A DNA stretch of 64,000 nt from positions 368,433 to 432,432 of the forward strand of contig OW569384.1 of the NCBI GenBank assembly GCA_937625935.1, written 5' to 3'. Under the pieces are notes generated by a model. That model made no database searches. It was given only the letters and a program-made list of their open reading frames with translations, and was not told where the DNA came from. Position numbers and translations under genes: made by a program. Shown in pieces: positions 1 to 64,000 of the stretch. Every line of letters starts with the position of its first letter. Within the stretch, counting starts at the first letter, position 1. This DNA is from Tetramitus jugosus. Taxonomy: Eukaryota; Protista; Heterolobosea.

Positions 1-4
1 TCTC

Positions 5-1084
5 ATGAAGCGCGACAAGAAGGTGTATCAAGAGTTGGACAATGTTGGCGAAGAGATTCATGAAATTCGAGCAAAATTGAATGTGAGTGCACGAGCACAG
101 GAAATGTCTGGTAAGCCCTTGAACAAGAAGCAAGAACGAGAACAAAAGAAATTGAAATCAAAGTTGAGTGAACTGGAGAGAAGGAGTAGATATTTTGATG
201 AGAAACGAGGAAGTTGGATGCACAAGATGGAACCGTTCATGTATCCTGTTAAGTTTGTAATTGGCGTTCTGCTGTTGTTGTGCACTGTTGCAATTGTTGC
301 ATCCTTGATTATTACGCAGATTGATCGCGCAGTATTCAGTGAGTGTGGTATTCGATGTGGCTTTATTCTGAATAAGCACCACCCTTGGAACCCGCTTGAT
401 CTTTTGTTGACATATGCAAGCATTGCATTCCCTGTTGACTATGTACTCACTGGTCTATTTATCGCATTGTTCATGTTGGGATCACTTGTTGGACTGTCCA
501 ATATTGGAATTCGATTTTTGTTTATCAAGTTGTACAAGATTAAGTTCCGCAAGACTCTTCCACAGGGATTGTTGACCGGTTGTATATTTTTGATGTTTAT
601 CATCACGGTCTTTTCATTCTCTCTAGTGAGTTTTGCGCCTCAGTATGCCACATTTGGAAGTCAAAAGTATAGGGATGCACAAACAAACAAGCTAGTTGAC
701 TGCAATATGAATGCACTGTACAATGGTACTGTCACTCACAACAGTACACTCACAGAATATGATCCTATGGTGTTCAATTCTGGCTCTGTATATGTCGGTC
801 GTCCATGTTACATGTCTCAAATTGCTACTCTTGTGAATAGTGTGGCTGTTCGCGTGCCCGTGTTCAGTGCAATCTTCTATTTTGCAAACTGGGTGTTTGT
901 TGCCATGTATTTATTCTTTTTCGTTGTTGCTATCTTCAGAAGACCAGCTGTACTCATCAGTACAGAAGATTCTGATGACGAAGAAGAAGACCTGATCGAG
1001 AAAGAACCATTAACGAGAAGGAGAGAGTCAAGAACTCGCACTGTCAATGCAACGAGCAAATACTCGACAAACTATGATATATAA
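5..1084 (+). CDS. LMBR1-family multi-pass membrane protein (LMBD1/lysosomal cobalamin escort-like), C-terminal part; 5' end probably upstream of the window
   Basis: Coiled loop followed by several TM helices; motifs CGxxCGF..NPLD, FPVDY, GIRFLFIKLYKIK..T.PQGLL, APQY.TFGSQ; acidic C-tail with a DEEEDLI dileucine-like signal. Confidence 0.8.
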   Translation: MKRDKKVYQELDNVGEEIHEIRAKLNVSARAQEMSGKPLNKKQEREQKKLKSKLSELERRSRYFDEKRGSWMHKMEPFMYPVKFVIGVLLLLCTVAIVASLIITQIDRAVFSECGIRCGFILNKHHPWNPLDLLLTYASIAFPVDYVLTGLFIALFMLGSLVGLSNIGIRFLFIKLYKIKFRKTLPQGLLTGCIFLMFIITVFSFSLVSFAPQYATFGSQKYRDAQTNKLVDCNMNALYNGTVTHNSTLTEYDPMVFNSGSVYVGRPCYMSQIATLVNSVAVRVPVFSAIFYFANWVFVAMYLFFFVVAIFRRPAVLISTEDSDDEEEDLIEKEPLTRRRESRTRTVNATSKYSTNYDI

Positions 1085-1102
1085 TTAGACGCTTTGTGTT
1101 TA

Positions 1103-2263
1103 CTAACTTATTGGTTTGTCACTGTTGCTTAGTTCTGCTGATGCCTCCTTCAACTCCTTTACAACATCTACACCGTTGTAATAAAAGGTAGTCATACGTT
1201 TTTTGGTACCCGTTATATCCCTATAATCCTCGTTGAATTCTTGAATTAGATGCTGTAGTCTCTCGTGTAATTGCTCGAGAACAATGTTCTTTCTCAGGAG
1301 GTCAGCTTTCAATCCTCTCGTGGCTGCCTTGTCTTGATCCTGTTCACTCTTGCTGATCATGATGTTTAAAGATTCAATCTCAAGTACTATCGATTCCCTC
1401 GCGTTAATGGCTTCAAGAACATCAATCAGCTTATCCCTGCATATTACCAACAGATTAATTTCACCTATGATCGCCACTTCGTTCCGCTTGACATTATTAT
1501 TGATATGAACGTCAATAAACAATTGTCTTCTCCGAACTGGAATAAGGAGGTCATCCCAGAGAACAAACAACGCTTTCTTGGCAGCTTCAAAGGTCATACC
1601 AGCACTGTAATCCTCCACGTTGGCATCTCTGTAGATATCAAAGAAACTCCAATCAATCTCCTGACTCTGATCCTGTTTCGCTCCATTCTTCTTGTACGGC
1701 ATATCTTTCTCCATTCTCTTCTCCATCTGTTTCATGTGCTTCTTGAATGATTCAGTTTTTACATAATCGCAATTCGAGTCCTTTCTAGCATCATATTCTG
1801 TCATTGATGTTGACAAGGAGTCATCCCAGTCTCCACTGTGGAAGTACATGTTGATAGCTGACATAGATGTCTTCTTCTTGTGAGTTCTTGGTGTTCTTGG
1901 TGTTCTTGGTGACTTTTTCTTCTCTTCATCCAGCTTTACGAGTTTAAACATGCTCTTCCTCATGGGGCTATCAATATATGCATGAACAGTCTTCTCTGGT
2001 AGACGAGGATAACTTTTGGATAGAACACTCTCATCCTTACTCCCAGGATCACTACAAGAAGTCTTCCTCGGAGTACCTTCTCCCTCCTGGATGTAACCCA
2101 AGGGTCGCTGTAATTTCTGTCTATACTTTACAAGTTTAATATACCTCTTCACTGGTTGAGGTAAATTGTTCTCCGAGTTTTGATTCACAGTCATTATTAC
2201 CTCCTCAGCTCGAATCGTCTTTGGTGTTGCGCTGTCAGACCGGGTTATCTGTGCGTTGGACAT
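1103..2263 (-). CDS. Protein with C-terminal MAP65/Ase1/PRC1- or CCDC87-like helical domain; paralog of 2369-3421
   Basis: 386-aa ORF; LWDDLLIP..RR..F, EAINARE and EFNED...FYYNGVD motifs; basic SP/TP-rich N-terminus. Confidence 0.55.
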   Translation of the reverse strand: MSNAQITRSDSATPKTIRAEEVIMTVNQNSENNLPQPVKRYIKLVKYRQKLQRPLGYIQEGEGTPRKTSCSDPGSKDESVLSKSYPRLPEKTVHAYIDSPMRKSMFKLVKLDEEKKKSPRTPRTPRTHKKKTSMSAINMYFHSGDWDDSLSTSMTEYDARKDSNCDYVKTESFKKHMKQMEKRMEKDMPYKKNGAKQDQSQEIDWSFFDIYRDANVEDYSAGMTFEAAKKALFVLWDDLLIPVRRRQLFIDVHINNNVKRNEVAIIGEINLLVICRDKLIDVLEAINARESIVLEIESLNIMISKSEQDQDKAATRGLKADLLRKNIVLEQLHERLQHLIQEFNEDYRDITGTKKRMTTFYYNGVDVVKELKEASAELSNSDKPIS

Positions 2264-2292
2264 GGTTTTATTGATACTAAGACAATTCTATT

Positions 2293-2344
2293 TGAAACTG
2301 AATTCATGAACGGTGGTTTTAACCGTTCATTGGTTGAAGTTTCA
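2293..2344. promoter_or_regulatory. Palindromic centre of the bidirectional intergenic region between the two paralogs
   Basis: ATGAACGGT(2306-2314)/ACCGTTCAT(2322-2330) plus outer TGAAACT(2293-2299)/AGTTTCA(2338-2344). Confidence 0.5.
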
Positions 2345-2368
2345 GTGCGATGAGTACGGACTGCATGG

Positions 2369-3421
2369 ATGGTGCGCAGAACAAAACAAACTCGCATGTC
2401 GTCGCAATCACCACCAAACAAGCTGACCCCCTTACAGTGGAGAGATAAGATTACACAAAAGAGAAGAGTTTCGAGTGCTGATAAAGATAAATATAAGCTT
2501 GTTCATGAGATTACTCTCTCCGCGTATCTGGCGAGTACTCCTGTCAAAGGAAAAGTCGATAACCACCCAAAAGGCCTTCGAAGACGCTCTCACAGTTCAA
2601 TAGATCAATTATCGAGAAGGGACAGCTCTCCTCTTTCTCAAAGGAGTCACAGCAGTTTATCGGACCAAGAAAATGGAGGAAACAATAAGTTAGTTCCTCT
2701 TCGACAACCATTTCGACTAAAGCGAACTGATGTCGATCCTAGTTCTCCTGTGACCCCTCAAAGCGCTTCACCTACCGCCCGAAAACCAACTCGAGGTTTA
2801 AGCAGTGAATCTCCTGACAGCTCATCTGAGGATAATAGAAAAGATAAATTAATCACTATTCACAGGTTTAGAAACAGTCCAACGAGTGGAATCAAAGGGG
2901 AAATAGATTGGGGAAGATTTGACATAGTTAATGACGCTAATATTGATGAATTGAGTCAAGAGATGACATTTGAAGCTTCGAAACGGGCATTAGCTATACT
3001 GTGGAGAGATATGTACATCTCTGAGGAACATCAAAGATCATTCTCAGATCTCCATTTCTCCAATAAGAACACACATAGTGGGGCTTCTATTTTAGCAGAA
3101 ATTAATCTGTTAGTTATGTGTAGAGATAAACTTGTTGAAACAATTAAGTGTATTCAAAAATTGGAGGAAGTGACAAAGACTGTTAGGAGCATCGAGACTT
3201 TGTCTTCCCCAGGATCACTACAAGAAGAACTGGACAAACAAAAGCAGAAGATGAGGAGATTATCCTCTGAACTACTCGACCTCATGCTGGAATTCAACGA
3301 AGACCATGCCAATGTTGTTGGTGGGACATCAGTGGGAACTAAGAGGTCATTCATCTTCAACGGGGAGGACCTTATGAAACGGCTCTCAAGCAAACTACCT
3401 CGCTCAATCAATAAAATATAG
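2369..3421 (+). CDS. Paralog of 1103-2263 (MAP65/CCDC87-like domain); start may instead be the Met at 2396
   Basis: EIDWGRFDIVNDANIDELSQEMTFEASKRALAILW..ILAEINLLVMCRDKL aligns with EIDWSFFDIYRDANVEDYSAGMTFEAAKKALFVLW..IIGEINLLVICRDKL. Confidence 0.55.
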   Translation: MVRRTKQTRMSSQSPPNKLTPLQWRDKITQKRRVSSADKDKYKLVHEITLSAYLASTPVKGKVDNHPKGLRRRSHSSIDQLSRRDSSPLSQRSHSSLSDQENGGNNKLVPLRQPFRLKRTDVDPSSPVTPQSASPTARKPTRGLSSESPDSSSEDNRKDKLITIHRFRNSPTSGIKGEIDWGRFDIVNDANIDELSQEMTFEASKRALAILWRDMYISEEHQRSFSDLHFSNKNTHSGASILAEINLLVMCRDKLVETIKCIQKLEEVTKTVRSIETLSSPGSLQEELDKQKQKMRRLSSELLDLMLEFNEDHANVVGGTSVGTKRSFIFNGEDLMKRLSSKLPRSINKI

Positions 3422-3520
3422 GGCCTGTCAATAATTGAAGTTTTATAAAATAATAAGGAAAATTGGATTTGGAGTTTTGGGCATTGGAGTGGATAGTCTG
3501 GGCAGCTTTAGGTATACTAT

Positions 3521-4792
3521 TTACAAAAAGTATTCTGGGTTAGGCTTCTTACCAGGGATACCACGAGCGTCCTGAGGAGCAGCCTCGAATTCCTTAAAGT
3601 TCTTATTCAAATTTTCGTCTAGTTCCAATATGGCGGCAACGTTGCCACATCTGTAGCAATAGTTTGGAGCGGACCAAACGGTAACCAACGTGTCATTGAA
3701 CATGTGCTTGTATCCTTCCATGACAAGCTGATGAGCTCGAGCAATCAAGCTAATCTTATTGGTTTGATTGAATTGACTGACGACATCTCCACCAAACAAA
3801 TAACCGGCACCTCTTGGACTCAAGCCCCATCCATCAATGTCCTCAGGGTCAGACCACAGTAAATCACACATGGAGCCATCGTGAGGAACTTCTTGCTTTC
3901 TATCAATTTTACGAATCTGAACACACACACACACAGGGAGAAACAATGAGAGTTTGGTGTCAATAAAATAGTCTCACACATAAAGGATCTCACTCACAAA
4001 TGTCACACGAAAATATCAAAAGTGGTGATACATCAAAATGATACATCAAAAGACCCACACACCCACACACATACCTGATCCAGTGTTGTTATAGATGGAG
4101 ACAAACCTCCGTGCACACAAAAGATTCTCTCTTCAATCAGAGCGGACAAGCTCAAATAATCAAATATTTCAGTGCAATAGCGCCACACATTTACACTTCC
4201 GTACTTTCTCAGACATTCATCATAAAAGCCATACACTTGTGTAATTTGTCTGCTTTCATGGTTGCCTCTAATCAGTGTAATACGGTCAGGGTATCGGACT
4301 TTAAGAGCTAATAATAACAAAAAGGTCTCAACACTGTAGAAACCTCGATCCACAAAATCACCCATAAATAAGTAGTTGGTGTCAGGTACATCACCACCAA
4401 CTTTGAACAATTCCTTCAAATCATAAAATTGTCCATGAATGTCACCACAAACCTATCATTGAGTCATATGTTGGATTATTTTTGTTACAATGTGAGTGAT
4501 GATATCACATGGCAAAGCGCGAGAAGGGGAATCCATTTTTTTGAAGAAAAAAACGTGCCGTCGTCAAAAAAGTGTGAAAATTAGCAAATGTGATATTGCG
4601 CGAGTGAGAAGCATCAATTATTGAGAGAAAACTTACAGTAACTGGTGCAAAGACGCGTTGAACGTTGGCTTCTTCAACAAGAATTTCCTTTGCTTTTTGG
4701 CACAACTGTTTGACTTCTGCTTCTTTGATAAGCTCGCAGTTTTTCAGTTGTTCGATTTGTCTGTCTAAATCTGATGATGAAGGGCCACTCAT
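3521..4792 (-). CDS. PPP4C: Ser/Thr protein phosphatase 4 catalytic subunit; 3 exons (4792-4637, 4452-4075, 3916-3521), 309 aa
   Basis: [29 protein letters not shown] motifs; [10 protein letters not shown]-terminus; YFL C-terminus; GTAAGT/GTATGT..AG introns join the exons in frame. Confidence 0.93.
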
Positions 4793-5796
4793 ATTGTGTT
4801 TGATGTTTGATGTTGTTGTTAGCGGATTTTCGTGTGCTTTTTGTTGAATTTCTCAAGCTTTCTGTGCGCTTTTGTAACCGGCGAATGGTTACAAAGCGGA
4901 GAAATAATGAGAACAAACATCAGGAACATCAAACATCGTTGCACAAAAATACAACACCAAGAATACACGCTCGGGATATCCTGTTCGCAGGAGTAATTCA
5001 TTTATTCGCTGACTGTTGATGGGTACAGTGCCTTGGCTCTCGTTTGGAAATGGAAGAAGTCTGGTCTTGTGTTCACTTGTTCCATGGAGCTAAAAGCATG
5101 GCAGGTGAACGAATCATGTGTGTGAACAACAGTCAGACAGACATTACCTGTGTTAGTGATCGATACAGTGGCCAGATGGCAAAAGAGAACAAATTGTGTG
5201 AATGGTGGTGAGGTGAACATACACTTTGCTGTACGCTTTCGATAGACGAATGTCGTCCCATTTGTACGATGAGACAATGTACTTGACAAATGCAAATGAT
5301 CCCACAAGGCAAACAACTATACACTCCAATGCAATCTACGACATGACAAGAAGAGAAATAGGACAAAAACATGTGCATTATTAGAGAAAAGATTCACTTG
5401 TGTGCGAGCTATTCTTCTGATCATGATACTTACATCAAATGGCAAAGAGGAAGCTTCTCCGTGCAGTTTCATATCTGTGATTTTCAACGTGAAAGTGTCA
5501 TTTCATGATATTAGTTCGTTCATTATGATTTGACAACATTTATACGGTCCAAGAAAAAGAGAACATTTTGGTCAAATTTCGCTTCAAACAATGTTATGGA
5601 GAGTCAACAACATAGAGAGTTCTGAAAACGTACATTGAACTGCGGATATAACTGAATGAATCAATCCAATCAAACTAAGAAATATGATCACTTTCCAAAA
5701 TGCCATTTCTGAATGTTATTCTCGTTTTTTTTGTTCGATCAAATTTTTGAATTTATTTTTCCGAAATAGGTGATTGAAGTTTCACTTAGTCCGAGT

Positions 5797-7807
5797 CTAA
5801 ATTGAAAGCTTGCTGAACAATAATTCTTGTTGTTGCTGGCTTGTACTTGCATTATCCATCTCGTGTATCCACTCATCGAGTTCCATCGATGGTGTCTTAC
5901 TCGAGTTGTCATCTGTTGTCAATATCTTACATATGTGGAATTTGATGTACTTGTGACCGATTGTTGGTGCATCTTGCATCTCAGCCAGCTGATATGCTGT
6001 TTTGTTGTGAGTTTGTTCGTTGTTTCGGGAATTGACCAACAGCTCGGCATTGGCTCCAGCCTTCACGAGTGCTCTGACTTTGGGTCCATTGAGAGAGGCG
6101 GCAGCCACGTGCAGAGCAGTCTTTCCATCTGAGTTTAATGCATCAATGTCAAAATTATTTGATTTGCCTACGGATGATACGAGAGTTGGAATGTAATGCG
6201 GTTGGATCATGTGTATCAAATAATCAAATCGATCGAGAGTCTTTCTAGGAATGTCAATCTTGGCACCTGCCTCGATGAGCAACTTAAGCATCTCTCCAGA
6301 TGGATCTGCTGTTGGAAGATGTGACGCTGAAAGTAAATGAATTGGGAGCTAAAACACAATGGATGAATGCTATTGTTAGCATATCAAAATACAAGCAATG
6401 TGTCAAGTAAGTAATACATACCTGTCCTTGCTTATCTGGAATATTGGGATCTAGACCGTGTGCCAACAAGACCTTTAGTGATTTTATACATCCTTTGAAA
6501 ACTGCCAAGTGCAACAGATTCAAATCCTTTCCTGTCGTAACATTTATATTAGCAGCACCATGAACGATGGCAAATTCAAGGTCGTCTGCTCTGTCCACTG
6601 TCACTAAGTCTGTAATTGGATACACACCCTTATTGCTAGGAATATTCATGTCAGCCCTATACTTTTTGATAATGTACTTTAGAATAGCGGACGACCTTTG
6701 TACATTGTTCTCGTTCCTTGACAAAATAAAGCAGCATGTATATCCCTCGTTCTTCGTTCTCACATTTATATCCTCTCCTTTTTCTATTAATGAGCGAATC
6801 AAGAACAATTGGTTTGCAGAACACGCTTGGTGGATCAATCGAACTCCCTCACAACTTTCTGAATAATCCGCGCCATTCAACACCAGCAGGTTCAAGATAT
6901 GAAAGGCGTGCTGTTCGTCCAAAGGATCGAGCTCTTGGGCCATTTCCATAAAATGAACCATGATGGACTGTGGAGATTGTTCTAACCTGTGCTTCTTGAA
7001 CTTCTTTTGCAGGTTCAATTGCTTGCTAAATTGGGCCAATATTCTCTCAAACAGAACCAAATTACCGGATGCAAGAAACAATGGAGTCGCACCTGTATTG
7101 TTTCCTTCCAACACATTGATATCTTCACCTTTGTTCACCAACAATTGAATCTTTGCGAATGCAATATCGGCCATCTTTTTCGATTTGATTCTCTTTTCTT
7201 CAATTGACACTGTAGACTGTGTGTCACCTTTGTTGTTTTCCTCCTTTACGATTCCATTCATCGCAGCCAAATGAATGGCTCTTCGTGTACTATATCTTTG
7301 GTTCCAATCAGCTCCAGACTGCAACAAAAGATCCACAATTTGAACTGAAGATTCACCAGGGTTCATACAAGCAACGTGCAAACAAGTGGCACGTTTTTGC
7401 GGGTTGGAGCTTGGTAAATCAACACTGATCTTATACTCTGTGAGATCCAGCGACAACAAATAGCGCAAAACATCACTTGTATTGGCGTTGGCACAGGCAA
7501 AGTGAATAGGAAGTGCCTCACCGAGATCACCCAATACACATTTTTGATTCATTTTGGCACCATGAGTCTCAATCAAGAGCTTCACAATCGCATCAGATGA
7601 ACAGTGCATACAGGCCAAACACAATGGAGTCAAACCAGTGAAATCAAATTGTTTTTCATCCTGCTTGTTGCTGTCATCCCGAGCAGCAAATGGAAGATCA
7701 ATCAGGGATCGAATGGCTTGTTTATTCGAGGAGTCCTCCAGTGAGATCACATCTTCACTGAGGATCACTTGAATCAGTTGGGTTTGGGCTTGGATGAGCT
7801 GGGACAT
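5797..7807 (-). CDS. Ankyrin-repeat protein; 2 exons (7807-6422, 6348-5797), about 645 aa
   Basis: Repeated TPL/LH.A..G helix-turn-helix ankyrin motifs; 73-nt GTATGT..TTTTAG intron joins GQ|LPIHLL in frame. Confidence 0.85.
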
Positions 7808-8368
7808 GTTTTTTTGGTTTTTTTGGCTTGGGAAGATTGATCAGGAGGAATGGTGGGGAAAATGAAAACTGGAGTGAAACCTGATCAAAGTCGATTGAAT
7901 TTTGACCGGCATGTGTCTTCCAGATTGGTCATACAACATTGGACGAAGAACTTTGTAATGTTTTGTATTGGTGACTTCTATTCACAAAAGATCCACTAAT
8001 TGGTGTAACAGGGGATACCAAGAGTATTCTCTTAGTGAATACTTGAACCTTAATTAACCTTGTTCAAGTGGTGCCTGGACCACTGTAGTTGTTTCAATTC
8101 CTGCAATTAGGTTTCTCCGAACTCCTTGTCGACCACACAAATCGGTTTCCTCAGATGCATGGCTCCTTTTTTTAATAGGTGTCTGTCACCAACCCATCTC
8201 GCAGAAACCTCTCCATTGTAATCCAGTTCAAGCACCCATAATTCCGATACAGTACTTTTGAAGGAATCTTTCCAAGAGCGAACAAGAACCGAGAAACTAA
8301 CTCCCACACAAAGCAACAAATCGAACAAAACAACCAACAACAATTTCCCATCACCACCTGGATCCGTC

Positions 8369-10777
8369 ATGACCTCCTCCACACCAACAACACAAACGAG
8401 AATCAAAGTCCAATACAAGAATGACATTCGTGCCCTATTGATATCTCAACAACAACAACAACAATTGTTGTCTCTCCAACAAGTTGTGACTCGACTGATT
8501 TCACTGTTTCCATCCTTGTTGTTGTCACCACAAGATGAGAGCTTGAACTTGTTTTTCCAACGATATCAACTAAAGTACGTTGATGATGAGAATGATCTCG
8601 TGTCGATTGAACATGAGAATGAATGGTTGGAAGCGATTCGCATTCTCAGCCTCAAAAAACCACCTCAGAAATTATTGTCGAAACACATCAAGCAAACAAG
8701 AAGTGGAACCTCTGATCGTCATCAGACTCATGGTGAAAGTCAATATGATATTCAATTAATGATTATAGATCGTAATTCATCTCTTTTTCCCTTTATCAAT
8801 AACATTAAGACTGATATCATTAGTAGTAATAATAGTAGTAGTACTAACATTACTAATAATGTTGGGAGTGAGAATGAGAATAATGGTGGCCAATTGTCAT
8901 CGTCGCCGTCATCATTGGAACAATCATGGTACTTTGCTCACATTTCCTATGATGAAACCAGTGAACATCCAAACAACAACAATCACAACATGAATAACAA
9001 TGATAGTAGTAGCAGTAGCAATAATAATATCAGTAGCAATAATGATGTATCCAATTTGAAGTCATGTGTCATCAAGAGTATGAATCCAATAGATGGTGCC
9101 ACGGTCTATCCAGGTCAAAAGTTTGAAAAGCAGTGGTTGTTGAAGAACACTGGTAATGCACCGTGGCCTTCTCAAGTACAACTCTCTGAAAGACCAGATA
9201 GAGAACTGAATGGGTGCATTGTGGCGCGAGTGGTACCCGTTGCACAACCCAATGAATCTGTAGTTGTGTCCGTCACAGTCCAAATGCCATCTCTCATTCT
9301 TCATCATGACCAAAGCAACTATGGTGGTAGTAGTAGTCGAGTCCTCAAGTGTTATTTCAAGTTGAAGACGGAACCTGGAGTGAACGGTAGAGAGTTTGGA
9401 GCAACATTTTGGTTCGAAGTCAATTATTGTGCATCGGAACCTTCATTATCACCAGCACCATTTCAACAACAACAACAACAAAGTGTAACTTTGCCAACAA
9501 CAATGAACAATGTACCAATGACTCAACCTACGATGATGAGCAACTATCCTCAATATCCATCCAACAATATTTATTATCAACAACAACAACAACAACAGGT
9601 TCCTACTATGATGAATACTACTCCAATTACTACCACCACTGTTTCTGCTACTCCAAGTTATGGTATGAATAATAGTCTTCATGATTACAGAGCAATGGTG
9701 ATGTCAAATCCTGTATCACAGAATATGACAACAACTACTTCTCATCTGTCTCCTGTCATCACAAGTACTGCTTCTACTGCTACTAGTACAGCTACTAGTA
9801 CAGCTACTTCCATTGATGCCACTCAATCTCTTGCGGGTTCTACTCCAACAATGATGAATCTCAGTAATAATGATCAACACAGTTTGATTGATACGGATTC
9901 TGATAGTGATACCAATAGTGATGATGGTGAACAATCCGAGTTTTTGAACATTTGTGATGATGAACAACACCAATCATCATTGCTGTCATCCTCTTCATCC
10001 CTTTCATCATCACCGGTAACAGTATCCTCAGTAACAGTGTCCGTATCAGCCGCAGTATCATCTCCTCCAAGATCAATGTCACCATTGTTCGTAGCAGACA
10101 CAACTTCATCAGCCATCGTACAAATGCATGACGATCCTTCTTCCATGGCATCACTGCAAAACAAGAAGACAACGACCGTGATGAGCAGCAGTGATATCAG
10201 TGGTCGCAATAGCAGAAGTGATAGTAATAGTAGTAGCATGAGTGCTCTAAGTGGTCCTAATACGAGTCCTGTACAGGACATTGCAAAGGTGGAGACAAGT
10301 TATCCACCTGTTTCCTCACTTCCCCCTGTTTTCAATCAGAAACAGAGTGACACTGATGATGCTAGTCCACTTTCTGTGATGATTCAGAATAATCTCAATC
10401 TCAATTATTTGAATGATGCAGGAAACAGACCTGTTGTCTATCGCAATGAAGATGATGCACAACAATTACAAGAGAGAGAATCATTATTGCAACACAAGTA
10501 TTCAGAAGCACCAAACACTGAAGACACCTATGTTCCATTGTTCAAAAAGCCTCAGAGCGACAACAACGCCTCAACATCAACATCCACAGCTGCTACGGTC
10601 TCCGCCAGTGCATCTTCCAATTCCAACTTTTCCAATCAAGCAAACAAGTGGAAGCCACAATTGGCACTCTTGAGAAGAGTCAATGCCCTTAACAATGTAG
10701 ATGATGACGAAGCACTCAGACTGCTCGAATTGTACCATGGTAACTTGACCGATGTCATCACCCACGTGTTTAAGTAA
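8369..10777 (+). CDS. NBR1-like selective autophagy receptor (PB1 - FW/NBR1 domain - low-complexity - UBA-like)
   Basis: PB1 with IKVQY..DIR and LKYVDDENDLVSI; FW domain DGATVYPGQKFEKQWLLKNTG..WP..FGATFWFEV; C-terminal UBA-like ALRLLELYHGNLTDVI; likely start ATG 8369. Confidence 0.8.
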   Translation: MTSSTPTTQTRIKVQYKNDIRALLISQQQQQQLLSLQQVVTRLISLFPSLLLSPQDESLNLFFQRYQLKYVDDENDLVSIEHENEWLEAIRILSLKKPPQKLLSKHIKQTRSGTSDRHQTHGESQYDIQLMIIDRNSSLFPFINNIKTDIISSNNSSSTNITNNVGSENENNGGQLSSSPSSLEQSWYFAHISYDETSEHPNNNNHNMNNNDSSSSSNNNISSNNDVSNLKSCVIKSMNPIDGATVYPGQKFEKQWLLKNTGNAPWPSQVQLSERPDRELNGCIVARVVPVAQPNESVVVSVTVQMPSLILHHDQSNYGGSSSRVLKCYFKLKTEPGVNGREFGATFWFEVNYCASEPSLSPAPFQQQQQQSVTLPTTMNNVPMTQPTMMSNYPQYPSNNIYYQQQQQQQVPTMMNTTPITTTTVSATPSYGMNNSLHDYRAMVMSNPVSQNMTTTTSHLSPVITSTASTATSTATSTATSIDATQSLAGSTPTMMNLSNNDQHSLIDTDSDSDTNSDDGEQSEFLNICDDEQHQSSLLSSSSSLSSSPVTVSSVTVSVSAAVSSPPRSMSPLFVADTTSSAIVQMHDDPSSMASLQNKKTTTVMSSSDISGRNSRSDSNSSSMSALSGPNTSPVQDIAKVETSYPPVSSLPPVFNQKQSDTDDASPLSVMIQNNLNLNYLNDAGNRPVVYRNEDDAQQLQERESLLQHKYSEAPNTEDTYVPLFKKPQSDNNASTSTSTAATVSASASSNSNFSNQANKWKPQLALLRRVNALNNVDDDEALRLLELYHGNLTDVITHVFK

Positions 10778-10931
10778 ATTAAAAAGCTGTACATTTTTCC
10801 AGTCAACTGAAGTTCGCATCGCATGTTCCCCCTCACAAAAACAAAAAACACACACCACAAACATCCAATTTATTATTTCATTGATTATAGATATCCATTG
10901 CATCTCCTCTCTTTCTAAATAATAGCCAACA

Positions 10932-11741
10932 ATGCACGAATTCTCTACCGTGACACCACTTGATTCCTCTGCTCCACAACAACAGGAACAGGAATATGAA
11001 ATGATTGAAATTTTGGATTTGAATGATCATGAAACAATTGTCAACATGAATGACAATGACAATCGTAGCAGCAGTAGCGACAATAACGATGGAACAATTC
11101 CGTTTGTCATACCTGTCATGACAGATGCATTCACTCGTGTCTCTTCACCACACAATCAATCCTTCTCGAACACATTCACCCCAACTACTAATACGAATGC
11201 TAATACTACTACGGATACGAATACGAATACAACCATCACAAGAGCAACACAAAATCATCAGTATCAATCATTTACCATGGGTTCAGTTCAACCCATCACT
11301 ACGATAGAAAATAAGAACAACAATAAGCAAACAACAACAATAGCAAGAAAAAGAACAAGACCAATTCATGAACAACCATTGGAATCATTGATAAAGCAAA
11401 TGAAATTGCAATCCTTCTCCAGTAGGAAGATGCAATTGATGCACGACATGTTTCACTTGCCTATCGCTAGCTCTACAACTCCAACTGATATCGAAGATGA
11501 TGACAATGGTGAGAGCACCGACTACTATTATTCAATGACCTATTCACAAATGAAACAATTGTTGGATCAATTCTTGGTATCATTGGAGAAGAAACAAGTG
11601 TTGTTGGACTATTTGGATTGTGTGGAAACAAACGACACCAACAATGGATTGGCAGCGTTGTTGGAGTCGTTTGATTGGGATGTGGACAGACAACACGTTC
11701 AATCTCTCATTCAGACCCAATACAATAAAAACCTCCTGTGA
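10932..11741 (+). CDS. Hypothetical protein, T/N-rich N-terminus, basic NLS-like RKRTR, helical C-terminus
   Basis: 269-aa ATG ORF preceded by the local CAACA-type start context. Confidence 0.6.
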
Positions 11742-11820
11742 ATTTTCGCGCCTTTTTCAGCTTTGGCGCCAAAAGAACAAACTCAAAAACAGCAAACGAT
11801 CCACAAGAACGAAACTTGAA

Positions 11821-12390
11821 ATGGGACTGTGGACAATATTGAAGAAAATTAAGCAAAAAGAAAAAGAACTGCGCATACTCATACTGGGATTGGATAATGC
11901 AGGAAAGACTAGCATTACAAAAGCTTTCAATGGAGAAGAGATTGACACCATTAGCCCTACTCTTGGTTTCAACATTAAGACACTAGAGTACAATGACTAT
12001 AGCTTAAATTTGTGGGATATTGGTGGACAACAAACACTTCGATCCTATTGGAGAAATTATTTTGAAGAAACTGATGGATTGATATGGGTGGTGGACTCTG
12101 CAGACACGGTTCGATTGAACGATTGTCGGTTAGAGCTAGAAAAGTTGTTGGGTGAGGAGAAGTTGGCAGGTGCTTCGTTGCTCATCTTTGCAAACAAGCA
12201 GGACTTGCACAATGCACTTGATTTGAATCAGATTGCACAAGTGTTGCGATTAAATGGTGATGAAAATCCTATCATGCAGAATAGGCATTGGCACGTGGTG
12301 GCGTGCTCTGCAGTGACCGGCCAAGGGTTGGTTGATGGAATTGATTGGATTGTGAAAGATATTAGCTCTAGGATCTTTATGCTTGAATAA
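11821..12390 (+). CDS. ARL2: ADP-ribosylation factor-like GTPase 2
   Basis: [66 protein letters not shown]. Confidence 0.93.
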
Positions 12391-12454
12391 GTTGAACCAA
12401 CTATTGTAAATAAATAGAAACAAATTTTTTGTTACAATAACATGCGAGACGACT

Positions 12455-14968
12455 TTATCTGAGTCTTCTCTTCTTTTGGTCCCTAGTGTTGGAAGCTAAT
12501 GGGTTATTGTTGTCAGCAAATCTCTTTCGTGTCTTCTCTTTCACTGCGTCTAGGGATGCCTCAGTGTCATCAGCAGCAAATTCAAGAACGAGTGATCTAC
12601 CATACAAGTGAGTGTGCTTCAACGCATCATAGGCATTGTGGCACTCCTTTCTGCTCGCAAATTCGACGAAGGCGAAACCTCTATGTTGACTCTTGCTGCT
12701 GACTTTTCTTGGCAGACGAACATCCTTAATCTCACCAAATGCACTGAACAATTGATAAATATCACGTTGTGTTGCTTCGAAGGCAACGTTTCTAACTATC
12801 AGCTTCTTGAAGGTAACCTGCCTTCCTGCGTCATCGGTGTAGTTGAGTGCATCGTCAGTTGCAGGCTGCACATTCTCAGCACGCAATGAAGAATATTCCA
12901 ATTGAAGCTTGTGACCGTCCAACTGGGTACCATTGAGCGCCTCCTTGGCCTTGACAGCGTTGTCTAGAGAAGCAAATTCGATGAAACCAAAACCACGGCT
13001 CTCTCCTAACTTGTTATCAGAGTCCTCATGCCTATTATCACTCTTCTTCACTGGTTTTCTTGCAATCGTTACGTTTCGTACATTGTGTCCCTTGAACAAC
13101 TTCTCCAAACTCTTCTCAGTAGTCTTAAAGTTCAAGTTCTTCACGAACAATGTACCACTCTGTTTCAACTCCTCATCAGCTTCCGTGTTCTTGGTTTCAG
13201 ATGCATTGTTGGCAGCGGTCGTAGCAGATTCGTCCTTCTTTGATTTTTGTGCCAGTGGTGCCCATTCGAGATAGAGGGGCACGTGGTGGAACTTTTTGTA
13301 TGCCAATGATCGGAACGCCTTCCTGGCTTCTGTTGGTTCATAGAACTCTATCAGCGCAAAGGTGCCTGATTGCAGCAGAACGGTGCGCGCCACTTGACCA
13401 CCAGTCGAAGCGAACAACTCTTGCAACTCACCCTCAATCTTTTGTCTCTGTTTATCAAAGCTCAGCGATAAGAGTTCCTTCTTGTTTGACAAGATTTGCT
13501 CCAGAGACAAGTTCTTGACAAGAATAATCTTCTTGGATCTCTTTGCCTGTCCATTTCTCAATTGACTCAAATCAACATTGAGATCCGACAATTCATTCAA
13601 CTGTTCCTTTGTCTGCTTAATGAGTTCAGTTTCTCCGAGTGCCAATCTCACAGCAGCATTGTCAGCTCCCATGCCATACTCATCACCATCACTCTTATCC
13701 TTGTTCTTGTTGTTTCCTGAGGAGCCTTCTTCCATCAACAATTGTCTCTTTGTGAGACCGACTTGTCTCGATATGCTCTCTGCGACAGTGTCCGCTCTCA
13801 TGAACATGCTGTTCCAATTCTCGTGATGACCCTCTGGATTCATCGCATCCTGTATCCGCTTGGCTCTCATTTGTTTTTGCTTGAATGACAAATTGTCGTC
13901 ATCGGCAAAGAAAAAGTTGGAGTTTCTACCGGTGCCACTCGATGTCAAAGTCTTTGGTTTGTTGGCCATCTTTGCATAGATCAATCTGCCTTGGAAAATG
14001 TTGTTATTGAGCTGTGCAATCGCTTGTTCTGCATTCTCTGGAATCAGGAACAACACGTAGCCATAGCCCTTGGATTTCTTTGTAGTGTTGTCAATGGGAA
14101 TGTGCACCTGTGAAATTTCACCAAACTTGTGACACGCGTCATACAATTCGTCTTCCGTAGTCGAATAGTCGAGATTCCAGAAGAAGACTCTTCCTTCATC
14201 AATCTCCACCTTTTCAGTCATTGTTGTTGTTGTCGATGATGATGATGTTAATGCTGTGACAGAATCATCAATCTTACTCTTGAAATAGTCCATATCGGAC
14301 AATTCACTTGTTTGTTGTTGATTATCATCATGATCATCTTCATTGTTATTATTATTCTTGTTGTTATTCGTTGTTGTAGATGTTGCATTTTCTTCATCAT
14401 CGTCATCATTCGCCCAAAATGCCTTCTTATTATTATTATTCTTCTTGTTTGCTTGTTGTTCATTGTTTTCAATGCCTAAAAAATCATTGACTTGCTTGTT
14501 GCTTGCATTTGCGCCGCCTCCCTTTTTATTATTTGCATTTTTGTTGTTGGAATTCTGTTGTTGTTGTTGTTGTTGTCGCTTATCATGCAGAGATGATCCA
14601 TCAGAGTACTTGCTCCATGGTCTAGACAATTCTCCATGTTTCATGGGCAGTGCAAATGATACGTTGATTCTTGACATGTCAACAAATGTTTGATCGAGTG
14701 ATCGTATGGCTTTTTGTGCCATTTTATGTGTCTTGAAACCAACAAATGCAAAGCATCTACTCTTTCCATCCTTTGTGTGCATCACTTTACAATCTGTAAT
14801 TTCTCCGAATGGCTCAAATGTTTTCTTGAGGCGATTGTTGTCAATGTGAGGTGGAAGTGATTTGACAATGAGTCTTGTTTTTTGTTCGGTTGGTTGGTCA
14901 TCTTCTTGATGGTTGTTGTTGTTGTTGTTATTGTGGTGGTGGTGGTGATGATGTTGATGCGTCGACAT
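12455..14968 (-). CDS. RBM19: Multi-RRM nucleolar pre-rRNA processing protein RBM19/Mrd1
   Basis: N-terminal RRM (TRLIVK.LP..GKSRCFAFVGFK), RPWSKYS, WNSMFM, AAVRLALGET, AF..LAY..F..PLYLEWAP, KLIVRNVAFEAT, THLYGR.LVLEFA; start chosen at MSTHQ. Confidence 0.9.
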   Translation of the reverse strand: MSTHQHHHHHHHNNNNNNNHQEDDQPTEQKTRLIVKSLPPHIDNNRLKKTFEPFGEITDCKVMHTKDGKSRCFAFVGFKTHKMAQKAIRSLDQTFVDMSRINVSFALPMKHGELSRPWSKYSDGSSLHDKRQQQQQQQNSNNKNANNKKGGGANASNKQVNDFLGIENNEQQANKKNNNNKKAFWANDDDDEENATSTTTNNNKNNNNNEDDHDDNQQQTSELSDMDYFKSKIDDSVTALTSSSSTTTTMTEKVEIDEGRVFFWNLDYSTTEDELYDACHKFGEISQVHIPIDNTTKKSKGYGYVLFLIPENAEQAIAQLNNNIFQGRLIYAKMANKPKTLTSSGTGRNSNFFFADDDNLSFKQKQMRAKRIQDAMNPEGHHENWNSMFMRADTVAESISRQVGLTKRQLLMEEGSSGNNKNKDKSDGDEYGMGADNAAVRLALGETELIKQTKEQLNELSDLNVDLSQLRNGQAKRSKKIILVKNLSLEQILSNKKELLSLSFDKQRQKIEGELQELFASTGGQVARTVLLQSGTFALIEFYEPTEARKAFRSLAYKKFHHVPLYLEWAPLAQKSKKDESATTAANNASETKNTEADEELKQSGTLFVKNLNFKTTEKSLEKLFKGHNVRNVTIARKPVKKSDNRHEDSDNKLGESRGFGFIEFASLDNAVKAKEALNGTQLDGHKLQLEYSSLRAENVQPATDDALNYTDDAGRQVTFKKLIVRNVAFEATQRDIYQLFSAFGEIKDVRLPRKVSSKSQHRGFAFVEFASRKECHNAYDALKHTHLYGRSLVLEFAADDTEASLDAVKEKTRKRFADNNNPLASNTRDQKKRRLR

Positions 14969-15230
14969 GTTTTTTTTGTTGTTGTCCCTCTTGATTGAGT
15001 TTGTGTTTTTGTGTCGCATAATTGTTTTCACATTTGAACGTTCAATGTTTTTGGTGAAGAGGAAAAAGTGGGGAAGCGGCAAAACGGCGTGTTTACAGTT
15101 TCTTAGCGAACGAACTGTTTTTGAATACGAGTTCTCCTCGGTTCCCTGGTCACATCCTTTGCCTCAATTCTCTACGAAACAATTCGTTTAAAAAATCAAA
15201 CAACCGTAAGATTTCATTGTTAACAAACAA

Positions 15231-16056
15231 ATGGCGATAGAAGACGAACTGATTAAATGTGTGGTCGTTGGCGATGGTGCTGTAGGAAAGGTAAAGTATA
15301 GTATTTTTGATTGAGTAAATTGTGGTGCAAAGGTGATAGAAATTAACATTCTTCCTCTTAGACATGTTTGTTAATCTGTATGTACTTCATTGGAAGCGGC
15401 AACGTGATTGACCTAGCTTGAATATGTTAGAAAAATATCTGTATTAATTGTGATTTTTTGAATAGCTTATTCCACTGGAGATTTCCCAAAGGACTATGTA
15501 CCCACTGTGTTTGATAACTATAATGCTTCTGTGACTGTAGATGGAAAGAAGGTTGATTTGGGTCTTTGGGATACAGCAGTATGTATCTTAGTATGAATTG
15601 ATTCATTAATTTTCAGTATTGACTTGTTTGTTTTCTCTTGGTGATTCCTAGGGTCAAGAGGATTATGATTCTTTGAGACCTCTCAGTTACCCAAATACTA
15701 ATGTATTTATCATGTGTTTCTCCTTGGTGAGTCAAGCATCATTAGAGAATGTTAAAGCAAAATGGATAATAGAAGTTCGCAAGCATTGTCCTGATGTCCC
15801 TATTATTCTTGTCGGTACCAAGAAGGATTTAAGAGAGGATGAAAACCTGGTCAAAAAACTCCAACAAACTGGCCAAAAAATAGTAACAAAAGAAGAGGGG
15901 GAGAGATTGGCAAAGGATATTCGAGCTGTAAAGTACATAGAAAGCTCTGCCAAAACAAAGGAGAACCTTAAGATTGTTTTCGACGAAGCAATTCTTGCGG
16001 TCTTGTTTCCAGAAATCCCAAAGAAAACAAAGACCCAACCATGTAGTATTTTGTAA
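15231..16056 (+). CDS. Rho-family (Rac-like) small GTPase; 4 exons (15231-15290, 15362-15377, 15466-15578, 15652-16056)
   Basis: Spliced product [13 protein letters not shown]|TCLLI|[24 protein letters not shown]|[23 protein letters not shown] (CAAX). Confidence 0.92.
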
Positions 16057-16403
16057 ATGTCACAAGATAATAAACAAGGAATCTGAACAGAAAAGTTAGA
16101 AGCGAGATAGGAGAATGAGAGAGGGCTATATCATTTGCTACCAAAACAAAACTGTTTCAGTATTTCAACAACAAAACTCTTTCAGATTGTTAATTCTTAT
16201 TGACAGGACACCACCATTTCTGCACTAGCTTATTCTTATGATTGAGAGTGAATTCTTCAATCGAATGCATTGGTTCCTGTCATTATCGATCACTTGGCCA
16301 GTTCAATGAATTGCAGTAACGTTCTAAAATGGTTTCTTTTCGATTTGGAGCAAGACCAATTCGACAGAGTAAACTCAAGAGAATAGCAATCTCTACACCA
16401 TCT

Positions 16404-18635
16404 TTAAGTGAGGAGATGTCCTATTCGACTCTCTTGTTCTTGGGTCAGATTCGAGCCACGAATATCCAAGTTTTGTATCACTTTCTTCGTTTCTTTCGCT
16501 CTTGAAATACATTCCTCCAAGAATGCACAACCTTCTTGATTGTATTTGTTGCTGGATATATCTAAATCTTCTACAGAGCTATCACACAACACACACTGAG
16601 CAATCACTTCCAATCCTTCCTGACCAATGAAGTTCCCACTCAAGTTGAGCACAAGGACTCGAGTATTACGTGCCAAACTTCTTGCTATAGATGTTGCACC
16701 ATGGTCTCCAAGGTGATTCAACCGTAAATTCAACTCGACAATGGGACACTCTCTTTTTTGTAGAGCATATGAGAGGAATTTCCCCCCCTCGGAACCAACA
16801 TTATTATCTGACAGATCCAAATACCGTAGAGATGAAGATGTCAAATACGCACTTATTGCTTTGCATCCCATAGCTGTTATCCTATTGTGGGAAAAATCTA
16901 GTTTGGTTATACATGCGTTCTTTAGAAGACCTGCTACTAAGATTTGCACCATGTTATCATCTATCCTATTCTCTGGCAGTTTCAGAGTATGCAAATTCTT
17001 GACCAAGAAAGGATTCGCTATAGATTCTGCCATTATATGACAATCATCTACAGTCATCCCGACCATTTTCATATCAAATGTGAGCCCCGCATTTCTCACC
17101 CCATAAGTCAAGCGAAGAGATTCTAAATTCGATAAATTATTGAACAAGATTCCAATGTTAATATGGGATCGAAGAGTAAGGATTTCTAGTTCTTTGACAT
17201 ATCCTTTGCTCAATCGACATAATTCTTGAAGAAATTTCATGTTCTCTCCCTTGACATAACGAAACATCTTGTCAATTTTGGAGCAATTCAAATCATTTGC
17301 CCTATTATTCGGTGAAAGCCAGTATTGAGCGCTCCTAGATCCTTGATACTCTCTTCGACTACTAGAAGTTTTATGTGTTCCTCTGTGGATAGCATGATCG
17401 TAAAATGTGAAGATATCATCATCGCTAGTCAGATGCAAGAGCCTGCTAGAAGCTCTGGAAGCACTACCATCGTAAAGTTCTTTCATTTTCTCTTTGAATG
17501 AAATATCCGGGATTTGATTTTTCCTTTGATCATGTAGTAGATAATAATTTAAGTTTGGCCGAATGTGATTCGAGTGAAGACAATTGTATTCCATGTTTTC
17601 CTCTATCGTGACCAATGATTCTAGATTTTCACCAACACCCTCTTTCTTTTTAACACCTACCAAAGAACGCAACAACTCCAACTCTGAAGATTCATACAGA
17701 TCCGTTGACTTCGGTTCTGGCTGTTCTTCCAGAATATGGAGCTCTCTCGAAATAGAGATATCTGATTGAATGTTCTCCAGAAACTCTTGAAGATTTCTCT
17801 CCAAGTACAGTTGCTTCCACGACTTTTCTTCCTGATCGACTGAGCGAGAAACTTCTTCAATCAACAAAACTTTATCTCTTATCCCCTTTCTGGGAGTGTT
17901 TCTCTGCAGATATGATCCTATTTGCCCATCACTCCATCTCATAAAACAGCATTTCTTCCAATAATTTTCATCCTCTATCAGAGGAACAGATATTTGTAGT
18001 GGGAGGTGGACAGGTAATTTGTTGATGACTCTATTCATCAATGGAGGGCTCAGAGACTCAAGTGAAGGAGTACTTGAGAAATTGTCTGCAATCACTGTCG
18101 CACATAAATCGACAAGAGAGGGAGTAAAGAAACCTCCTTCTTCTCTACTTTGGTTTGTTAGGTTCTTCGTCCTTCTGTTGGAAGCGTTGTTGTCTTCTAA
18201 GTTCTCATTCGCTATATCTACAACAACATCCCCACCGACACTAGTTAGGAAGTGATGCTTCTCGAAGGAGTCCCATTCTTCTTCCTCTTCAGTACCTTCC
18301 AACTTCGTATGTCTTGCAGCAGAATATGCTGATGACAATCTCTTTCTATCATTATTCTTGTTCCTCATCGAAAGTAATCGCCGAGAATATTCTCTCTGCA
18401 AGTTTCTCTCTTTGTTCCGAATCTTATGGAATTCATTTTGAACTTGTCCATCATTTGGTGGATAAAATTGAAACTGGACTGTTGGAGTGCGTGTACTCTT
18501 TGGAGTACCCAACTGTGATGTCGTTTTGTTTGTGTTCAACTGAACTAACTTATTCTTGTTCAGTGTTTTGATTCTCGGTGTACTTTCACTCAACCTTCGG
18601 GAATCATTGCCTTCATTGTTAAGAGAGAATGGCAT
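16404..18635 (-). CDS. DRC5: Dynein regulatory complex subunit 5 (TCTE1-like), RNI-type LRR protein
   Basis: PSLVDLC..IADNF, LPLQISVPLIEDENYWKKCC..RW, SWKQLYLER.LQE, L.LTYGVRNAG..F....GM..DDC, then LRRs including LNLRLN.LGD.G. Confidence 0.8.
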   Translation of the reverse strand: MPFSLNNEGNDSRRLSESTPRIKTLNKNKLVQLNTNKTTSQLGTPKSTRTPTVQFQFYPPNDGQVQNEFHKIRNKERNLQREYSRRLLSMRNKNNDRKRLSSAYSAARHTKLEGTEEEEEWDSFEKHHFLTSVGGDVVVDIANENLEDNNASNRRTKNLTNQSREEGGFFTPSLVDLCATVIADNFSSTPSLESLSPPLMNRVINKLPVHLPLQISVPLIEDENYWKKCCFMRWSDGQIGSYLQRNTPRKGIRDKVLLIEEVSRSVDQEEKSWKQLYLERNLQEFLENIQSDISISRELHILEEQPEPKSTDLYESSELELLRSLVGVKKKEGVGENLESLVTIEENMEYNCLHSNHIRPNLNYYLLHDQRKNQIPDISFKEKMKELYDGSASRASSRLLHLTSDDDIFTFYDHAIHRGTHKTSSSRREYQGSRSAQYWLSPNNRANDLNCSKIDKMFRYVKGENMKFLQELCRLSKGYVKELEILTLRSHINIGILFNNLSNLESLRLTYGVRNAGLTFDMKMVGMTVDDCHIMAESIANPFLVKNLHTLKLPENRIDDNMVQILVAGLLKNACITKLDFSHNRITAMGCKAISAYLTSSSLRYLDLSDNNVGSEGGKFLSYALQKRECPIVELNLRLNHLGDHGATSIARSLARNTRVLVLNLSGNFIGQEGLEVIAQCVLCDSSVEDLDISSNKYNQEGCAFLEECISRAKETKKVIQNLDIRGSNLTQEQESRIGHLLT

Positions 18636-18857
18636 TTCTCAGGTGATGTTGTTTTGGTTTCTCTGTAGTTGAGACCGATTGCCCTTTTCTCCGTCCCCTA
18701 AAATCGCGAGACCTTCACTCCGACCGCTCCAAATGTGAGGATTGCGGACCAACTCACAACCCAGAAAGTTCCTTTTGTGTTTTTTTCTCGAGAGAAACCA
18801 AACAAAAGGAACAAGCAAACTTTTAGTCCACATTCAAGAGAGAATTGCTATTTTATT

Positions 18858-19931
18858 ATGTCTACTATGACTACTGCTGTTGAATACTCTGACTTGTCTT
18901 TGCCCATTATTGATATTTCACCGCTCATGCAGCACTCGGTCAGAGATGTGGTTGAGTTGACTGGTGGCACCGAAGGAGGCACCGAATTTGAAGCAAAGGT
19001 CTCTCAAGTGGCTGAACAAATTGGAAGGGCTTGCAAGGAGTTTGGCTTCTTTTACATTGTAAACTATGGTGCGCAGTTTGATGAGTTTAGTGATGAGTTG
19101 TTTAAAGTGGGTAGAGAGTTCTTTGCCAAGCCACTAGACTACAAGAATCAGTTTCACATGAGAAACAGTAAGGTGTACAGGGGATTTTTCCAATTGGGTG
19201 ATGAACTGACATCGTATCAAAAGGATTGGAAGGAAGGCTACTATTTCTCTAGTGAGCTCACAGAGGATCACCCAGCAGTGATCGCCAAGACACCCATGCA
19301 TGGTTGTAATCAGTGGCCCGATGAAAGTCAAAGTCCAGAGTTTAAGAGAGTTGTTCTGAAGTATATGGACTCATTGACTCAGTTGGGTCACATTCTGATG
19401 ACTGGTGTTGCTATTAGTCTAGGTCTGGACAAGGATTTCTTTAGAAACGAGTTTACGAACGAACCGTTCATTCCTTTCAGATTGTTTCATTATCCAGCAG
19501 ATCCTACCGGTCTGCATGACGATGGCCGAGTGAGATGGGGTGTTGGGCGACACACAGACTATGGCGTTTTAACTCTTTTGAGACAAGATGACTGTGGTGG
19601 ATTGGAAGTTGAGCATCGAGGTACAGGTCAATGGATACAAGCGCCTTACATTCCTAACTCCTTTGTTGTCAACATTGGTGACATGCTTGAACGATGGACT
19701 TGTGGACATTACAAGGCAACACCTCACAGGGTGAAGAATACGAGTGGCAAGGATCGATTAAGTGCTCCGTTTTTCTTCGATCCAAATTTCAATTGTATTG
19801 TAAAGCCACTGAAACAATTTGCTGAGTCTGAAGAGGATGAGAATAAGTGGCCACCTGTCAAGTATGGGGACTACATTCTAGCCAAGGTGTTCGCTGTTTT
19901 TCCCGAATTATTGAATGATGCCCTAAAGTAA
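18858..19931 (+). CDS. 2-oxoglutarate/Fe(II) dioxygenase, isopenicillin N synthase-like (DIOX_N + 2OG-FeII_Oxy)
   Basis: LPIIDISPL, ACKEFGFFYIVN, HTDYG..HRV facial triad, RLS motif. Confidence 0.9.
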   Translation: MSTMTTAVEYSDLSLPIIDISPLMQHSVRDVVELTGGTEGGTEFEAKVSQVAEQIGRACKEFGFFYIVNYGAQFDEFSDELFKVGREFFAKPLDYKNQFHMRNSKVYRGFFQLGDELTSYQKDWKEGYYFSSELTEDHPAVIAKTPMHGCNQWPDESQSPEFKRVVLKYMDSLTQLGHILMTGVAISLGLDKDFFRNEFTNEPFIPFRLFHYPADPTGLHDDGRVRWGVGRHTDYGVLTLLRQDDCGGLEVEHRGTGQWIQAPYIPNSFVVNIGDMLERWTCGHYKATPHRVKNTSGKDRLSAPFFFDPNFNCIVKPLKQFAESEEDENKWPPVKYGDYILAKVFAVFPELLNDALK

Positions 19932-20053
19932 GCACGAATACAACCCTTTTTGTTAGCTTCGCTCCCAAGTTTGCGCACAGTTTTACAGAGTACGTTTGGA
20001 TTAATTAACTGAATCTAATTTATTAACTCTAAGTTGAGTTGAACTTGCAGATA

Positions 20054-22315
20054 CTAGACACCCCTGTCCGACATTTCTACTTGCTCGTTGGTCATTGCGT
20101 TTGCATTAGATCTTTTATTGAGTTTACTGATCATTGCAATGGAGACAACAAGAACTAGAACGAGCAAGAGCACCAACGTGACCCCAACTACCGAACCAAC
20201 AGTTGCACCAACAATCATTCCTGTCCTTGGTTGAGATTTTGTTCCTCCTCTCTCCAATTGAAGACGATTGTCACAAAACAAGCCTTCATATTCAATGCTG
20301 CAATTACAGGTGTTCACATCAACACAAACGCCATTTCCAGAGCACACTGAAGAGTTTGTTGCCTCAATAGAGTTGCACAAAGGAATGGAGCAATCAGATC
20401 CCGAATATCCAATTTTGCAATTGCATTGATTGAGTTCCGAACACACTCCGTGGCCTGAACATACTTCAGAGAGATTACCCATGATTCCAAAACATGAAAC
20501 AACTGTGCAGTTGTCTCCAAACCAACCTGAATCACACAAACAATGGTCATGCGAAATGCATTCTCCCTTGCCAGAACAAACATTTGTCGAATTCGATTCG
20601 ACTCCAAAACAATGTGTCATTTCACACTCACCTCCGAAGTATTGCGAAGAGCAGATACAAACATTAACAGATATGCATGAACCATGTTGAGAGCAAACAT
20701 TGGAATCTGTGTGATTCAAACCATAGCAAGTGGGTTCATCACAGTTCTCGCCTTTCCAATCTGAATCGCAACTGCACTGATCGAAAGCAATGCATTTTCC
20801 ATGATTCGAACAAGTCTGGTTATTGGTCGAATTTGTCCCAAAGCATGTTGTCATCTCACAGCGAACACCAAAGTATCCATCATCACAATTACACTTGTTG
20901 TTCGCGATGCAAGCTCCATGTCCTGAGCACACTGAACTGGAATTTGCCTCAAATTGGAAACAAGTCACCAGATTGTATTTTGCAAGAAAAGCCCCAGTTT
21001 CAGACAAGGTCGTATCACGAAAAAATGCTGTACTCTGAAAATTTCCAGTATAGTACACAGTGGAACCACCCATAAGGCCAACCTCACTACCAGAATCATA
21101 GGATGACCCCCCTCCGGTCTCAACCCAAATCGTGTTCCCGTTTGCTGTATCATACGCAGCCAGAAAGGCATCAAAGCTACCTTTGGAATTTACCACTTGT
21201 TGTGAGAATTGAGCCTTGTCTTGAAATGATCCTGAGACATAAACTACACCATTACCAACTGATATACTACTAGCGGAATCGGAGCCGGGACCGCCACTTT
21301 GAACTGACCAAACAAACTTGCCTGTTCGAGCATCAATCTTAGAAACAAATACATCCGACAGACCCCCAGAAATGATATTTTGACAACCAAATGAAGCATT
21401 TCCATTGAACTCCCCACTCACATAAAGGAATTCATCTTCTCCAAAGGCGATACCATATCCTCCGAGCTCACTCTCCTCTCCTCCAGCTCGTATTATCCAT
21501 ACACAGTTCCCTGACCGATTATACTTGGCTACAAATATATCCCAACCTCCCATCGAAGTCACTTGACCACAGGAACCGAAGGTTGCAGTCTTTTCAAAGT
21601 ATCCAGTAATATAAAATGAATCTTCCTCGTCAATGGTGATCGCTACAGCTCTATCAGAACCTGCACCACCAGCAGTGATGACTGAGAGATACTGACCATT
21701 CGTGTTGTATCTAACCACTACGATGTCATCTCCAGAAGGGGTCACCGAAACAGAACCAAAGTTTGTTGTACCTGACACATAACCACTCGTCAGAATCGTT
21801 CCATCATCCGCAACAACCACATCGAATGCTGCAGCGTATTTTGTTGTGGGAGTTGCCACCGAAATCCATTTGCACTGTCCATCTGCGACGTTGAATTGGG
21901 CCGTATAGAAACCTGATGCTGAGTTAAACGTGGAGCCACATAGGATGATCTCATTATTAAAGTAACCAGACTGATACAAGTGTGCACTGTCACCGTTCTT
22001 TCCAAGAGCGAGACCTGAACCATAATTATATCCAGATCCACTGCCTGTGATGACCCAGATCTTTTGACCTTGAGCATCAAACTTTGCCAGAAACATTCTT
22101 GAACGAGTTGTTGAAAAGTATTGTGATCCAATCGTCATAGGCTCAGAAAAACTACCCGTAAGGTAAATAAAATTATCACTTGAAGTGACCATGGATTGTA
22201 TTCCAATCCAATTTCCACTGATTTGTTTCTTGACAAATTCCATGTTGGGATACAATGATGCCACATTTTGTGCAGCAAGGAGAAGAAGTAAGAAGAGAGA
22301 CAACAAAGTGCTCAT
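20054..22315 (-). CDS. Type I membrane protein: signal peptide, bacterial-style SBBP-like beta-propeller repeats, about 6 EGF-like repeats, TM, short cytosolic tail
   Basis: Repeats Y.TGYF..TA.FG...DIFVAKY...G...W...GG; CSGHG.C...C.C..G..G..C repeats; hydrophobic VGVTLVLLLVLVLVVSI; alternative start at 22375. Confidence 0.85.
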   Translation of the reverse strand: MSTLLSLFLLLLLAAQNVASLYPNMEFVKKQISGNWIGIQSMVTSSDNFIYLTGSFSEPMTIGSQYFSTTRSRMFLAKFDAQGQKIWVITGSGSGYNYGSGLALGKNGDSAHLYQSGYFNNEIILCGSTFNSASGFYTAQFNVADGQCKWISVATPTTKYAAAFDVVVADDGTILTSGYVSGTTNFGSVSVTPSGDDIVVVRYNTNGQYLSVITAGGAGSDRAVAITIDEEDSFYITGYFEKTATFGSCGQVTSMGGWDIFVAKYNRSGNCVWIIRAGGEESELGGYGIAFGEDEFLYVSGEFNGNASFGCQNIISGGLSDVFVSKIDARTGKFVWSVQSGGPGSDSASSISVGNGVVYVSGSFQDKAQFSQQVVNSKGSFDAFLAAYDTANGNTIWVETGGGSSYDSGSEVGLMGGSTVYYTGNFQSTAFFRDTTLSETGAFLAKYNLVTCFQFEANSSSVCSGHGACIANNKCNCDDGYFGVRCEMTTCFGTNSTNNQTCSNHGKCIAFDQCSCDSDWKGENCDEPTCYGLNHTDSNVCSQHGSCISVNVCICSSQYFGGECEMTHCFGVESNSTNVCSGKGECISHDHCLCDSGWFGDNCTVVSCFGIMGNLSEVCSGHGVCSELNQCNCKIGYSGSDCSIPLCNSIEATNSSVCSGNGVCVDVNTCNCSIEYEGLFCDNRLQLERGGTKSQPRTGMIVGATVGSVVGVTLVLLLVLVLVVSIAMISKLNKRSNANAMTNEQVEMSDRGV

Positions 22316-22676
22316 CACTCCGAACTGAAGAGAGACTCTCGACAGGGTGGCAGGTCGCTGTTTCTTCTGTTTCATCTTGTTGTTGTTATTGTTTCTCAGT
22401 TAAGATTCGTCCGACATCTGTGATATCGACCAACAATAGTCAATGACTCTGACAGGTGATACTTTCGAATACCAAAACAGGACCGTCCATGTTGGGTAAT
22501 TCAGAAATCCGGGAGGATCACATACACAAAACTTAGAGTTGAATCGATTGTTAATACGTTTCACAATCAATTGATTGGATAGGGCTTCTTTATTTCAAAG
22601 AAGTATTCTGGTCAGCAATTTTTCTGTGGAGGAAAAATCGTGACTTTCACCACAAGCACAACAAGCACAGAACGAG

Positions 22677-25370
22677 ATGAGTTCAAATTTGCTGGAGAAG
22701 ACAAAAGATAATGTCAAGGATATCACTGGTTCTGTTTTTACAAATATCAAAGCAATCAAAAAGAAACAGTTCAAACCAACGCACAAGCTGTTTGATGGCA
22801 CTCTTCTAAACAATATTTTCTCGAAAGAGAGTAAGTTGACCAAGATTGGTTCCGATGTGAATATCATCCACTGATCCCTCTATGTTCCTTTTGATTGTTT
22901 AGAGCTTGAATCTGTGGATAATATTCAATTCTCTGATGAAAATTTCAACCCTCAAATCTGTATGTACAGTTACTATCAATTGTTGTTGATGATATCTGAC
23001 TGACCTGATGTTTCAGACACTAATAAAATATTCACCAAACATGAATGGAAAAATATTGATGAAGAATGGATTGAAGATTTAGAGTTGGCTCGCAGCAAGA
23101 CAACAGAACAACTTCAATCTATCGTGTTTTCAAACTACGAACGGCTGATCGAAATGTCCCAAAGTATATCATCCTTCATCGAATCAGACATGGTAGAGAT
23201 GAGTAGTTTAATTAATGACATGAAAAAATCAGTCAAAGGCGTGGCTGAATGCGAACTAACTTTCTCACAGGAGCTAAGTGCTCTTCCATCAAAGAAAACA
23301 AAAAAAAGAGAGCAGTTTAATGAACTATCCAAGTACATTCACAATCTTGAAGAAACCATTGTTCTTCGAAAGTTCAGAGATGGAATAACTCTTTGTAAAC
23401 AGATTGAACTCATTCTTAACAATGAGGAAGGGCTTGAAAACCGAGAAGAGATTCGATTGCTTCGAAAAAGATATTGGGATAAGAAAGTAGACTTCAGACA
23501 ATTATTGGTTAAAGAAATGTATCTCTCTTCTGATAAGAAGTTGCCAGATGTAGTAGGTATGATCTCGAAGATGGATGGTATCGAAACAGCGAGAGATACG
23601 TATCTTGAAACCCAATCTAGTAAGATACTCGAGTGGTCGGCTCCCTCCAGTGGAGGAGTTAGTGTATATGTTGACTATTCTATGGAACGCATGGTGGATC
23701 GCATTATCAAAACTATTCAATCGTTCAATGAACTTTTCGCGGAACATTATCACTCCTCCTCGTTAAGTGAATGGATTGTGGGAGAAATGACGAAGCAGTT
23801 GAATCATATTAAAAGCCATATTTTCGCTACAGAGGATACCAACAAGATTATTTTATCCCTTGCGATTGTCTTAGAAGGATGCAAAAGGCTCGAACAGTAT
23901 GGAGTATGTGTGTTGTATCAGGTCCAAAGTTTAATGATTGATGATTTAGAACGATCTCTCGATTTATACTATTCGAAGATAGGAGATAGAATCACAAGAG
24001 TAATACATGAAGAGAGTTGGCAACCTGTCAGCATCGAAACGGTTCAGAGTTCACTAAAGGACGTTAAACTCTCTGTTGCATCATCAGTTTGTTCGAGTAC
24101 CATAGAACTTCACAATCAAGTGGTGCAACTTCTTCAAAGTTACTCGCCAATTTTTGATAACTACATCTATGACCACATCACCTCTGGTATCATCTTAGTA
24201 TTTGAGGAGTATTTTCAACAATTGACGGATATGAGTTTCACTGAATGTTATGGTGATTCACAAATGCTCCATATTTTGTTCAACATCAGGTTCGCGAGAG
24301 AAGTTGTGATACCTTCCGTAAGTCGAAATTTCTCTTTACTGTTCCATCGAAGTGTCCCAGAATTGAATCTATTAGAGAGAAAACTGACAAGAAATGATGA
24401 AAGATTCGTGAAGAAGTTTGTGGATGTCCGAGCTCGGTCTATCTTGTTCGACAAGCTGAAGTGGCATATAATGGAGTATCCAGGAATGGTCGATTGTCCT
24501 CAGGTTGAACTTTCGAAAGGAATAATCAATATCTTAAAATTTATCGTGCAGTTGGGCACCTTAATCAGTAAAATAGTGGGAGACAAGGATGTGAAGCCCA
24601 TTTTGAGAAATTTTATGGACGGTATCACATTGGTCATGAGAGATGAATCATGTGAATTCTGGAACAAATTTAATCGTTCAAACTCTCTAGAAATCGATGA
24701 GACTGATGATACTGGTGACGAATCTAAGAGTTCCGAGACTCGCACTGATACAATGACTGAAGATAATTCTGATTCAAACACACATAGTGAAACAGAGACT
24801 ACTGAGTCAAGTAGCTCTGAAGCATCTGACTATGACTCCTCTGATTCATCGGACTCGTCTGATCCACACGGAAAGAGGAAGCAATCCTTGGGCAAGCGTG
24901 CCAGGAACGAACCAAAGAACAAAGAAAAGGATAACAAAAGACCTGACAAAAAAGAGTCACATAAGCCACTCAAAGAGAGAGACAGTAAAGAAGTGGAAAA
25001 GCTCCAACAAAAGCGAGCAGAGAACGTCGAGGAGGATGAGACACGTCAAGAAGACTCTAACGAAGAGTATGGTGTTTATAGCATGAATCAAGTGTTGCAG
25101 GTTTCGTACGACTTGAGTGCCCTCCTGGAATTGAGCAAAAAGATGGATCTGGCATCAAAAGTAATGCAAGAGAATCTGTTGGTAGTTCTGAAGCGTATTG
25201 ACTCTCGATTTGAACAACTTCACTCCTCGAATCCCAGTCTGTTTGAAGAATACCAAAGCAAGAAACTCTCTTTCAGTCTAACGAAACGAAGATCCTCCCC
25301 ATCCATCTCCAACAGTAAGTCCATCCAGACCATTCTGTCCGCCTGGTACTTTCTGACCGAACAAAATTGA
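22677..25370 (+). CDS. EXO84: Exocyst subunit Exo84-like (Vps51-type N-terminal domain); 3 exons (22677-22830, 22903-22959, 23017-25370)
   Basis: Spliced FSDENFNPQI|Y motif, LQSIVFSNYERLIEMSQSIS..IESDM, MISKMDGIETARDTYL; GTAAGT/GTATGT introns keep the frame. Confidence 0.65.
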
Positions 25371-25521
25371 ACATTCAACAAAAGCGATGAACAATAAAAT
25401 TCCACACAAACAGCAATTTTGTTTTTCATTCAACAACATAGGAGAGAAATTCAACAACAACAATCACAACAAACAACATCAACAGACATATTACATTGCA
25501 TTAACAACGACATCAACAACA

Positions 25522-26421
25522 ATGGCAAAGAAGAATACCAAACAACAAACCAAAAAGAATGTTGCTGCATCATCAACTGACAAGAAGAGAAAAATTGACC
25601 AAGTGTCACCATCTGCTGATGAAGAAACAACAGTCGCTCCAACTACCACGACCACTACCACTACTACTCCTAAAGCGACAAGCACTAAATCAGCAAAATC
25701 TACTACTCCAGCAGCACCAACCACTACGACTACAACAACCACAACAACAACAATAGAATCAAGCAAGAAGAAGAGCAGCAGCAGTGAACAACCAGCATCC
25801 AAAAAGAAGAAGCAAAACAATGAAGAAGCAACCACCGCAGCAACCACCACTACTGAATCAAAGAAGAAGACGACACCAAAAGCCACTCTAAGCGCTACCG
25901 ATGCCACATCAACAAGCACTGATAGACACACTCTCCACGTGTCCAATGTCTCTCCAAAGACTACGAGAGAAACCATTGAAAATTGCATGTCTGAAATTGG
26001 AACCGTCAAGGATGTCATGATGAACCGTGCAAACTCTGTGACATTGGTTACCTTTGCTAGTGAATTGACTGATGAGGCACTTGAATTCAATGGTGCTGTT
26101 GTGGATGGTAAGCCACTCACCATTCGATTTGCCACTGGTGCAGACAAGAGAGTCTACTTGTCCAATTTGGCTACAAGTGTCAACACGAACGATGTTCACT
26201 CCTACATTAATGAGATTGGTGCATTTGTGTCCGTCAAGGATGTGACCAAGGAGATTGGAACGGCCAACAAGGCATTTTTGATTGAATTCAAGGACTACAA
26301 GTCTGCGATTGAGAGTTTGCAATGGACTGGTGCTCACATTAGAGGTAGACCATCCAAGTGGACTCTTGCTCTCCACAGTCAAGCACTCTCTGCCAATGCT
26401 GCCTCTATTGCCACTGCATAA
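25522..26421 (+). CDS. Nucleolar-type RNA-binding protein: K/T-rich N-terminus plus two divergent RRMs
   Basis: TLHVSNVS..EFNGAVVDGKPLTIRFA and RVYLSNLA..FLIEFKD; likely start MAKKNTK. Confidence 0.7.
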   Translation: MAKKNTKQQTKKNVAASSTDKKRKIDQVSPSADEETTVAPTTTTTTTTTPKATSTKSAKSTTPAAPTTTTTTTTTTTIESSKKKSSSSEQPASKKKKQNNEEATTAATTTTESKKKTTPKATLSATDATSTSTDRHTLHVSNVSPKTTRETIENCMSEIGTVKDVMMNRANSVTLVTFASELTDEALEFNGAVVDGKPLTIRFATGADKRVYLSNLATSVNTNDVHSYINEIGAFVSVKDVTKEIGTANKAFLIEFKDYKSAIESLQWTGAHIRGRPSKWTLALHSQALSANAASIATA

Positions 26422-26888
26422 ACACACATTTGTCTCTGTCTCTGTCTCTCTATTGACCAAGAAATAAAAAAGAATAAGTAAGAACATGGTGTTGTCTATT
26501 TTGTGTGAGTGTCGCCTGTATTCACAAGTTCACCGCCAATCATCATACAACGAAGAGAGTGATGGATGACGAGCTAAGTGGCGGGGCCGGAGAATTGTAG
26601 GTCCTACGAAATCGAAAGAAGAGGAGAGAGAAGATGGACATTCACAAACACCCGTGCAAGAGATTAGTGATTAAAAGGTGGTATTCTATAGCTACACTCA
26701 TAAGCTACAGCTCTTTGGAGTTGGCGCGCTTTGCGCTTAATCATTTTTGTGCATCCTTCCGCCAACATGTGAATTGTAAAGATTTTCGTTGAACCTCCGA
26801 GTCAACCAAGAGGATTTTATCAAAAAATCACAAGTTTCAAAGGGAAAGAAACAAAAAGAAACAAAGTCACAACTTATTATTCGTCACA

Positions 26889-27311
26889 ATGTCAAAGAGA
26901 GGTAGAGGAGGTGCATCCGGTGCTAAATTCAGATTGTCAACTGCATTGCCAGTTGGTGCTGTCATGAACTGCGCTGACAATTCTGGTGCAAAGAACTTGT
27001 ACGTCATTTCCGTTAAGGGAGTGCAAGGTAGATTGAACAGATTGCCAGCTGCTGGTGTTGGTGACATGTTCATGGCCACCGTCAAGAAGGGTAAGCCTGA
27101 ATTGAGAAAGAAGGTCATGCCTGCTGTTGTCGTCAGACAGCGCAAACCATGGAGAAGGAAGGATGGTGTCTTCATTTTCTTTGAAGACAATGCTGGTGTT
27201 ATCGTCAACCCTAAGGGTGAAATGAAGGGATCTGCTGTTTCTGGTCCAGTCGCAAAGGAATGCGCTGACTTGTGGCCAAGAATTGCTTCTGCTTCCGGCT
27301 CTATCGTTTAA
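26889..27311 (+). CDS. RPL23: 60S ribosomal protein L23 (uL14)
   Basis: [51 protein letters not shown]. Confidence 0.98.
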
Positions 27312-27657
27312 ATTGTTTGGTACAATAAATGTCTTTCATGAGATTGGACTCGATTACAATTTTTGTAAGTTTTTTAATTACTGCGACTGAGCTTTTTTGC
27401 CCCGACTGTAACTGCTGTGCGGTAATGATGATTTGTGATCCTTGGAAATTCACTGTTCCCGGATGGCTAATCTTGTCGTCGTCATCGTATTGAATTTACC
27501 AACAAGGATCCTTGTTGCTGATCTCTCCTGATGTTTGTGGTGGTGGAAGAGAGATCGAGAGGAACATTCTTGGTGACTCCAGCAGCCCACACCCACACAA
27601 AAAAAACCAAACAACAATCCACAAATCAATCAACAACCCTATTTTTTCTTGCATCAA

Positions 27658-28488
27658 ATGTCAGCCAACAGTGGAGACTCTACCATCAACAACACAACTG
27701 CTACTTCTACTACTGCTTGTGAGAACACCAACAAGAAAATCATCAAGCTCGTTCTTGTGAGACATGGTGAATCAGCTTGGAACGTTCAGAATCGTTTCAC
27801 TGGATGGACCGATGTCCCGTTGAGTGAGACTGGTATTCAAGAGGCCAAAGAGTCAGGCAAGGACCTCAAGGAAGCCGAATACAAGTTTGACATTGTGTTC
27901 ACCAGTGTGTTGAGACGTGCCATCAAAACACTCAACATTATTCAAGAGGAAATGGGACTGGAGTGGTTGCCAGTGATTCGAACATGGAAACTCAATGAAC
28001 GTCACTATGGTGCTCTCCAGGGTCTCAACAAGTCTGAGACTGCAGAGATTCACGGTGAAGAACAAGTCAATATTTGGCGTCGTAGTTATGATGTTCCTCC
28101 ACCAGAGCTCTCACCTGACGATGATCGCAATCCGGCATTCGAAGACAAGTATGCCTGTTTGGACAAGAGTCAACTACCATTGACAGAGTCACTCAAGACT
28201 ACAGTGGAGCGTGTGGTTCCATACTATGAGAGTGAGATTGTTCCATTGATTCGCAAGGGAAAGAATGTGCTCATTGTGGCTCATGGCAATTCATTGAGAG
28301 CACTGGTGAAGCACTTGGACAATGTCAGTGAGAGAGACATTGTGTCATTGAACATTCCGACTGCTGTGCCATTGGTGTACGAGTTGGATGCAGAATCATT
28401 GAAACCAATCAAGCACTATTATGTGGGTGATCAAGATGCAATCAATCAAAAGATTCATGCTGTTGCCAATCAAGGCAAGGCAAAGTAA
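27658..28488 (+). CDS. gpmA: 2,3-BPG-dependent phosphoglycerate mutase
   Basis: [60 protein letters not shown]. Confidence 0.95.
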
Positions 28489-28531
28489 GCATATTGTGAT
28501 TGTAATGATCATCATGATGACAAAATAAATG

Positions 28532-29266
28532 TTATTTGAATGTTGATTGTTTATTAAAGTAACTCCGAATGTCCTTGCATTTGACTGGTGTTTGCAGTGG
28601 TTGTTGTTGTTGATCATGAGCTCCCATTGTGTTGTTGCTGTCATCTCTCATGTCCATATCTTCTTCCCAATCTTGAGATGATGATGTTATGGTTGTTAGG
28701 GGTGTTGTTGTTGTGGTAGTATTGTTGTTGTTGTTGTGATGAGGTGCAGTGGATGACGTGCTCATGAGTAATTGTATGGTTTTATCTGAAGAATAGTTAT
28801 TGATGATGAGTTGCTTGTGTGAGCATGTGATTCGAGAGAACAATCATAATGCAAAAGTATTGAATACAAAACAGAAGAGCTAAGCGGAAGAATAGAAAGA
28901 TATGGACAAGAGCAACAACATACCATAGACTGATGTCGATTGTTGTTGAGAGAGCATGGATGAATGTGATGTGGTGTAGTGATTCGAAGAGAGTCTGCAC
29001 TGTTCAGAGAAGGGGAAATTGCGCCTTGTTTTCGGGAATTGAGTCAGTGACCGTGGTATTGGTTGATGTTGATGTTGTTGTTGCTGTTTCATGACAAGTG
29101 TGGAGGACAAGTGTGGATAATGATGATGGTTGTTGTTGTTGTTATGGAGGTTATGATGATTGTGAAGATGATGATGATTGGTATGGCACACATGTGGATG
29201 ATGGTGGTAAAAGAATGAATGTTGATGTTGTTGATGTTGTTGTTCATGAAGAATACTAATGGACAT
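28532..29266 (-). CDS. Hypothetical H/Q/N-rich protein; 2 exons (29266-28924, 28785-28532), about 198 aa
   Basis: GTATGT..TTCAG 138-nt intron joins two ORFs in frame (SVY|DKTIQLL). Confidence 0.5.
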
Positions 29267-29694
29267 GATGATGATGATAATATGAAACAGTGATTGATGA
29301 TGATACTCGAGTAGAATACAGATTGAATGAGCTTGATGTTGTCGTTGCTTGTTTGTTGTGGCTGAAGACCCGAAAATGAACGGTTTTCGTATTTGACTCG
29401 ATTTTTCTTGTTTGATTCTCCAAAAATGTTACCGTTACTTCTGATTAGCATCGAGGGCGGGAGAATGAGAGGATCGTCTGTCCGTGCAGTGGCCGAAAGG
29501 ATCGACCCATTCATACATCAGGATGACATTTTCTTCCAAATGGCACCTCTCGTATTTTATCGTAAGCTATTGAGAGCTTCATCGATCATTGAACAATCGA
29601 TTGTTATTTAAAAAAGCAAATATACACATTTATATAAATATCGTCTCTGTTCCATCATCATCATCACATCAGGCGTGACACTGATAGACGATGA

Positions 29695-30981
29695 TTAGTT
29701 AGTAATGACATCCTTGTTAATTTCTTCAATCTTGTGACCAAACTTTTCAATATTGGTCAACTCCTTCAAAGTCTTTTTTGCATTTCTCTTCTCATACTCT
29801 TGTGCATTGAGAATAATTCTCTTGACAATCTGAGTTGTCGTAATGTTGGATCGTGGACTCGTAATGCACTGATAAATGTTCAATTCACGTGGAATGGCAT
29901 ACGGATCCACAGAGTAGTAACCATCCTTGCTGCTGCCAGAAACAACAAGATTGACTCTCAATGATTCAATCAAATCCCTGGTGACAATAAACGGAGCACC
30001 AATCACAACATCGTCCACATGACGACAGGAGAGAACACTGAGTACTCTCTCGTGCAAGTTCATAATGGGATAGTGAGGCCCCTTGTGTTGCTTGACTACA
30101 TCATCATCATGAATACCGACAATGAGATGATGACCCATTTGTTTGGCACTGGCCAAAAAGTCAATGTGACCCACGTGGAACATGTCAAATGCACCATCTA
30201 CATAGATGACTCTTTGAGGAGTACTAGCACTGGTAGTAGTGGTAGTGGTATTGGAAAAGTGAGATTGTGGTTGCAAGAGACAAGTAGGGGATGGAGGGGC
30301 AGTCAATGTCACATCCACCAATGTTTCACTCTTTTGAGTCGATTGAGTATTCTCTTCCTCGTACCATGGCAACAATGGATTGGAGAATTGCCAAATTTTC
30401 CACGTAGTAGGCAAGAAGGGTCTTGCTCTCGTATATGGTGATTCACCACTACTAGTAGTAGTAGTAGCAGCACCAGTAGTAGCAGAAGTATTCTTGTGAT
30501 TATTGTGCGCATCTTCATTGTCCAAGTTGTAAAATTTGGCCAAGTGAAGCATACGATTGACAATGTCGGTCGAACTGACACCATCTGTTCTCTTGACAGT
30601 CTTCATCATGCCTGCTTCCTTGATGGCCTTGTACGTGTCTTCACCATGCTCATCAAATGAAATGTCTTCACCATGGACACAAAAGTCAACATTGTGTTGC
30701 TTGAGAACGTCGACTTGAGTCGTGTAGGGAGCACCTTCTACGACTTGATCCACCCACTTGCATGCTCTCACGGCAGCATATCTCTCCTCTGCATTCATGA
30801 CTGTTGGGCCCTTGTGACGAGCAATTTCTTCATCCGTGTGCACACCACAAATCAATTTGACTCTGGGGTACAGTGTCTTGGCTTGACGAATGGCATTGGC
30901 ATGACCAAAGTGCATCATGTCAAAGCATCCATCTACCCAAATGGTGACGTAATTCTTTTGTTGTTGTTCTTGTGTGGCCAT
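29695..30981 (-). CDS. PCYT2: Ethanolamine-phosphate cytidylyltransferase (two cytidylyltransferase domains)
   Basis: WVDGCFDMMHFGHAN, HKGPTVM..ER, RTDGVSSTD; second domain YVDGAFDMFHVGH, YPIMNLHER.LSVL. Confidence 0.93.
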   Translation of the reverse strand: MATQEQQQKNYVTIWVDGCFDMMHFGHANAIRQAKTLYPRVKLICGVHTDEEIARHKGPTVMNAEERYAAVRACKWVDQVVEGAPYTTQVDVLKQHNVDFCVHGEDISFDEHGEDTYKAIKEAGMMKTVKRTDGVSSTDIVNRMLHLAKFYNLDNEDAHNNHKNTSATTGAATTTTSSGESPYTRARPFLPTTWKIWQFSNPLLPWYEEENTQSTQKSETLVDVTLTAPPSPTCLLQPQSHFSNTTTTTTSASTPQRVIYVDGAFDMFHVGHIDFLASAKQMGHHLIVGIHDDDVVKQHKGPHYPIMNLHERVLSVLSCRHVDDVVIGAPFIVTRDLIESLRVNLVVSGSSKDGYYSVDPYAIPRELNIYQCITSPRSNITTTQIVKRIILNAQEYEKRNAKKTLKELTNIEKFGHKIEEINKDVITN

Positions 30982-31905
30982 TTCTTTCTTTGTTTGCTGT
31001 TGTGTTTTCTGTTGTTGATGTGATTGCGTTTTGTTTTCTGTGTGTGAAGGATGGGTGGTTTTTTCTGCAGTTTTGTTGGGCGAGATCTTTTGTCAATGCC
31101 CAGCAATAACCACAATTTCACGCGTGACGTCATTAAAAAAGGTTTCTTTATGTTGACAAAGGCTTTCTCGAACAATTCGGACAAGTGGTCACTGTGTTTG
31201 ATCATACTTTCGTGATATTGCTGGGCATTATGGTGATCATTGTACAATCGATAGGATGATCATCGTGGTGATGGATCGAAGAGAGATGGAACGTGAGACA
31301 GGAGAGAACGCAGAGAAAGAAGAGAAGGGCATTCCCCTTCTTCCAGGTACCGTAGTCTCGAGCTGGAAGTAAATATTGCGCACATGCAACAATGGCGCGA
31401 TACATTCACAAACAAACAAACATCTCAGACACGCACCCAATTGCACCGACACTCAATTGATGTTATTTCGTTATCGAACTGATTTAATCAATATAAGTGT
31501 TATTTTAAATATTATATTCACACAAAATGTAACATGCAATTATTTAGTTTAAAATGTCGATTTTATTAAATTTATTTTTCAAGAAATTAATCGAGACCAA
31601 ATAAATTAATCGAAGTTAAGAATGCTACATCGATATTATTTTTCATTTTAGAGAAGCTATTGTTTTGTCTTAGTGTAGATACAACACTAAGAACTTAATC
31701 AGTGTGGTTTGGTGCGGCTGGTGTGTCTCTTGGAACTCCTAGACCTGGCAATAATCGTTTGGTCCGGATGTATGTTTTGCCAACATGTCGACAACCAATT
31801 GGACGAAGAACAAAAGCAGATCACAGTTGAAAAAACATTTGCGGGTTTGACAAGATCAAGAAGACGACAAACAAACAGAGATACATTTCAAAAGTAAAAA
31901 GGAGT

Positions 31906-32535
31906 TTACCATTCATTGTCATCTTCTGGCAAAGGCATGGCAGCAGCTTCAGCCAAATCTCTGTCATATTGTTGCATCATTTCCATGTTGATTTGAACCT
32001 CTGGTGGAGCAAGAGCAGGTGCTTCCACAAAGTGCAAATTGGCATCACCAGTGATTCTTCTGGCCAACCACAAGAATGGCTTCTCAAAGTTGTAGTTACT
32101 CTTGGCAGAGATATCATAGTATTGCAAATTCTTCTTTCTGTGGAAGTTAATTTGCTTTGGCTTCACCTTTCTGTCCATGACATCAACCTTGTTACCAGTC
32201 AAGACAATAGGAATGTTTTCACACACTCTGACAATGTCTCTGTGCCATGTTGGAACATTCTTGTAAGTGTTTCTGGCAGTGACATCAAACATAATGATGG
32301 CACATTGACCTTGAATGTAGTATCCGTCTCTCAAACCACCAAACTTTTCTTGTCCAGCAGTGTCCCACACATTGAAGCAGATTGGGCCTCTGTTTGTGTG
32401 GAAGACCAATGGGTGAACTTCAACACCGACAGTAGCAATGTACTTCTTTTCAAATTCACCAGTTCTGTGTCTCTTGACAAAAGTAGTCTTACCGACACCT
32501 CCATCACCAACGAGGATGAGCTTAAAGGTTGGCAT
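31906..32535 (-). CDS. RAN: GTP-binding nuclear protein Ran
   Basis: [56 protein letters not shown], acidic tail. Confidence 0.98.
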
Positions 32536-33064
32536 GTTTGTTTGTTGTGATGTGGCCTGAATCCATGTGAGTGTATACAATAATGTTTGTTGTTGTTGTA
32601 TGAGAGATCAAGTGTGTGAGTATTGTGTGCAGGAGGAACGAGATACAAAAAAAAGACACATTGTATCATGGATGATCCATTTTGTATGTGTGTGTATGTG
32701 TGTGTGAGTCAAGTGAGCGGTGACATACCATTGTGATAGTCGTCGTGTCTGTGGTTGTTGTTCTTGTTGGGTTTTTTTTTTGTGATTTTTTGTGTGTGAG
32801 AGGAGTCTTTTTTGAGGAGCGTGCTTTTCGCATCAAAAACGAGTCCACACACAAGGATCGTTCAACAAGTTTTGTTGAATGTTGAAGAAATGAGGCGCCA
32901 AACATTACAATGAACATTCAATCGGAGATCAAAAAGGGCAAGAATAGTGCCATTGACATGGGCAGGAAAAGCAAAACTTTTTCCACGGATGGATCACACG
33001 TGTTCATTGGCTTGTTGTTGATATCCATAGAGTTACATTAAACAATTGATAGTAGAGAAACGAA

Positions 33065-34039
33065 ATGACAAATGCACCAAAGTCATCATCAAGCAATGAT
33101 ATGGATGATGATGATTGTATTGTAGGCGACATGACATCACCATCCACAATTTCTCATGTTGCGATGAAATCTGATTGTCAAATGAAACAGAAACAGAACC
33201 ATGCGAACCATAAGAGAAAGCAACGTGATGATGATGGTTGTAGAAGTAGTAGTAGTAGTGAGGACAGTGAAGAGCTTGCACCACAACCGGATGCCAAGAA
33301 GAGTAAATTGATGCATCATCATCATCATGACATACAAGTCTCCTTTACAGATCCAATGACAAGGGAGGAAACGTTAATCAAGGGATGGAATTTGGGCATG
33401 AGTTTTGTCCCACCACCCAACAAGAAACAAATACAAAAACTAACAAGACTCATTCAACGTAACAATCAGACATTGTTGAGAAATGATGATTCTAGAGATG
33501 GCAATGACACTCATCATCATGATCATCATCGTTGTTTACCAAATACACAAAAGGTATTGATTATGACTGTAGCTGTCGATTCTCAGTTCACTTTCAATGG
33601 TGATGAATTGAGAGGTGGTGGTGTTGATGTTGGCGATATGGATGATGATGATGACCACGATACTCTTTCATCTGGTAGTAGTAGTAGTGGTAATGATGAT
33701 AATGATAATAATGATGTGAAAGATGACATGGTGATCAATCATGGCAAGGGAGATGATACAACAATGACCAACCCACAGCAGCACACTGACAAGGATATCT
33801 ATACTACTAGTAATCTTCAGCAGAAACAACAACAACAACAAGCAACATCTGGTGCAACTCATTCAATGATTGAGCGATTCTCAGTGCTGATTTTCCTGTC
33901 TGTGATTGTTGTGCTCGCCCTGATGGTGATTAATGAGCGCAACATCAACTTGTCATCCTCTTTTTCTTCTTCTTCTCATGGGCACACGTTGTCGAACAAT
34001 GGGACAAGCACATCATTGTCATCTGCCTTGTCAAATGGT

Positions 34040-34079
<40 letters not shown>

Positions 34080-34891
34080 CCATTCTGCAGACGTCTTCTT
34101 TTGTGAACAAGAATCAGAGATTGGAGCCCATTGTATTGAAGGGAGTCATGCTATCACATGTGAGCAATTGTCATGCGACAATGGTACAATCCATGTATGA
34201 TCATCTAGTGAACAGTGCCAATAGTATTGTTGTTGACAACAACAACAACAATGAGGATAATGATGCTGCTAATGACCATGATGAAATGAATAGTACGAGT
34301 AGGTTGTTACAATGGTTTGAAATGAGAGTGAATGATACCCATATTCAACCCTATCAATTTCACATGACTCTCATACCAAACAACACGTATCACAACAATG
34401 ATGATAAAAAGAGTCATGCGCATCTTCAATATGATTTCCAGTTGACACCGAGTGGATACATGAGTCGATACATGGAAGCACGTGATATTCTCTCCATAAT
34501 CAGCAACCATAACGATCAGTCTCAATCTTCTCAACTACCACCCATTCAAATCATTCTCATGGACTATAGTATTGATAAGTCATGTGATGAGTATGATAAG
34601 AGTTCTGGATTGCGCAACGCACTAGACTATTATCATCGTCAGAATAACATCCATAACAATCATATGAATCGAGTTGACAGTGATAGGAGTAGTTCTTCTG
34701 TGCTGGTCATTCCAGTTCCATCCTCTCGTTTCCAACTGAAGGAATGTCAATTGATATTGCAACCTGGATCACTCGCATCGAATAATGATTCAAACATGGT
34801 CTCATCACTGTCTTTTGGTCCATTGATTCAACGATTGATTCTGGAGAGATATCATCAAAAGAGGTATCCTACTGTTCCGGCCTTAAGGTAG
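33065..34891 (+). CDS. Hypothetical single-TM protein with D/H/Q/T low-complexity tracts
   Basis: 608-aa ORF; TM FSVLIFLSVIVVLALMVI; basic KRKQR/KKSK patches N-terminal to the TM. Confidence 0.65.
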
Positions 34892-34981
34892 GCCAAGTGT
34901 ACACTCCATTAATCAAATGCAAAAAATTAAAAAAAAATAAACACCAATTTTTACAAAGTATCAGAGCTCTCTCTCAGAGAA

Positions 34982-37192
34982 TTATTGTTGTGGTTGTTGG
35001 ACGAGCAACATTTGAATAATGTTGTCCAGTGCATGATCAATTCCATCACCACTATCGTCCTCACTGAGGTGGTGGTCAGCATAGGACAGAGACATCTCTT
35101 GTCGCTTGGATTGATGAGCAATGCGGAACCAGGATCCATTGGTGTGTCTTCTGCTGTGTGGTGTGAGATAGAATGCAACACAGTATGGCACACAACTCTC
35201 AATCAATGGCAAATTCCAAAACTCGTCACACTTGCCACTCTGTCCCCAGTACTCCAAATGATAGAGGAATCGAGTGCTAGTGATGGTACAGATGGGATAC
35301 ATGAGAAACAGTCCCACAATAGGCACACAACCAATCAAGGACTGTGCCAATCCCATGCCCACAATCAACCACAAGTGATTCCAAACTGTTCTCTGCTGTT
35401 CCCAGATGTTGTACGACTTTTCATCAAAAATGACATCGAGTCCAATGAGTGCCGTATTGAGACCAGTGGAGAACAAGAAGCAACACAGAGAGACAACAAT
35501 ACCAAATCCTGGAATCAACAGAGCAAACAGTGCACCGATACCATTGGTGAACAAGACACTCATCAGGAATCGAATCGCAATTCTTCTCAAATTTCTCTTC
35601 AACTTGTTTCGCACATAGAATTTGCAATAGTGAACAAAATCGTTCCAAATGAATTGCCACGTGAGTTGTTCATTGTTCAACATGGATTGATTGCTATTAT
35701 TGTTATTATTGTCACTCATGCCCATGTTGACATTGTCCATCATGACAGATGCAAAATTTTGCTTGACAAATGATTTCATATGACCAGTGAGCATTGACTG
35801 TAAATCTTTGCTATGGTGGTGGTGCTGCTGCTGCTGTTCTTGTTTTCTCTGTTGTGGTGTTCGATTGGGTGCTACTGGTGATGATGATAATGATGATGAT
35901 GATGATTGTACAGGTGATTGCAACTCTTGTGCATCCATTGTCAAATCATGATTCAATCTGTTCATTTGATCTCTAATCTCATTCTTCAATTGATTGTGCA
36001 CGACTCTGACATAAAACTTGAATGAATAGTCCAGAATCATCTTACAGGGCAAGTACACAACCAGAAACAGAATCATCATGTACAGTGTGCATGCCACCAT
36101 GACTGTCAACACCCACAGCATAATGTAATTGTAGGGTAGGACAAGCAGGAATCGATGCCACTCTTTGGCTTGTGCACCCAATGGTCTACTCCAAATACCG
36201 TACTGAACAGTCAAGTAACCACACAGCACTCCCATACCCAACACAAACAACAGTGTTGCACCAATGAACAATGAGTGAATCAACCAGAACAATACTAGTT
36301 TTTTAATGGACATGACTGATTTGTTGTTGTTGTTGTTGAGTGAAGACAGGGAAAAGGATGATGATGAATGACGATTGAATTGAATGTGCAATAGTGATTG
36401 AAGAGTGTGCATTGTGTACATGAATCCCTTGTACAGTTGAATGAGAAAGAGTGAATGCTTGGTAATCTTGTTCTGTTCAAAGTAGGTCAGATAGGATGAA
36501 GAGGATGAAGGTGAATCACCAGATAACAAGTGTTCTTCATATTGTTCCATCATTAACAATTGATCCTCTACGTCATTATTGGTGTTGGTGTTGGTGTTGG
36601 TGGTTGTTGTGATTGCTTCCATGTCATTCATGTCATTCATGTCATTATTGTATTCAATTGTTGTTGTTGTTGTTGTTGTTGGATTGTAATGATGATAGGA
36701 TTGTTGTTGTTGTTGTTGTTGGTCAAGAGGAACATGTGATGATGACTGTAGAACAAATGAGTCTTCTTCTCCCTGTAATACTGTTGATTGTTGTTGCTGT
36801 TGTTTAGATAGTAACAAGTGATAGGGAATGGGTGGAGGTGGTACTTGAGAAGAAGAGGTTGGGACATTGGTTCCACTATGGTGCTGGTGCTGGTGGTGGT
36901 GATAATAATTCAAATCATCTTCATTGTATGGATTAAATGAGTGAACAGGTGGTTGTACAATGGGTAATGATGATGATGAAGATAAATAAGGTTGTTCTTG
37001 TTGTTGTTGTTGTTGAATATGATAATGGTTGTTGTTGTTGTTGTTGCTGTCTTTGGAGAAGAGAGAAGTCGTGTTTATTTGTGTGGATGAAGGTGATAGT
37101 GATGAGAATGGGGATGATGGGTTAGGGTGATGGTAATAATGATCATCATCATCATTATTGTCATCCTGATTGTTGTTGGGATGATGACTCAT
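34982..37192 (-). CDS. EI24/CysZ-like multi-pass membrane protein with a long low-complexity N-terminus
   Basis: C-terminal LIPGFG..GLDVIFD.K....EQ....W.H....G.G.....CVPIVGLFL.P pattern typical of the EI24 family. Confidence 0.6.
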   Translation of the reverse strand: MSHHPNNNQDDNNDDDDHYYHHPNPSSPFSSLSPSSTQINTTSLFSKDSNNNNNNHYHIQQQQQQEQPYLSSSSSLPIVQPPVHSFNPYNEDDLNYYHHHQHQHHSGTNVPTSSSQVPPPPIPYHLLLSKQQQQQSTVLQGEEDSFVLQSSSHVPLDQQQQQQQSYHHYNPTTTTTTTIEYNNDMNDMNDMEAITTTTNTNTNTNNDVEDQLLMMEQYEEHLLSGDSPSSSSSYLTYFEQNKITKHSLFLIQLYKGFMYTMHTLQSLLHIQFNRHSSSSFSLSSLNNNNNKSVMSIKKLVLFWLIHSLFIGATLLFVLGMGVLCGYLTVQYGIWSRPLGAQAKEWHRFLLVLPYNYIMLWVLTVMVACTLYMMILFLVVYLPCKMILDYSFKFYVRVVHNQLKNEIRDQMNRLNHDLTMDAQELQSPVQSSSSSLSSSPVAPNRTPQQRKQEQQQQHHHHSKDLQSMLTGHMKSFVKQNFASVMMDNVNMGMSDNNNNNSNQSMLNNEQLTWQFIWNDFVHYCKFYVRNKLKRNLRRIAIRFLMSVLFTNGIGALFALLIPGFGIVVSLCCFLFSTGLNTALIGLDVIFDEKSYNIWEQQRTVWNHLWLIVGMGLAQSLIGCVPIVGLFLMYPICTITSTRFLYHLEYWGQSGKCDEFWNLPLIESCVPYCVAFYLTPHSRRHTNGSWFRIAHQSKRQEMSLSYADHHLSEDDSGDGIDHALDNIIQMLLVQQPQQ

Positions 37193-37484
37193 GATGATTG
37201 TTGCGTGTGTGTGAATGATGGTTGTTGTTTTTCAAAGTTTTTCTTTTTGTTCAGTTTGTTTCGGTCGTTCTGATGTTGATTGAACTCGCACGCACTCTAT
37301 TTGTGGGATGCAGTTCCATAGTGCAAGTTTCTGAGGTGGACGAAGAAACATGGACGGGATGACCGGCTGCTCATCATCCAAATACCAGAAAAAAAAGGCA
37401 GCACGAATCAGAAAATAACACCAAATCTCAACACCACAGGTCTGTCACCCCACCCCCCAAGACTCACAAACATTTCACAAACAA

Positions 37485-37981
37485 ATGAAGAGAAAACTAT
37501 TGTTGTCAACAACAACAACAACGAATCATCATAATGCAATGTTCAGTAGTAGTAATAGTAGTAACAGTAGTAGTAGTGGTACTTCCTCCCCTGTATCATC
37601 TCCCACGAGCTCTACTAGTGGTTCACCATCATCTCCACAAACCTATCATCATCATCCTTCGACCACTACGATGATGATCTCATCACCATCATCATGTCTC
37701 AGGAGAAAATCTTCAGCAGCAGTAGCAACAACATCGTCATCATCATTAGTATCTCTGCTCAGATTGTGGCTCTATTTGCTGCTCTTTCTCTTCTTTTCAC
37801 TATTTGTATTTTTGTATTTCAACAACAACAACAATAATAATAATAATAATAACAATAATAGAAGCAACAACAAGAACAAGGGTCATCCTGCAACATACAA
37901 CAAGAATCGTGGTCATGTCTCTCGCAGTAGTACATCAACAACAACAGCAACAACAACCGTTATTCACAAATCATCTCTGCT

Positions 37982-38021
<40 letters not shown>

Positions 38022-39743
38022 GAGAATGACAGTAATACAATAGATCCACAACAAGTAGAATTGAATCGAATAATAGAAGAATATTATCACAATAACACGA
38101 ATCGTCACAGTCATTTTAATAATAATAATCATAACAGTAACAGTAATAGTAATAATAATAGTAAGAACACTCCATCTTCTTCTCTTCATCATGTTCAAGT
38201 GCAGTATGGCATGAGTGGATCCTATCCCGTGTCATTTGATTGGCATGTTCGATACATTCCCACAAGAACAACTACTACTGACAAGGGTCACGACACGATT
38301 CATGATAATGACAATAATAGCAATGATGATGGTGATGATGGTGATGGCAATGATGATCAAGTATTGCTATTGGCAGTGGATCAATTGACAAACAACATTT
38401 ATGAAACAAGAATCACCTACAATGATTTACAACAATTGAAATTTGATGATGCATCATCAAATTGTATTCATCATGATCATCATAATAAGAATAACAATGA
38501 TAACAATGATAATAATAGTAATAGTAGTAGTAATAGTAATAGTAATAGTAGTAGTAGTAGGAAGCAATGTCTTGTTGAATCATTCTTTCAATTCATACTC
38601 GATTCATTCAAAGATGAAATGATATCATGTGAATACATTCGATTGACACTTGCACAACAAAATGTCAATCCACATGACAATAACTATTATGAACATGAGA
38701 GAGTTCCATTGATTCACGGTTCATTGTACAATGCATTGAAACTCTCTATTGATATGATTAGAACTACTACTACTACGAATACGACTACGACTACTACTAA
38801 TGCGAATATGACTGATCAGAGTGGTAGTGGTGATACAAGTGATCATGATGATGCATCATCAACCTTATTATTGAATGAATCATTGGATCACGTGAACAAG
38901 GACAAGAAGAAGAAGCAGCAGCAGCATAGAAAACAGTATTGGTTTGTGTTGAAACGACTTCCCTATCTATGGTCAATGATGACTACCACTACTACTGCCA
39001 ACAATATTAATAATGGAAATAATTATAATAATAATCATGGTCAATACATTCATGCATCACCCATGCAATCTATTACTCTCCTATCATCACAAATCAATCG
39101 TCGTCATCATCATTATCATCATGAGGATGATAATGTTGACAATAATAAGAAAAGCAGCACCGCTACTAGTAGTAATAGTAGCAGTCGTCGTAGTGGCAGT
39201 GGAGCGATGGATGCAACTCGTATTCACAACACCATTGTCAATCACATTGATCGTCATGATTATGTGAATTATGACTCTAATGACGCTTCAAAATTCACGT
39301 ACATGAAAAGAGGTAGACTGTACATGAAAGAGAAGCGATATGAAATGGTGACGCTTCAATCTTCATTCACTGGTCAATACATTCTGCATCTGAACTATTG
39401 GTTTCATTATTATCACCATCCATTAACATCATCATCGTCATCATCGAATCGCTTCTTGTCATCCCCTCAATATCGCTTCTATTTGAAAGTGGACTCTGGT
39501 GTCGATATCAATCTATTGACAAGTGATCAGCATCATCATCATCATCATACTCAACCTCATACTGAAGTTGATGAAGGCAGACATTATAAGAGTTTGAAAG
39601 AGAGACCAGGATGGCCACAGGAACACGTGGTAGTTGTGCACTTGTTTGATGACAGTGTTCTGTCATTGTATTTTGAAACCAATGACGTGACACCTGAATT
39701 CTACTTTGAGAATTTTACAATGTACCTAAACAGGTCATTTTGA
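37485..39743 (+). CDS. Hypothetical type II membrane protein, extremely rich in N/Q/T/S/H runs
   Basis: 752-aa ORF; single TM LWLYLLLFLFFSLFVFLYF followed by globular segments interrupted by homopolymers. Confidence 0.65.
37982..38021 (+). repeat. Coding (CAA)n microsatellite (poly-Q); similar perfect (ACA)n tract at about 34040-34080 (poly-T)
   Basis: Uninterrupted trinucleotide runs read directly from the sequence. Confidence 0.85.
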
Positions 39744-40103
39744 AGATCGTGTAACAGAAACAATCAGAGTTAGCATCTAGGTAGATAGAAATTTGATTCA
39801 TGCTTAATGTCACCTGTAGATTGACCGAACAGACTGACGAGCTAGTGTGCTGATCTGGCGAGCAAAACACACACGTGTGCCCAAGATATCACACCGGCGA
39901 ATTAAAAAACGTTACAAATTTTACGGTTTCACAGAGCCAATGTCGCCGTTTCATTTTTCATTCAACAGGAAATCACATTTGAAACACGACCAAGCATTTC
40001 TAAATCATTATCCAGTGATCATAAAGCAGGATAGAGCTAAATCATGCACTCTGTCCGATCATCCCCCAGTGTAGCAACACCCACTCCATCCTCCCAGAGG
40101 AAG

Positions 40104-43100
40104 ATGGGTTACCACCAACAACAACAGACATCCATCGATGAAGAGGTATGTTCATTCTTAGTCGATCTGGAAGTTCTTGTATCAATCATTGGCGTGGCCA
40201 CTAATCCACAATACAATCTCTAAAGATTGATTGCATGAAAAATATTGAGGAAAGCTTAACAAGTTCATTGAAAGCTATTACCCATTTTGCTGATACTTTG
40301 TATCAAGAAAGAGATTTGTTGAGAGAGGATTTCGAGGAAGAAATTGATAACTATGAAGAGATTCTAAAATTGAGCAGAATGAAATTTAATGAAAAATTTA
40401 ACTCTCTTATTTTACCTTGTATTGATGAAGTATTAGAGTGCTTTCAATTAGCTGTTACGTTGCTTGGAAGGTGAGTTTTCCCTTTTTTTGCTGCAAAGAA
40501 TAATGGATCATTTGACTCTGACTTTTGTATCTTCAGCGATCCGGATCCACTCCGCATTCAGATGATTGTATTTGATAATACACCTGAGTTTGTGGCAACA
40601 CTTCTAGCATTTGTTGCGGTTCCTATTCCCTTTAGAACAAATCCTGACTTCAATGTGAGTATACTGACTCAGAAAACAGAAGGCATATTCTTGAACTTGA
40701 AGGTGTATGCCCTCAAAACTTTGACAAAATTCATAAGCATATGCTCCTATGAAGCAGCAAACATGTATGAAGATGAAGAGTAAGTTTCCTCTGAACTTTC
40801 ATTTCAATTTCTTCGAGTCGAGATCAAACGATGTTAATGATCCTTTTTGTGCAGAGAGGCATCCAGAAATATTGCAAAAGAATGTGCTGAATGTGTAGTA
40901 GAGGGACAAGGTTTAGAAGTGTTACTAAATTTCTTGGAGATTGATGAGAATGAATCAGTGAGAGTTGCAATTGCTGAAGCTCTTTTTTTCTTTATTGTTA
41001 GAAATGAAGTGGGAAGATTGGCTGTTGTGATTCAAAGAGGAATTACAACATTTGCTAGTTGTCTCGAAATCGAAACATCTGCTGTGATTAGGAGTTATTA
41101 TTGTGCAATATTAAGGGAACTTGGTTCTGTGTATCCTGAAGAGTTGCTGAAGGAAGAAATGATAACAGTATGTGATTTTATGCAACATGTAACATACCCC
41201 ACATGCCCAACATTCTGACGCATTTTCTTAGACTGCCAGCAAATTGTTAAATATTGACCCTTCTCCCGAAGTACGGGCCCTATCAGCTGAGATTTTGGAA
41301 GTATTGTTTAGAGGAGATCCTAGATCAATCAGATATCTGGATGAGAGCCAAATCGACTTGGTGACAATATTGAACGACAAGCTCATGCAAGATCAAAGTA
41401 GAGAAGTACTAGAAGCTATATGTAAACTACTAGAAACACTCTTTAGTCTCAAAGCACGCTTATTCATGAACAAGTTCATTCAAGTTGGAGGTTGGAGAGC
41501 TTTTATAAGATGTTTGAAAAACTGCAGTGTACGACCAGCATCACTCGCTATGAGAGCGCTTAGATGTTTACTTCAAAATGCTGATTACAACAACATGTTA
41601 GGAAAAACGATATCTTCTCATTTCTCTTCACTTTCGGTGTTATTGAAAGCTGCAATGGAGCAAGAAGAGAAAACTATGAAGAAACATTCGATTGCCCACA
41701 AGTTGTTGAAGGTCGAACTTGCTACCTGCTTAGGTCTAATATTTGCTCAAAATCCTGAGTGTAGAAGACATGTGCATAGTCAGCTCAGAGCTTTCCCAGT
41801 ATGGATGGCTTCTTTGAGGTCTGCCCTCCTCAAAAACTTATCACTAGCAGAAATGGACTATTACAGCAACATTTCGATTGTTGACTTCTCAGGTACATCA
41901 CTTATCACCGCTTTTCAAGTTGACGGGCCGGAGGGACCGGCAATCAAACTTCTCTTCATGGAGCAAGAAAGTCGTTACGAGTTAATGCAGAGTCAATCTT
42001 ACTACGAAGGTGATATTAAGAGAGAAATCAAATATGAGACCAACGAGTGCTCCATTGGAAAGATTGCCTCGTATATTTTCAGTTACGCTATCCATTTGAC
42101 ATTAAGTCCTTCAGAATATGAATCAGATAGAACGCCAAGGTCAAACTTAACTTCTCCTTTCACAAGCAGCCCAAGTACCATGAAAACCGGAGATAGTTTT
42201 GACAACGAAGATAGCGTCCATACTATGGAAGAAATTCGATCTCCCAATCACTTGTCATTGTACAATGAACAAAAGAGAGAAATGTCTCCCTTTAAGACAA
42301 TATCCCATAGTCTTGCGGAGAGCAGAACTGCCTTTTACTCTCAAGGAAGGAAAATACCAAGGACTCCTGGGGGATCTGACATAACAATCCGCCTCGCCGA
42401 CACGAGACATAACGTTGATAATGAAAATTTATCAGCAAGTGATTTTGCAATGTCAGACTCCTCAGATCGAAGATCAAATCAACCCCTTTTCCATAATTTC
42501 ATACCGAGAGATGGCTTTTTAGCTGACACAGAGTTTGAAATTCAATCAACTGTTTCAAGGGAAGGTAGTGAATTTAATCTGCAACCTCGAAAGAATAGAT
42601 ATATTTCTAATTTTCAAGAAGGAAATATTGAGTTTGAATACTCTCCTCAGTATCCTCCCCATGATGTCACTGAATCTGTAAGTGAACATATGCTTAGAAG
42701 GAAGAAGAAATCCCCTCCAGTGAAAACTCCTGCTCAAGTTCAGATGGAAAATGCAATGGTTCTCGCTAAAAAATTCGGTTCATATTACCTGGATGAGAAA
42801 GCGGTAAAGAGAAAGGAAAGAGCAGAGAAGAAATTCTTGGAAGCATATCGAATCCAATCTAGTCCATCTAGGTCCCCCTTCTCGAAGAATTCCATTAACA
42901 CTGGGGATGGCTTCGTGATGAGAAAGTACAATCCCTCACCTTCCCCACAAAAACTACAAAAATCCTGGACTGATACAGACGTGAAAGAAGGAGATCTATT
43001 CACCTTCGAAATCCCATTTGAAGACTGTAGAGTATCATCACTTGAAGCCCTAGCTCAAAAAGTCAGAAGGCATCAAAAAACAATCAAGAAGTACTTTATT

Positions 43101-43748
43101 ACTTGTCCCCAGGGTACTAATGCGAAAGGAAGAAGAACTTTCTTATCGGACATGGATAAGAACATTATGCCCAGAATATTAGAAACTATTACCGAACTAA
43201 CCAATTTGGCTCGCGAGAATGGTGAGGAAAGAGTTAAAATGACACTCTACTTGTGGCACGGAAGAGAGAGGGGCCACAGAACTTTACATAACAGGAACAT
43301 ACTTGACATAATTGCGTTTGTTAAGGAATACTTGGCAAGTCATAGTCCAGATAAGGACTTCAGCGAAACAGAAAATTTCTTGTCAGATTCTGAGTTGGAT
43401 CATGAAGAACAGAGAGACATGTCTGACGAAGAAAGAGATGTCCAGGTTGTGAGACAGATTTCTCAACAACACTCCAACTCTCCATTTGTCACTCTCCAAC
43501 AAGATGAATACCCACTCGAAGAACAAGAAAATCTTGATGACTTGGACGAGGAAGTACCTAACCAAGAGTTTGCATCTCACACAGAAGTGCCCACCTCCAC
43601 AGACAGACCGGAGAGAAAGAGAATTGTTTCGGACAACATGTATGGTATCGTCCCGGAAGATCAACAACAAGAGCAAACAATTACAGAGATTCTCATTCGT
43701 CCCAGTGAGGTCTCATTTGGTCTCACCCAAGACTTGCAGGATGAGTGA
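40104..43748 (+). CDS. Large ARM/HEAT-repeat protein; 5 exons (40104-40145, 40226-40470, 40537-40779, 40855-41167, 41232-43748)
   Basis: Four GT..AG introns (80, 66, 75, 64 nt) join the small ORFs in frame; ARM-like GLEVLLNFL..VRVAIAEAL and GGWRAFIRCL; S-rich and acidic C-terminal half. Confidence 0.7.
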
Positions 43749-43987
43749 GACTCACACTTACTGACGACGAGTAAAAAATTGATTTTGTAAACTAGGGTTA
43801 CAACAACAGTCGCAAAATAAGTAAAAATAGCTTGTTCGATCAAAAATTACCGAAGCTGCATGAGAAGGCATACACCACCAAAGCTGCAGCTCCACAAAAG
43901 AAAAACACTCATTGCGTTCATCAATCACCATCATCATCATTGTATATAGACATCTTCTTCCCAAACAAACAACAACAAACAACAACA

Positions 43988-44827
43988 ATGAGCTTCTCTT
44001 CCAATCAACTGGATTCCATCCTCAGTGCATCCTACTCACAATTCACCAGTGATCCATCATTGAACTCATCCATCAATGACCTGTTGCCACCCAATCTCTA
44101 TGAAGACGAGGGATTTGTGCTGCCACCGAACAACAACAATGAAGGATTCTTGGATCAGGAGAAGAAAATCTCGCAACACTACAACAAGGGTACCACCACA
44201 CTCGGTTTCGTATTCAACAAGGGCATTGTCATTGCAGTGGACAGTCGTGCATCCATGGGATCCTACATTTCCTCTCAATCCGTCAAGAAGGTCATTGAGA
44301 TCAATCCCTACTTGTTGGGAACGATGGCCGGTGGTGCTGCTGATTGTCAATTTTGGGAGAGATACTTGGGCATGCAGTGTCGATTGTACGAATTGAGAAA
44401 CAAGAGACGTATCTCTGTTGCTGCCGCTAGCAAAATTCTGTGTAATATTGTTTATTCGTACAAGGGTTATGATCTCAGTATGGGTACGATGATTGCTGGA
44501 TGGGATCACACGGGCCCTAATCTGTTCATGGTGGACAATGATGGCACACGTCTCAAGGGAACTCGTTTCTCTGTTGGATCTGGTAGCATGTACGCGTATG
44601 GTGTGTTGGATCAGGGCTATAGACCTGATATGAGCGAAGAGGAGGCTTGTGAACTTGGTAGAAGAGCCATCTTCCACGCCACTCACAGAGATGCCTACTC
44701 TGGTGGTGTGATCAACGTGTATTTGATTAGAGAGGACGGATGGACCAAGATTAGTTCCACAGATATGGACAAGTTGCTGCCTAGATATTTGCCAGAACTC
44801 TCTGTTCCTCAACAAACACAACAATAA
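43988..44827 (+). CDS. PSMB5: 20S proteasome subunit beta-5
   Basis: Propeptide then G|[56 protein letters not shown]. Confidence 0.97.
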
Positions 44828-44934
44828 ATTTTCAATTCGTTAGATTTTACTGGGCGAAACATGCTTCTCGGAATTATACGACTCGGGGACTTTTGAAGGA
44901 AAAATTGTTTTATTAATGTTCTTCACAAATTGTC

Positions 44935-46920
44935 TTATTGAGCTGATTGAACTGTGCTCATGTTGAAGGAGATGTCTGCATCGGAATCAAAAGCCCATAC
45001 AATGCCTCTCTTGTCACTGCTTTCGATGATTCTTGAATCACCGAGCAAAATGGTTCTCACTTCATCCCACATTTGATCTGTCAAATCAAAGCGCTCCACC
45101 AAATTTTGTCTCAAGTTGTCTCTGAGATGCACTGCCAATAGTGATTTCTTTGTTTGTAATGCCTTGAACACAGCGTTCACAGTGTAGTTGAGATTCTTGG
45201 CATACTCGCGTTTTCTTTGAGCAACAATGTTAGCAAAGATCAATCCAGCGATCACAACAAACAGGGCAGTGATATGATACTGGTATGTGGCAGCAGTCTT
45301 GCGAACTCTGCACACAATGTTCATGTTTGGATTGGTGCTGAATGCAACAAACTCTTGTTCGTTGCCCTCGACTTGAAGTTGCAAGTTTTGTGAAGATTCC
45401 TTCATCAGTTGATATGCTTCTTTGAAAGCAGCATCGAACAACGCCTGGTCCAACACTTCTTGAGTGTCCTCCTCACTGTACATCTTGATATTCAACAAGG
45501 CATGCAAGTCTGTATTGTTCAATCGGTCATTCACGAGTTGACCGCATTCCTTCTTTCCTGCCAAATCAGACAACTCTTGTTGCATGAATGAAATCATCTT
45601 CATGGCAGCGTTGACAACCTTTTCATTCTTGACACAAATGGCATTCTTGATGATGAATGGATCCTCGCACTTCAAAAGTCTTCCCTGTGCACAGTAACCA
45701 TGAGTTGGACATGGCTGACAATCAGTAGTTCTAGTGAATCCGAGCAATCCCTGTGTAGTCACAGTGGATGAACTGCTGTTTGTTTTGAGAAGGGTGCCAT
45801 CAACCTCAGTGTCACAGTATGGTGGACCACGAGGCACAGAAGGATCATACACACTTCCAAAAATGACCAGATAACTGGCAATGATCAAAATGATCCACAT
45901 GAGACCGACCAATGAACCAACAAAGCACTTTCTGAAACTGAAAGAGTCATCCACTTCCTCAACAAATTGAGAAACATCAATATTGGTCAATCCGTTGCCT
46001 CCGATACTGATACGGGAGACATTACCAGGCAACAGAGAAAGTCTAGCTTGTTGTCTACTACCACCACCACTAATCGTGCTCAAATTTCCACTGCTCTTGC
46101 GCCCACTGCTCAAAATGTGTCTTGGAGTGGAGAGACCAGGTGAAATGACTTGTTGATCAGGTGAGAGATCACCACGAGAGATGGGACTGGCTGCTACAGT
46201 CGATGGAGACACCATCATGGATGGTGATTTTGCAGCATTTGCAGTTGCACTACTTGTTGATTTCAATGGAGATTCACCATCAATCACAACTGGAGCAGGT
46301 TGAGACAATTTGGATTGGAGTGATGCACTAATGACACCAACTGGTTTCACAGCATTCACTGGTCTTCTTCTCATTTCAGAAGTAGTGGCAGCAGTGGTAG
46401 ATTGAGGCACATCGGCTACAGTGGTCCGTCTCACACTTGTATCATCCCTTTCACCACTTGCACCACTGCCAACAGTAGTCAACAAGGGTTGATTGGACAC
46501 ATCAACTGCAATACTGTGACGATTAATAGGCTGGACGTTGGTCATGACTTCATCGTCATCATCTTCACCTTCCTGTGATGGAGCATTGATATCGACTGTT
46601 TGTTTCGTTTTCTTGCTTGGTCTACTCACTGCTGCTGATGATGATGATGATGTTTCTTCTTCATCATTGAATGGCAATGAAGTAGGTGTCATCTCTCTTG
46701 GTCTCTTCTTGTTGCTGTTGTTGTTGAGTGATGATGGTGGAGGTGTTTGATCCTGTTGTTGCTTCTCCTTTAGTGTCTGCTTGTACAATTGAAAATAAAA
46801 ATCCTTGTTTTGGTCAGTGGGGGGCAGAGTGACATGGAGACTAGTCAGTCTCTGCTTCAATTCCGCAATGGTAAAATTCTTGGCCAGAAGAGTGTCTGGA
46901 TCGACTGTCAATTGACTCAT
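44935..46920 (-). CDS. Inner nuclear membrane Man1/Src1/Heh-type protein (LEM-like/HeH, two TMs, MSC domain)
   Basis: N-terminal ELKQRLTSLHVTLP..DQNKDFY.QLY; luminal YCD..C.PCP.HG.C..C; second TM; C-terminal HLRD.L...WDEV......DSRI......W. Confidence 0.85.
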   Translation of the reverse strand: MSQLTVDPDTLLAKNFTIAELKQRLTSLHVTLPPTDQNKDFYFQLYKQTLKEKQQQDQTPPPSSLNNNSNKKRPREMTPTSLPFNDEEETSSSSSAAVSRPSKKTKQTVDINAPSQEGEDDDDEVMTNVQPINRHSIAVDVSNQPLLTTVGSGASGERDDTSVRRTTVADVPQSTTAATTSEMRRRPVNAVKPVGVISASLQSKLSQPAPVVIDGESPLKSTSSATANAAKSPSMMVSPSTVAASPISRGDLSPDQQVISPGLSTPRHILSSGRKSSGNLSTISGGGSRQQARLSLLPGNVSRISIGGNGLTNIDVSQFVEEVDDSFSFRKCFVGSLVGLMWIILIIASYLVIFGSVYDPSVPRGPPYCDTEVDGTLLKTNSSSSTVTTQGLLGFTRTTDCQPCPTHGYCAQGRLLKCEDPFIIKNAICVKNEKVVNAAMKMISFMQQELSDLAGKKECGQLVNDRLNNTDLHALLNIKMYSEEDTQEVLDQALFDAAFKEAYQLMKESSQNLQLQVEGNEQEFVAFSTNPNMNIVCRVRKTAATYQYHITALFVVIAGLIFANIVAQRKREYAKNLNYTVNAVFKALQTKKSLLAVHLRDNLRQNLVERFDLTDQMWDEVRTILLGDSRIIESSDKRGIVWAFDSDADISFNMSTVQSAQ

Positions 46921-47390
46921 TGTGCGTATAATGTGAATAAATGATGCTGAGATTGATCTTTTATTTTTCTGAGCGGTTTATTTGTTGTTTTGTGGCGGTT
47001 CTGGTGGTGGACAAAAAGTTTTTTGGCTCCAAAAAATTTGTGATCAACGGCAGGTCAGTTTTTTTGTGGAATGACACGAAGGATGCCGTTACAAAAGACG
47101 GAGTTGAGCAAATGTAAGAAACGAAATTTATGTGAATAAAAAGTTGTTTATTTTTTTTGGATGGGGTAGTATGGAACAGAGGTTGGTGTATGTTTCAACA
47201 AAATTGTGTGTGTGTTTGAAGAGAGTCTCCTGATTACTTTCCTACCTAAAAGAGACCAAAAGTGAGCCTGTTTTGGTGAAGGAATCGTATGGCGATCGTC
47301 ATTATCCCAATGCAGTCAATGATCAATCATCTTTCATCACAGAAGCTAGCAGATGAATCTTTGAATATCAATAATATTGACTGACACTCA

Positions 47391-47891
47391 TTACTCGGAT
47401 GGTGCACTTCTTGAGACTTGAGAAGCTGGCATCTCTTCGCCAGTCAAATCACCTTCCTTGCCCTTCTTGCCACCTGGAACAGCTCCAATCAATGACTTGT
47501 GAATGTGAGGAATGACACCACCACCTGCGATAGTACCCTTGATCAACTTGTCCAATTCTTCGTCACCTCTAATGGCCAATTGCAAATGTCTTGGTGTAAT
47601 TCTCTTGACCTTCAAATCCTTGGATGCATTACCTGCCAATTCCAAAACTTCAGCACACAAGTACTCGAGAATGGCAGCAGAGTAGACAGCAGAAGTAACA
47701 GCAACTCTGCTGGATCCGTGAACTCTGGATTTCAAATGTCTGTGGATTCTACCGACTGGGAATTGAAGACCAGCCTTGACAGAACGAGAGACTGGCTTGC
47801 TCTTTCTGGTGGAAGTCTTAGGGGTGCCAGTTGTTGTGGTGGCAGTTGGTGTTGAGTTGCTGATCTCTTGAGAGAGTTGAGTATCGGCCAT
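47391..47891 (-). CDS. H2AZ: Histone H2A.Z variant
   Basis: [70 protein letters not shown]. Confidence 0.95.
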
Positions 47892-48154
47892 GTTTTTTGT
47901 ACAAATGAAGAGGATGCTATCTAAAGCTTATGTGTGTAGTGGGGAGATGTAATTGTGTTTTATTAGGACGACATGAAACAGTCAAAATAAAAAATCAACA
48001 ACATCGCTCGATCCAAGCCAAATTAACGGAGAGAAAAAGTGTAACGTCAAAAACCTGGACAAAATTTATTTTTTCTTAGATCCGACGAAACGGATTTTGT
48101 TCTCGATTTTACGGAGAAATGAAAGGGTGTACCCCCTAAATTCATTCATTGAGT

Positions 48155-50895
48155 TTATTTGGAGAGGGTGTCAACTTGGCGCAAGATAACATCACATAGG
48201 AGCAGTTGGTTGACTTCAGAGACTGGAAGCGTCTTGAACTCTGTGGTTTGGATATCTACAACTTCGTCGACAACTCCCAACATGCTAGATGCAGAGTTTT
48301 GAACGAGGTTGCAATGTTGAGTGATGATTGCTTCCTTGGATGCTTGTGACATGACCACATCAGCATTAAACACGTTCTTTGCACCTGAGAATTCAGACAA
48401 ACTGCGGCAAGAGCGGACCATTGGCAAATGGAGACATTTGACAGATGTTATCTCATCAGAGCTAGATGTAATGTTTGTGTAAACATGAGACATATCGAAG
48501 AATCGAGGTCCATATCTCTCGTTGTTTGGCCCAATCATTGGGTTGGCACCTGTCAAGTTGGCATGATCAGAAATGTTGATCGCTTTACCCAACAGACCTG
48601 CATTCGTGGAGATGAATGCTTGAGTGAAGACAATGTGCTTCACTCCCAAGTGTTGGAGGAATCTTACATAGTTGCCCCAATCAATTTTCATCTCTTCTTG
48701 CTGTGCGTGATCAATATCGGTTGATTTAAGACTCACGGCATAGAATTTCTTGCCTTCGTGCTCAAGCAATAAAATCTCAGCATTTTGTCCAATTAATCGA
48801 GATGCATTGGTCAGTGGTTCCACATCAACAATAGCGACATTGCGCTTCTCGCTCAACAATTTGACTAAATTCAAATCATAGTCCACGAGTGCAAGTTGAG
48901 GGACTTGGTCTAGTTGAGACAAAACACGAGTGGCAACATCTTGAAGCGCGTCAAATGAGATATTAGTATCATACTTGACCTTTTGTTCCTTGATGGATTG
49001 AAGTCTTTGTTCCAATTGTTCATAATTCAGTTTTCCGAATTGGACATTGGATTGTTGCTTGACTGGTGCGATTTGAGCAACCAAATCAGTAATTGATGTC
49101 AAGTGGCGGCCTTGAGAGAGGTAGACAGAAACGTTCAATCCCAAGTATCTGGCAGCATAGACAGTCGCAACGGAAGTGGTTCCGACAAAGTCAACACCAA
49201 ACTTCTTAGCCATCTGGTATTCACCATTGGAAGGCTCAGATGGACCACAGAATGACATGTACGATGGAGAGTGCTTTTGATTTTCTTGGTAAGGGAACAA
49301 GAATTGCTTCTTTCCGATCGATCCATCATTCAAATAGATCAAATATGGATGGAGAGGGGAGGAGGTATCATGGAAATGATACAAATCATACAGTTGAATA
49401 GTTTCAGTACTAGTGATGCTGGCGCTTGATGATTCTAAAATAAATGAGAAAAATTGATTGTTGGGGGTGAGAACGTTATGAAAAATAAAAAATGATTATG
49501 CTTTCACACAGAAAAAGAAGCAAACAAGCACATACTTCCATGAACCGAATGAGACAGGTTAGAGATACCTAGCGAGTACAAAACAATGGAAATGAATGAT
49601 GACTCTTCAACGGTGAATCCCTCTTCGTCACCAGCAACCACGATCAATTCATTTTGATTGTTCAATGCAATGTAACCATAATTGGATCCGGAGCATCTGA
49701 TTGGGAATTTGTTTAAATCGACAATGGAGACTCTTGACTTGAATTGCTCCGTACCGTTCGTTCTAGGATAGCAAACAATGTATGCAGTGTCAGACAATGG
49801 ATTTTCAGTGCTAATGTTCAATGATTTCTGAATATCGGACACAGTCTCATCTACTGCACTCTTCAATTCAGCACTCGTGTCAGGGAACGATCGTCTCACA
49901 ATAGGTCTCAAAATGGTTTCACTCAAGTGATCAATAGGGACAATATCAGGATGGTTGTTCAAATAGTCACCGATATTCAACAAAACCTTCTTTAGCAGAG
50001 TTTTCAAATAGATGACAGATTTGTTGGCATTGGTGTACACTTCCTCGTGATTCAATTCACTGCTACTCAGACCAGCTGCCAAATTGGTAACCATAGATAT
50101 GCCCAGAACACTCATTCCATATGCATGAGCAGTCACAACTTCAGGAACAGTGCTCATACCGACACAGGCACCTCCCAGGTTCTTTGCAGTAATGACTTCC
50201 ATTGGTGTTTCGAATGAAGGTCCACTCGTCCAGACATAGCTTCCTTCAAACAGTTGAATACCTTCTTCCTTGGCAATGTTTCGTGTAATTTCATTGATTT
50301 CATTGTCCCAGTAAGGAGGAACATTGTCTTGTTGCTGTTCTTGCTGTTGTTCTTGTCTTCTTGCCTTGGCCAAAACTTGCTCTGGCAATTCAAATTCACT
50401 CAATGGATCCTTTCTTGCCATAAATCTAAAATGATCAGTCAATAGACAGAGACTACCCAGTCCCATACCATCCAACATTCCACCAGTTGCATTAGTGACA
50501 ATGTATAGCTTTGTACCGAGAGCAGCCAACAATCTCACAATAAAACAGACTTCTTGCCATGGGATGCCCTCATACGAGTGAACTCTACCAGCAAAACAGA
50601 GAACAAGTGGATTGTTGCTGCCATCGGTGGATTGTGGAGGTTTCATGAAACCACAGATCAATTGACCATGATGACTGGCAACAGTGACTTTTGGCATATG
50701 GGGAATGTGATCATAGTCAATGGTGACTGTTTCATGGAGAACTGATGGAAAATCGCCGAGTCCACTTCCTAACACGACACCGACAGAGTGGGATGACCAA
50801 CGATTGCTGAGTTCAGAGCGCACATAGTTGGCAGCTTGTTTGATTTGATCAATCTCTGATTGAATTTTTTGATTTTCGTTATTGTTGTGAGTCAT
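48155..50895 (-). CDS. PNP: Purine nucleoside phosphorylase (trimeric-type fold) with three tandem PNP domains, one intact and two degenerate; 2 exons (50895-49536, 49434-48155), 879 aa
   Basis: Domain 1: GSGLG, GRVHSYEG, TNATGG, GPSFET, VGMSTVPEV, TNLAAG, NHEEV. A 101-nt GTATGT..TTTTAG intron joins the 463-aa and 409-aa ORFs in frame. Domains 2 and 3 show PNP-like GPSE..E...G.D.VGTTSV..V.AAR..G and DHANLTG.NP.IGPN.ER.GPRF.DM. Confidence 0.85.
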
Positions 50896-51228
50896 GATTG
50901 TGTGTGTTTGTGTATGTATGTATGCGAGTGTGTGTAGGTGTGTCGATCTAAATTTCTTTTATCTATCTATATGTATAATTATGTACGAAAGAATCAAGTT
51001 TGTGTGTTTTTGTTTTTTCAACTTTTGGTGTATTGAGGATTGCAGCGACGTGTTTTTTTTACACTACGAGTTTGAGACAGAGACGGATTGCCTCTTCGAT
51101 TTCGAGGAGAAGTCTCGTTTTCTCCGTTTCTCCGATGAGCGAACTCCAAATGAACTAAAAGGTTTGTCCGCTTTTCATCTTCAACAACGAGTTCGCTGTC
51201 TGGCAAACACAACAACAAACTACACACA

Positions 51229-54072
51229 ATGAGCTCAGTAGCGATCCCTATGGAGGTTTTGTGCAATATCTTGTCGTTCCTACCGAATAGAAACCTGACA
51301 GAATGTGCCCTTGTTCACTCCGAATGGCACAATGCCTCTCGAATGACCTTTATTCAATATCGTATATCGAAGCGACTGTATGAACAATTGAGACAACAAG
51401 TGGCCACTGCTTATTCAGTGAATTCGGTTGATGATGAAAAGGGTGATAGGATAGATGATGATAGTGATGCTGATGAAACCGATGATGATCACAATCAACA
51501 GAAAGAGGAAAATGGACAAGAGGGAGTGATGGATGAAATGATGAGTGATTTAAATGCTCAGGGATACTTTGCCTTCTTTGTTAGAAATGTCATGTATCCT
51601 ATCCAACGAGCCATCACCAGTCAAAAGAACGTTGCAAGTGGCAAATCAAGTGGTTGTTTTATATCGAGTCCACCGTTGCATTTTCTGATCGATTCCGGTT
51701 TGAATTGTGAGGTACTGTTTGAACATTTGGTGAAAGCGAGCAGGAAGAGATTGGATGAAGTGGATCGTAATGGCAAGAACGCAATTCGTTTATTGTGCGA
51801 GCGATCAAAGGTTTCTCACATGTTTAGCAGAGAGTCCAGCACTGATTTGTTCTCAATATTGGTCGATCATATGAGTTCTTTTCTTCCTCCAAGTGATTAT
51901 AATAGTAGTTATGTGTATCGTCCAGTGGACACAGCAGCTTTCCTCGATTGTTTAGATAACTTGGCAATGAATAAGCGTTATGATTTATTGAAAATCATTC
52001 TGTCTTCCACTTTGGGTAGGAAAGCTGTTGCTTCTTCAACAGAGCCAATGAGTGTGTTATGGAAAGATAAAACATGGGAATTCTTGGATGAACATATGAG
52101 TGAAATTAAAGACTGCATAGAGTTGTTAGTCGAGAATGGTTATGATTGGAATTTGTATCCGTTGAATGCATGCCCTGTTCATATTGAAATCATCAAACAA
52201 ATGATGGAGTTGGGTGTTTGGAATAGTGCAAGAAAGAGTGCAGTCGAGCGGTTGATTCATTCAATTTTGCGTGCTGGGTTTCTAGAGGCATATGACTATA
52301 TGTTCACCTATTTACAGAGATATGATGCCAAAGGTCAAAAAGAGACGAGAAGAAAAAAGATTTTAGAGCTTTTAGATCCCAGAGTATCCTGGATGAACTC
52401 TCTCCATACAGCTGCTGCATCAGGCAAAGTTCCGATGGCGCAATATATTAGAAAACAAAATCCTACTCTAATTAATGCTCCCTATACTGAAGGCTCTTTG
52501 CCTCCATATTCGACACCATTGCTCATACCATTGCATTTCGCAGTGCAGGAAGGAAAGTCATTAGAGATGGTGAAATTCTTGTTTGAGAGTGGTGCTGATC
52601 CAATGGTGACAACAAGAGACAACTTCAACAGCATTCACTTGGCGTGTAAAGTTGGTTGTCTGGAAATATTTGAATACCTAAGGTCAGAAACAGGCGCCTC
52701 ATATCATATCCCATCAACCTCTGTACCTCTAACTATTGTTTCCAATTCGTTTCTATTGGCAGCATCACAACCCAACAACTACAGAATGATCCATTATATT
52801 TTATCCAATCGACCAGATGACATGTCAGCGGATGATATCTTACAAGAACATAACCGATCTGTGAGAAATGTATTGACTTTGATATGTAAGTCAAAGGTAA
52901 CAAATGCGAGAGAGGTATTCAATACAATCAAATATCTATTCTCATTTGGAATTACAAGCACGAAACTGTTTTCGGTGCAGGACGAGATGCACGCCAATGC
53001 GCGTGTGTATGCTCGGACGTTTATGCCGCCGTCAATTGTAACCCTCATGGATTATTATTGTTCATTAGAGAGTCATTTATTACCTATTGTAACATCCATT
53101 GACGGTTCAGGCATTCCATATTTATGTGAAGATACTAATATCATGGCTTACATCTGTGAGTCGGGTGATACAGATCTATTCAAGCATGCAAGGCAAAGTT
53201 CCATTTGGACGTTAGATATTTCAACTCCTATCCATATGTCAAATATCTTGATTGCTGCAGCATTTGGAGGTAATTCTTGCATTATTGAGAATGTGTTGGG
53301 AAGCATCGATCGTAGCGCAAACATAGATTGGTCTCGTGCAATTTGCAAAGCTACACAATCCTTTGTACAACCATCTGAAATTGTTAGAAACATTCAAATT
53401 ATTTTGAAAAGAGCATTTGAGTGTGGTTATAGGAACGATATTCATGGTAAAAAGTGGGTTAATGAGATCTTGGATGATGAGGTGTCCAGTTTCATTCGAG
53501 AGATTAGCGATTACAATCACCAGATTCATATTTCCATTCACATGAATGACATCGAATCAGTGAAGGAGATTCTCAAGAAAAATCAATCAACAGACTGGAA
53601 GTGTCACTCATTGAAGAAGGGCTCTGTTGACAGGCCAAGAACTGCCATTCAAATTGCTTGTTCCTTTGGAAATATGGAAGTAGTTCGACTTCTCATTGAG
53701 TCGGGCTCTTCAATTGATTACATGTGCTTTATGAATGCAGCAGCATCTTGCAACATTCAGCTTCTCAATCTCATTATTCAAAATTTGTCAGAGAGGGGTG
53801 TTGTGGATTTAACGAAACAGCTTGGAAATCAAACTGTATTGCATTATGTGCTCTTAAACTCAAGTGAAATGTACGAAGCAACCATACAATGTATTGCCTT
53901 TCTCATTCGTAGCGGGTGTTTCAAATGTTTATCGATGGCAGATGGTGATGGATTGACTCCTGTTGATCTAGCGCAAATGATTAACGAAAAGATGCACCAA
54001 TATTTGAGTTTTGTGAGGGATATCTATCAGATTCGTCAATTTTCAAATCAGAAACACTTATCCGTGGTGTAG
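51229..54072 (+). CDS. F-box + ankyrin-repeat protein
   Basis: N-terminal IPMEVLCNILSFLP...L.....V...W F-box; ankyrin motifs LHTAAASG, PLHFAV, IHLACKVG, TAIQIACSFGN, GLTPVDLA. Confidence 0.85.
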   Translation: MSSVAIPMEVLCNILSFLPNRNLTECALVHSEWHNASRMTFIQYRISKRLYEQLRQQVATAYSVNSVDDEKGDRIDDDSDADETDDDHNQQKEENGQEGVMDEMMSDLNAQGYFAFFVRNVMYPIQRAITSQKNVASGKSSGCFISSPPLHFLIDSGLNCEVLFEHLVKASRKRLDEVDRNGKNAIRLLCERSKVSHMFSRESSTDLFSILVDHMSSFLPPSDYNSSYVYRPVDTAAFLDCLDNLAMNKRYDLLKIILSSTLGRKAVASSTEPMSVLWKDKTWEFLDEHMSEIKDCIELLVENGYDWNLYPLNACPVHIEIIKQMMELGVWNSARKSAVERLIHSILRAGFLEAYDYMFTYLQRYDAKGQKETRRKKILELLDPRVSWMNSLHTAAASGKVPMAQYIRKQNPTLINAPYTEGSLPPYSTPLLIPLHFAVQEGKSLEMVKFLFESGADPMVTTRDNFNSIHLACKVGCLEIFEYLRSETGASYHIPSTSVPLTIVSNSFLLAASQPNNYRMIHYILSNRPDDMSADDILQEHNRSVRNVLTLICKSKVTNAREVFNTIKYLFSFGITSTKLFSVQDEMHANARVYARTFMPPSIVTLMDYYCSLESHLLPIVTSIDGSGIPYLCEDTNIMAYICESGDTDLFKHARQSSIWTLDISTPIHMSNILIAAAFGGNSCIIENVLGSIDRSANIDWSRAICKATQSFVQPSEIVRNIQIILKRAFECGYRNDIHGKKWVNEILDDEVSSFIREISDYNHQIHISIHMNDIESVKEILKKNQSTDWKCHSLKKGSVDRPRTAIQIACSFGNMEVVRLLIESGSSIDYMCFMNAAASCNIQLLNLIIQNLSERGVVDLTKQLGNQTVLHYVLLNSSEMYEATIQCIAFLIRSGCFKCLSMADGDGLTPVDLAQMINEKMHQYLSFVRDIYQIRQFSNQKHLSVV

Positions 54073-54390
54073 TACCATGCAGGGAGTCAATAAATGGAAT
54101 CGATGTTGAAACTCTGTTGTCTACAGGTCTGCCTAGATTAATTCCACGGTGAATTTCGAGCCGTCGATGTACCAACGTTGGAAACTTTGCACATTTCTTT
54201 GAACAGGTGATAAGACATTTGCGCAAAAAAGATTGCAAGCATTTTTCAGTTTGCCAATCCAACAATTATTCGAAATTCGACAAAAGGTTCGAAGTTCCCC
54301 AATTCTATCGAAGCTATCCATCACATAAATAGGGAGTACTATTCCATCCAGAAAGTACACAACAAACAACTAGCAAAAAACAAGAACAAA

Positions 54391-55365
54391 ATGAAAGTTT
54401 TAATGTTAGTATTGATGGCAGTATTTTATTACAGCTCGTTCACTGTCGCTATCGGATATCTCCAAGTTGCTTCTGGTCCTGATTCTACTTGTGCTATCAA
54501 GGAGGATAAGACGATTGCTTGTTGGGGAGACTTGATGTACACTTCACCTACTTCTATTCCAGGAGGTAATGCCAACTTTACTCAAATTGTTTCTGGTGGA
54601 GGAGCGAGTGCTGGTGGAAGTTACATGTGTGCATTAAGACAGGACTCAAGTGTTTCTTGTTGGGGATCTTCATGGTATGGAGAGACTGTAGTTCCAAGTC
54701 CAAACTATGGTTTCACACAAATTGCTGCTGGAGGTTACCATACTTGTGGCTTGAAGATTGATAAGACTATCGTCTGCTGGGGCGCTTCATCCAACAATCA
54801 GATTACTGTACCATATCCAAACAGTAATTTTATTAGAGTGACTACTGGTGCTTATCACACTTGTGGACTCAAGATGGATTCAAGTGTCGTTTGCTGGGGA
54901 CTCAATAGTTATCATCAAACAGAAGTACCAAGTCCAAATTCAGGTTTTGTTTCGATTTCAGCTGGTCAGATGGATGTATGTGGGATCAAATCTGACAAGA
55001 GTATCGTATGTTGGGGTGCTTTCTATCAAACCATTCCAACTCCAAACACCAATTTTACACAAGTATCTCCAAGTCGTACATATTATACTTGTGCATTGAA
55101 GGTGGATCAGAGTATTCAATGTTGGGGTGAAAATCCATACAACCAAGGAACTGTTCCAATTCCCAATTCTAACTTTGTTCAAGTTTCAACTGGTGGATAT
55201 CATACATGTGGTGTAAAGAGTGACAAAGGACTTGTATGCTGGAGGAATAATTCAAATGGAAAGGCAACAGTACCTTGTGATGATAAGAACTGTGCATTCT
55301 GTTCTGCTTCTAATGTTTGTAACACATGTTCAGGAAACTATACATTTGTTACTATTTGTAATTAG
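54391..55365 (+). CDS. Secreted RCC1/BLIP-II-like beta-propeller repeat protein with a short Cys-rich tail (possibly truncated)
   Basis: Signal peptide; about 7 repeats of ~38 aa, P.PN..F.Q..aG.YHTCgLK.D.s..CWG; ends C.D..C..C....C..C.....F. Confidence 0.8.
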   Translation: MKVLMLVLMAVFYYSSFTVAIGYLQVASGPDSTCAIKEDKTIACWGDLMYTSPTSIPGGNANFTQIVSGGGASAGGSYMCALRQDSSVSCWGSSWYGETVVPSPNYGFTQIAAGGYHTCGLKIDKTIVCWGASSNNQITVPYPNSNFIRVTTGAYHTCGLKMDSSVVCWGLNSYHQTEVPSPNSGFVSISAGQMDVCGIKSDKSIVCWGAFYQTIPTPNTNFTQVSPSRTYYTCALKVDQSIQCWGENPYNQGTVPIPNSNFVQVSTGGYHTCGVKSDKGLVCWRNNSNGKATVPCDDKNCAFCSASNVCNTCSGNYTFVTICN

Positions 55366-55749
55366 ACTTAAGTCACGAATTACTTCTTTGTGAATAAATA
55401 AGTTGGGTGGTTGTCATTTTCCTAGCTGTTGCATGCACTCTTTCTTGAACTTTTTTCACTCCAAAACCATCGTCAGAACTTGCAGTTGATTTTTCCTTGA
55501 ACTATTGAGGACCTTGAATGTCGATCTTCTAAACAATACCAACAGGTGTCAGAGTTCGAAGGCTCACAACAGGATCAAACAGAATAATCTGGTGGAGTTC
55601 ACCACTTTCGTGGAACATTGGATTTCTCAGTTGCCGGTCGAAGAAATTTCCGAGTACACTTAGGTTGTTGACAGGCCCGAGTCGAATGAGGTATCCTGAA
55701 TTGGTATTCAACATTGACAGTACCGTGGGGAGCAGATATTTGCTGACAT

Positions 55750-56720
55750 CTCTTCTCCAGAGGCTAATCTCACGATGTTTAATTATTCAAATGTTGGATG
55801 TGATCAGGACGACCATAGACACTTACAAAGCTTCTACGGCCATTAATGGTGTGCAAAACTATCTTGTGTCTGCGATCGCTTATCTTCCATTCTCTCCTCT
55901 CCGAACTGACTTGATGAAGTACTTGTTGTCAAAGAATCCCGAGTTAATCACTCTCGGAGATTTGAATGGAATCATTCGTGATGATCAAAAAGATTGTCCA
56001 ATTATTCAAATGCTCCTCTCTCAATCTTACTCGGAAGAGTGTTTGGAGGATATAAAGTTCTTGATATCAGCAGGAACTTCACTCACACAAGCAGATAAGA
56101 ATGGAAACAATGTTCTTCACTCAGCTTGTCGAATGGTTGATATCAATTTATTGGAGTATCTCTGTCCTGAGAGCTTAATGTTCGAAAGAAACAATAAGGG
56201 CGAAACTCCAATCGAGCTGATATTTTCAGGAAACTCTCATGATGGCGATGTCTACCATTCTTCAATGATGAAACGCTAAAAGATTATCAAACATCGCTTA
56301 GTGCTTTACTGAAAAATGCTTCTGGTAGTCCTCATCTCGAAACAATCCAGTGGCTCCTGAAGAATGGCGACGCGGAAAGAAAGAATGAATAACAAAGAAG
56401 ATACCTTCTCTCCTAATCCATAGCTCCAAAATTGGAATGGAAGAGAAATGCAGAAGCAGTGACACACCATGTTACTGCTTTTCTTGTCGTAGATGAAAAC
56501 ATCCGGGCACACTCCATTACAACGAAATGAAAAAGTTTTGGGACTCTTCGCAACAGATTTGCCATCACGATATTGCCCAGGATTGGAACGCGATTTTGCT
56601 TTTTGGATCGTGCTTGCCGAAAATATTCCAAGGGACACAATCACTTTTTCTGTGGCCAAGCCGAAACGATTTATATGGATAGTAACGATGTGATGTGGTT
56701 GGTATAGGGCTTTGGATATC
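55750..56720 (+). pseudogene. Degenerate ankyrin-repeat gene (frameshifts and stops)
   Basis: DKNGNNVLHSAC and NNKGETPIEL in one frame; continues in other frames as LETIQWLLKNG and SGHTPLQ after a stop at 56277-56279; boundaries approximate. Confidence 0.55.
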
Positions 56721-56924
56721 ACTCATTGGTAATGATTCTTGAAAGCTTGTCCCCAATAATGGGTCTTCATCTTTTTTCGAAACTTCTCCTTATCCCCTGA
56801 CAGGTGTTGTTTGTCCTGTGCAGATGAGCTCATTGTTGATTTAAAAGCGACCATTCAAAGGGTTTTGAATCGACAATAACAACAAACTAACATAATCCAA
56901 TCTCAATACATACATATACGAATC

Positions 56925-59132
56925 ATGTCCACTAACATGAAGAAACATATTATTACTGTGGTGATGACCATTATGGCTTCACTCTTGCTCTTCTCTGTCA
57001 CTTCCATCAATGCACAGTGCATTGGTGTCACTGGTTACATTTCTGCCGACTGCCCTCAAGGAACTCTTCCAAACTCCACAACCATTATTGGATACTTTTC
57101 TGGTGATGCCTTCTATGAAGCTGGAACGAGTACTACCACTATTCCAGGTGCCAGTATCTCTGCAGGTGGTAAGATTGGCAATTACTTCCACTCACAAGGA
57201 GATCTGGTCTTGGACTTTGGACCTTCTTTCGTAGATGATGATGGAATCAATACCATCTCCTTCTTTGCAAAGGTTGAATCTGTACATAACTGGACTGCGA
57301 ATCCAACAGTCCCAGTGGCTACTTTCATGGCAGATGCCGGAACTCGTAGCATCACTGTTCAATTGGTCTCTGCGACCCCCAACATCAATTTGGTTGTCAG
57401 TTACATTTCTGCAGTCAATGAAACAACTACTTTTACTACCACATATGCCCTCTCTACAGATACAGTGTTCCATGAGAATTGGAACAATATTGTGATTGTG
57501 AGAGCCTCTAGTCCTCTAGTACCAGTCGAAGGAGTTTCCATTTTCATCAATGGAAAGTCAACTACTGATGGGATGCTCATTACAGATGGTGATGCACTAC
57601 AGAGAACATTTGCCATTGATGCAACTGGTCACTTGTTTGGAGGTGATTTTGCCTACATTGATGAAGTTTCCGTTTGGAGCAACTCTGTGCTAGAAGTAGA
57701 TGTTCCAACTATTGCGGGTATCTATGCGAATGGTTATTGCACTGGTTGGGAATCACAATATGGTGGTCCAGATCCAATTTTCGCTGCTTCATATGCCAAT
57801 GATGTTCTTACCATTGATGTCACTGTTCCAAAGAACTCATATCAAACAGTGTTGTACAGAATTGACAACACACCTAACCTGAGAGATGTGTGTTTGACAA
57901 ATGCAGACAGTTTTACAACCAGTGCTGGTGCCAGCTGGAAAGATGATCCAGAGCAAAAGTGTAGTCAAACATTCTCTTTGAATCAAACTCTGACTCAAAT
58001 ATACACTGGTGCTGCACCAAATCAGTGGGTTGTGTCTCTTACACAAGGAGGTAGAACCATTGATCAGAGATTGGACATTTATGTCACTTATTCAGTCATC
58101 AACCCCAATGCATGTTACACTGTGTCTTCAAAGGTTACCATTACTCTTCAGACATATCTGACTGCCCAAGCCTCCGCAAACTTTACCACTTTGGATGATC
58201 AAGCATCATTTGCGATCACAAACATGTTCATCAACACAAATGATGAATTGGAAATTGATGGTGCTCTGGTCAGGAAGCTTCCAGGTATCTCATTCAACAA
58301 TATTCTCCTCACTAGGATGGCCAATAGCATTTCGTATACTGGTTCAAGCACTGAGTGTACCTATCCAAATGGAAACTCTTGTGCTCTGACATTCACCAAG
58401 GACTGGAAACTGTTGAACAGTGGCAATAGAGGTGTTGGTGGAGATCACTCTTTGACCTTTAACAGAGTGAATGGTGGTACACTCGAGATTGATTTCACAA
58501 TGAGCTACACTGTTCCAGCCCAACCTGCTATTATCTCAGGAGACACACTCTCCTCTGTCATCTCATTCTCTGCTCCTGATTCACTTTTCAGAACACAGGA
58601 CACAATGCATGTGACAAACCAATTGGATGGAACACCTACGCTGCCAACAAACTACGATTTCACCTTTGTTGAAGGATACTTTTGCTGTGTTCGTTCTCCG
58701 AATGCATTACCCATTTATGGAGTGAATGGAAATGGTTGTCAAAGTGCAATTCTTGGTAGAAACAACATTGTTGAGAAGACACATTTGGTCCTTGGCTCCA
58801 CTGGTCTAACTGTTACACAAAAGGTGATACAAAGATCATATGCTCTGGATCTGGTTTTGAACAACATGATCACAGTGAGCAGAAAACCATTGCAAAATCC
58901 ATTGACATGTGGATTACTTCTCTTCTCCAATTTCACTGATACCACACTTGCTAGATCTGTCAAAATGGTAGCCGACATTGATTTGCGTACAGCCAAGGTG
59001 ACTACCACAAGTGTTCTACGGCTCCAAGACGATGAAACTACCAAATCCAACGACAGTAGCAAGGACAAGATCAATGCTTTATTGATTGCTGTTTTGTCCG
59101 TTGTCTGTTCAGTGGCTTCAATGTGGCTCTGA
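56925..59132 (+). CDS. Cell-surface glycoprotein: signal peptide, LamG/ConA-like jelly-roll, further beta-rich domains, C-terminal GPI-type or TM hydrophobic tail
   Basis: TISFFAKV..WNNIVIVR..IFING..YIDEVSVWS LamG-like pattern; many N-x-S/T sites; ends in a polar spacer plus LLIAVLSVVCSVASMWL. Confidence 0.75.
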   Translation: MSTNMKKHIITVVMTIMASLLLFSVTSINAQCIGVTGYISADCPQGTLPNSTTIIGYFSGDAFYEAGTSTTTIPGASISAGGKIGNYFHSQGDLVLDFGPSFVDDDGINTISFFAKVESVHNWTANPTVPVATFMADAGTRSITVQLVSATPNINLVVSYISAVNETTTFTTTYALSTDTVFHENWNNIVIVRASSPLVPVEGVSIFINGKSTTDGMLITDGDALQRTFAIDATGHLFGGDFAYIDEVSVWSNSVLEVDVPTIAGIYANGYCTGWESQYGGPDPIFAASYANDVLTIDVTVPKNSYQTVLYRIDNTPNLRDVCLTNADSFTTSAGASWKDDPEQKCSQTFSLNQTLTQIYTGAAPNQWVVSLTQGGRTIDQRLDIYVTYSVINPNACYTVSSKVTITLQTYLTAQASANFTTLDDQASFAITNMFINTNDELEIDGALVRKLPGISFNNILLTRMANSISYTGSSTECTYPNGNSCALTFTKDWKLLNSGNRGVGGDHSLTFNRVNGGTLEIDFTMSYTVPAQPAIISGDTLSSVISFSAPDSLFRTQDTMHVTNQLDGTPTLPTNYDFTFVEGYFCCVRSPNALPIYGVNGNGCQSAILGRNNIVEKTHLVLGSTGLTVTQKVIQRSYALDLVLNNMITVSRKPLQNPLTCGLLLFSNFTDTTLARSVKMVADIDLRTAKVTTTSVLRLQDDETTKSNDSSKDKINALLIAVLSVVCSVASMWL

Positions 59133-59766
59133 TCTTCACGAGAAAAACCAGCAGTGAGCCATCCAGCTGTAGAGACTGTTGAGATATGAACAATGTTGTA
59201 CAAAGGGTAGGATATTAAAACTAATAATAGTTATTCAATTTAAAAGGTAAATATTTTCTCGTTTCGTCGTTACTTCTGCCTCGATATGATTCTCAATGCA
59301 ATGTAGAGGGTGAGGTCCTGTTTTGAGGGGGCTTGATTCGTCTGGGCTTGGTAGGTATGGCTTGTACTCTGAGTTTCTTGCTCTTTTGGCAGGTTGTTCA
59401 TTGGTTGAAGTGTATACCCAACACTTGTTGAAACCAAATGGCGAGTCCCATGTTATGCTGGTTATTATTAAATGAATGGACATCTTCTGTAAATGTAATG
59501 TCCTGACGCATGTCATGTACATCTAATGTCAAAATAAAAACTAATTTTCATTCCAGATGATGATTTGCACTTATGAGGTCATCATCATGAGAACTATATT
59601 GTTTTATTTAGTGAAAAGTTGATGGACAGCTGAGAGGAGAGACTGGAGCAACAGCAGCAGCAGTAGCACATGTAGCATATTTGAGAGATTTGAGAAGGAA
59701 TGAAGAAGAAATTACAAAAAACGATCCATATGGTCATTCTCACACTCCGTAGAGTCAATTGCTAGC

Positions 59767-60104
59767 TTAGAGAGCTCCATTACTCTCATGGACCATCGGA
59801 CAAATGAATTCCTTGTATGGGCCCCTTGGTTACATCGCAAAACGCGTTAAGACAAAGTCACAGGTCAGAATGAGTACATGAATGGTACTTACTTGGACTT
59901 GAAGTGGGAAATTGTTGAGTACATGGCTTTATTGATTTCAGAGGGTTGCTTCTAAACTACCAAGAATCATTCTCTTCCCAATAACGAATAAACCCATTCT
60001 TTAACAAATTGTTTGTTCTCTCGTGCTTGCTTAGCTGCTTCTAGAGGCTCTTTCAGTGACGCGTTTGTCTGTGGAACCCATTTGTCTTGGTGTTGTTTAC
60101 TCAT
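59767..60104 (-). CDS. Putative small spliced gene of about 75 aa (MSKQHQDKWVPQ...), or a pseudogene
   Basis: ATG in CAAC/ACA-rich context; one clear GTAAGT donor near 59890; the first intron needs a weak GTTTAT donor and is only about 42 nt. Confidence 0.3.
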
Positions 60105-61586
60105 TGTACAGTTGGTTTGAGTATGAGTTTGCATTGCTACTACACAGTAACTTTGTGATGATTGTGTTCTTAATTGTTGATTGAATTGTTGGTTTCTCGT
60201 TGAAGCGGTTCAACAAATCAACAAATTTTCTAAAATTCAACAAACAACAATAATTCTATAAATCCATGGCTACCCTCTTCAAGTACTTATTCTATCCGGT
60301 TCCTATCCCCTTCTCTTCGTTTGGATTTTTTAACCAGTCATTGACAGATGCTAATAACGGGGTCTGTCTATCACTACTATTGACCCTGTTTGATGCACAC
60401 AACGTTTTTGCTAGTTTCTAATGAAGTTGTAACAGGGTAACATTATACAGGAGTATGGTACAACAGATGAAATACCTGGGTGTTAAACTTAGATGGAATA
60501 GGATATCCGATGAGACTTTACTACTAATTGGTACTCTGATTAGCACTTGTTGTTGGTTTGTTATTGCACTGTCTCAAATTTATTGATCTCGTCTGTACAA
60601 CTCAGCTGTCTCACAGGATAGTAATACAGTAATACATGCGTTGCATTTTCATCTCTTTCTTCGCCTGCTGCCCCACCAAACATTTCACTCTTTCAAAGAA
60701 AGTCTGTCTGCTATGGCAATTTTAACTATACCCACATTATCTGTTCATACAAAACATTTCGATGAGAGTTTATTGTCAATTCTACCAATGCACAAGTATC
60801 AGTCCTTTATGAAAAAAAAGAGTGTTGATTGTCCGTAATAAATTGTTTTGAATTTGAGAAAAACAACGAGCATCAAGGGGAAAGGAATACTTACAAGTAT
60901 GCAGTTTTGGGCGATGATGAAAGAAGTGATTCACAAAGAGTAGAAAGTGTTGCTCGCTTCAAAAATAGTCAGTTCATTCAAGAAAACTTACTTGATAACC
61001 ATTGTTAATGTGTAGTATAGGTTTTGACAAAGAGTTGGTTGTGTAAAGTGTATGAGATGGTGTTTACTAACGTTTGTGTTGGTTTTTGTTGGGTGAAGGA
61101 GATCCTTTCTTTTATGCGCATCCCTCATGATGACGTCATCAAGGAAAATGTGTCCGATTCCTTCAATCGTGTTGCAAATATTCTAATAAGTGACACTTGT
61201 TTTTTGTTATTACAAAACGTCTCCTCGACTCCACTACAGTTCAGAATACCATTGTACAACAATAATCATGGCTGAGAACAAACGATACATCTCCAACATA
61301 TAGAAGGGGTCTCCATGGCACAATATCCGACTAACAGGTAATCAATGAATAGAAGGAATAAATGTAATGGACGAACTTGATCCATCAAGCTGTTGTTTAC
61401 CTCCCAAGATCGATAGAAATGCATTGGCTGGCCAACTTTGATTTTTGATAGATAGGAAAAGTCTCTATGTTTTTGATCACTCATATTCTTCTTCAATTCC
61501 TCAGAGAGAACTGGAAGTTGTCTTGTGATCCACAGTTGGTTTGCATTTCTATGGAGATATCACTTGACTCCTCTAAGACCTGATAC

Positions 61587-61775
61587 TTGTTCCACAAGAA
61601 GAGAAACCCTAGAGTTATCTTATGGACCGTCCTTTACAGAAAGCAACACAAGAAAGGAACACCAATCTGTTGCTCAAAGAAACCAAATCAGAGTCCGCTG
61701 AATCGAAGTCCAAGAAGTGTAGCGCAATCAAGGTCCAAAAGGCTTCCGTTGCCAAGAAGATTAGAAGATTAGTGA
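61587..61775 (+). pseudogene. RPL24: Fragment of 60S ribosomal protein L24 (eL24)
   Basis: LFHKKRNPRVILWTVLYRKQHKKG matches the eL24 KRNPR...WT..YR..HKKG motif; no N-terminus; followed by a K/A/S-rich tail-like segment in another frame. Confidence 0.7.
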
Positions 61776-61777
61776 AA

Positions 61778-61962
61778 AACAAGTCCCTTTTATTGAACAA
61801 TACACCGATGAGTACGGTGTTGAAAAATGGCGCGTAGCCGATGAAGCGATAGAACTCCTTGAGGGAATAGAGGATGAAGTATCAGTAGTCGGCATCATAG
61901 GAAAAACCGAACAGGTAAATCTTTTGTGATGAATAGACTGTTGGAGGTTGAGAAGGGAGGAA
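61778..61962 (+). pseudogene. N-terminal fragment of a guanylate-binding protein (GBP/atlastin-type GTPase), frameshifted in the P-loop
   Basis: VPFIEQ..WRVADEAIELLEGIEDEVSVVGIIGK, then after a frameshift near 61905 RTGKSFVMNRLLEVEKGG; compare the GBP consensus EAL.IL..I...V.VV.IVG.YRTGKSYLMN.L. Confidence 0.7.
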
Positions 61963-62041
61963 TTTACTTGGGTCAGATTGGGTCTTACAAGATCCATTGC
62001 ATGATGGAATACCCGAAACGATACGATGGTGTCTGCAGAAG

Positions 62042-62708
62042 TATGGGAGCGTCCAGATATTATGTTCACCTCTGACCCCCTCCCTGCCTGTTTTGAATAA
62101 ATTTGAATAACACATTTTCCTGTAAATTCGAACGTTACATTTATTCTCCTACTAGGATTGGGATCAAGAGACATTTGAAAAAATTCTCAGACCCCTCCCT
62201 AGGGGACCGTAAGAAATATGGACGATCCCTATATTATTTTCAGGGGAACGTATACTTGAAATAATTTGAAGAATAAATGTCTTGTCGTGACAAGCACGGG
62301 GTTATCAAGGTAGAAAGCCTTGGATTAGGTTAAGTACTGAAGTAACGACTGATTTGCTGATCCTATTGTGAATAATAAAGCACAGAATGATTGTGTAAGT
62401 TTCATATAAGGCAAAGCGTCCCTCATTTCAAAGATAAGCCAAACCAGCTTGCCTTTGATTGTTCCCTCGTCTAACTTTGTTCTTGTCTCATTCTGTTCCT
62501 TGTGTTCTTGTTCTGAAATACAACAATTGAGATTCTTTCTGTTCAAATTCTCTTTGAAGTTGTTGATTTTTTCCTTTTTAATTCCGTTACATCTGATTCT
62601 TCCACAAATGGGAAAGTCCAGATATTATTTCTTACGGCCCCTAGGGAGGGGGTCTGAGAAATTTATTCAAATATTTATTCATAGGGGTATACCTGGACCC
62701 TCCCAATA
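62042..62708. repeat. Nested imperfect inverted repeats (inner arms 62173-62223 and 62616-62672; outer arms 62042-62060 and 62689-62708); MITE/foldback-like
   Basis: TTCTCAGACCCCTCCCTAGGGGACCGTAAGAAATA versus its reverse complement TATTTCTTACGGCCCCTAGGGAGGGGGTCTGAGAA; TATGGGAGCGTCCAGATAT versus ATACCTGGACCCTCCCAATA. Confidence 0.7.
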
Positions 62709-63226
62709 TGTTATTTTGATTATTTAGAAGAGGCCTGTTAGAAGTAACATTCGACTGTACATCATCTATGGATTCAAACGCTTCAACTTCAGATCCGTTG
62801 GACTTTTTGTAATCTTCTTCCGTCCTTGAAGTGAAGAACAGTTTCATTTTCTTGATGTGTGAAAGTTGGTACAATGTCGGTTGACATTGTTGTGGTAATT
62901 ATGTTTTTGAATGAATTAACGATTAATTCTTAAAAATTGAGCGATTCAAGATCTACTTTTATCTCTATATATAGAGGTGTTTTATTGTCAATATAGATTC
63001 CGTCATACCGTTATAGAAAAAACAAATTGAAACAGCCGTATTGATCAAGCTATCGATTGTTTGGTTGCTCAACAATTTTTTTGAACGCAAACAAAAATGA
63101 CCACGCAAGACACCATCCTGTTCAAGAATGACAGATGAATCATATGTGGACAAGTGGTTTAACAAGAACAAGAGACCCAGAACAAGTAGTTGAACAAAAT
63201 CAAGATCAAGATCAACTTGCCGAAGA

Positions 63227-64000
63227 GGTTTGGGTTTGGGTTTGGGTTTGGGTTTGGGTTTGGGTTTGGGTTTGGGTTTGGGTTTGGGTTTGGGTTTGGG
63301 TTTGGGTTTGGGTTTGGGTTTGGGTTTGGGTTTGGGTTTGGGTTTGGGTTTGGGTTTGGGTTTGGGTTTGGGTTTGGGTTTGGGTTTGGGTTTGGGTTTG
63401 GGTTTGGGTTTGGGTTTGGGTTTGGGTTTGGGTTTGGGTTTGGGTTTGGGTTTGGGTTTGGGTTTGGGTTTGGGTTTGGGTTTGGGTTTGGGTTTGGGTT
63501 TGGGTTTGGGTTTGGGTTTGGGTTTGGGTTTGGGTTTGGGTTTGGGTTTGGGTTTGGGTTTGGGTTTGGGTTTGGGTTTGGGTTTGGGTTTGGGTTTGGG
63601 TTTGGGTTTGGGTTTGGGTTTGGGTTTGGGTTTGGGTTTGGGTTTGGGTTTGGGTTTGGGTTTGGGTTTGGGTTTGGGTTTGGGTTTGGGTTTGGGTTTG
63701 GGTTTGGGTTTGGGTTTGGGTTTGGGTTTGGGTTTGGGTTTGGGTTTGGGTTTGGGTTTGGGTTTGGGTTTGGGTTTGGGTTTGGGTTTGGGTTTGGGTT
63801 TGGGTTTGGGTTTGGGTTTGGGTTTGGGTTTGGGTTTGGGTTTGGGTTTGGGTTTGGGTTTGGGTTTGGGTTTGGGTTTGGGTTTGGGTTTGGGTTTGGG
63901 TTTGGGTTTGGGTTTGGGTTTGGGTTTGGGTTTGGGTTTGGGTTTGGGTTTGGGTTTGGGTTTGGGTGGGTTTGGGGTTTGGGTTTGGGTTTGGGTTTGG
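63227..64000 (+). repeat. Telomeric tandem repeat (TTTGGG)n, G-rich strand running toward the chromosome end
   Basis: About 774 bp (about 129 units) of near-perfect GGGTTT; only two variant units near 63967-63977. Confidence 0.96.

Follow-up and report, generated by a model that had tools for sequence, protein, structure and literature searches.

The locus described here raises the question of whether two neighbouring open reading frames of the soil amoeba Tetramitus jugosus encode a single protein made of three purine nucleoside phosphorylase (PNP) domains, and what two catalytically dead copies would do beside one live copy. The window, by which we mean the whole 64,000-nt stretch of DNA analysed, had previously been read from sequence alone. 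That preliminary description joined the two frames across a 101-nt intron (49435-49535) into an 879-aa protein with three successive PNP-fold repeats. It further inferred that gene triplication had produced a covalent, asymmetric pseudo-trimer with one active site, the dead domains serving as structural or allosteric subunits. We consider it likely that this 879-residue PNP is a fused pseudo-trimer with a live domain 1 (D1) and two conserved pseudoenzyme domains (D2 and D3); the packing, the identity of the capping domain and the activity are inferred.

Gene structure and expression are shown directly: this is one spliced, expressed nuclear gene that yields an 879-residue three-domain protein (Table 1). 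On the minus strand the intron opens with GTATGT and closes with TTTTAG. The in-frame stop at which the unspliced ORF terminates (49504-49506) lies inside it, and joining the exons restores the frame (...VHG/K/SSSAS...). Assembled RNA contigs from four runs, belonging to four different studies, skip exactly these 101 positions (CT..AC); two of the runs are metatranscriptome libraries (one oligo-dT), and two carry an RNA label that was only guessed. Both ORFs are spanned by three single contigs (X1, 48084-50891; X4, 48149-50891; X7, 48166-50568). An 879-aa protein from a public metatranscriptome collection (P0003) equals exon 1 plus Lys plus exon 2 save for one residue, with 453/453 identities to exon 1, Lys at 454 and 424/425 identities to exon 2 (E673D). 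Full-length analyses were run on P0003, one residue off the window product, and the exons were searched separately. Both the intron and the protein length proposed earlier thus held.

Table 1. Features of the fused PNP gene and its product (positions within the window).
Feature	Position	Strand	Extent	Description	Basis
ORF 1	50895-49504	minus	463 aa		ORF listing confirmed
ORF 2	49384-48155	minus	409 aa		ORF listing confirmed
Exon 1	49536..50895	minus	residues 1-453 and first base of Lys454 codon	start codon 50895-50893	ORF listing, RNA contigs, P0003
Intron	49435..49535	minus	101 nt	GT..AG, phase 1	sequence and RNA contigs
Exon 2	48155..49434	minus	last two bases of Lys454 codon, residues 455-879	stop 48155-48157	
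Domain 1	49948..50808	minus	residues about 30-316	trimeric-class PNP domain, all catalytic and phosphate-binding residues	
Domain 2	49070..49890	minus	residues about 336-575, intron-interrupted	degenerate PNP fold without C-terminal helix	
Domain 3	48158..48982	minus	residues about 605-879	degenerate PNP fold, catalytic residues lost, central inter-subunit loop kept	
D3 inter-subunit ('donor') loop	48479..48568	minus	residues 743-772	DHANLTGANPMIGPNNERYGPRFFDMSHVY	

The alternative at this level is that the frames encode two separate proteins, or that an unspliced transcript is translated only as far as the stop codon at 49504 and yields 463 aa, making the 879-aa protein an artefact. In its favour, the unspliced ORF does stop inside the intron, and contigs cannot rule out a minor intron-retaining form. 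Against it, transcripts ending at that stop, an outcome that would have refuted the single-protein reading, were not seen among the contigs: only the joined form appeared, in 4/4 runs, and the three contigs named above cover both ORFs. In the related contig L001 the intron is missing from this site and the frame runs uninterrupted through domain 2, full-length homologues of 820-900 aa occur in many species, and two proteins would mean a domain 2 split in half. Two separate genes are contradicted by the spliced RNA contigs, and we regard this whole alternative as all but excluded. In another related contig (L002) the intron lies at the same place, and the H2A neighbour is the same as well.

Searches with D1 identified an intact PNP. 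It matched Pfam PF01048 at E 1.5e-33 (116.6 bits; cut-off 25.1) and exceeded the NCBIfam cut-offs for NF006054 (239.4 bits; cut-off 218) and TIGR01697 (207.1 bits; cut-off 197.1). PNPs in the PDB were reached at 9e-43 by phmmer, 8swu_A at E 9.2e-24 by Foldseek (TM by target 0.90), and VIA returned a match at Z 27.6. Residues 31-294 align by phmmer with positions 20-268 of human PNP chains, and the residue offsets agree: S44, H75, R104, H106 and Y108 correspond to human S33, H64, R84, H86 and Y88, and E229, M247, S248, N271 and H283 to human E201, M219, S220, N243 and H257. All 14 residues checked are present (human S33, H64, R84, H86, Y88, E89, N115, A116, F200, E201, M219, S220, N243 and H257), and the binding and catalytic residues among them are nearly all invariant across 42 long homologues. 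From these residues, without activity data, we infer that D1 is the sole catalytic unit, with a full phosphate, ribose and 6-oxopurine site that includes Asn243 and Glu201. Inosine/guanosine phosphorolysis by D1 is likewise an inference from the intact site, in which Asn243 and Glu201 would serve 6-oxopurines. D1 also keeps Glu205 (E233) and Ser199 (S227). The inter-subunit loop and Phe159 are absent, and residues 166-196 instead form a Gln-rich, variable insert (conservation 0.20). A homotrimer of D1 with D2 and D3 as mere appendages was rejected, D1 being without the homotrimer loop.

According to the residue table, neither D2 nor D3 has the catalytic and phosphate-binding residues of D1. 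D2 has none of the phosphate-binding residues, and Pro521 stands at the Glu201 position, with proline there in 28/31 homologues. The interface motifs EGF and GPSxPTxAE are retained, with E525 equivalent to human E205, and the loop has a Phe (F500), moderately conserved, close to the position of Phe159. Some pocket-lining positions are kept, namely the Tyr192 equivalent in 19/31 homologues and Thr/Ser at the 220 and 221 equivalents in 19/31 and 18/31. An AF2 model of D2 alone (pLDDT 87.3, pTM 0.88) gave a Foldseek list whose top 50 entries were all trimeric PNPs (best E 1.8e-12, TM by query 0.59-0.69). By sequence, D2 reached 4uc0 with phmmer (2.9e-4) and the NCBIfam PNP models at 1e-5, under cut-off.

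D3 matched xanthosine phosphorylase 3odg by phmmer at 4.9e-9 (chain residues 107-269). Among NCBIfam models it matched NF006054 (E 2.1e-14) and positions 72-242 of 248 of the XAPA model, both under cut-off. The D3 part of the full model (624-879) matched the MTA/SAH nucleosidase 4pr3_B, of the NP-I fold, at VIA Z 10.8. That search used the whole model, so its list was mostly D1, with D3 matches at Z 10.8 or below; there was no D3-only model. Alignment to human/calf PNP residues 100-168 placed the D3 loop as the equivalent of human residues 134-166, with F765 as Phe159. No part of D3 is better conserved than this loop, where the top residue has a mean frequency of 0.71 and 0.62; the figure for the domain as a whole is 0.32. 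In 31 homologues the key loop positions recur as D743 (27), H744 (27), N746 (25), G755 (28), R764 (28), F765 (28) and D767 (27). An exon-2 query retrieved 977 matches at E<=0.001, and the listed single-domain ones align mainly at this loop. Taken claim by claim, the preliminary description fared well here: three successive PNP-fold repeats held (profile homology, Foldseek for D1 and D2, VIA and profiles for D3), as did every motif and residue equivalent named for D1 and the loss of these residues from D2 and D3. The refuting outcome of segments without a PNP fold failed to appear, since both dead domains match PNP/NP-I folds.

Profile comparisons with hhalign related the domains to one another (D1-D2 99.5%, E 2.2e-22; D1-D3 99.7%, E 1.2e-25 over 220 columns; D2-D3 99.0%). 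A per-segment PF01048 scan, by contrast with D1, left D2 and D3 below threshold (16.1 and 12.7 bits), which is why databases see one domain. When the full model was searched by structure against the ESM Atlas, the sole match, to an arthropod PNP cluster, was the size of D1 (TM by query 0.31), and no cluster with three domains turned up. An Atlas feature search with residues 335-879 returned PF01048 clusters in 30/30 matches (score about 0.90), which is weak evidence at family level only.

Domain-specific competing HMMs recovered the D1-D2-D3 order in the window protein and 46 others, so that at least 47 such proteins were retrieved and the design recurs in many other protists. They come from Naegleria, including Naegleria fowleri with the same architecture, and from Willaertia, Acrasis, Planoprotostelium, Pygsuia, Lapot and Bolivina. 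Family members share Pro at the Glu201 position and E525 in D2, and the DHxNxxGxNPLxGxN...GxRF loop in D3. Some members have extra domains; a Planoprotostelium protein of 1300 aa includes a histidine-phosphatase domain. A tree was built from the three domains of 28 proteins together with 20 single-domain PNPs; in it, each domain set is separated from the rest by a single branch (SH-aLRT 100 for D1, 97 for D2 and 77 for D3). The tree supports a single ancient triplication of a trimeric-class (inosine/guanosine-type) PNP, as had been proposed. We conclude that the fused D1-D2-D3 PNP is a widespread, old eukaryotic family and not peculiar to the Tetramitus jugosus genome. The suggestion that the architecture was undescribed held in part: the literature searched contains no description of a multi-domain PNP, but public databases already hold family members, labelled plain PNP or hypothetical and with one recognised domain. 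Besides the fused gene, the organism's own genome has only MTAP-like and uridine-phosphorylase-like genes. As its sole trimeric-class PNP, the fused protein presumably carries purine-nucleoside salvage and catabolism.

The arrangement of the three domains is less directly supported. The full-length AF2 model is compact (pLDDT 84.4, pTM 0.89, 879 residues), and a pTM of 0.89 would be unreachable with three domains of uncertain relative placement. In calf PNP, the interface is formed by loop 141-168 against segments 87-91 and 196-205 (PMC9916683), and these known trimer-interface elements are conserved in complementary fashion between the domains. Among the loops, conservation is 0.71/0.62 in D3, 0.51/0.20 in D1 and 0.35/0.15 in D2; among the receiving sides it is 0.80/0.76 in D1, 0.45/0.57 in D2 and 0.22/0.31 in D3. 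Conservation within D2 and D3 is centred on the known subunit-interface segments, not on the pocket. The claim of a covalent, asymmetric pseudo-trimer thus has only indirect support, from pTM and interface conservation: trimer-like geometry remains an inference, coordinates and inter-domain contacts not having been inspected, and AlphaFold may merely echo a learned PNP trimer interface.

We propose that the three domains pack in one chain like the three subunits of a homotrimer, and that the dead D2 and D3 would give the live site the support that a PNP active site has to receive from the adjacent subunit. The D3 loop corresponds to human residues 134-166, which include Phe159; in the homotrimer this element packs against segments 87-91 and 196-205 in the active site of the following subunit. 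Written from loop giver to receiver, the cyclic order with the best internal consistency would be D3 to D1, D1 to D2 and D2 to D3. The loop lost from D1 would have pointed at a dead site, and the gene would give a 'monomer' of about 97 kDa that has a single active site. Phe159 is the sole active-site residue that a PNP subunit receives from its neighbour, and a monomerised calf PNP mutant is inactive (PMC9916683). By analogy, a scaffolding role of D2 and D3 would fit that inactivity, so the proposal of structural subunits is compatible with what is known; for an allosteric role we found no evidence. In human PNP, Phe159Ala hardly alters activity (PMC9916683), and the loop as a whole may possibly count for more than Phe159 itself. 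PNP subunits have also been described as acting independently (PMC9916683), which leaves the argument that one site is enough unsettled.

A rival arrangement keeps the fused pseudo-trimer and its one active site and reverses the order: the weakly conserved D2 loop (F500) would cap the D1 site, and the D3 loop would clasp the GPSxPTxAE/EGF face of D2 in a purely structural role. In its support, the D2 loop does have a conserved Phe at about the Phe159 position, and the D3 loop and the D2 receiving face, which stand out as the most conserved islands in the dead domains, are possible partners. Calf Asn137 and Asn145 pair with the neighbour's Asn199 and Glu205, and D3 keeps N746 and N751 while D2 keeps E525. 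On the other side, D1 too retains the Glu205 and Ser199 equivalents, and the live site would adjoin the protein's least conserved loop. We hold the reversed order to be unlikely, and it is not excluded.

A different rival makes D2, D3 or both into ligand-binding regulatory modules (nucleoside/base sensing) or protein-docking modules, in chains that may form higher oligomers. It could draw on the partly kept pocket-lining positions of D2, on the very long retention of both dead domains in many lineages, and on the additional domains of some members, such as that of Planoprotostelium. However, every phosphate-binding residue is lost from D2 and D3, their conservation lies on interface segments and not on the pocket, and nothing points directly to a ligand. 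This reading seems to us very unlikely.

We therefore keep to the fused pseudo-trimer in which D3 would cap D1. A bolder version, towards which we lean only slightly, is that this is a natural, covalently fused, pseudo-heterotrimeric PNP found in many eukaryotic lineages (Heterolobosea, with Naegleria fowleri, Amoebozoa, Breviatea and Rhizaria) and dating to early eukaryote evolution. Three former subunits would have divided the work among them: catalysis (D1), an active-site loop provided in trans (D3) and a receiving scaffold (D2).

Known systems share parts of this design. In trimeric PNPs (human/calf, PDB 1ULA, 1PBN, 8SWU; TIGR01697 PNPH-PUNA-XAPA), D1 finds its own fold, family cut-offs and full catalytic set; D2 and D3 come from the same family, with recognisable interface elements (loop 134-166, segments 87-91 and 196-205). 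Those enzymes have three identical subunits and three sites, whereas the fused protein has three unequal domains, one chain and one site. Each homotrimer subunit gives its 141-168 loop (Phe159) to the next site, a feature that D1 fails; the catalytic domain is without the donor loop, one dead domain has it, and the other has the receiving face. XapA, or PNP-II, of E. coli (PDB 1YQQ, 3ODG) belongs to the same trimeric-class family and provides the top single-sequence PDB match of D3, but is a single-domain, fully catalytic homo-oligomer. Cyanuric acid hydrolase and barbiturase are single chains with three homologous domains around one active site (cf. PMC4051656). The principle is shared, internal triplication leading to a pseudo-threefold chain with a single active site, but fold and chemistry are unrelated, and in those enzymes all three repeats contribute to the site, which sits on the pseudo-threefold axis; the site of the fused PNP is inferred to lie inside one domain, at an interface. 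The AdoMetDC prozyme of trypanosomatids is a dead-paralogue activator, a separate polypeptide that forms a heterodimer. It is likewise a dead enzyme copy kept because the live copy needs a partner; the fused PNP differs in having two dead copies, fused in cis.

For decades there has been debate over the reason that PNP has to be trimeric, and over whether its three active sites operate independently or only one at a time (the 'one-third-the-sites' inhibition by transition-state analogues). Having kept one site, together with one neighbour's loop and the other's receiving face, the fused PNP offers a natural asymmetric system in which to ask this, and each of its interfaces can be mutated separately, as is impossible in a homotrimer. 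The family also marks an annotation gap, with about 550 residues per protein unexplained. The PNP of Naegleria fowleri is inferred to differ in quaternary structure from its human counterpart, which may bear on selective inhibition; we mean this as description only. If the bolder reading is true, the family would amount to an experiment of nature, demonstrating that one live site is enough for a PNP trimer and that the other two subunits are an obligatory scaffold.

The region 48155-50895 is very likely one gene. The preliminary description had joined two reading frames, of 463 and 409 aa, by removing a 101-nt intron, and this held. Removal of the intron joins ...SVHG + K + SSSASITS... in frame, and expression was assessed by comparing 3,201 bases (47900-51100) with assembled contigs from four runs of four studies. 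Two of the runs were metatranscriptome RNA-Seq libraries, one of which was oligo-dT; for the other two, the RNA label is only guessed. A contig skipping exactly 49435-49535 was present in all four runs, and in three cases (X1, X4, X7) both reading frames were covered by a single contig. No unspliced contig was seen among the assembled contigs of the four runs, so that transcripts ending at the 49504 stop, which would have meant two genes, found no support; since the evidence consists of assembled contigs, it does not rule out a rare form that retains the intron. Further support comes from P0003 (879 aa), a protein that an exhaustive search with exon 2 found in a public metatranscriptome collection. 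With the exons searched separately, it agrees with exon 1 at 453/453 positions and with exon 2 at 424/425, and its residue 454 is Lys. Full-length analyses used P0003, which is one substitution (E673D) away from the window product.

Two related environmental contigs bear on the intron's history. L002 has an intron at the same position and also shares the downstream H2A gene, so that the PNP-H2A pairing is kept. L001 (52% identical) reads continuously through the junction and has reading-frame breaks, probably introns, at about 1580-1660 and 2257-2274; intron positions of this gene thus turn over between close relatives. Upstream, a divergent spacer of roughly 330 bp, which holds a GT/GTAT repeat, separates the gene from a 947-aa reading frame. 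The transcript's 5' end is unresolved because 50892-50936 is repeat-masked and RNA contigs stop there. In the X7 run (the oligo-dT metatranscriptome), one contig folds back at an 'opposite strands' joint (50568/50692); it was seen in that run only and is most likely an assembly or library artefact.

Features of the fused PNP gene, its neighbourhood, its product and related loci
Feature	Location	Strand	Remarks
Fused PNP gene	window 48155-50895	minus	PF01048 locus
Intron	window 49535 down to 49435	minus	101 nt; GTATGT...TTTTAG; phase 1
RNA contig X1	window 48084-49434 and 49536-50891		across both ORFs
RNA contig X4	window 48149-50891		across both ORFs
RNA contig X7	window 48166-50568		across both ORFs
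H2A/H2A.Z-like histone gene	window 47391-47891	minus	directly downstream of PNP gene, same strand
GT/GTAT-rich simple repeat	window 50892-50940		begins right at PNP start codon
947-aa ORF	window 51229-54072	plus	divergent from PNP gene; ankyrin-repeat-like by eye
D1	residues about 30-316		PF01048 E 1.5e-33
D2	residues about 336-575		intron-split; marginal alone, Pfam 16.1 bits
D3	residues about 605-879		xanthosine phosphorylase 3odg 4.9e-9, chain residues 107-269
H2A gene	L002:2790-3311		paired with PNP gene
PNP homologue	L001:1044-3782		no intron at the window's site
MTAP-like, 305 aa	G000:C16:509781-510533 (L009)		PF01048 locus
Uridine-phosphorylase-like	G000:C45:80367-80939 (L011)		PF01048 locus; apparently intron-interrupted

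The encoded chain very likely comprises three PNP-derived domains (D1-D3), as had been claimed. D1 is strong in the per-segment HMM scan, exceeding the curated NCBIfam cut-off for purine-nucleoside phosphorylase (NF006054; 239.4 bits vs 218) and that of the inosine/guanosine/xanthosine phosphorylase subfamily (TIGR01697; 207.1 vs 197.1). It matches solved PNPs both by sequence (9e-43) and by structure within the full-length model (Foldseek E 9.2e-24, TM by target 0.90; VIA Z 27.6). D2 is marginal in Pfam and against PDB sequences (2.9e-4 to 4uc0, across the GPS...G(M/T)(S/T) stretch), and the long helix at the C terminus of the PNP fold is missing from it. A D2-only AlphaFold model from 31 homologues (pLDDT 87.3, pTM 0.88) nevertheless found trimeric PNPs as all 50 of its best 50 Foldseek PDB matches (best E 1.8e-12, TM by query 0.59-0.69). 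D3 matches NCBIfam PNP models (2.1e-14), and its portion of the full model resembles an NP-I nucleosidase (Z 10.8). The possibility that the second and third segments do not adopt a PNP fold was therefore not borne out. When the family alignment (42 sequences) was cut into one sub-alignment per domain, profile-profile comparison gave probabilities of 99.5% for D1-D2 (E 2.2e-22), 99.7% for D1-D3 (E 1.2e-25) and 99.0% for D2-D3 (E 5.1e-18). The order of secondary structures also recurs three times in the full model.

Human numbering was transferred to D1 by offsets consistent with a phmmer alignment to human chains (31-294 vs 20-268). D1 keeps S44, H75, R104, H106, Y108, E109, N135, A136, Y220, F228, E229, M247, S248, N271 and H283, equivalent to human S33, H64, R84, H86, Y88, E89, N115, A116, Y192, F200, E201, M219, S220, N243 and H257; almost every one of them is invariant in 42 long homologues. 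D1 is likely the only catalytic domain, although activity is inferred from the intact site. Mapped onto D1 via profile alignments, D2 has no equivalents of S33, H64, R84, H86, Y88, N115, M219 and N243, and carries Pro at the Glu201 position in 28/31 homologues. D3 has lost all catalytic positions. The proposed degeneracy of D2 and D3 accordingly held for catalytic residues, but both keep other conserved residues. D2 retains the equivalents of Glu205 (E525, 30/31 homologues) and Pro198 (P518), the Glu89-Gly90 'EGF' motif and often Tyr192. D3 retains His135 (H744) and the entire loop DHxNxxGxNPLxGxN...GxRF(P/F)DxSxxY, among them R764 and F765 (R158 and F159 in human PNP; 28/31 homologues). In D1 the second loop half is a variable insert, Gln-rich in T. 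jugosus and without a Phe159 equivalent, and all that the D2 loop region keeps is a Phe of moderate conservation (F500). Only D3 preserves the complete loop; given F500, this is not strictly so for the Phe.

In calf PNP, the subunit interface is formed mainly where the long loop 141-168 of one subunit meets segments 87-91 and 196-205 of its neighbour, with Asn199 and Glu205 paired by Asn137 and Asn145, and Phe159 is the sole active-site residue contributed by a neighbour (PMC9916683). A mutant with six alanines at the interface is an inactive monomer, because the neighbour stabilises site geometry (PMC9916683). We measured conservation of these elements as mean top-residue frequency in 28 full-length homologues. 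For D1, the loop halves scored 0.51 and 0.20, the receiving segments 0.80 and 0.76, and the whole domain 0.50; the corresponding values were 0.35, 0.15, 0.45, 0.57 and 0.30 for D2, and 0.71, 0.62, 0.22, 0.31 and 0.32 for D3. The conserved islands of the dead domains are therefore interface elements. In the putative ring, the D3 loop would serve the live site in D1, the reduced D1 loop would go to D2, and the D2-to-D3 contact would be the least constrained. We lean modestly towards D3 capping the D1 site; the ring direction is inferred, and a ring running the other way is retained as the rival reading. AlphaFold modelled the full-length chain with a mean pLDDT of 84.4 and a pTM of 0.89, a value that, by inference from the definition of pTM, would be unreachable with uncertain domain placement because pTM integrates pairwise error chain-wide. 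Trimer-like packing within one chain is likely, with threefold geometry inferred rather than read from coordinates. An alternative is a D1 homotrimer bearing D2 and D3 as appendages; this is unlikely because the loop that makes the homotrimer is absent from D1. The main points of the proposed fused pseudo-trimer with one active site are thus supported.

Among the named relatives, heteroloboseans are the closest. Long homologues were found in Acrasis kona (821 aa, 35% identity), Naegleria fowleri (890 aa), Naegleria lovaniensis (895 aa), Willaertia magna (869 aa), Pygsuia biforma (824 aa), Lapot gusevi (899 aa), Bolivina argentea (1156 aa), 'Eukaryota sp. GEM-RC1' (869 aa), the amoebozoan Planoprotostelium fungivorum (1300 aa) and two MMETSP transcriptomes. 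Domain-specific HMMs built from the family and run competitively on 262 retrieved proteins recovered the D1-D2-D3 order in 47, from several lineages; other multi-domain patterns were mostly fragment-like, and an Andalucia godoyi protein (702 aa) has D1 and D3 only. A maximum-likelihood tree of 84 domains and 20 single-domain PNPs placed D1, D2 and D3 in one group each (SH-aLRT 100, 97 and 77), indicating that triplication, as had been inferred, and the division of roles are older than the split of these lineages. The tree search was quick and many branches are long, so nothing finer is drawn from it. In the P. fungivorum protein (P0169), D1-D2-D3 occupies residues 23-822, and the roughly 480 residues beyond include a histidine-phosphatase domain (PF00328).

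The preliminary description knew of no account of this architecture, and we found no description of a multi-domain or pseudo-trimeric PNP in the literature searched, most subscription journals being outside its scope; this silence is absence of evidence only. Databases already list members, each with one Pfam domain, under the names 'purine nucleoside phosphorylase' or 'hypothetical protein'. We therefore regard the three-domain PNP as a variant of a known enzyme and not a new kind of system. The extra fusion in P0169 might point to a pathway linking nucleotide to base. The 26.35 Mb T. jugosus assembly (56 contigs) has only three PF01048 loci, and the fused protein is the organism's only trimeric-class PNP, since the other two are MTAP-like and uridine-phosphorylase-like. 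It thus likely does the normal salvage job, although this is inferred without activity data.

Follow-up and report, generated by a model that had tools for sequence, protein, structure and literature searches.

The 64,000-nt stretch of Tetramitus jugosus DNA analysed here (the window) encodes an 879-aa chain with three purine nucleoside phosphorylase (PNP)-fold domains, which we read, at a probability of about 0.65, as a single-chain pseudo-trimeric PNP with one working site, in domain 1, on which the inter-subunit loop of domain 3 would dock as the donor. Two features of a pseudo-oligomer were found in this protein: three homologous PNP-fold domains lie in one chain, each position forming one clade, and the pocket and the trans motif are in different domains, the pocket only in domain 1 and the canonical trans loop only in domain 3. 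Retention and loss are complementary between the domains, and the core of the domain 3 loop is invariant throughout the family. The probable reason for the survival of domain 3 is the help that it gives to the sole working copy.

The gene spans two long ORFs on the minus strand (49504-50895 and 48155-49384), and its exons were searched individually. The search of representatives with exon 2 retrieved a stored protein of 879 aa (P0001), on which every full-length analysis was based and which is identical to the spliced product save for E673D. It derives from JGI sample 3300028260, in which its record of 2796 nt (contig L004) aligns to positions 51038-49536 and 49434-48152 of the window with 98.4-99.5% identity. 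Since this contig omits exactly the proposed intron (Table 1), the splice and the expression of the triple PNP gene are independently supported.

L004 is a transcript-like spliced contig from an environmental sample, and its 5' leader, of 147 nt, aligns to 50896-51038, placing the transcript start at or upstream of 51038. A divergently transcribed gene starts at 51229, approximately 190 nt from the 5' end of the contig, which suggests that it shares a short promoter region with the PNP gene. Immediately 3' of the PNP gene we observed a 166-aa ORF (47391-47891, minus strand), in which a core of the histone H2A type follows a long N-terminal tail rich in Thr.

Table 1. Features of the triple-domain PNP gene, in window positions, with residues numbered as in P0001
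Feature	Position	Strand	Evidence
Triple-domain PNP gene, start to stop codon	48155..50895	-	ORFs, gene model, match to P0001
Domain 1 (aa 12-312), catalytic PNP domain	49960..50862	-	Pfam PF01048, NCBIfam, Foldseek, residue map
Domain 1 inter-subunit loop (aa 158-197), degenerate, with a Q/E-rich insert replacing GPN..RF	50305..50424	-	Profiles, alignment, pLDDT
Domain 2 (aa 340-578), dead PNP domain, split by the intron	49061..49878	-	Family alignment, profiles
Intron, 101 nt, GTATGT...TTTTAG, phase 1, within domain 2	49435..49535	-	Sequence and spliced contig L004
Domain 2 loop region (aa 470-505)	49280..49387	-	No GPN/RF motif; F500 at the probable Phe159 position; pLDDT 64-70
Domain 3 (aa 608-879), complete PNP fold, catalytic residues lost	48158..48973	-	VIA-align, residue table
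Domain 3 inter-subunit loop (aa 743-772), equivalent to human PNP 134-166	48479..48568	-	Alignment, conservation, pLDDT ~90
G762-P-R764-F765, equivalent to human G156-D-R158-F159	48500..48511	-	G, R and F invariant in 53/53

The only other PF01048 genes in the genome are one MTAP gene and one uridine-phosphorylase/DeoD-like gene. The MTAP gene, on contig 16 (L001:1357-2274, minus strand), codes for an unfused protein of one domain and 305 aa, which scores above the TIGR01694 cut-off, and the uridine-phosphorylase/DeoD-like gene, on contig 45 (L003), apparently contains an intron. A canonical single-domain trimeric PNP is absent from the PF01048 genes of this genome, and the triple fusion is its only trimeric-type PNP.

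Judged by its scores and catalytic residues, domain 1 belongs to the trimeric-type PNP family and is the catalytic domain. It matched Pfam PF01048 with an E value of 3.8e-33, scored above the NCBIfam cut-offs of the PNP equivalog and inosine/guanosine/xanthosine phosphorylase subfamily models (NF006054, 239.4 bits against a cut-off of 218; TIGR01697, 207.1 against 197.1), and superposed on solved PNPs with TM values of 0.8-0.9 in Foldseek. The residues kept are S44, H76, R104, H106, Y108, N135, A136, F228, E229, M247, S248, T270, N271 and H283, which correspond to human S33, H64, R84, H86, Y88, N115, A116, F200, E201, M219, S220, T242, N243 and H257, respectively. All of the sites tested (in human numbering, S33, H64, R84, H86 and S220 for phosphate, Y88, F200, M219 and H257 for ribose, and E201 and N243 for the base) were found in domain 1 and are missing from domains 2 and 3, and the catalytic columns of domain 1 are invariant in the 44-47 family rows that cover it.

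In trimeric PNPs the interface is formed chiefly where loop 141-168 of a monomer meets segments 87-91 and 196-205 of the adjacent one, and Phe159, in the middle of an aromatic cluster, is the sole active-site residue supplied from another subunit (PMC9916683). The loop thereby puts Phe159 into the ribose pocket of the adjacent monomer. A preliminary description, made from the sequence of the window, had stated that domain 1 replaced this loop with a Q/E-rich insert at about 50310-50410, and our analysis places the insert at 50305-50409 (aa 163-197), where alignments to the PNP HMMs bypass it, passing from profile position 142 to 164 over aa 161-196. The AlphaFold2 model gave this loop a pLDDT of 70-86 and predicted, with modest confidence, a helix at 172-187. 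The catalytic domain has no GPN..RF and hence no inter-subunit loop with Phe159 of its own; the motif occurs only in domain 3, and the protein as a whole possesses such a loop only if it is supplied across domains.

Domain 3 presents the reverse pattern. By VIA-align it matched human, calf and bacterial PNP chains with Z scores of 23-24 and an rmsd of 2.9 Å over ~250 residues, and the match spanned the human and calf chains end to end, from residue 2 to 284. At the positions of human S33, H64, R84, H86, Y88 and N115 it carries L, N, K, T, I and Q, respectively. The C-terminal half of the domain could not be aligned by sequence, and a BLASTP comparison of domain 1 with domain 3 gave no significant similarity (E 0.89). 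As for domain 2, its scores on the PNP models were far under the cut-offs (24-54 bits for the two domains). The loop was the best-matching portion of exon 2 and aligned residue-for-residue with the loops of solved trimeric PNPs, the stretch reaching an E value of 3.7e-08 to 4m1e and matching residues 100-168 of the human chain. The earlier proposal that a nearly intact loop persists in an otherwise decayed domain was thus borne out, the limits first given for it (48478-48575) enclosing the loop but falling out of codon register. As judged by alignment, the canonical inter-subunit loop, with its equivalent of Phe159, survives only in domain 3.

Exhaustive and word searches retrieved approximately 50 other proteins laid out in the same three domains, from Heterolobosea, Amoebozoa, jakobids and unnamed protists, with several eukaryotic supergroups represented. 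The named sources are Acrasis kona, Naegleria fowleri, N. lovaniensis, Willaertia magna, Planoprotostelium fungivorum and Andalucia godoyi, and the remainder come from MMETSP and EukProt transcriptomes and from metagenomes. The named orthologues, annotated merely as 'purine nucleoside phosphorylase' or 'hypothetical protein', are 28-35% identical to the T. jugosus protein along most of their length and have its architecture and the invariant GxRF of domain 3, but the domain 1 loop differs by lineage. In the clade of the window it has been swapped for inserts of 30-60 residues without RF, whereas outside the Heterolobosea-like clade most members carry NPLxD...(D)xRFGx(R/K)H in this region (P0001 aa 154-200), where Asp takes the place of G149 and His that of Phe159. 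The non-random form of the latter, as read from the alignment, points to a donor loop that is modified yet conserved. Two further observations concern protein length. The P. fungivorum orthologue (P0158, 1300 aa) has an additional histidine-phosphatase domain (PF00328) at its C-terminus, after the three PNP domains, and matches of 570-750 aa, considered as natural two-domain variants, were rejected as such, their C-termini looking like mis-called gene models.

In a tree built from 24 members divided into their domains together with 16 single-domain PNPs, domains 1, 2 and 3 each formed one clade (SH-aLRT 99 each). This topology indicates that the family goes back to a single old triplication and that the domain positions are orthologous. 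Only four columns were invariant in all 53 aligned rows, G755, G762, R764 and F765, and all four are in the domain 3 loop, with N757 and D767 present in 51 of the 53. The mean column entropy of this loop was 1.57 bits as compared with 2.99 bits for the rest of domain 3, 2.00 bits for domain 1 overall, 2.72 bits for domain 1's own loop and 3.28 bits for that of domain 2, and no other 30-residue window in domains 2 and 3 had a mean below 2.38 bits, making the domain 3 loop the most conserved segment outside domain 1. A Phe occupies the Phe159 position in 2/47 copies of domain 1, where His is often found instead, in 31/45 copies of domain 2 and in 53/53 copies of domain 3. GxRF is nearly invariant also in the single-domain PNPs used as a yardstick, although these had been found via this loop. 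Conservation of the loop among orthologues, which the preliminary description had put forward as a check, therefore holds family-wide, and the pattern in the alignment, which goes far past what chance would give, strongly supports the action of selection on the domain 3 loop.

The domain served by this loop would depend on the order of the three domains in the presumed ring, for which there are two possibilities. In order A, the loop of domain 3 serves domain 1, that of domain 1 serves domain 2 and that of domain 2 serves domain 3; in order B, the loop of domain 3 serves domain 2, that of domain 2 serves domain 1 and that of domain 1 serves domain 3. AlphaFold2, run on P0001 with the 53-row alignment, produced one compact body with a mean pLDDT of 88 and a pTM of 0.91. 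Searches with Foldseek and VIA-align returned single-domain matches only, and a search of the ESM Atlas only a weak match to domain 1.

Order B, which has the opposite handedness, would place the domain 3 loop on the conserved dead pocket of domain 2, as a keystone or in a non-catalytic ligand site, and would cap domain 1 with the F500 loop of domain 2. Part of its appeal comes from domain 2 itself. This domain is recognisable solely via a GPS..VG.T segment. The preliminary description had it lacking the loop, and that holds for the GPN/ERxG/RF motif, which is gone, but not for D470, P480 and F500, which are kept, the last of these after a variable stretch. The F500 column is hydrophobic in 41/45 relatives (91%), counting those with Phe. 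The domain also has a signature of its own, in aa 425-431 and 517-525 and at P480, formed by E431 (44/51), P480 (43/48), G517 (41/53), P518 (46/53), P521 (46/53, at the E201 position), T/S522 (47/53) and E525 (47/53). The acceptor face made up of G517, P518, P521, T/S522 and E525 would fit an interface between the domain 3 loop and domain 2. By these counts the pocket face of domain 2 is under selection, with a scaffold, a partner for the loop of domain 1 and a ligand as its candidate roles.

Other properties of domain 2 speak against this arrangement. The length of its loop differs by tens of residues among members, low-complexity inserts occur in it and the Phe is missing in one third of them, which would be unlikely for part of a conserved active site; variability of this kind in the alignment is unlike a catalytic element. 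In addition, the position of human F200, the stacking partner, is aromatic in 47/47 copies of domain 1, whereas in domain 2 it is E520 in this protein and E, K, Q, S or R in much of the clade. The polar or charged character of this domain 2 position while F765 is invariant argues against the packing of F765 on domain 2. In order A, an invariant canonical loop would be matched with an invariant aromatic pocket.

We also folded aa 331-879 with AlphaFold2 as a control lacking domain 1 (pTM 0.89). Most 10-residue blocks shifted by no more than 4 pLDDT units, while the tip of the domain 3 loop (751-770) lost 8-9 units and showed altered DSSP bridges, a change of confidence and predicted conformation that counts against order B. 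The removal of domain 1 also lowered 491-500 of domain 2, as order B would have it, and 821-840 of domain 3, with drops of 8-9 units at 491-500 and 821-830, and the control is therefore not clean, its effect on 751-770 being suggestive. The DSSP bridge at 498, lost in the same control and at first sight a further point for order B, was discarded as a contact reporter, given that residues 474 and 515 ceased to be strand at the same time and the bridge was probably intradomain.

Three further candidates for ring-order evidence were set aside. The interface pairs of N137/N145 with 199/E205 do not discriminate between the orders, the donor residues being partly kept in all three domains (the E205 equivalent is present in 41/47 copies of domain 1, 47/53 of domain 2 and 20/53 of domain 3). 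Covariation between position 754 in domain 3 and 111 in domain 1 merely tracks clades, and the relation of domain 1 loop type to hydrophobicity at domain 2 position 520 is essentially that of one clade and hence weak. Literature searches on the chain termini in PNP and MTAP trimers, as a guide to ring order, found nothing. In MTAP, one and the same neighbour extends both its C-terminal Leu279 and its His137 into the adjacent site, and this would favour service of domain 1 by domain 3. Weighing these points, we consider order A, with the domain 3 loop serving domain 1, the probable arrangement, and order B unlikely.

A second explanation is that the loop is kept only for the folding of domain 3 or for the general packing of the three domains, has no specific contact with domain 1 or its site, and that the ring may not even be closed. 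The canonical PNP loop does 'belt' its own monomer (PMC9916683), and the same source, citing Erion et al. 1997, reports the activity of human F159A as almost unaltered. However, domains 1 and 2 adopt the PNP fold without the motif, which is thus unneeded for the fold; no other non-catalytic position is as invariant across supergroups as these four residues; and the pTM of 0.91 points to a single compact body. We regard this explanation as improbable, about half as credible as order B. That the loop is a relic or a product of chance, domain 3 merely being slower to decay there, could be entertained for a single sequence and for nothing beyond it, and can be dismissed, since the same pattern recurs in 53 homologues in which each domain position is one clade and the remainder of domain 3 is as diverged as domain 2.

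If the domain 3 loop does serve domain 1, an ancient triplication and fusion would have left one interface still serving a live site, with domain 3 retained as the donor half of that interface. The loop (aa 743-772, with G755, N757, G762, R764, F765 and D767) would then be under purifying selection for buttressing and capping the domain 1 pocket (Y108, F228, E229 and H283), and the pocket of domain 3 itself, together with the loops of domains 1 and 2, would have been free to decay. As to what the loop contributes, alanine scanning predicts a cost of 2-3 kcal/mol in interface stability for F159A, and a PNP monomerised by six alanine substitutions is folded and inactive (PMC9916683). Because F159A is reportedly nearly harmless and the monomerised enzyme is inactive, the loop more likely shapes the pocket segments of its neighbour (Y88, F200 and E201). 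By analogy with the human enzyme, the selected role is more likely to be stabilisation of the interface and pocket than direct chemistry by the Phe, and for the same reason a kinetic effect of mutating F765 is a weak criterion for the role of the loop.

As compared with homotrimeric PNPs (human, calf and bacterial PNP-I; TIGR01697/NF006054; PDB 1ULA, 3FUC and 4M1E), the fusion has the same fold, catalytic residues and cut-off scores in domain 1, and the same fold and loop motif, NP.xGxN....GxRFxDMS..Y, in domain 3. It differs in being one polypeptide of three diverged copies rather than three identical chains, in having one active site instead of three, and, as far as the alignments indicate, in placing the trans loop and its pocket in separate specialised domains. 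MTAP, the trimeric sister family, shares the superfamily, the trimeric architecture and the presence of residues from the neighbouring subunit in the active site, but the copy in this genome is an ordinary protein outside any fusion. Literature searches for a triple-domain PNP found no description of one.

A comparable route is known from another enzyme. In the monomeric dUTPase of herpesviruses, a homotrimer with shared sites became a single chain by duplication and fusion, the conserved motifs being retained in a complementary manner so that one site is left, and three-domain single-chain dUTPases have been reported in some animals. The PNP fusion is alike in principle, the motifs of the trimer being shared out among fused copies, but the fold and the chemistry are different and the PNP fusion retains three full domains.

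Much work has gone into trimeric PNP, both as a drug target and as a model enzyme, and the need for the trimer and the communication between its sites are still argued. One-third-of-the-sites inhibition has been reported for PNP. The retention of one pocket and of one neighbour loop in different domains shows which parts of the trimer selection maintains, and the asymmetry of the fusion allows the pocket to be mutated separately from the trans loop, something impossible in a homotrimer. We think it fairly likely, if slightly less so than the docking in this one protein, that across several supergroups a single site is built from the pocket of domain 1 and the capping loop of domain 3, with domain 2 keeping a separate dead pocket of possibly regulatory or scaffolding function. 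If this one-site, two-domain reading is true, the family would be a natural experiment on the need for the PNP trimer and on its reported one-third-of-the-sites behaviour. With the fusion as the only trimeric-type PNP in this genome and with orthologues in Naegleria fowleri, the unusual architecture is relevant to how such protists salvage purines.
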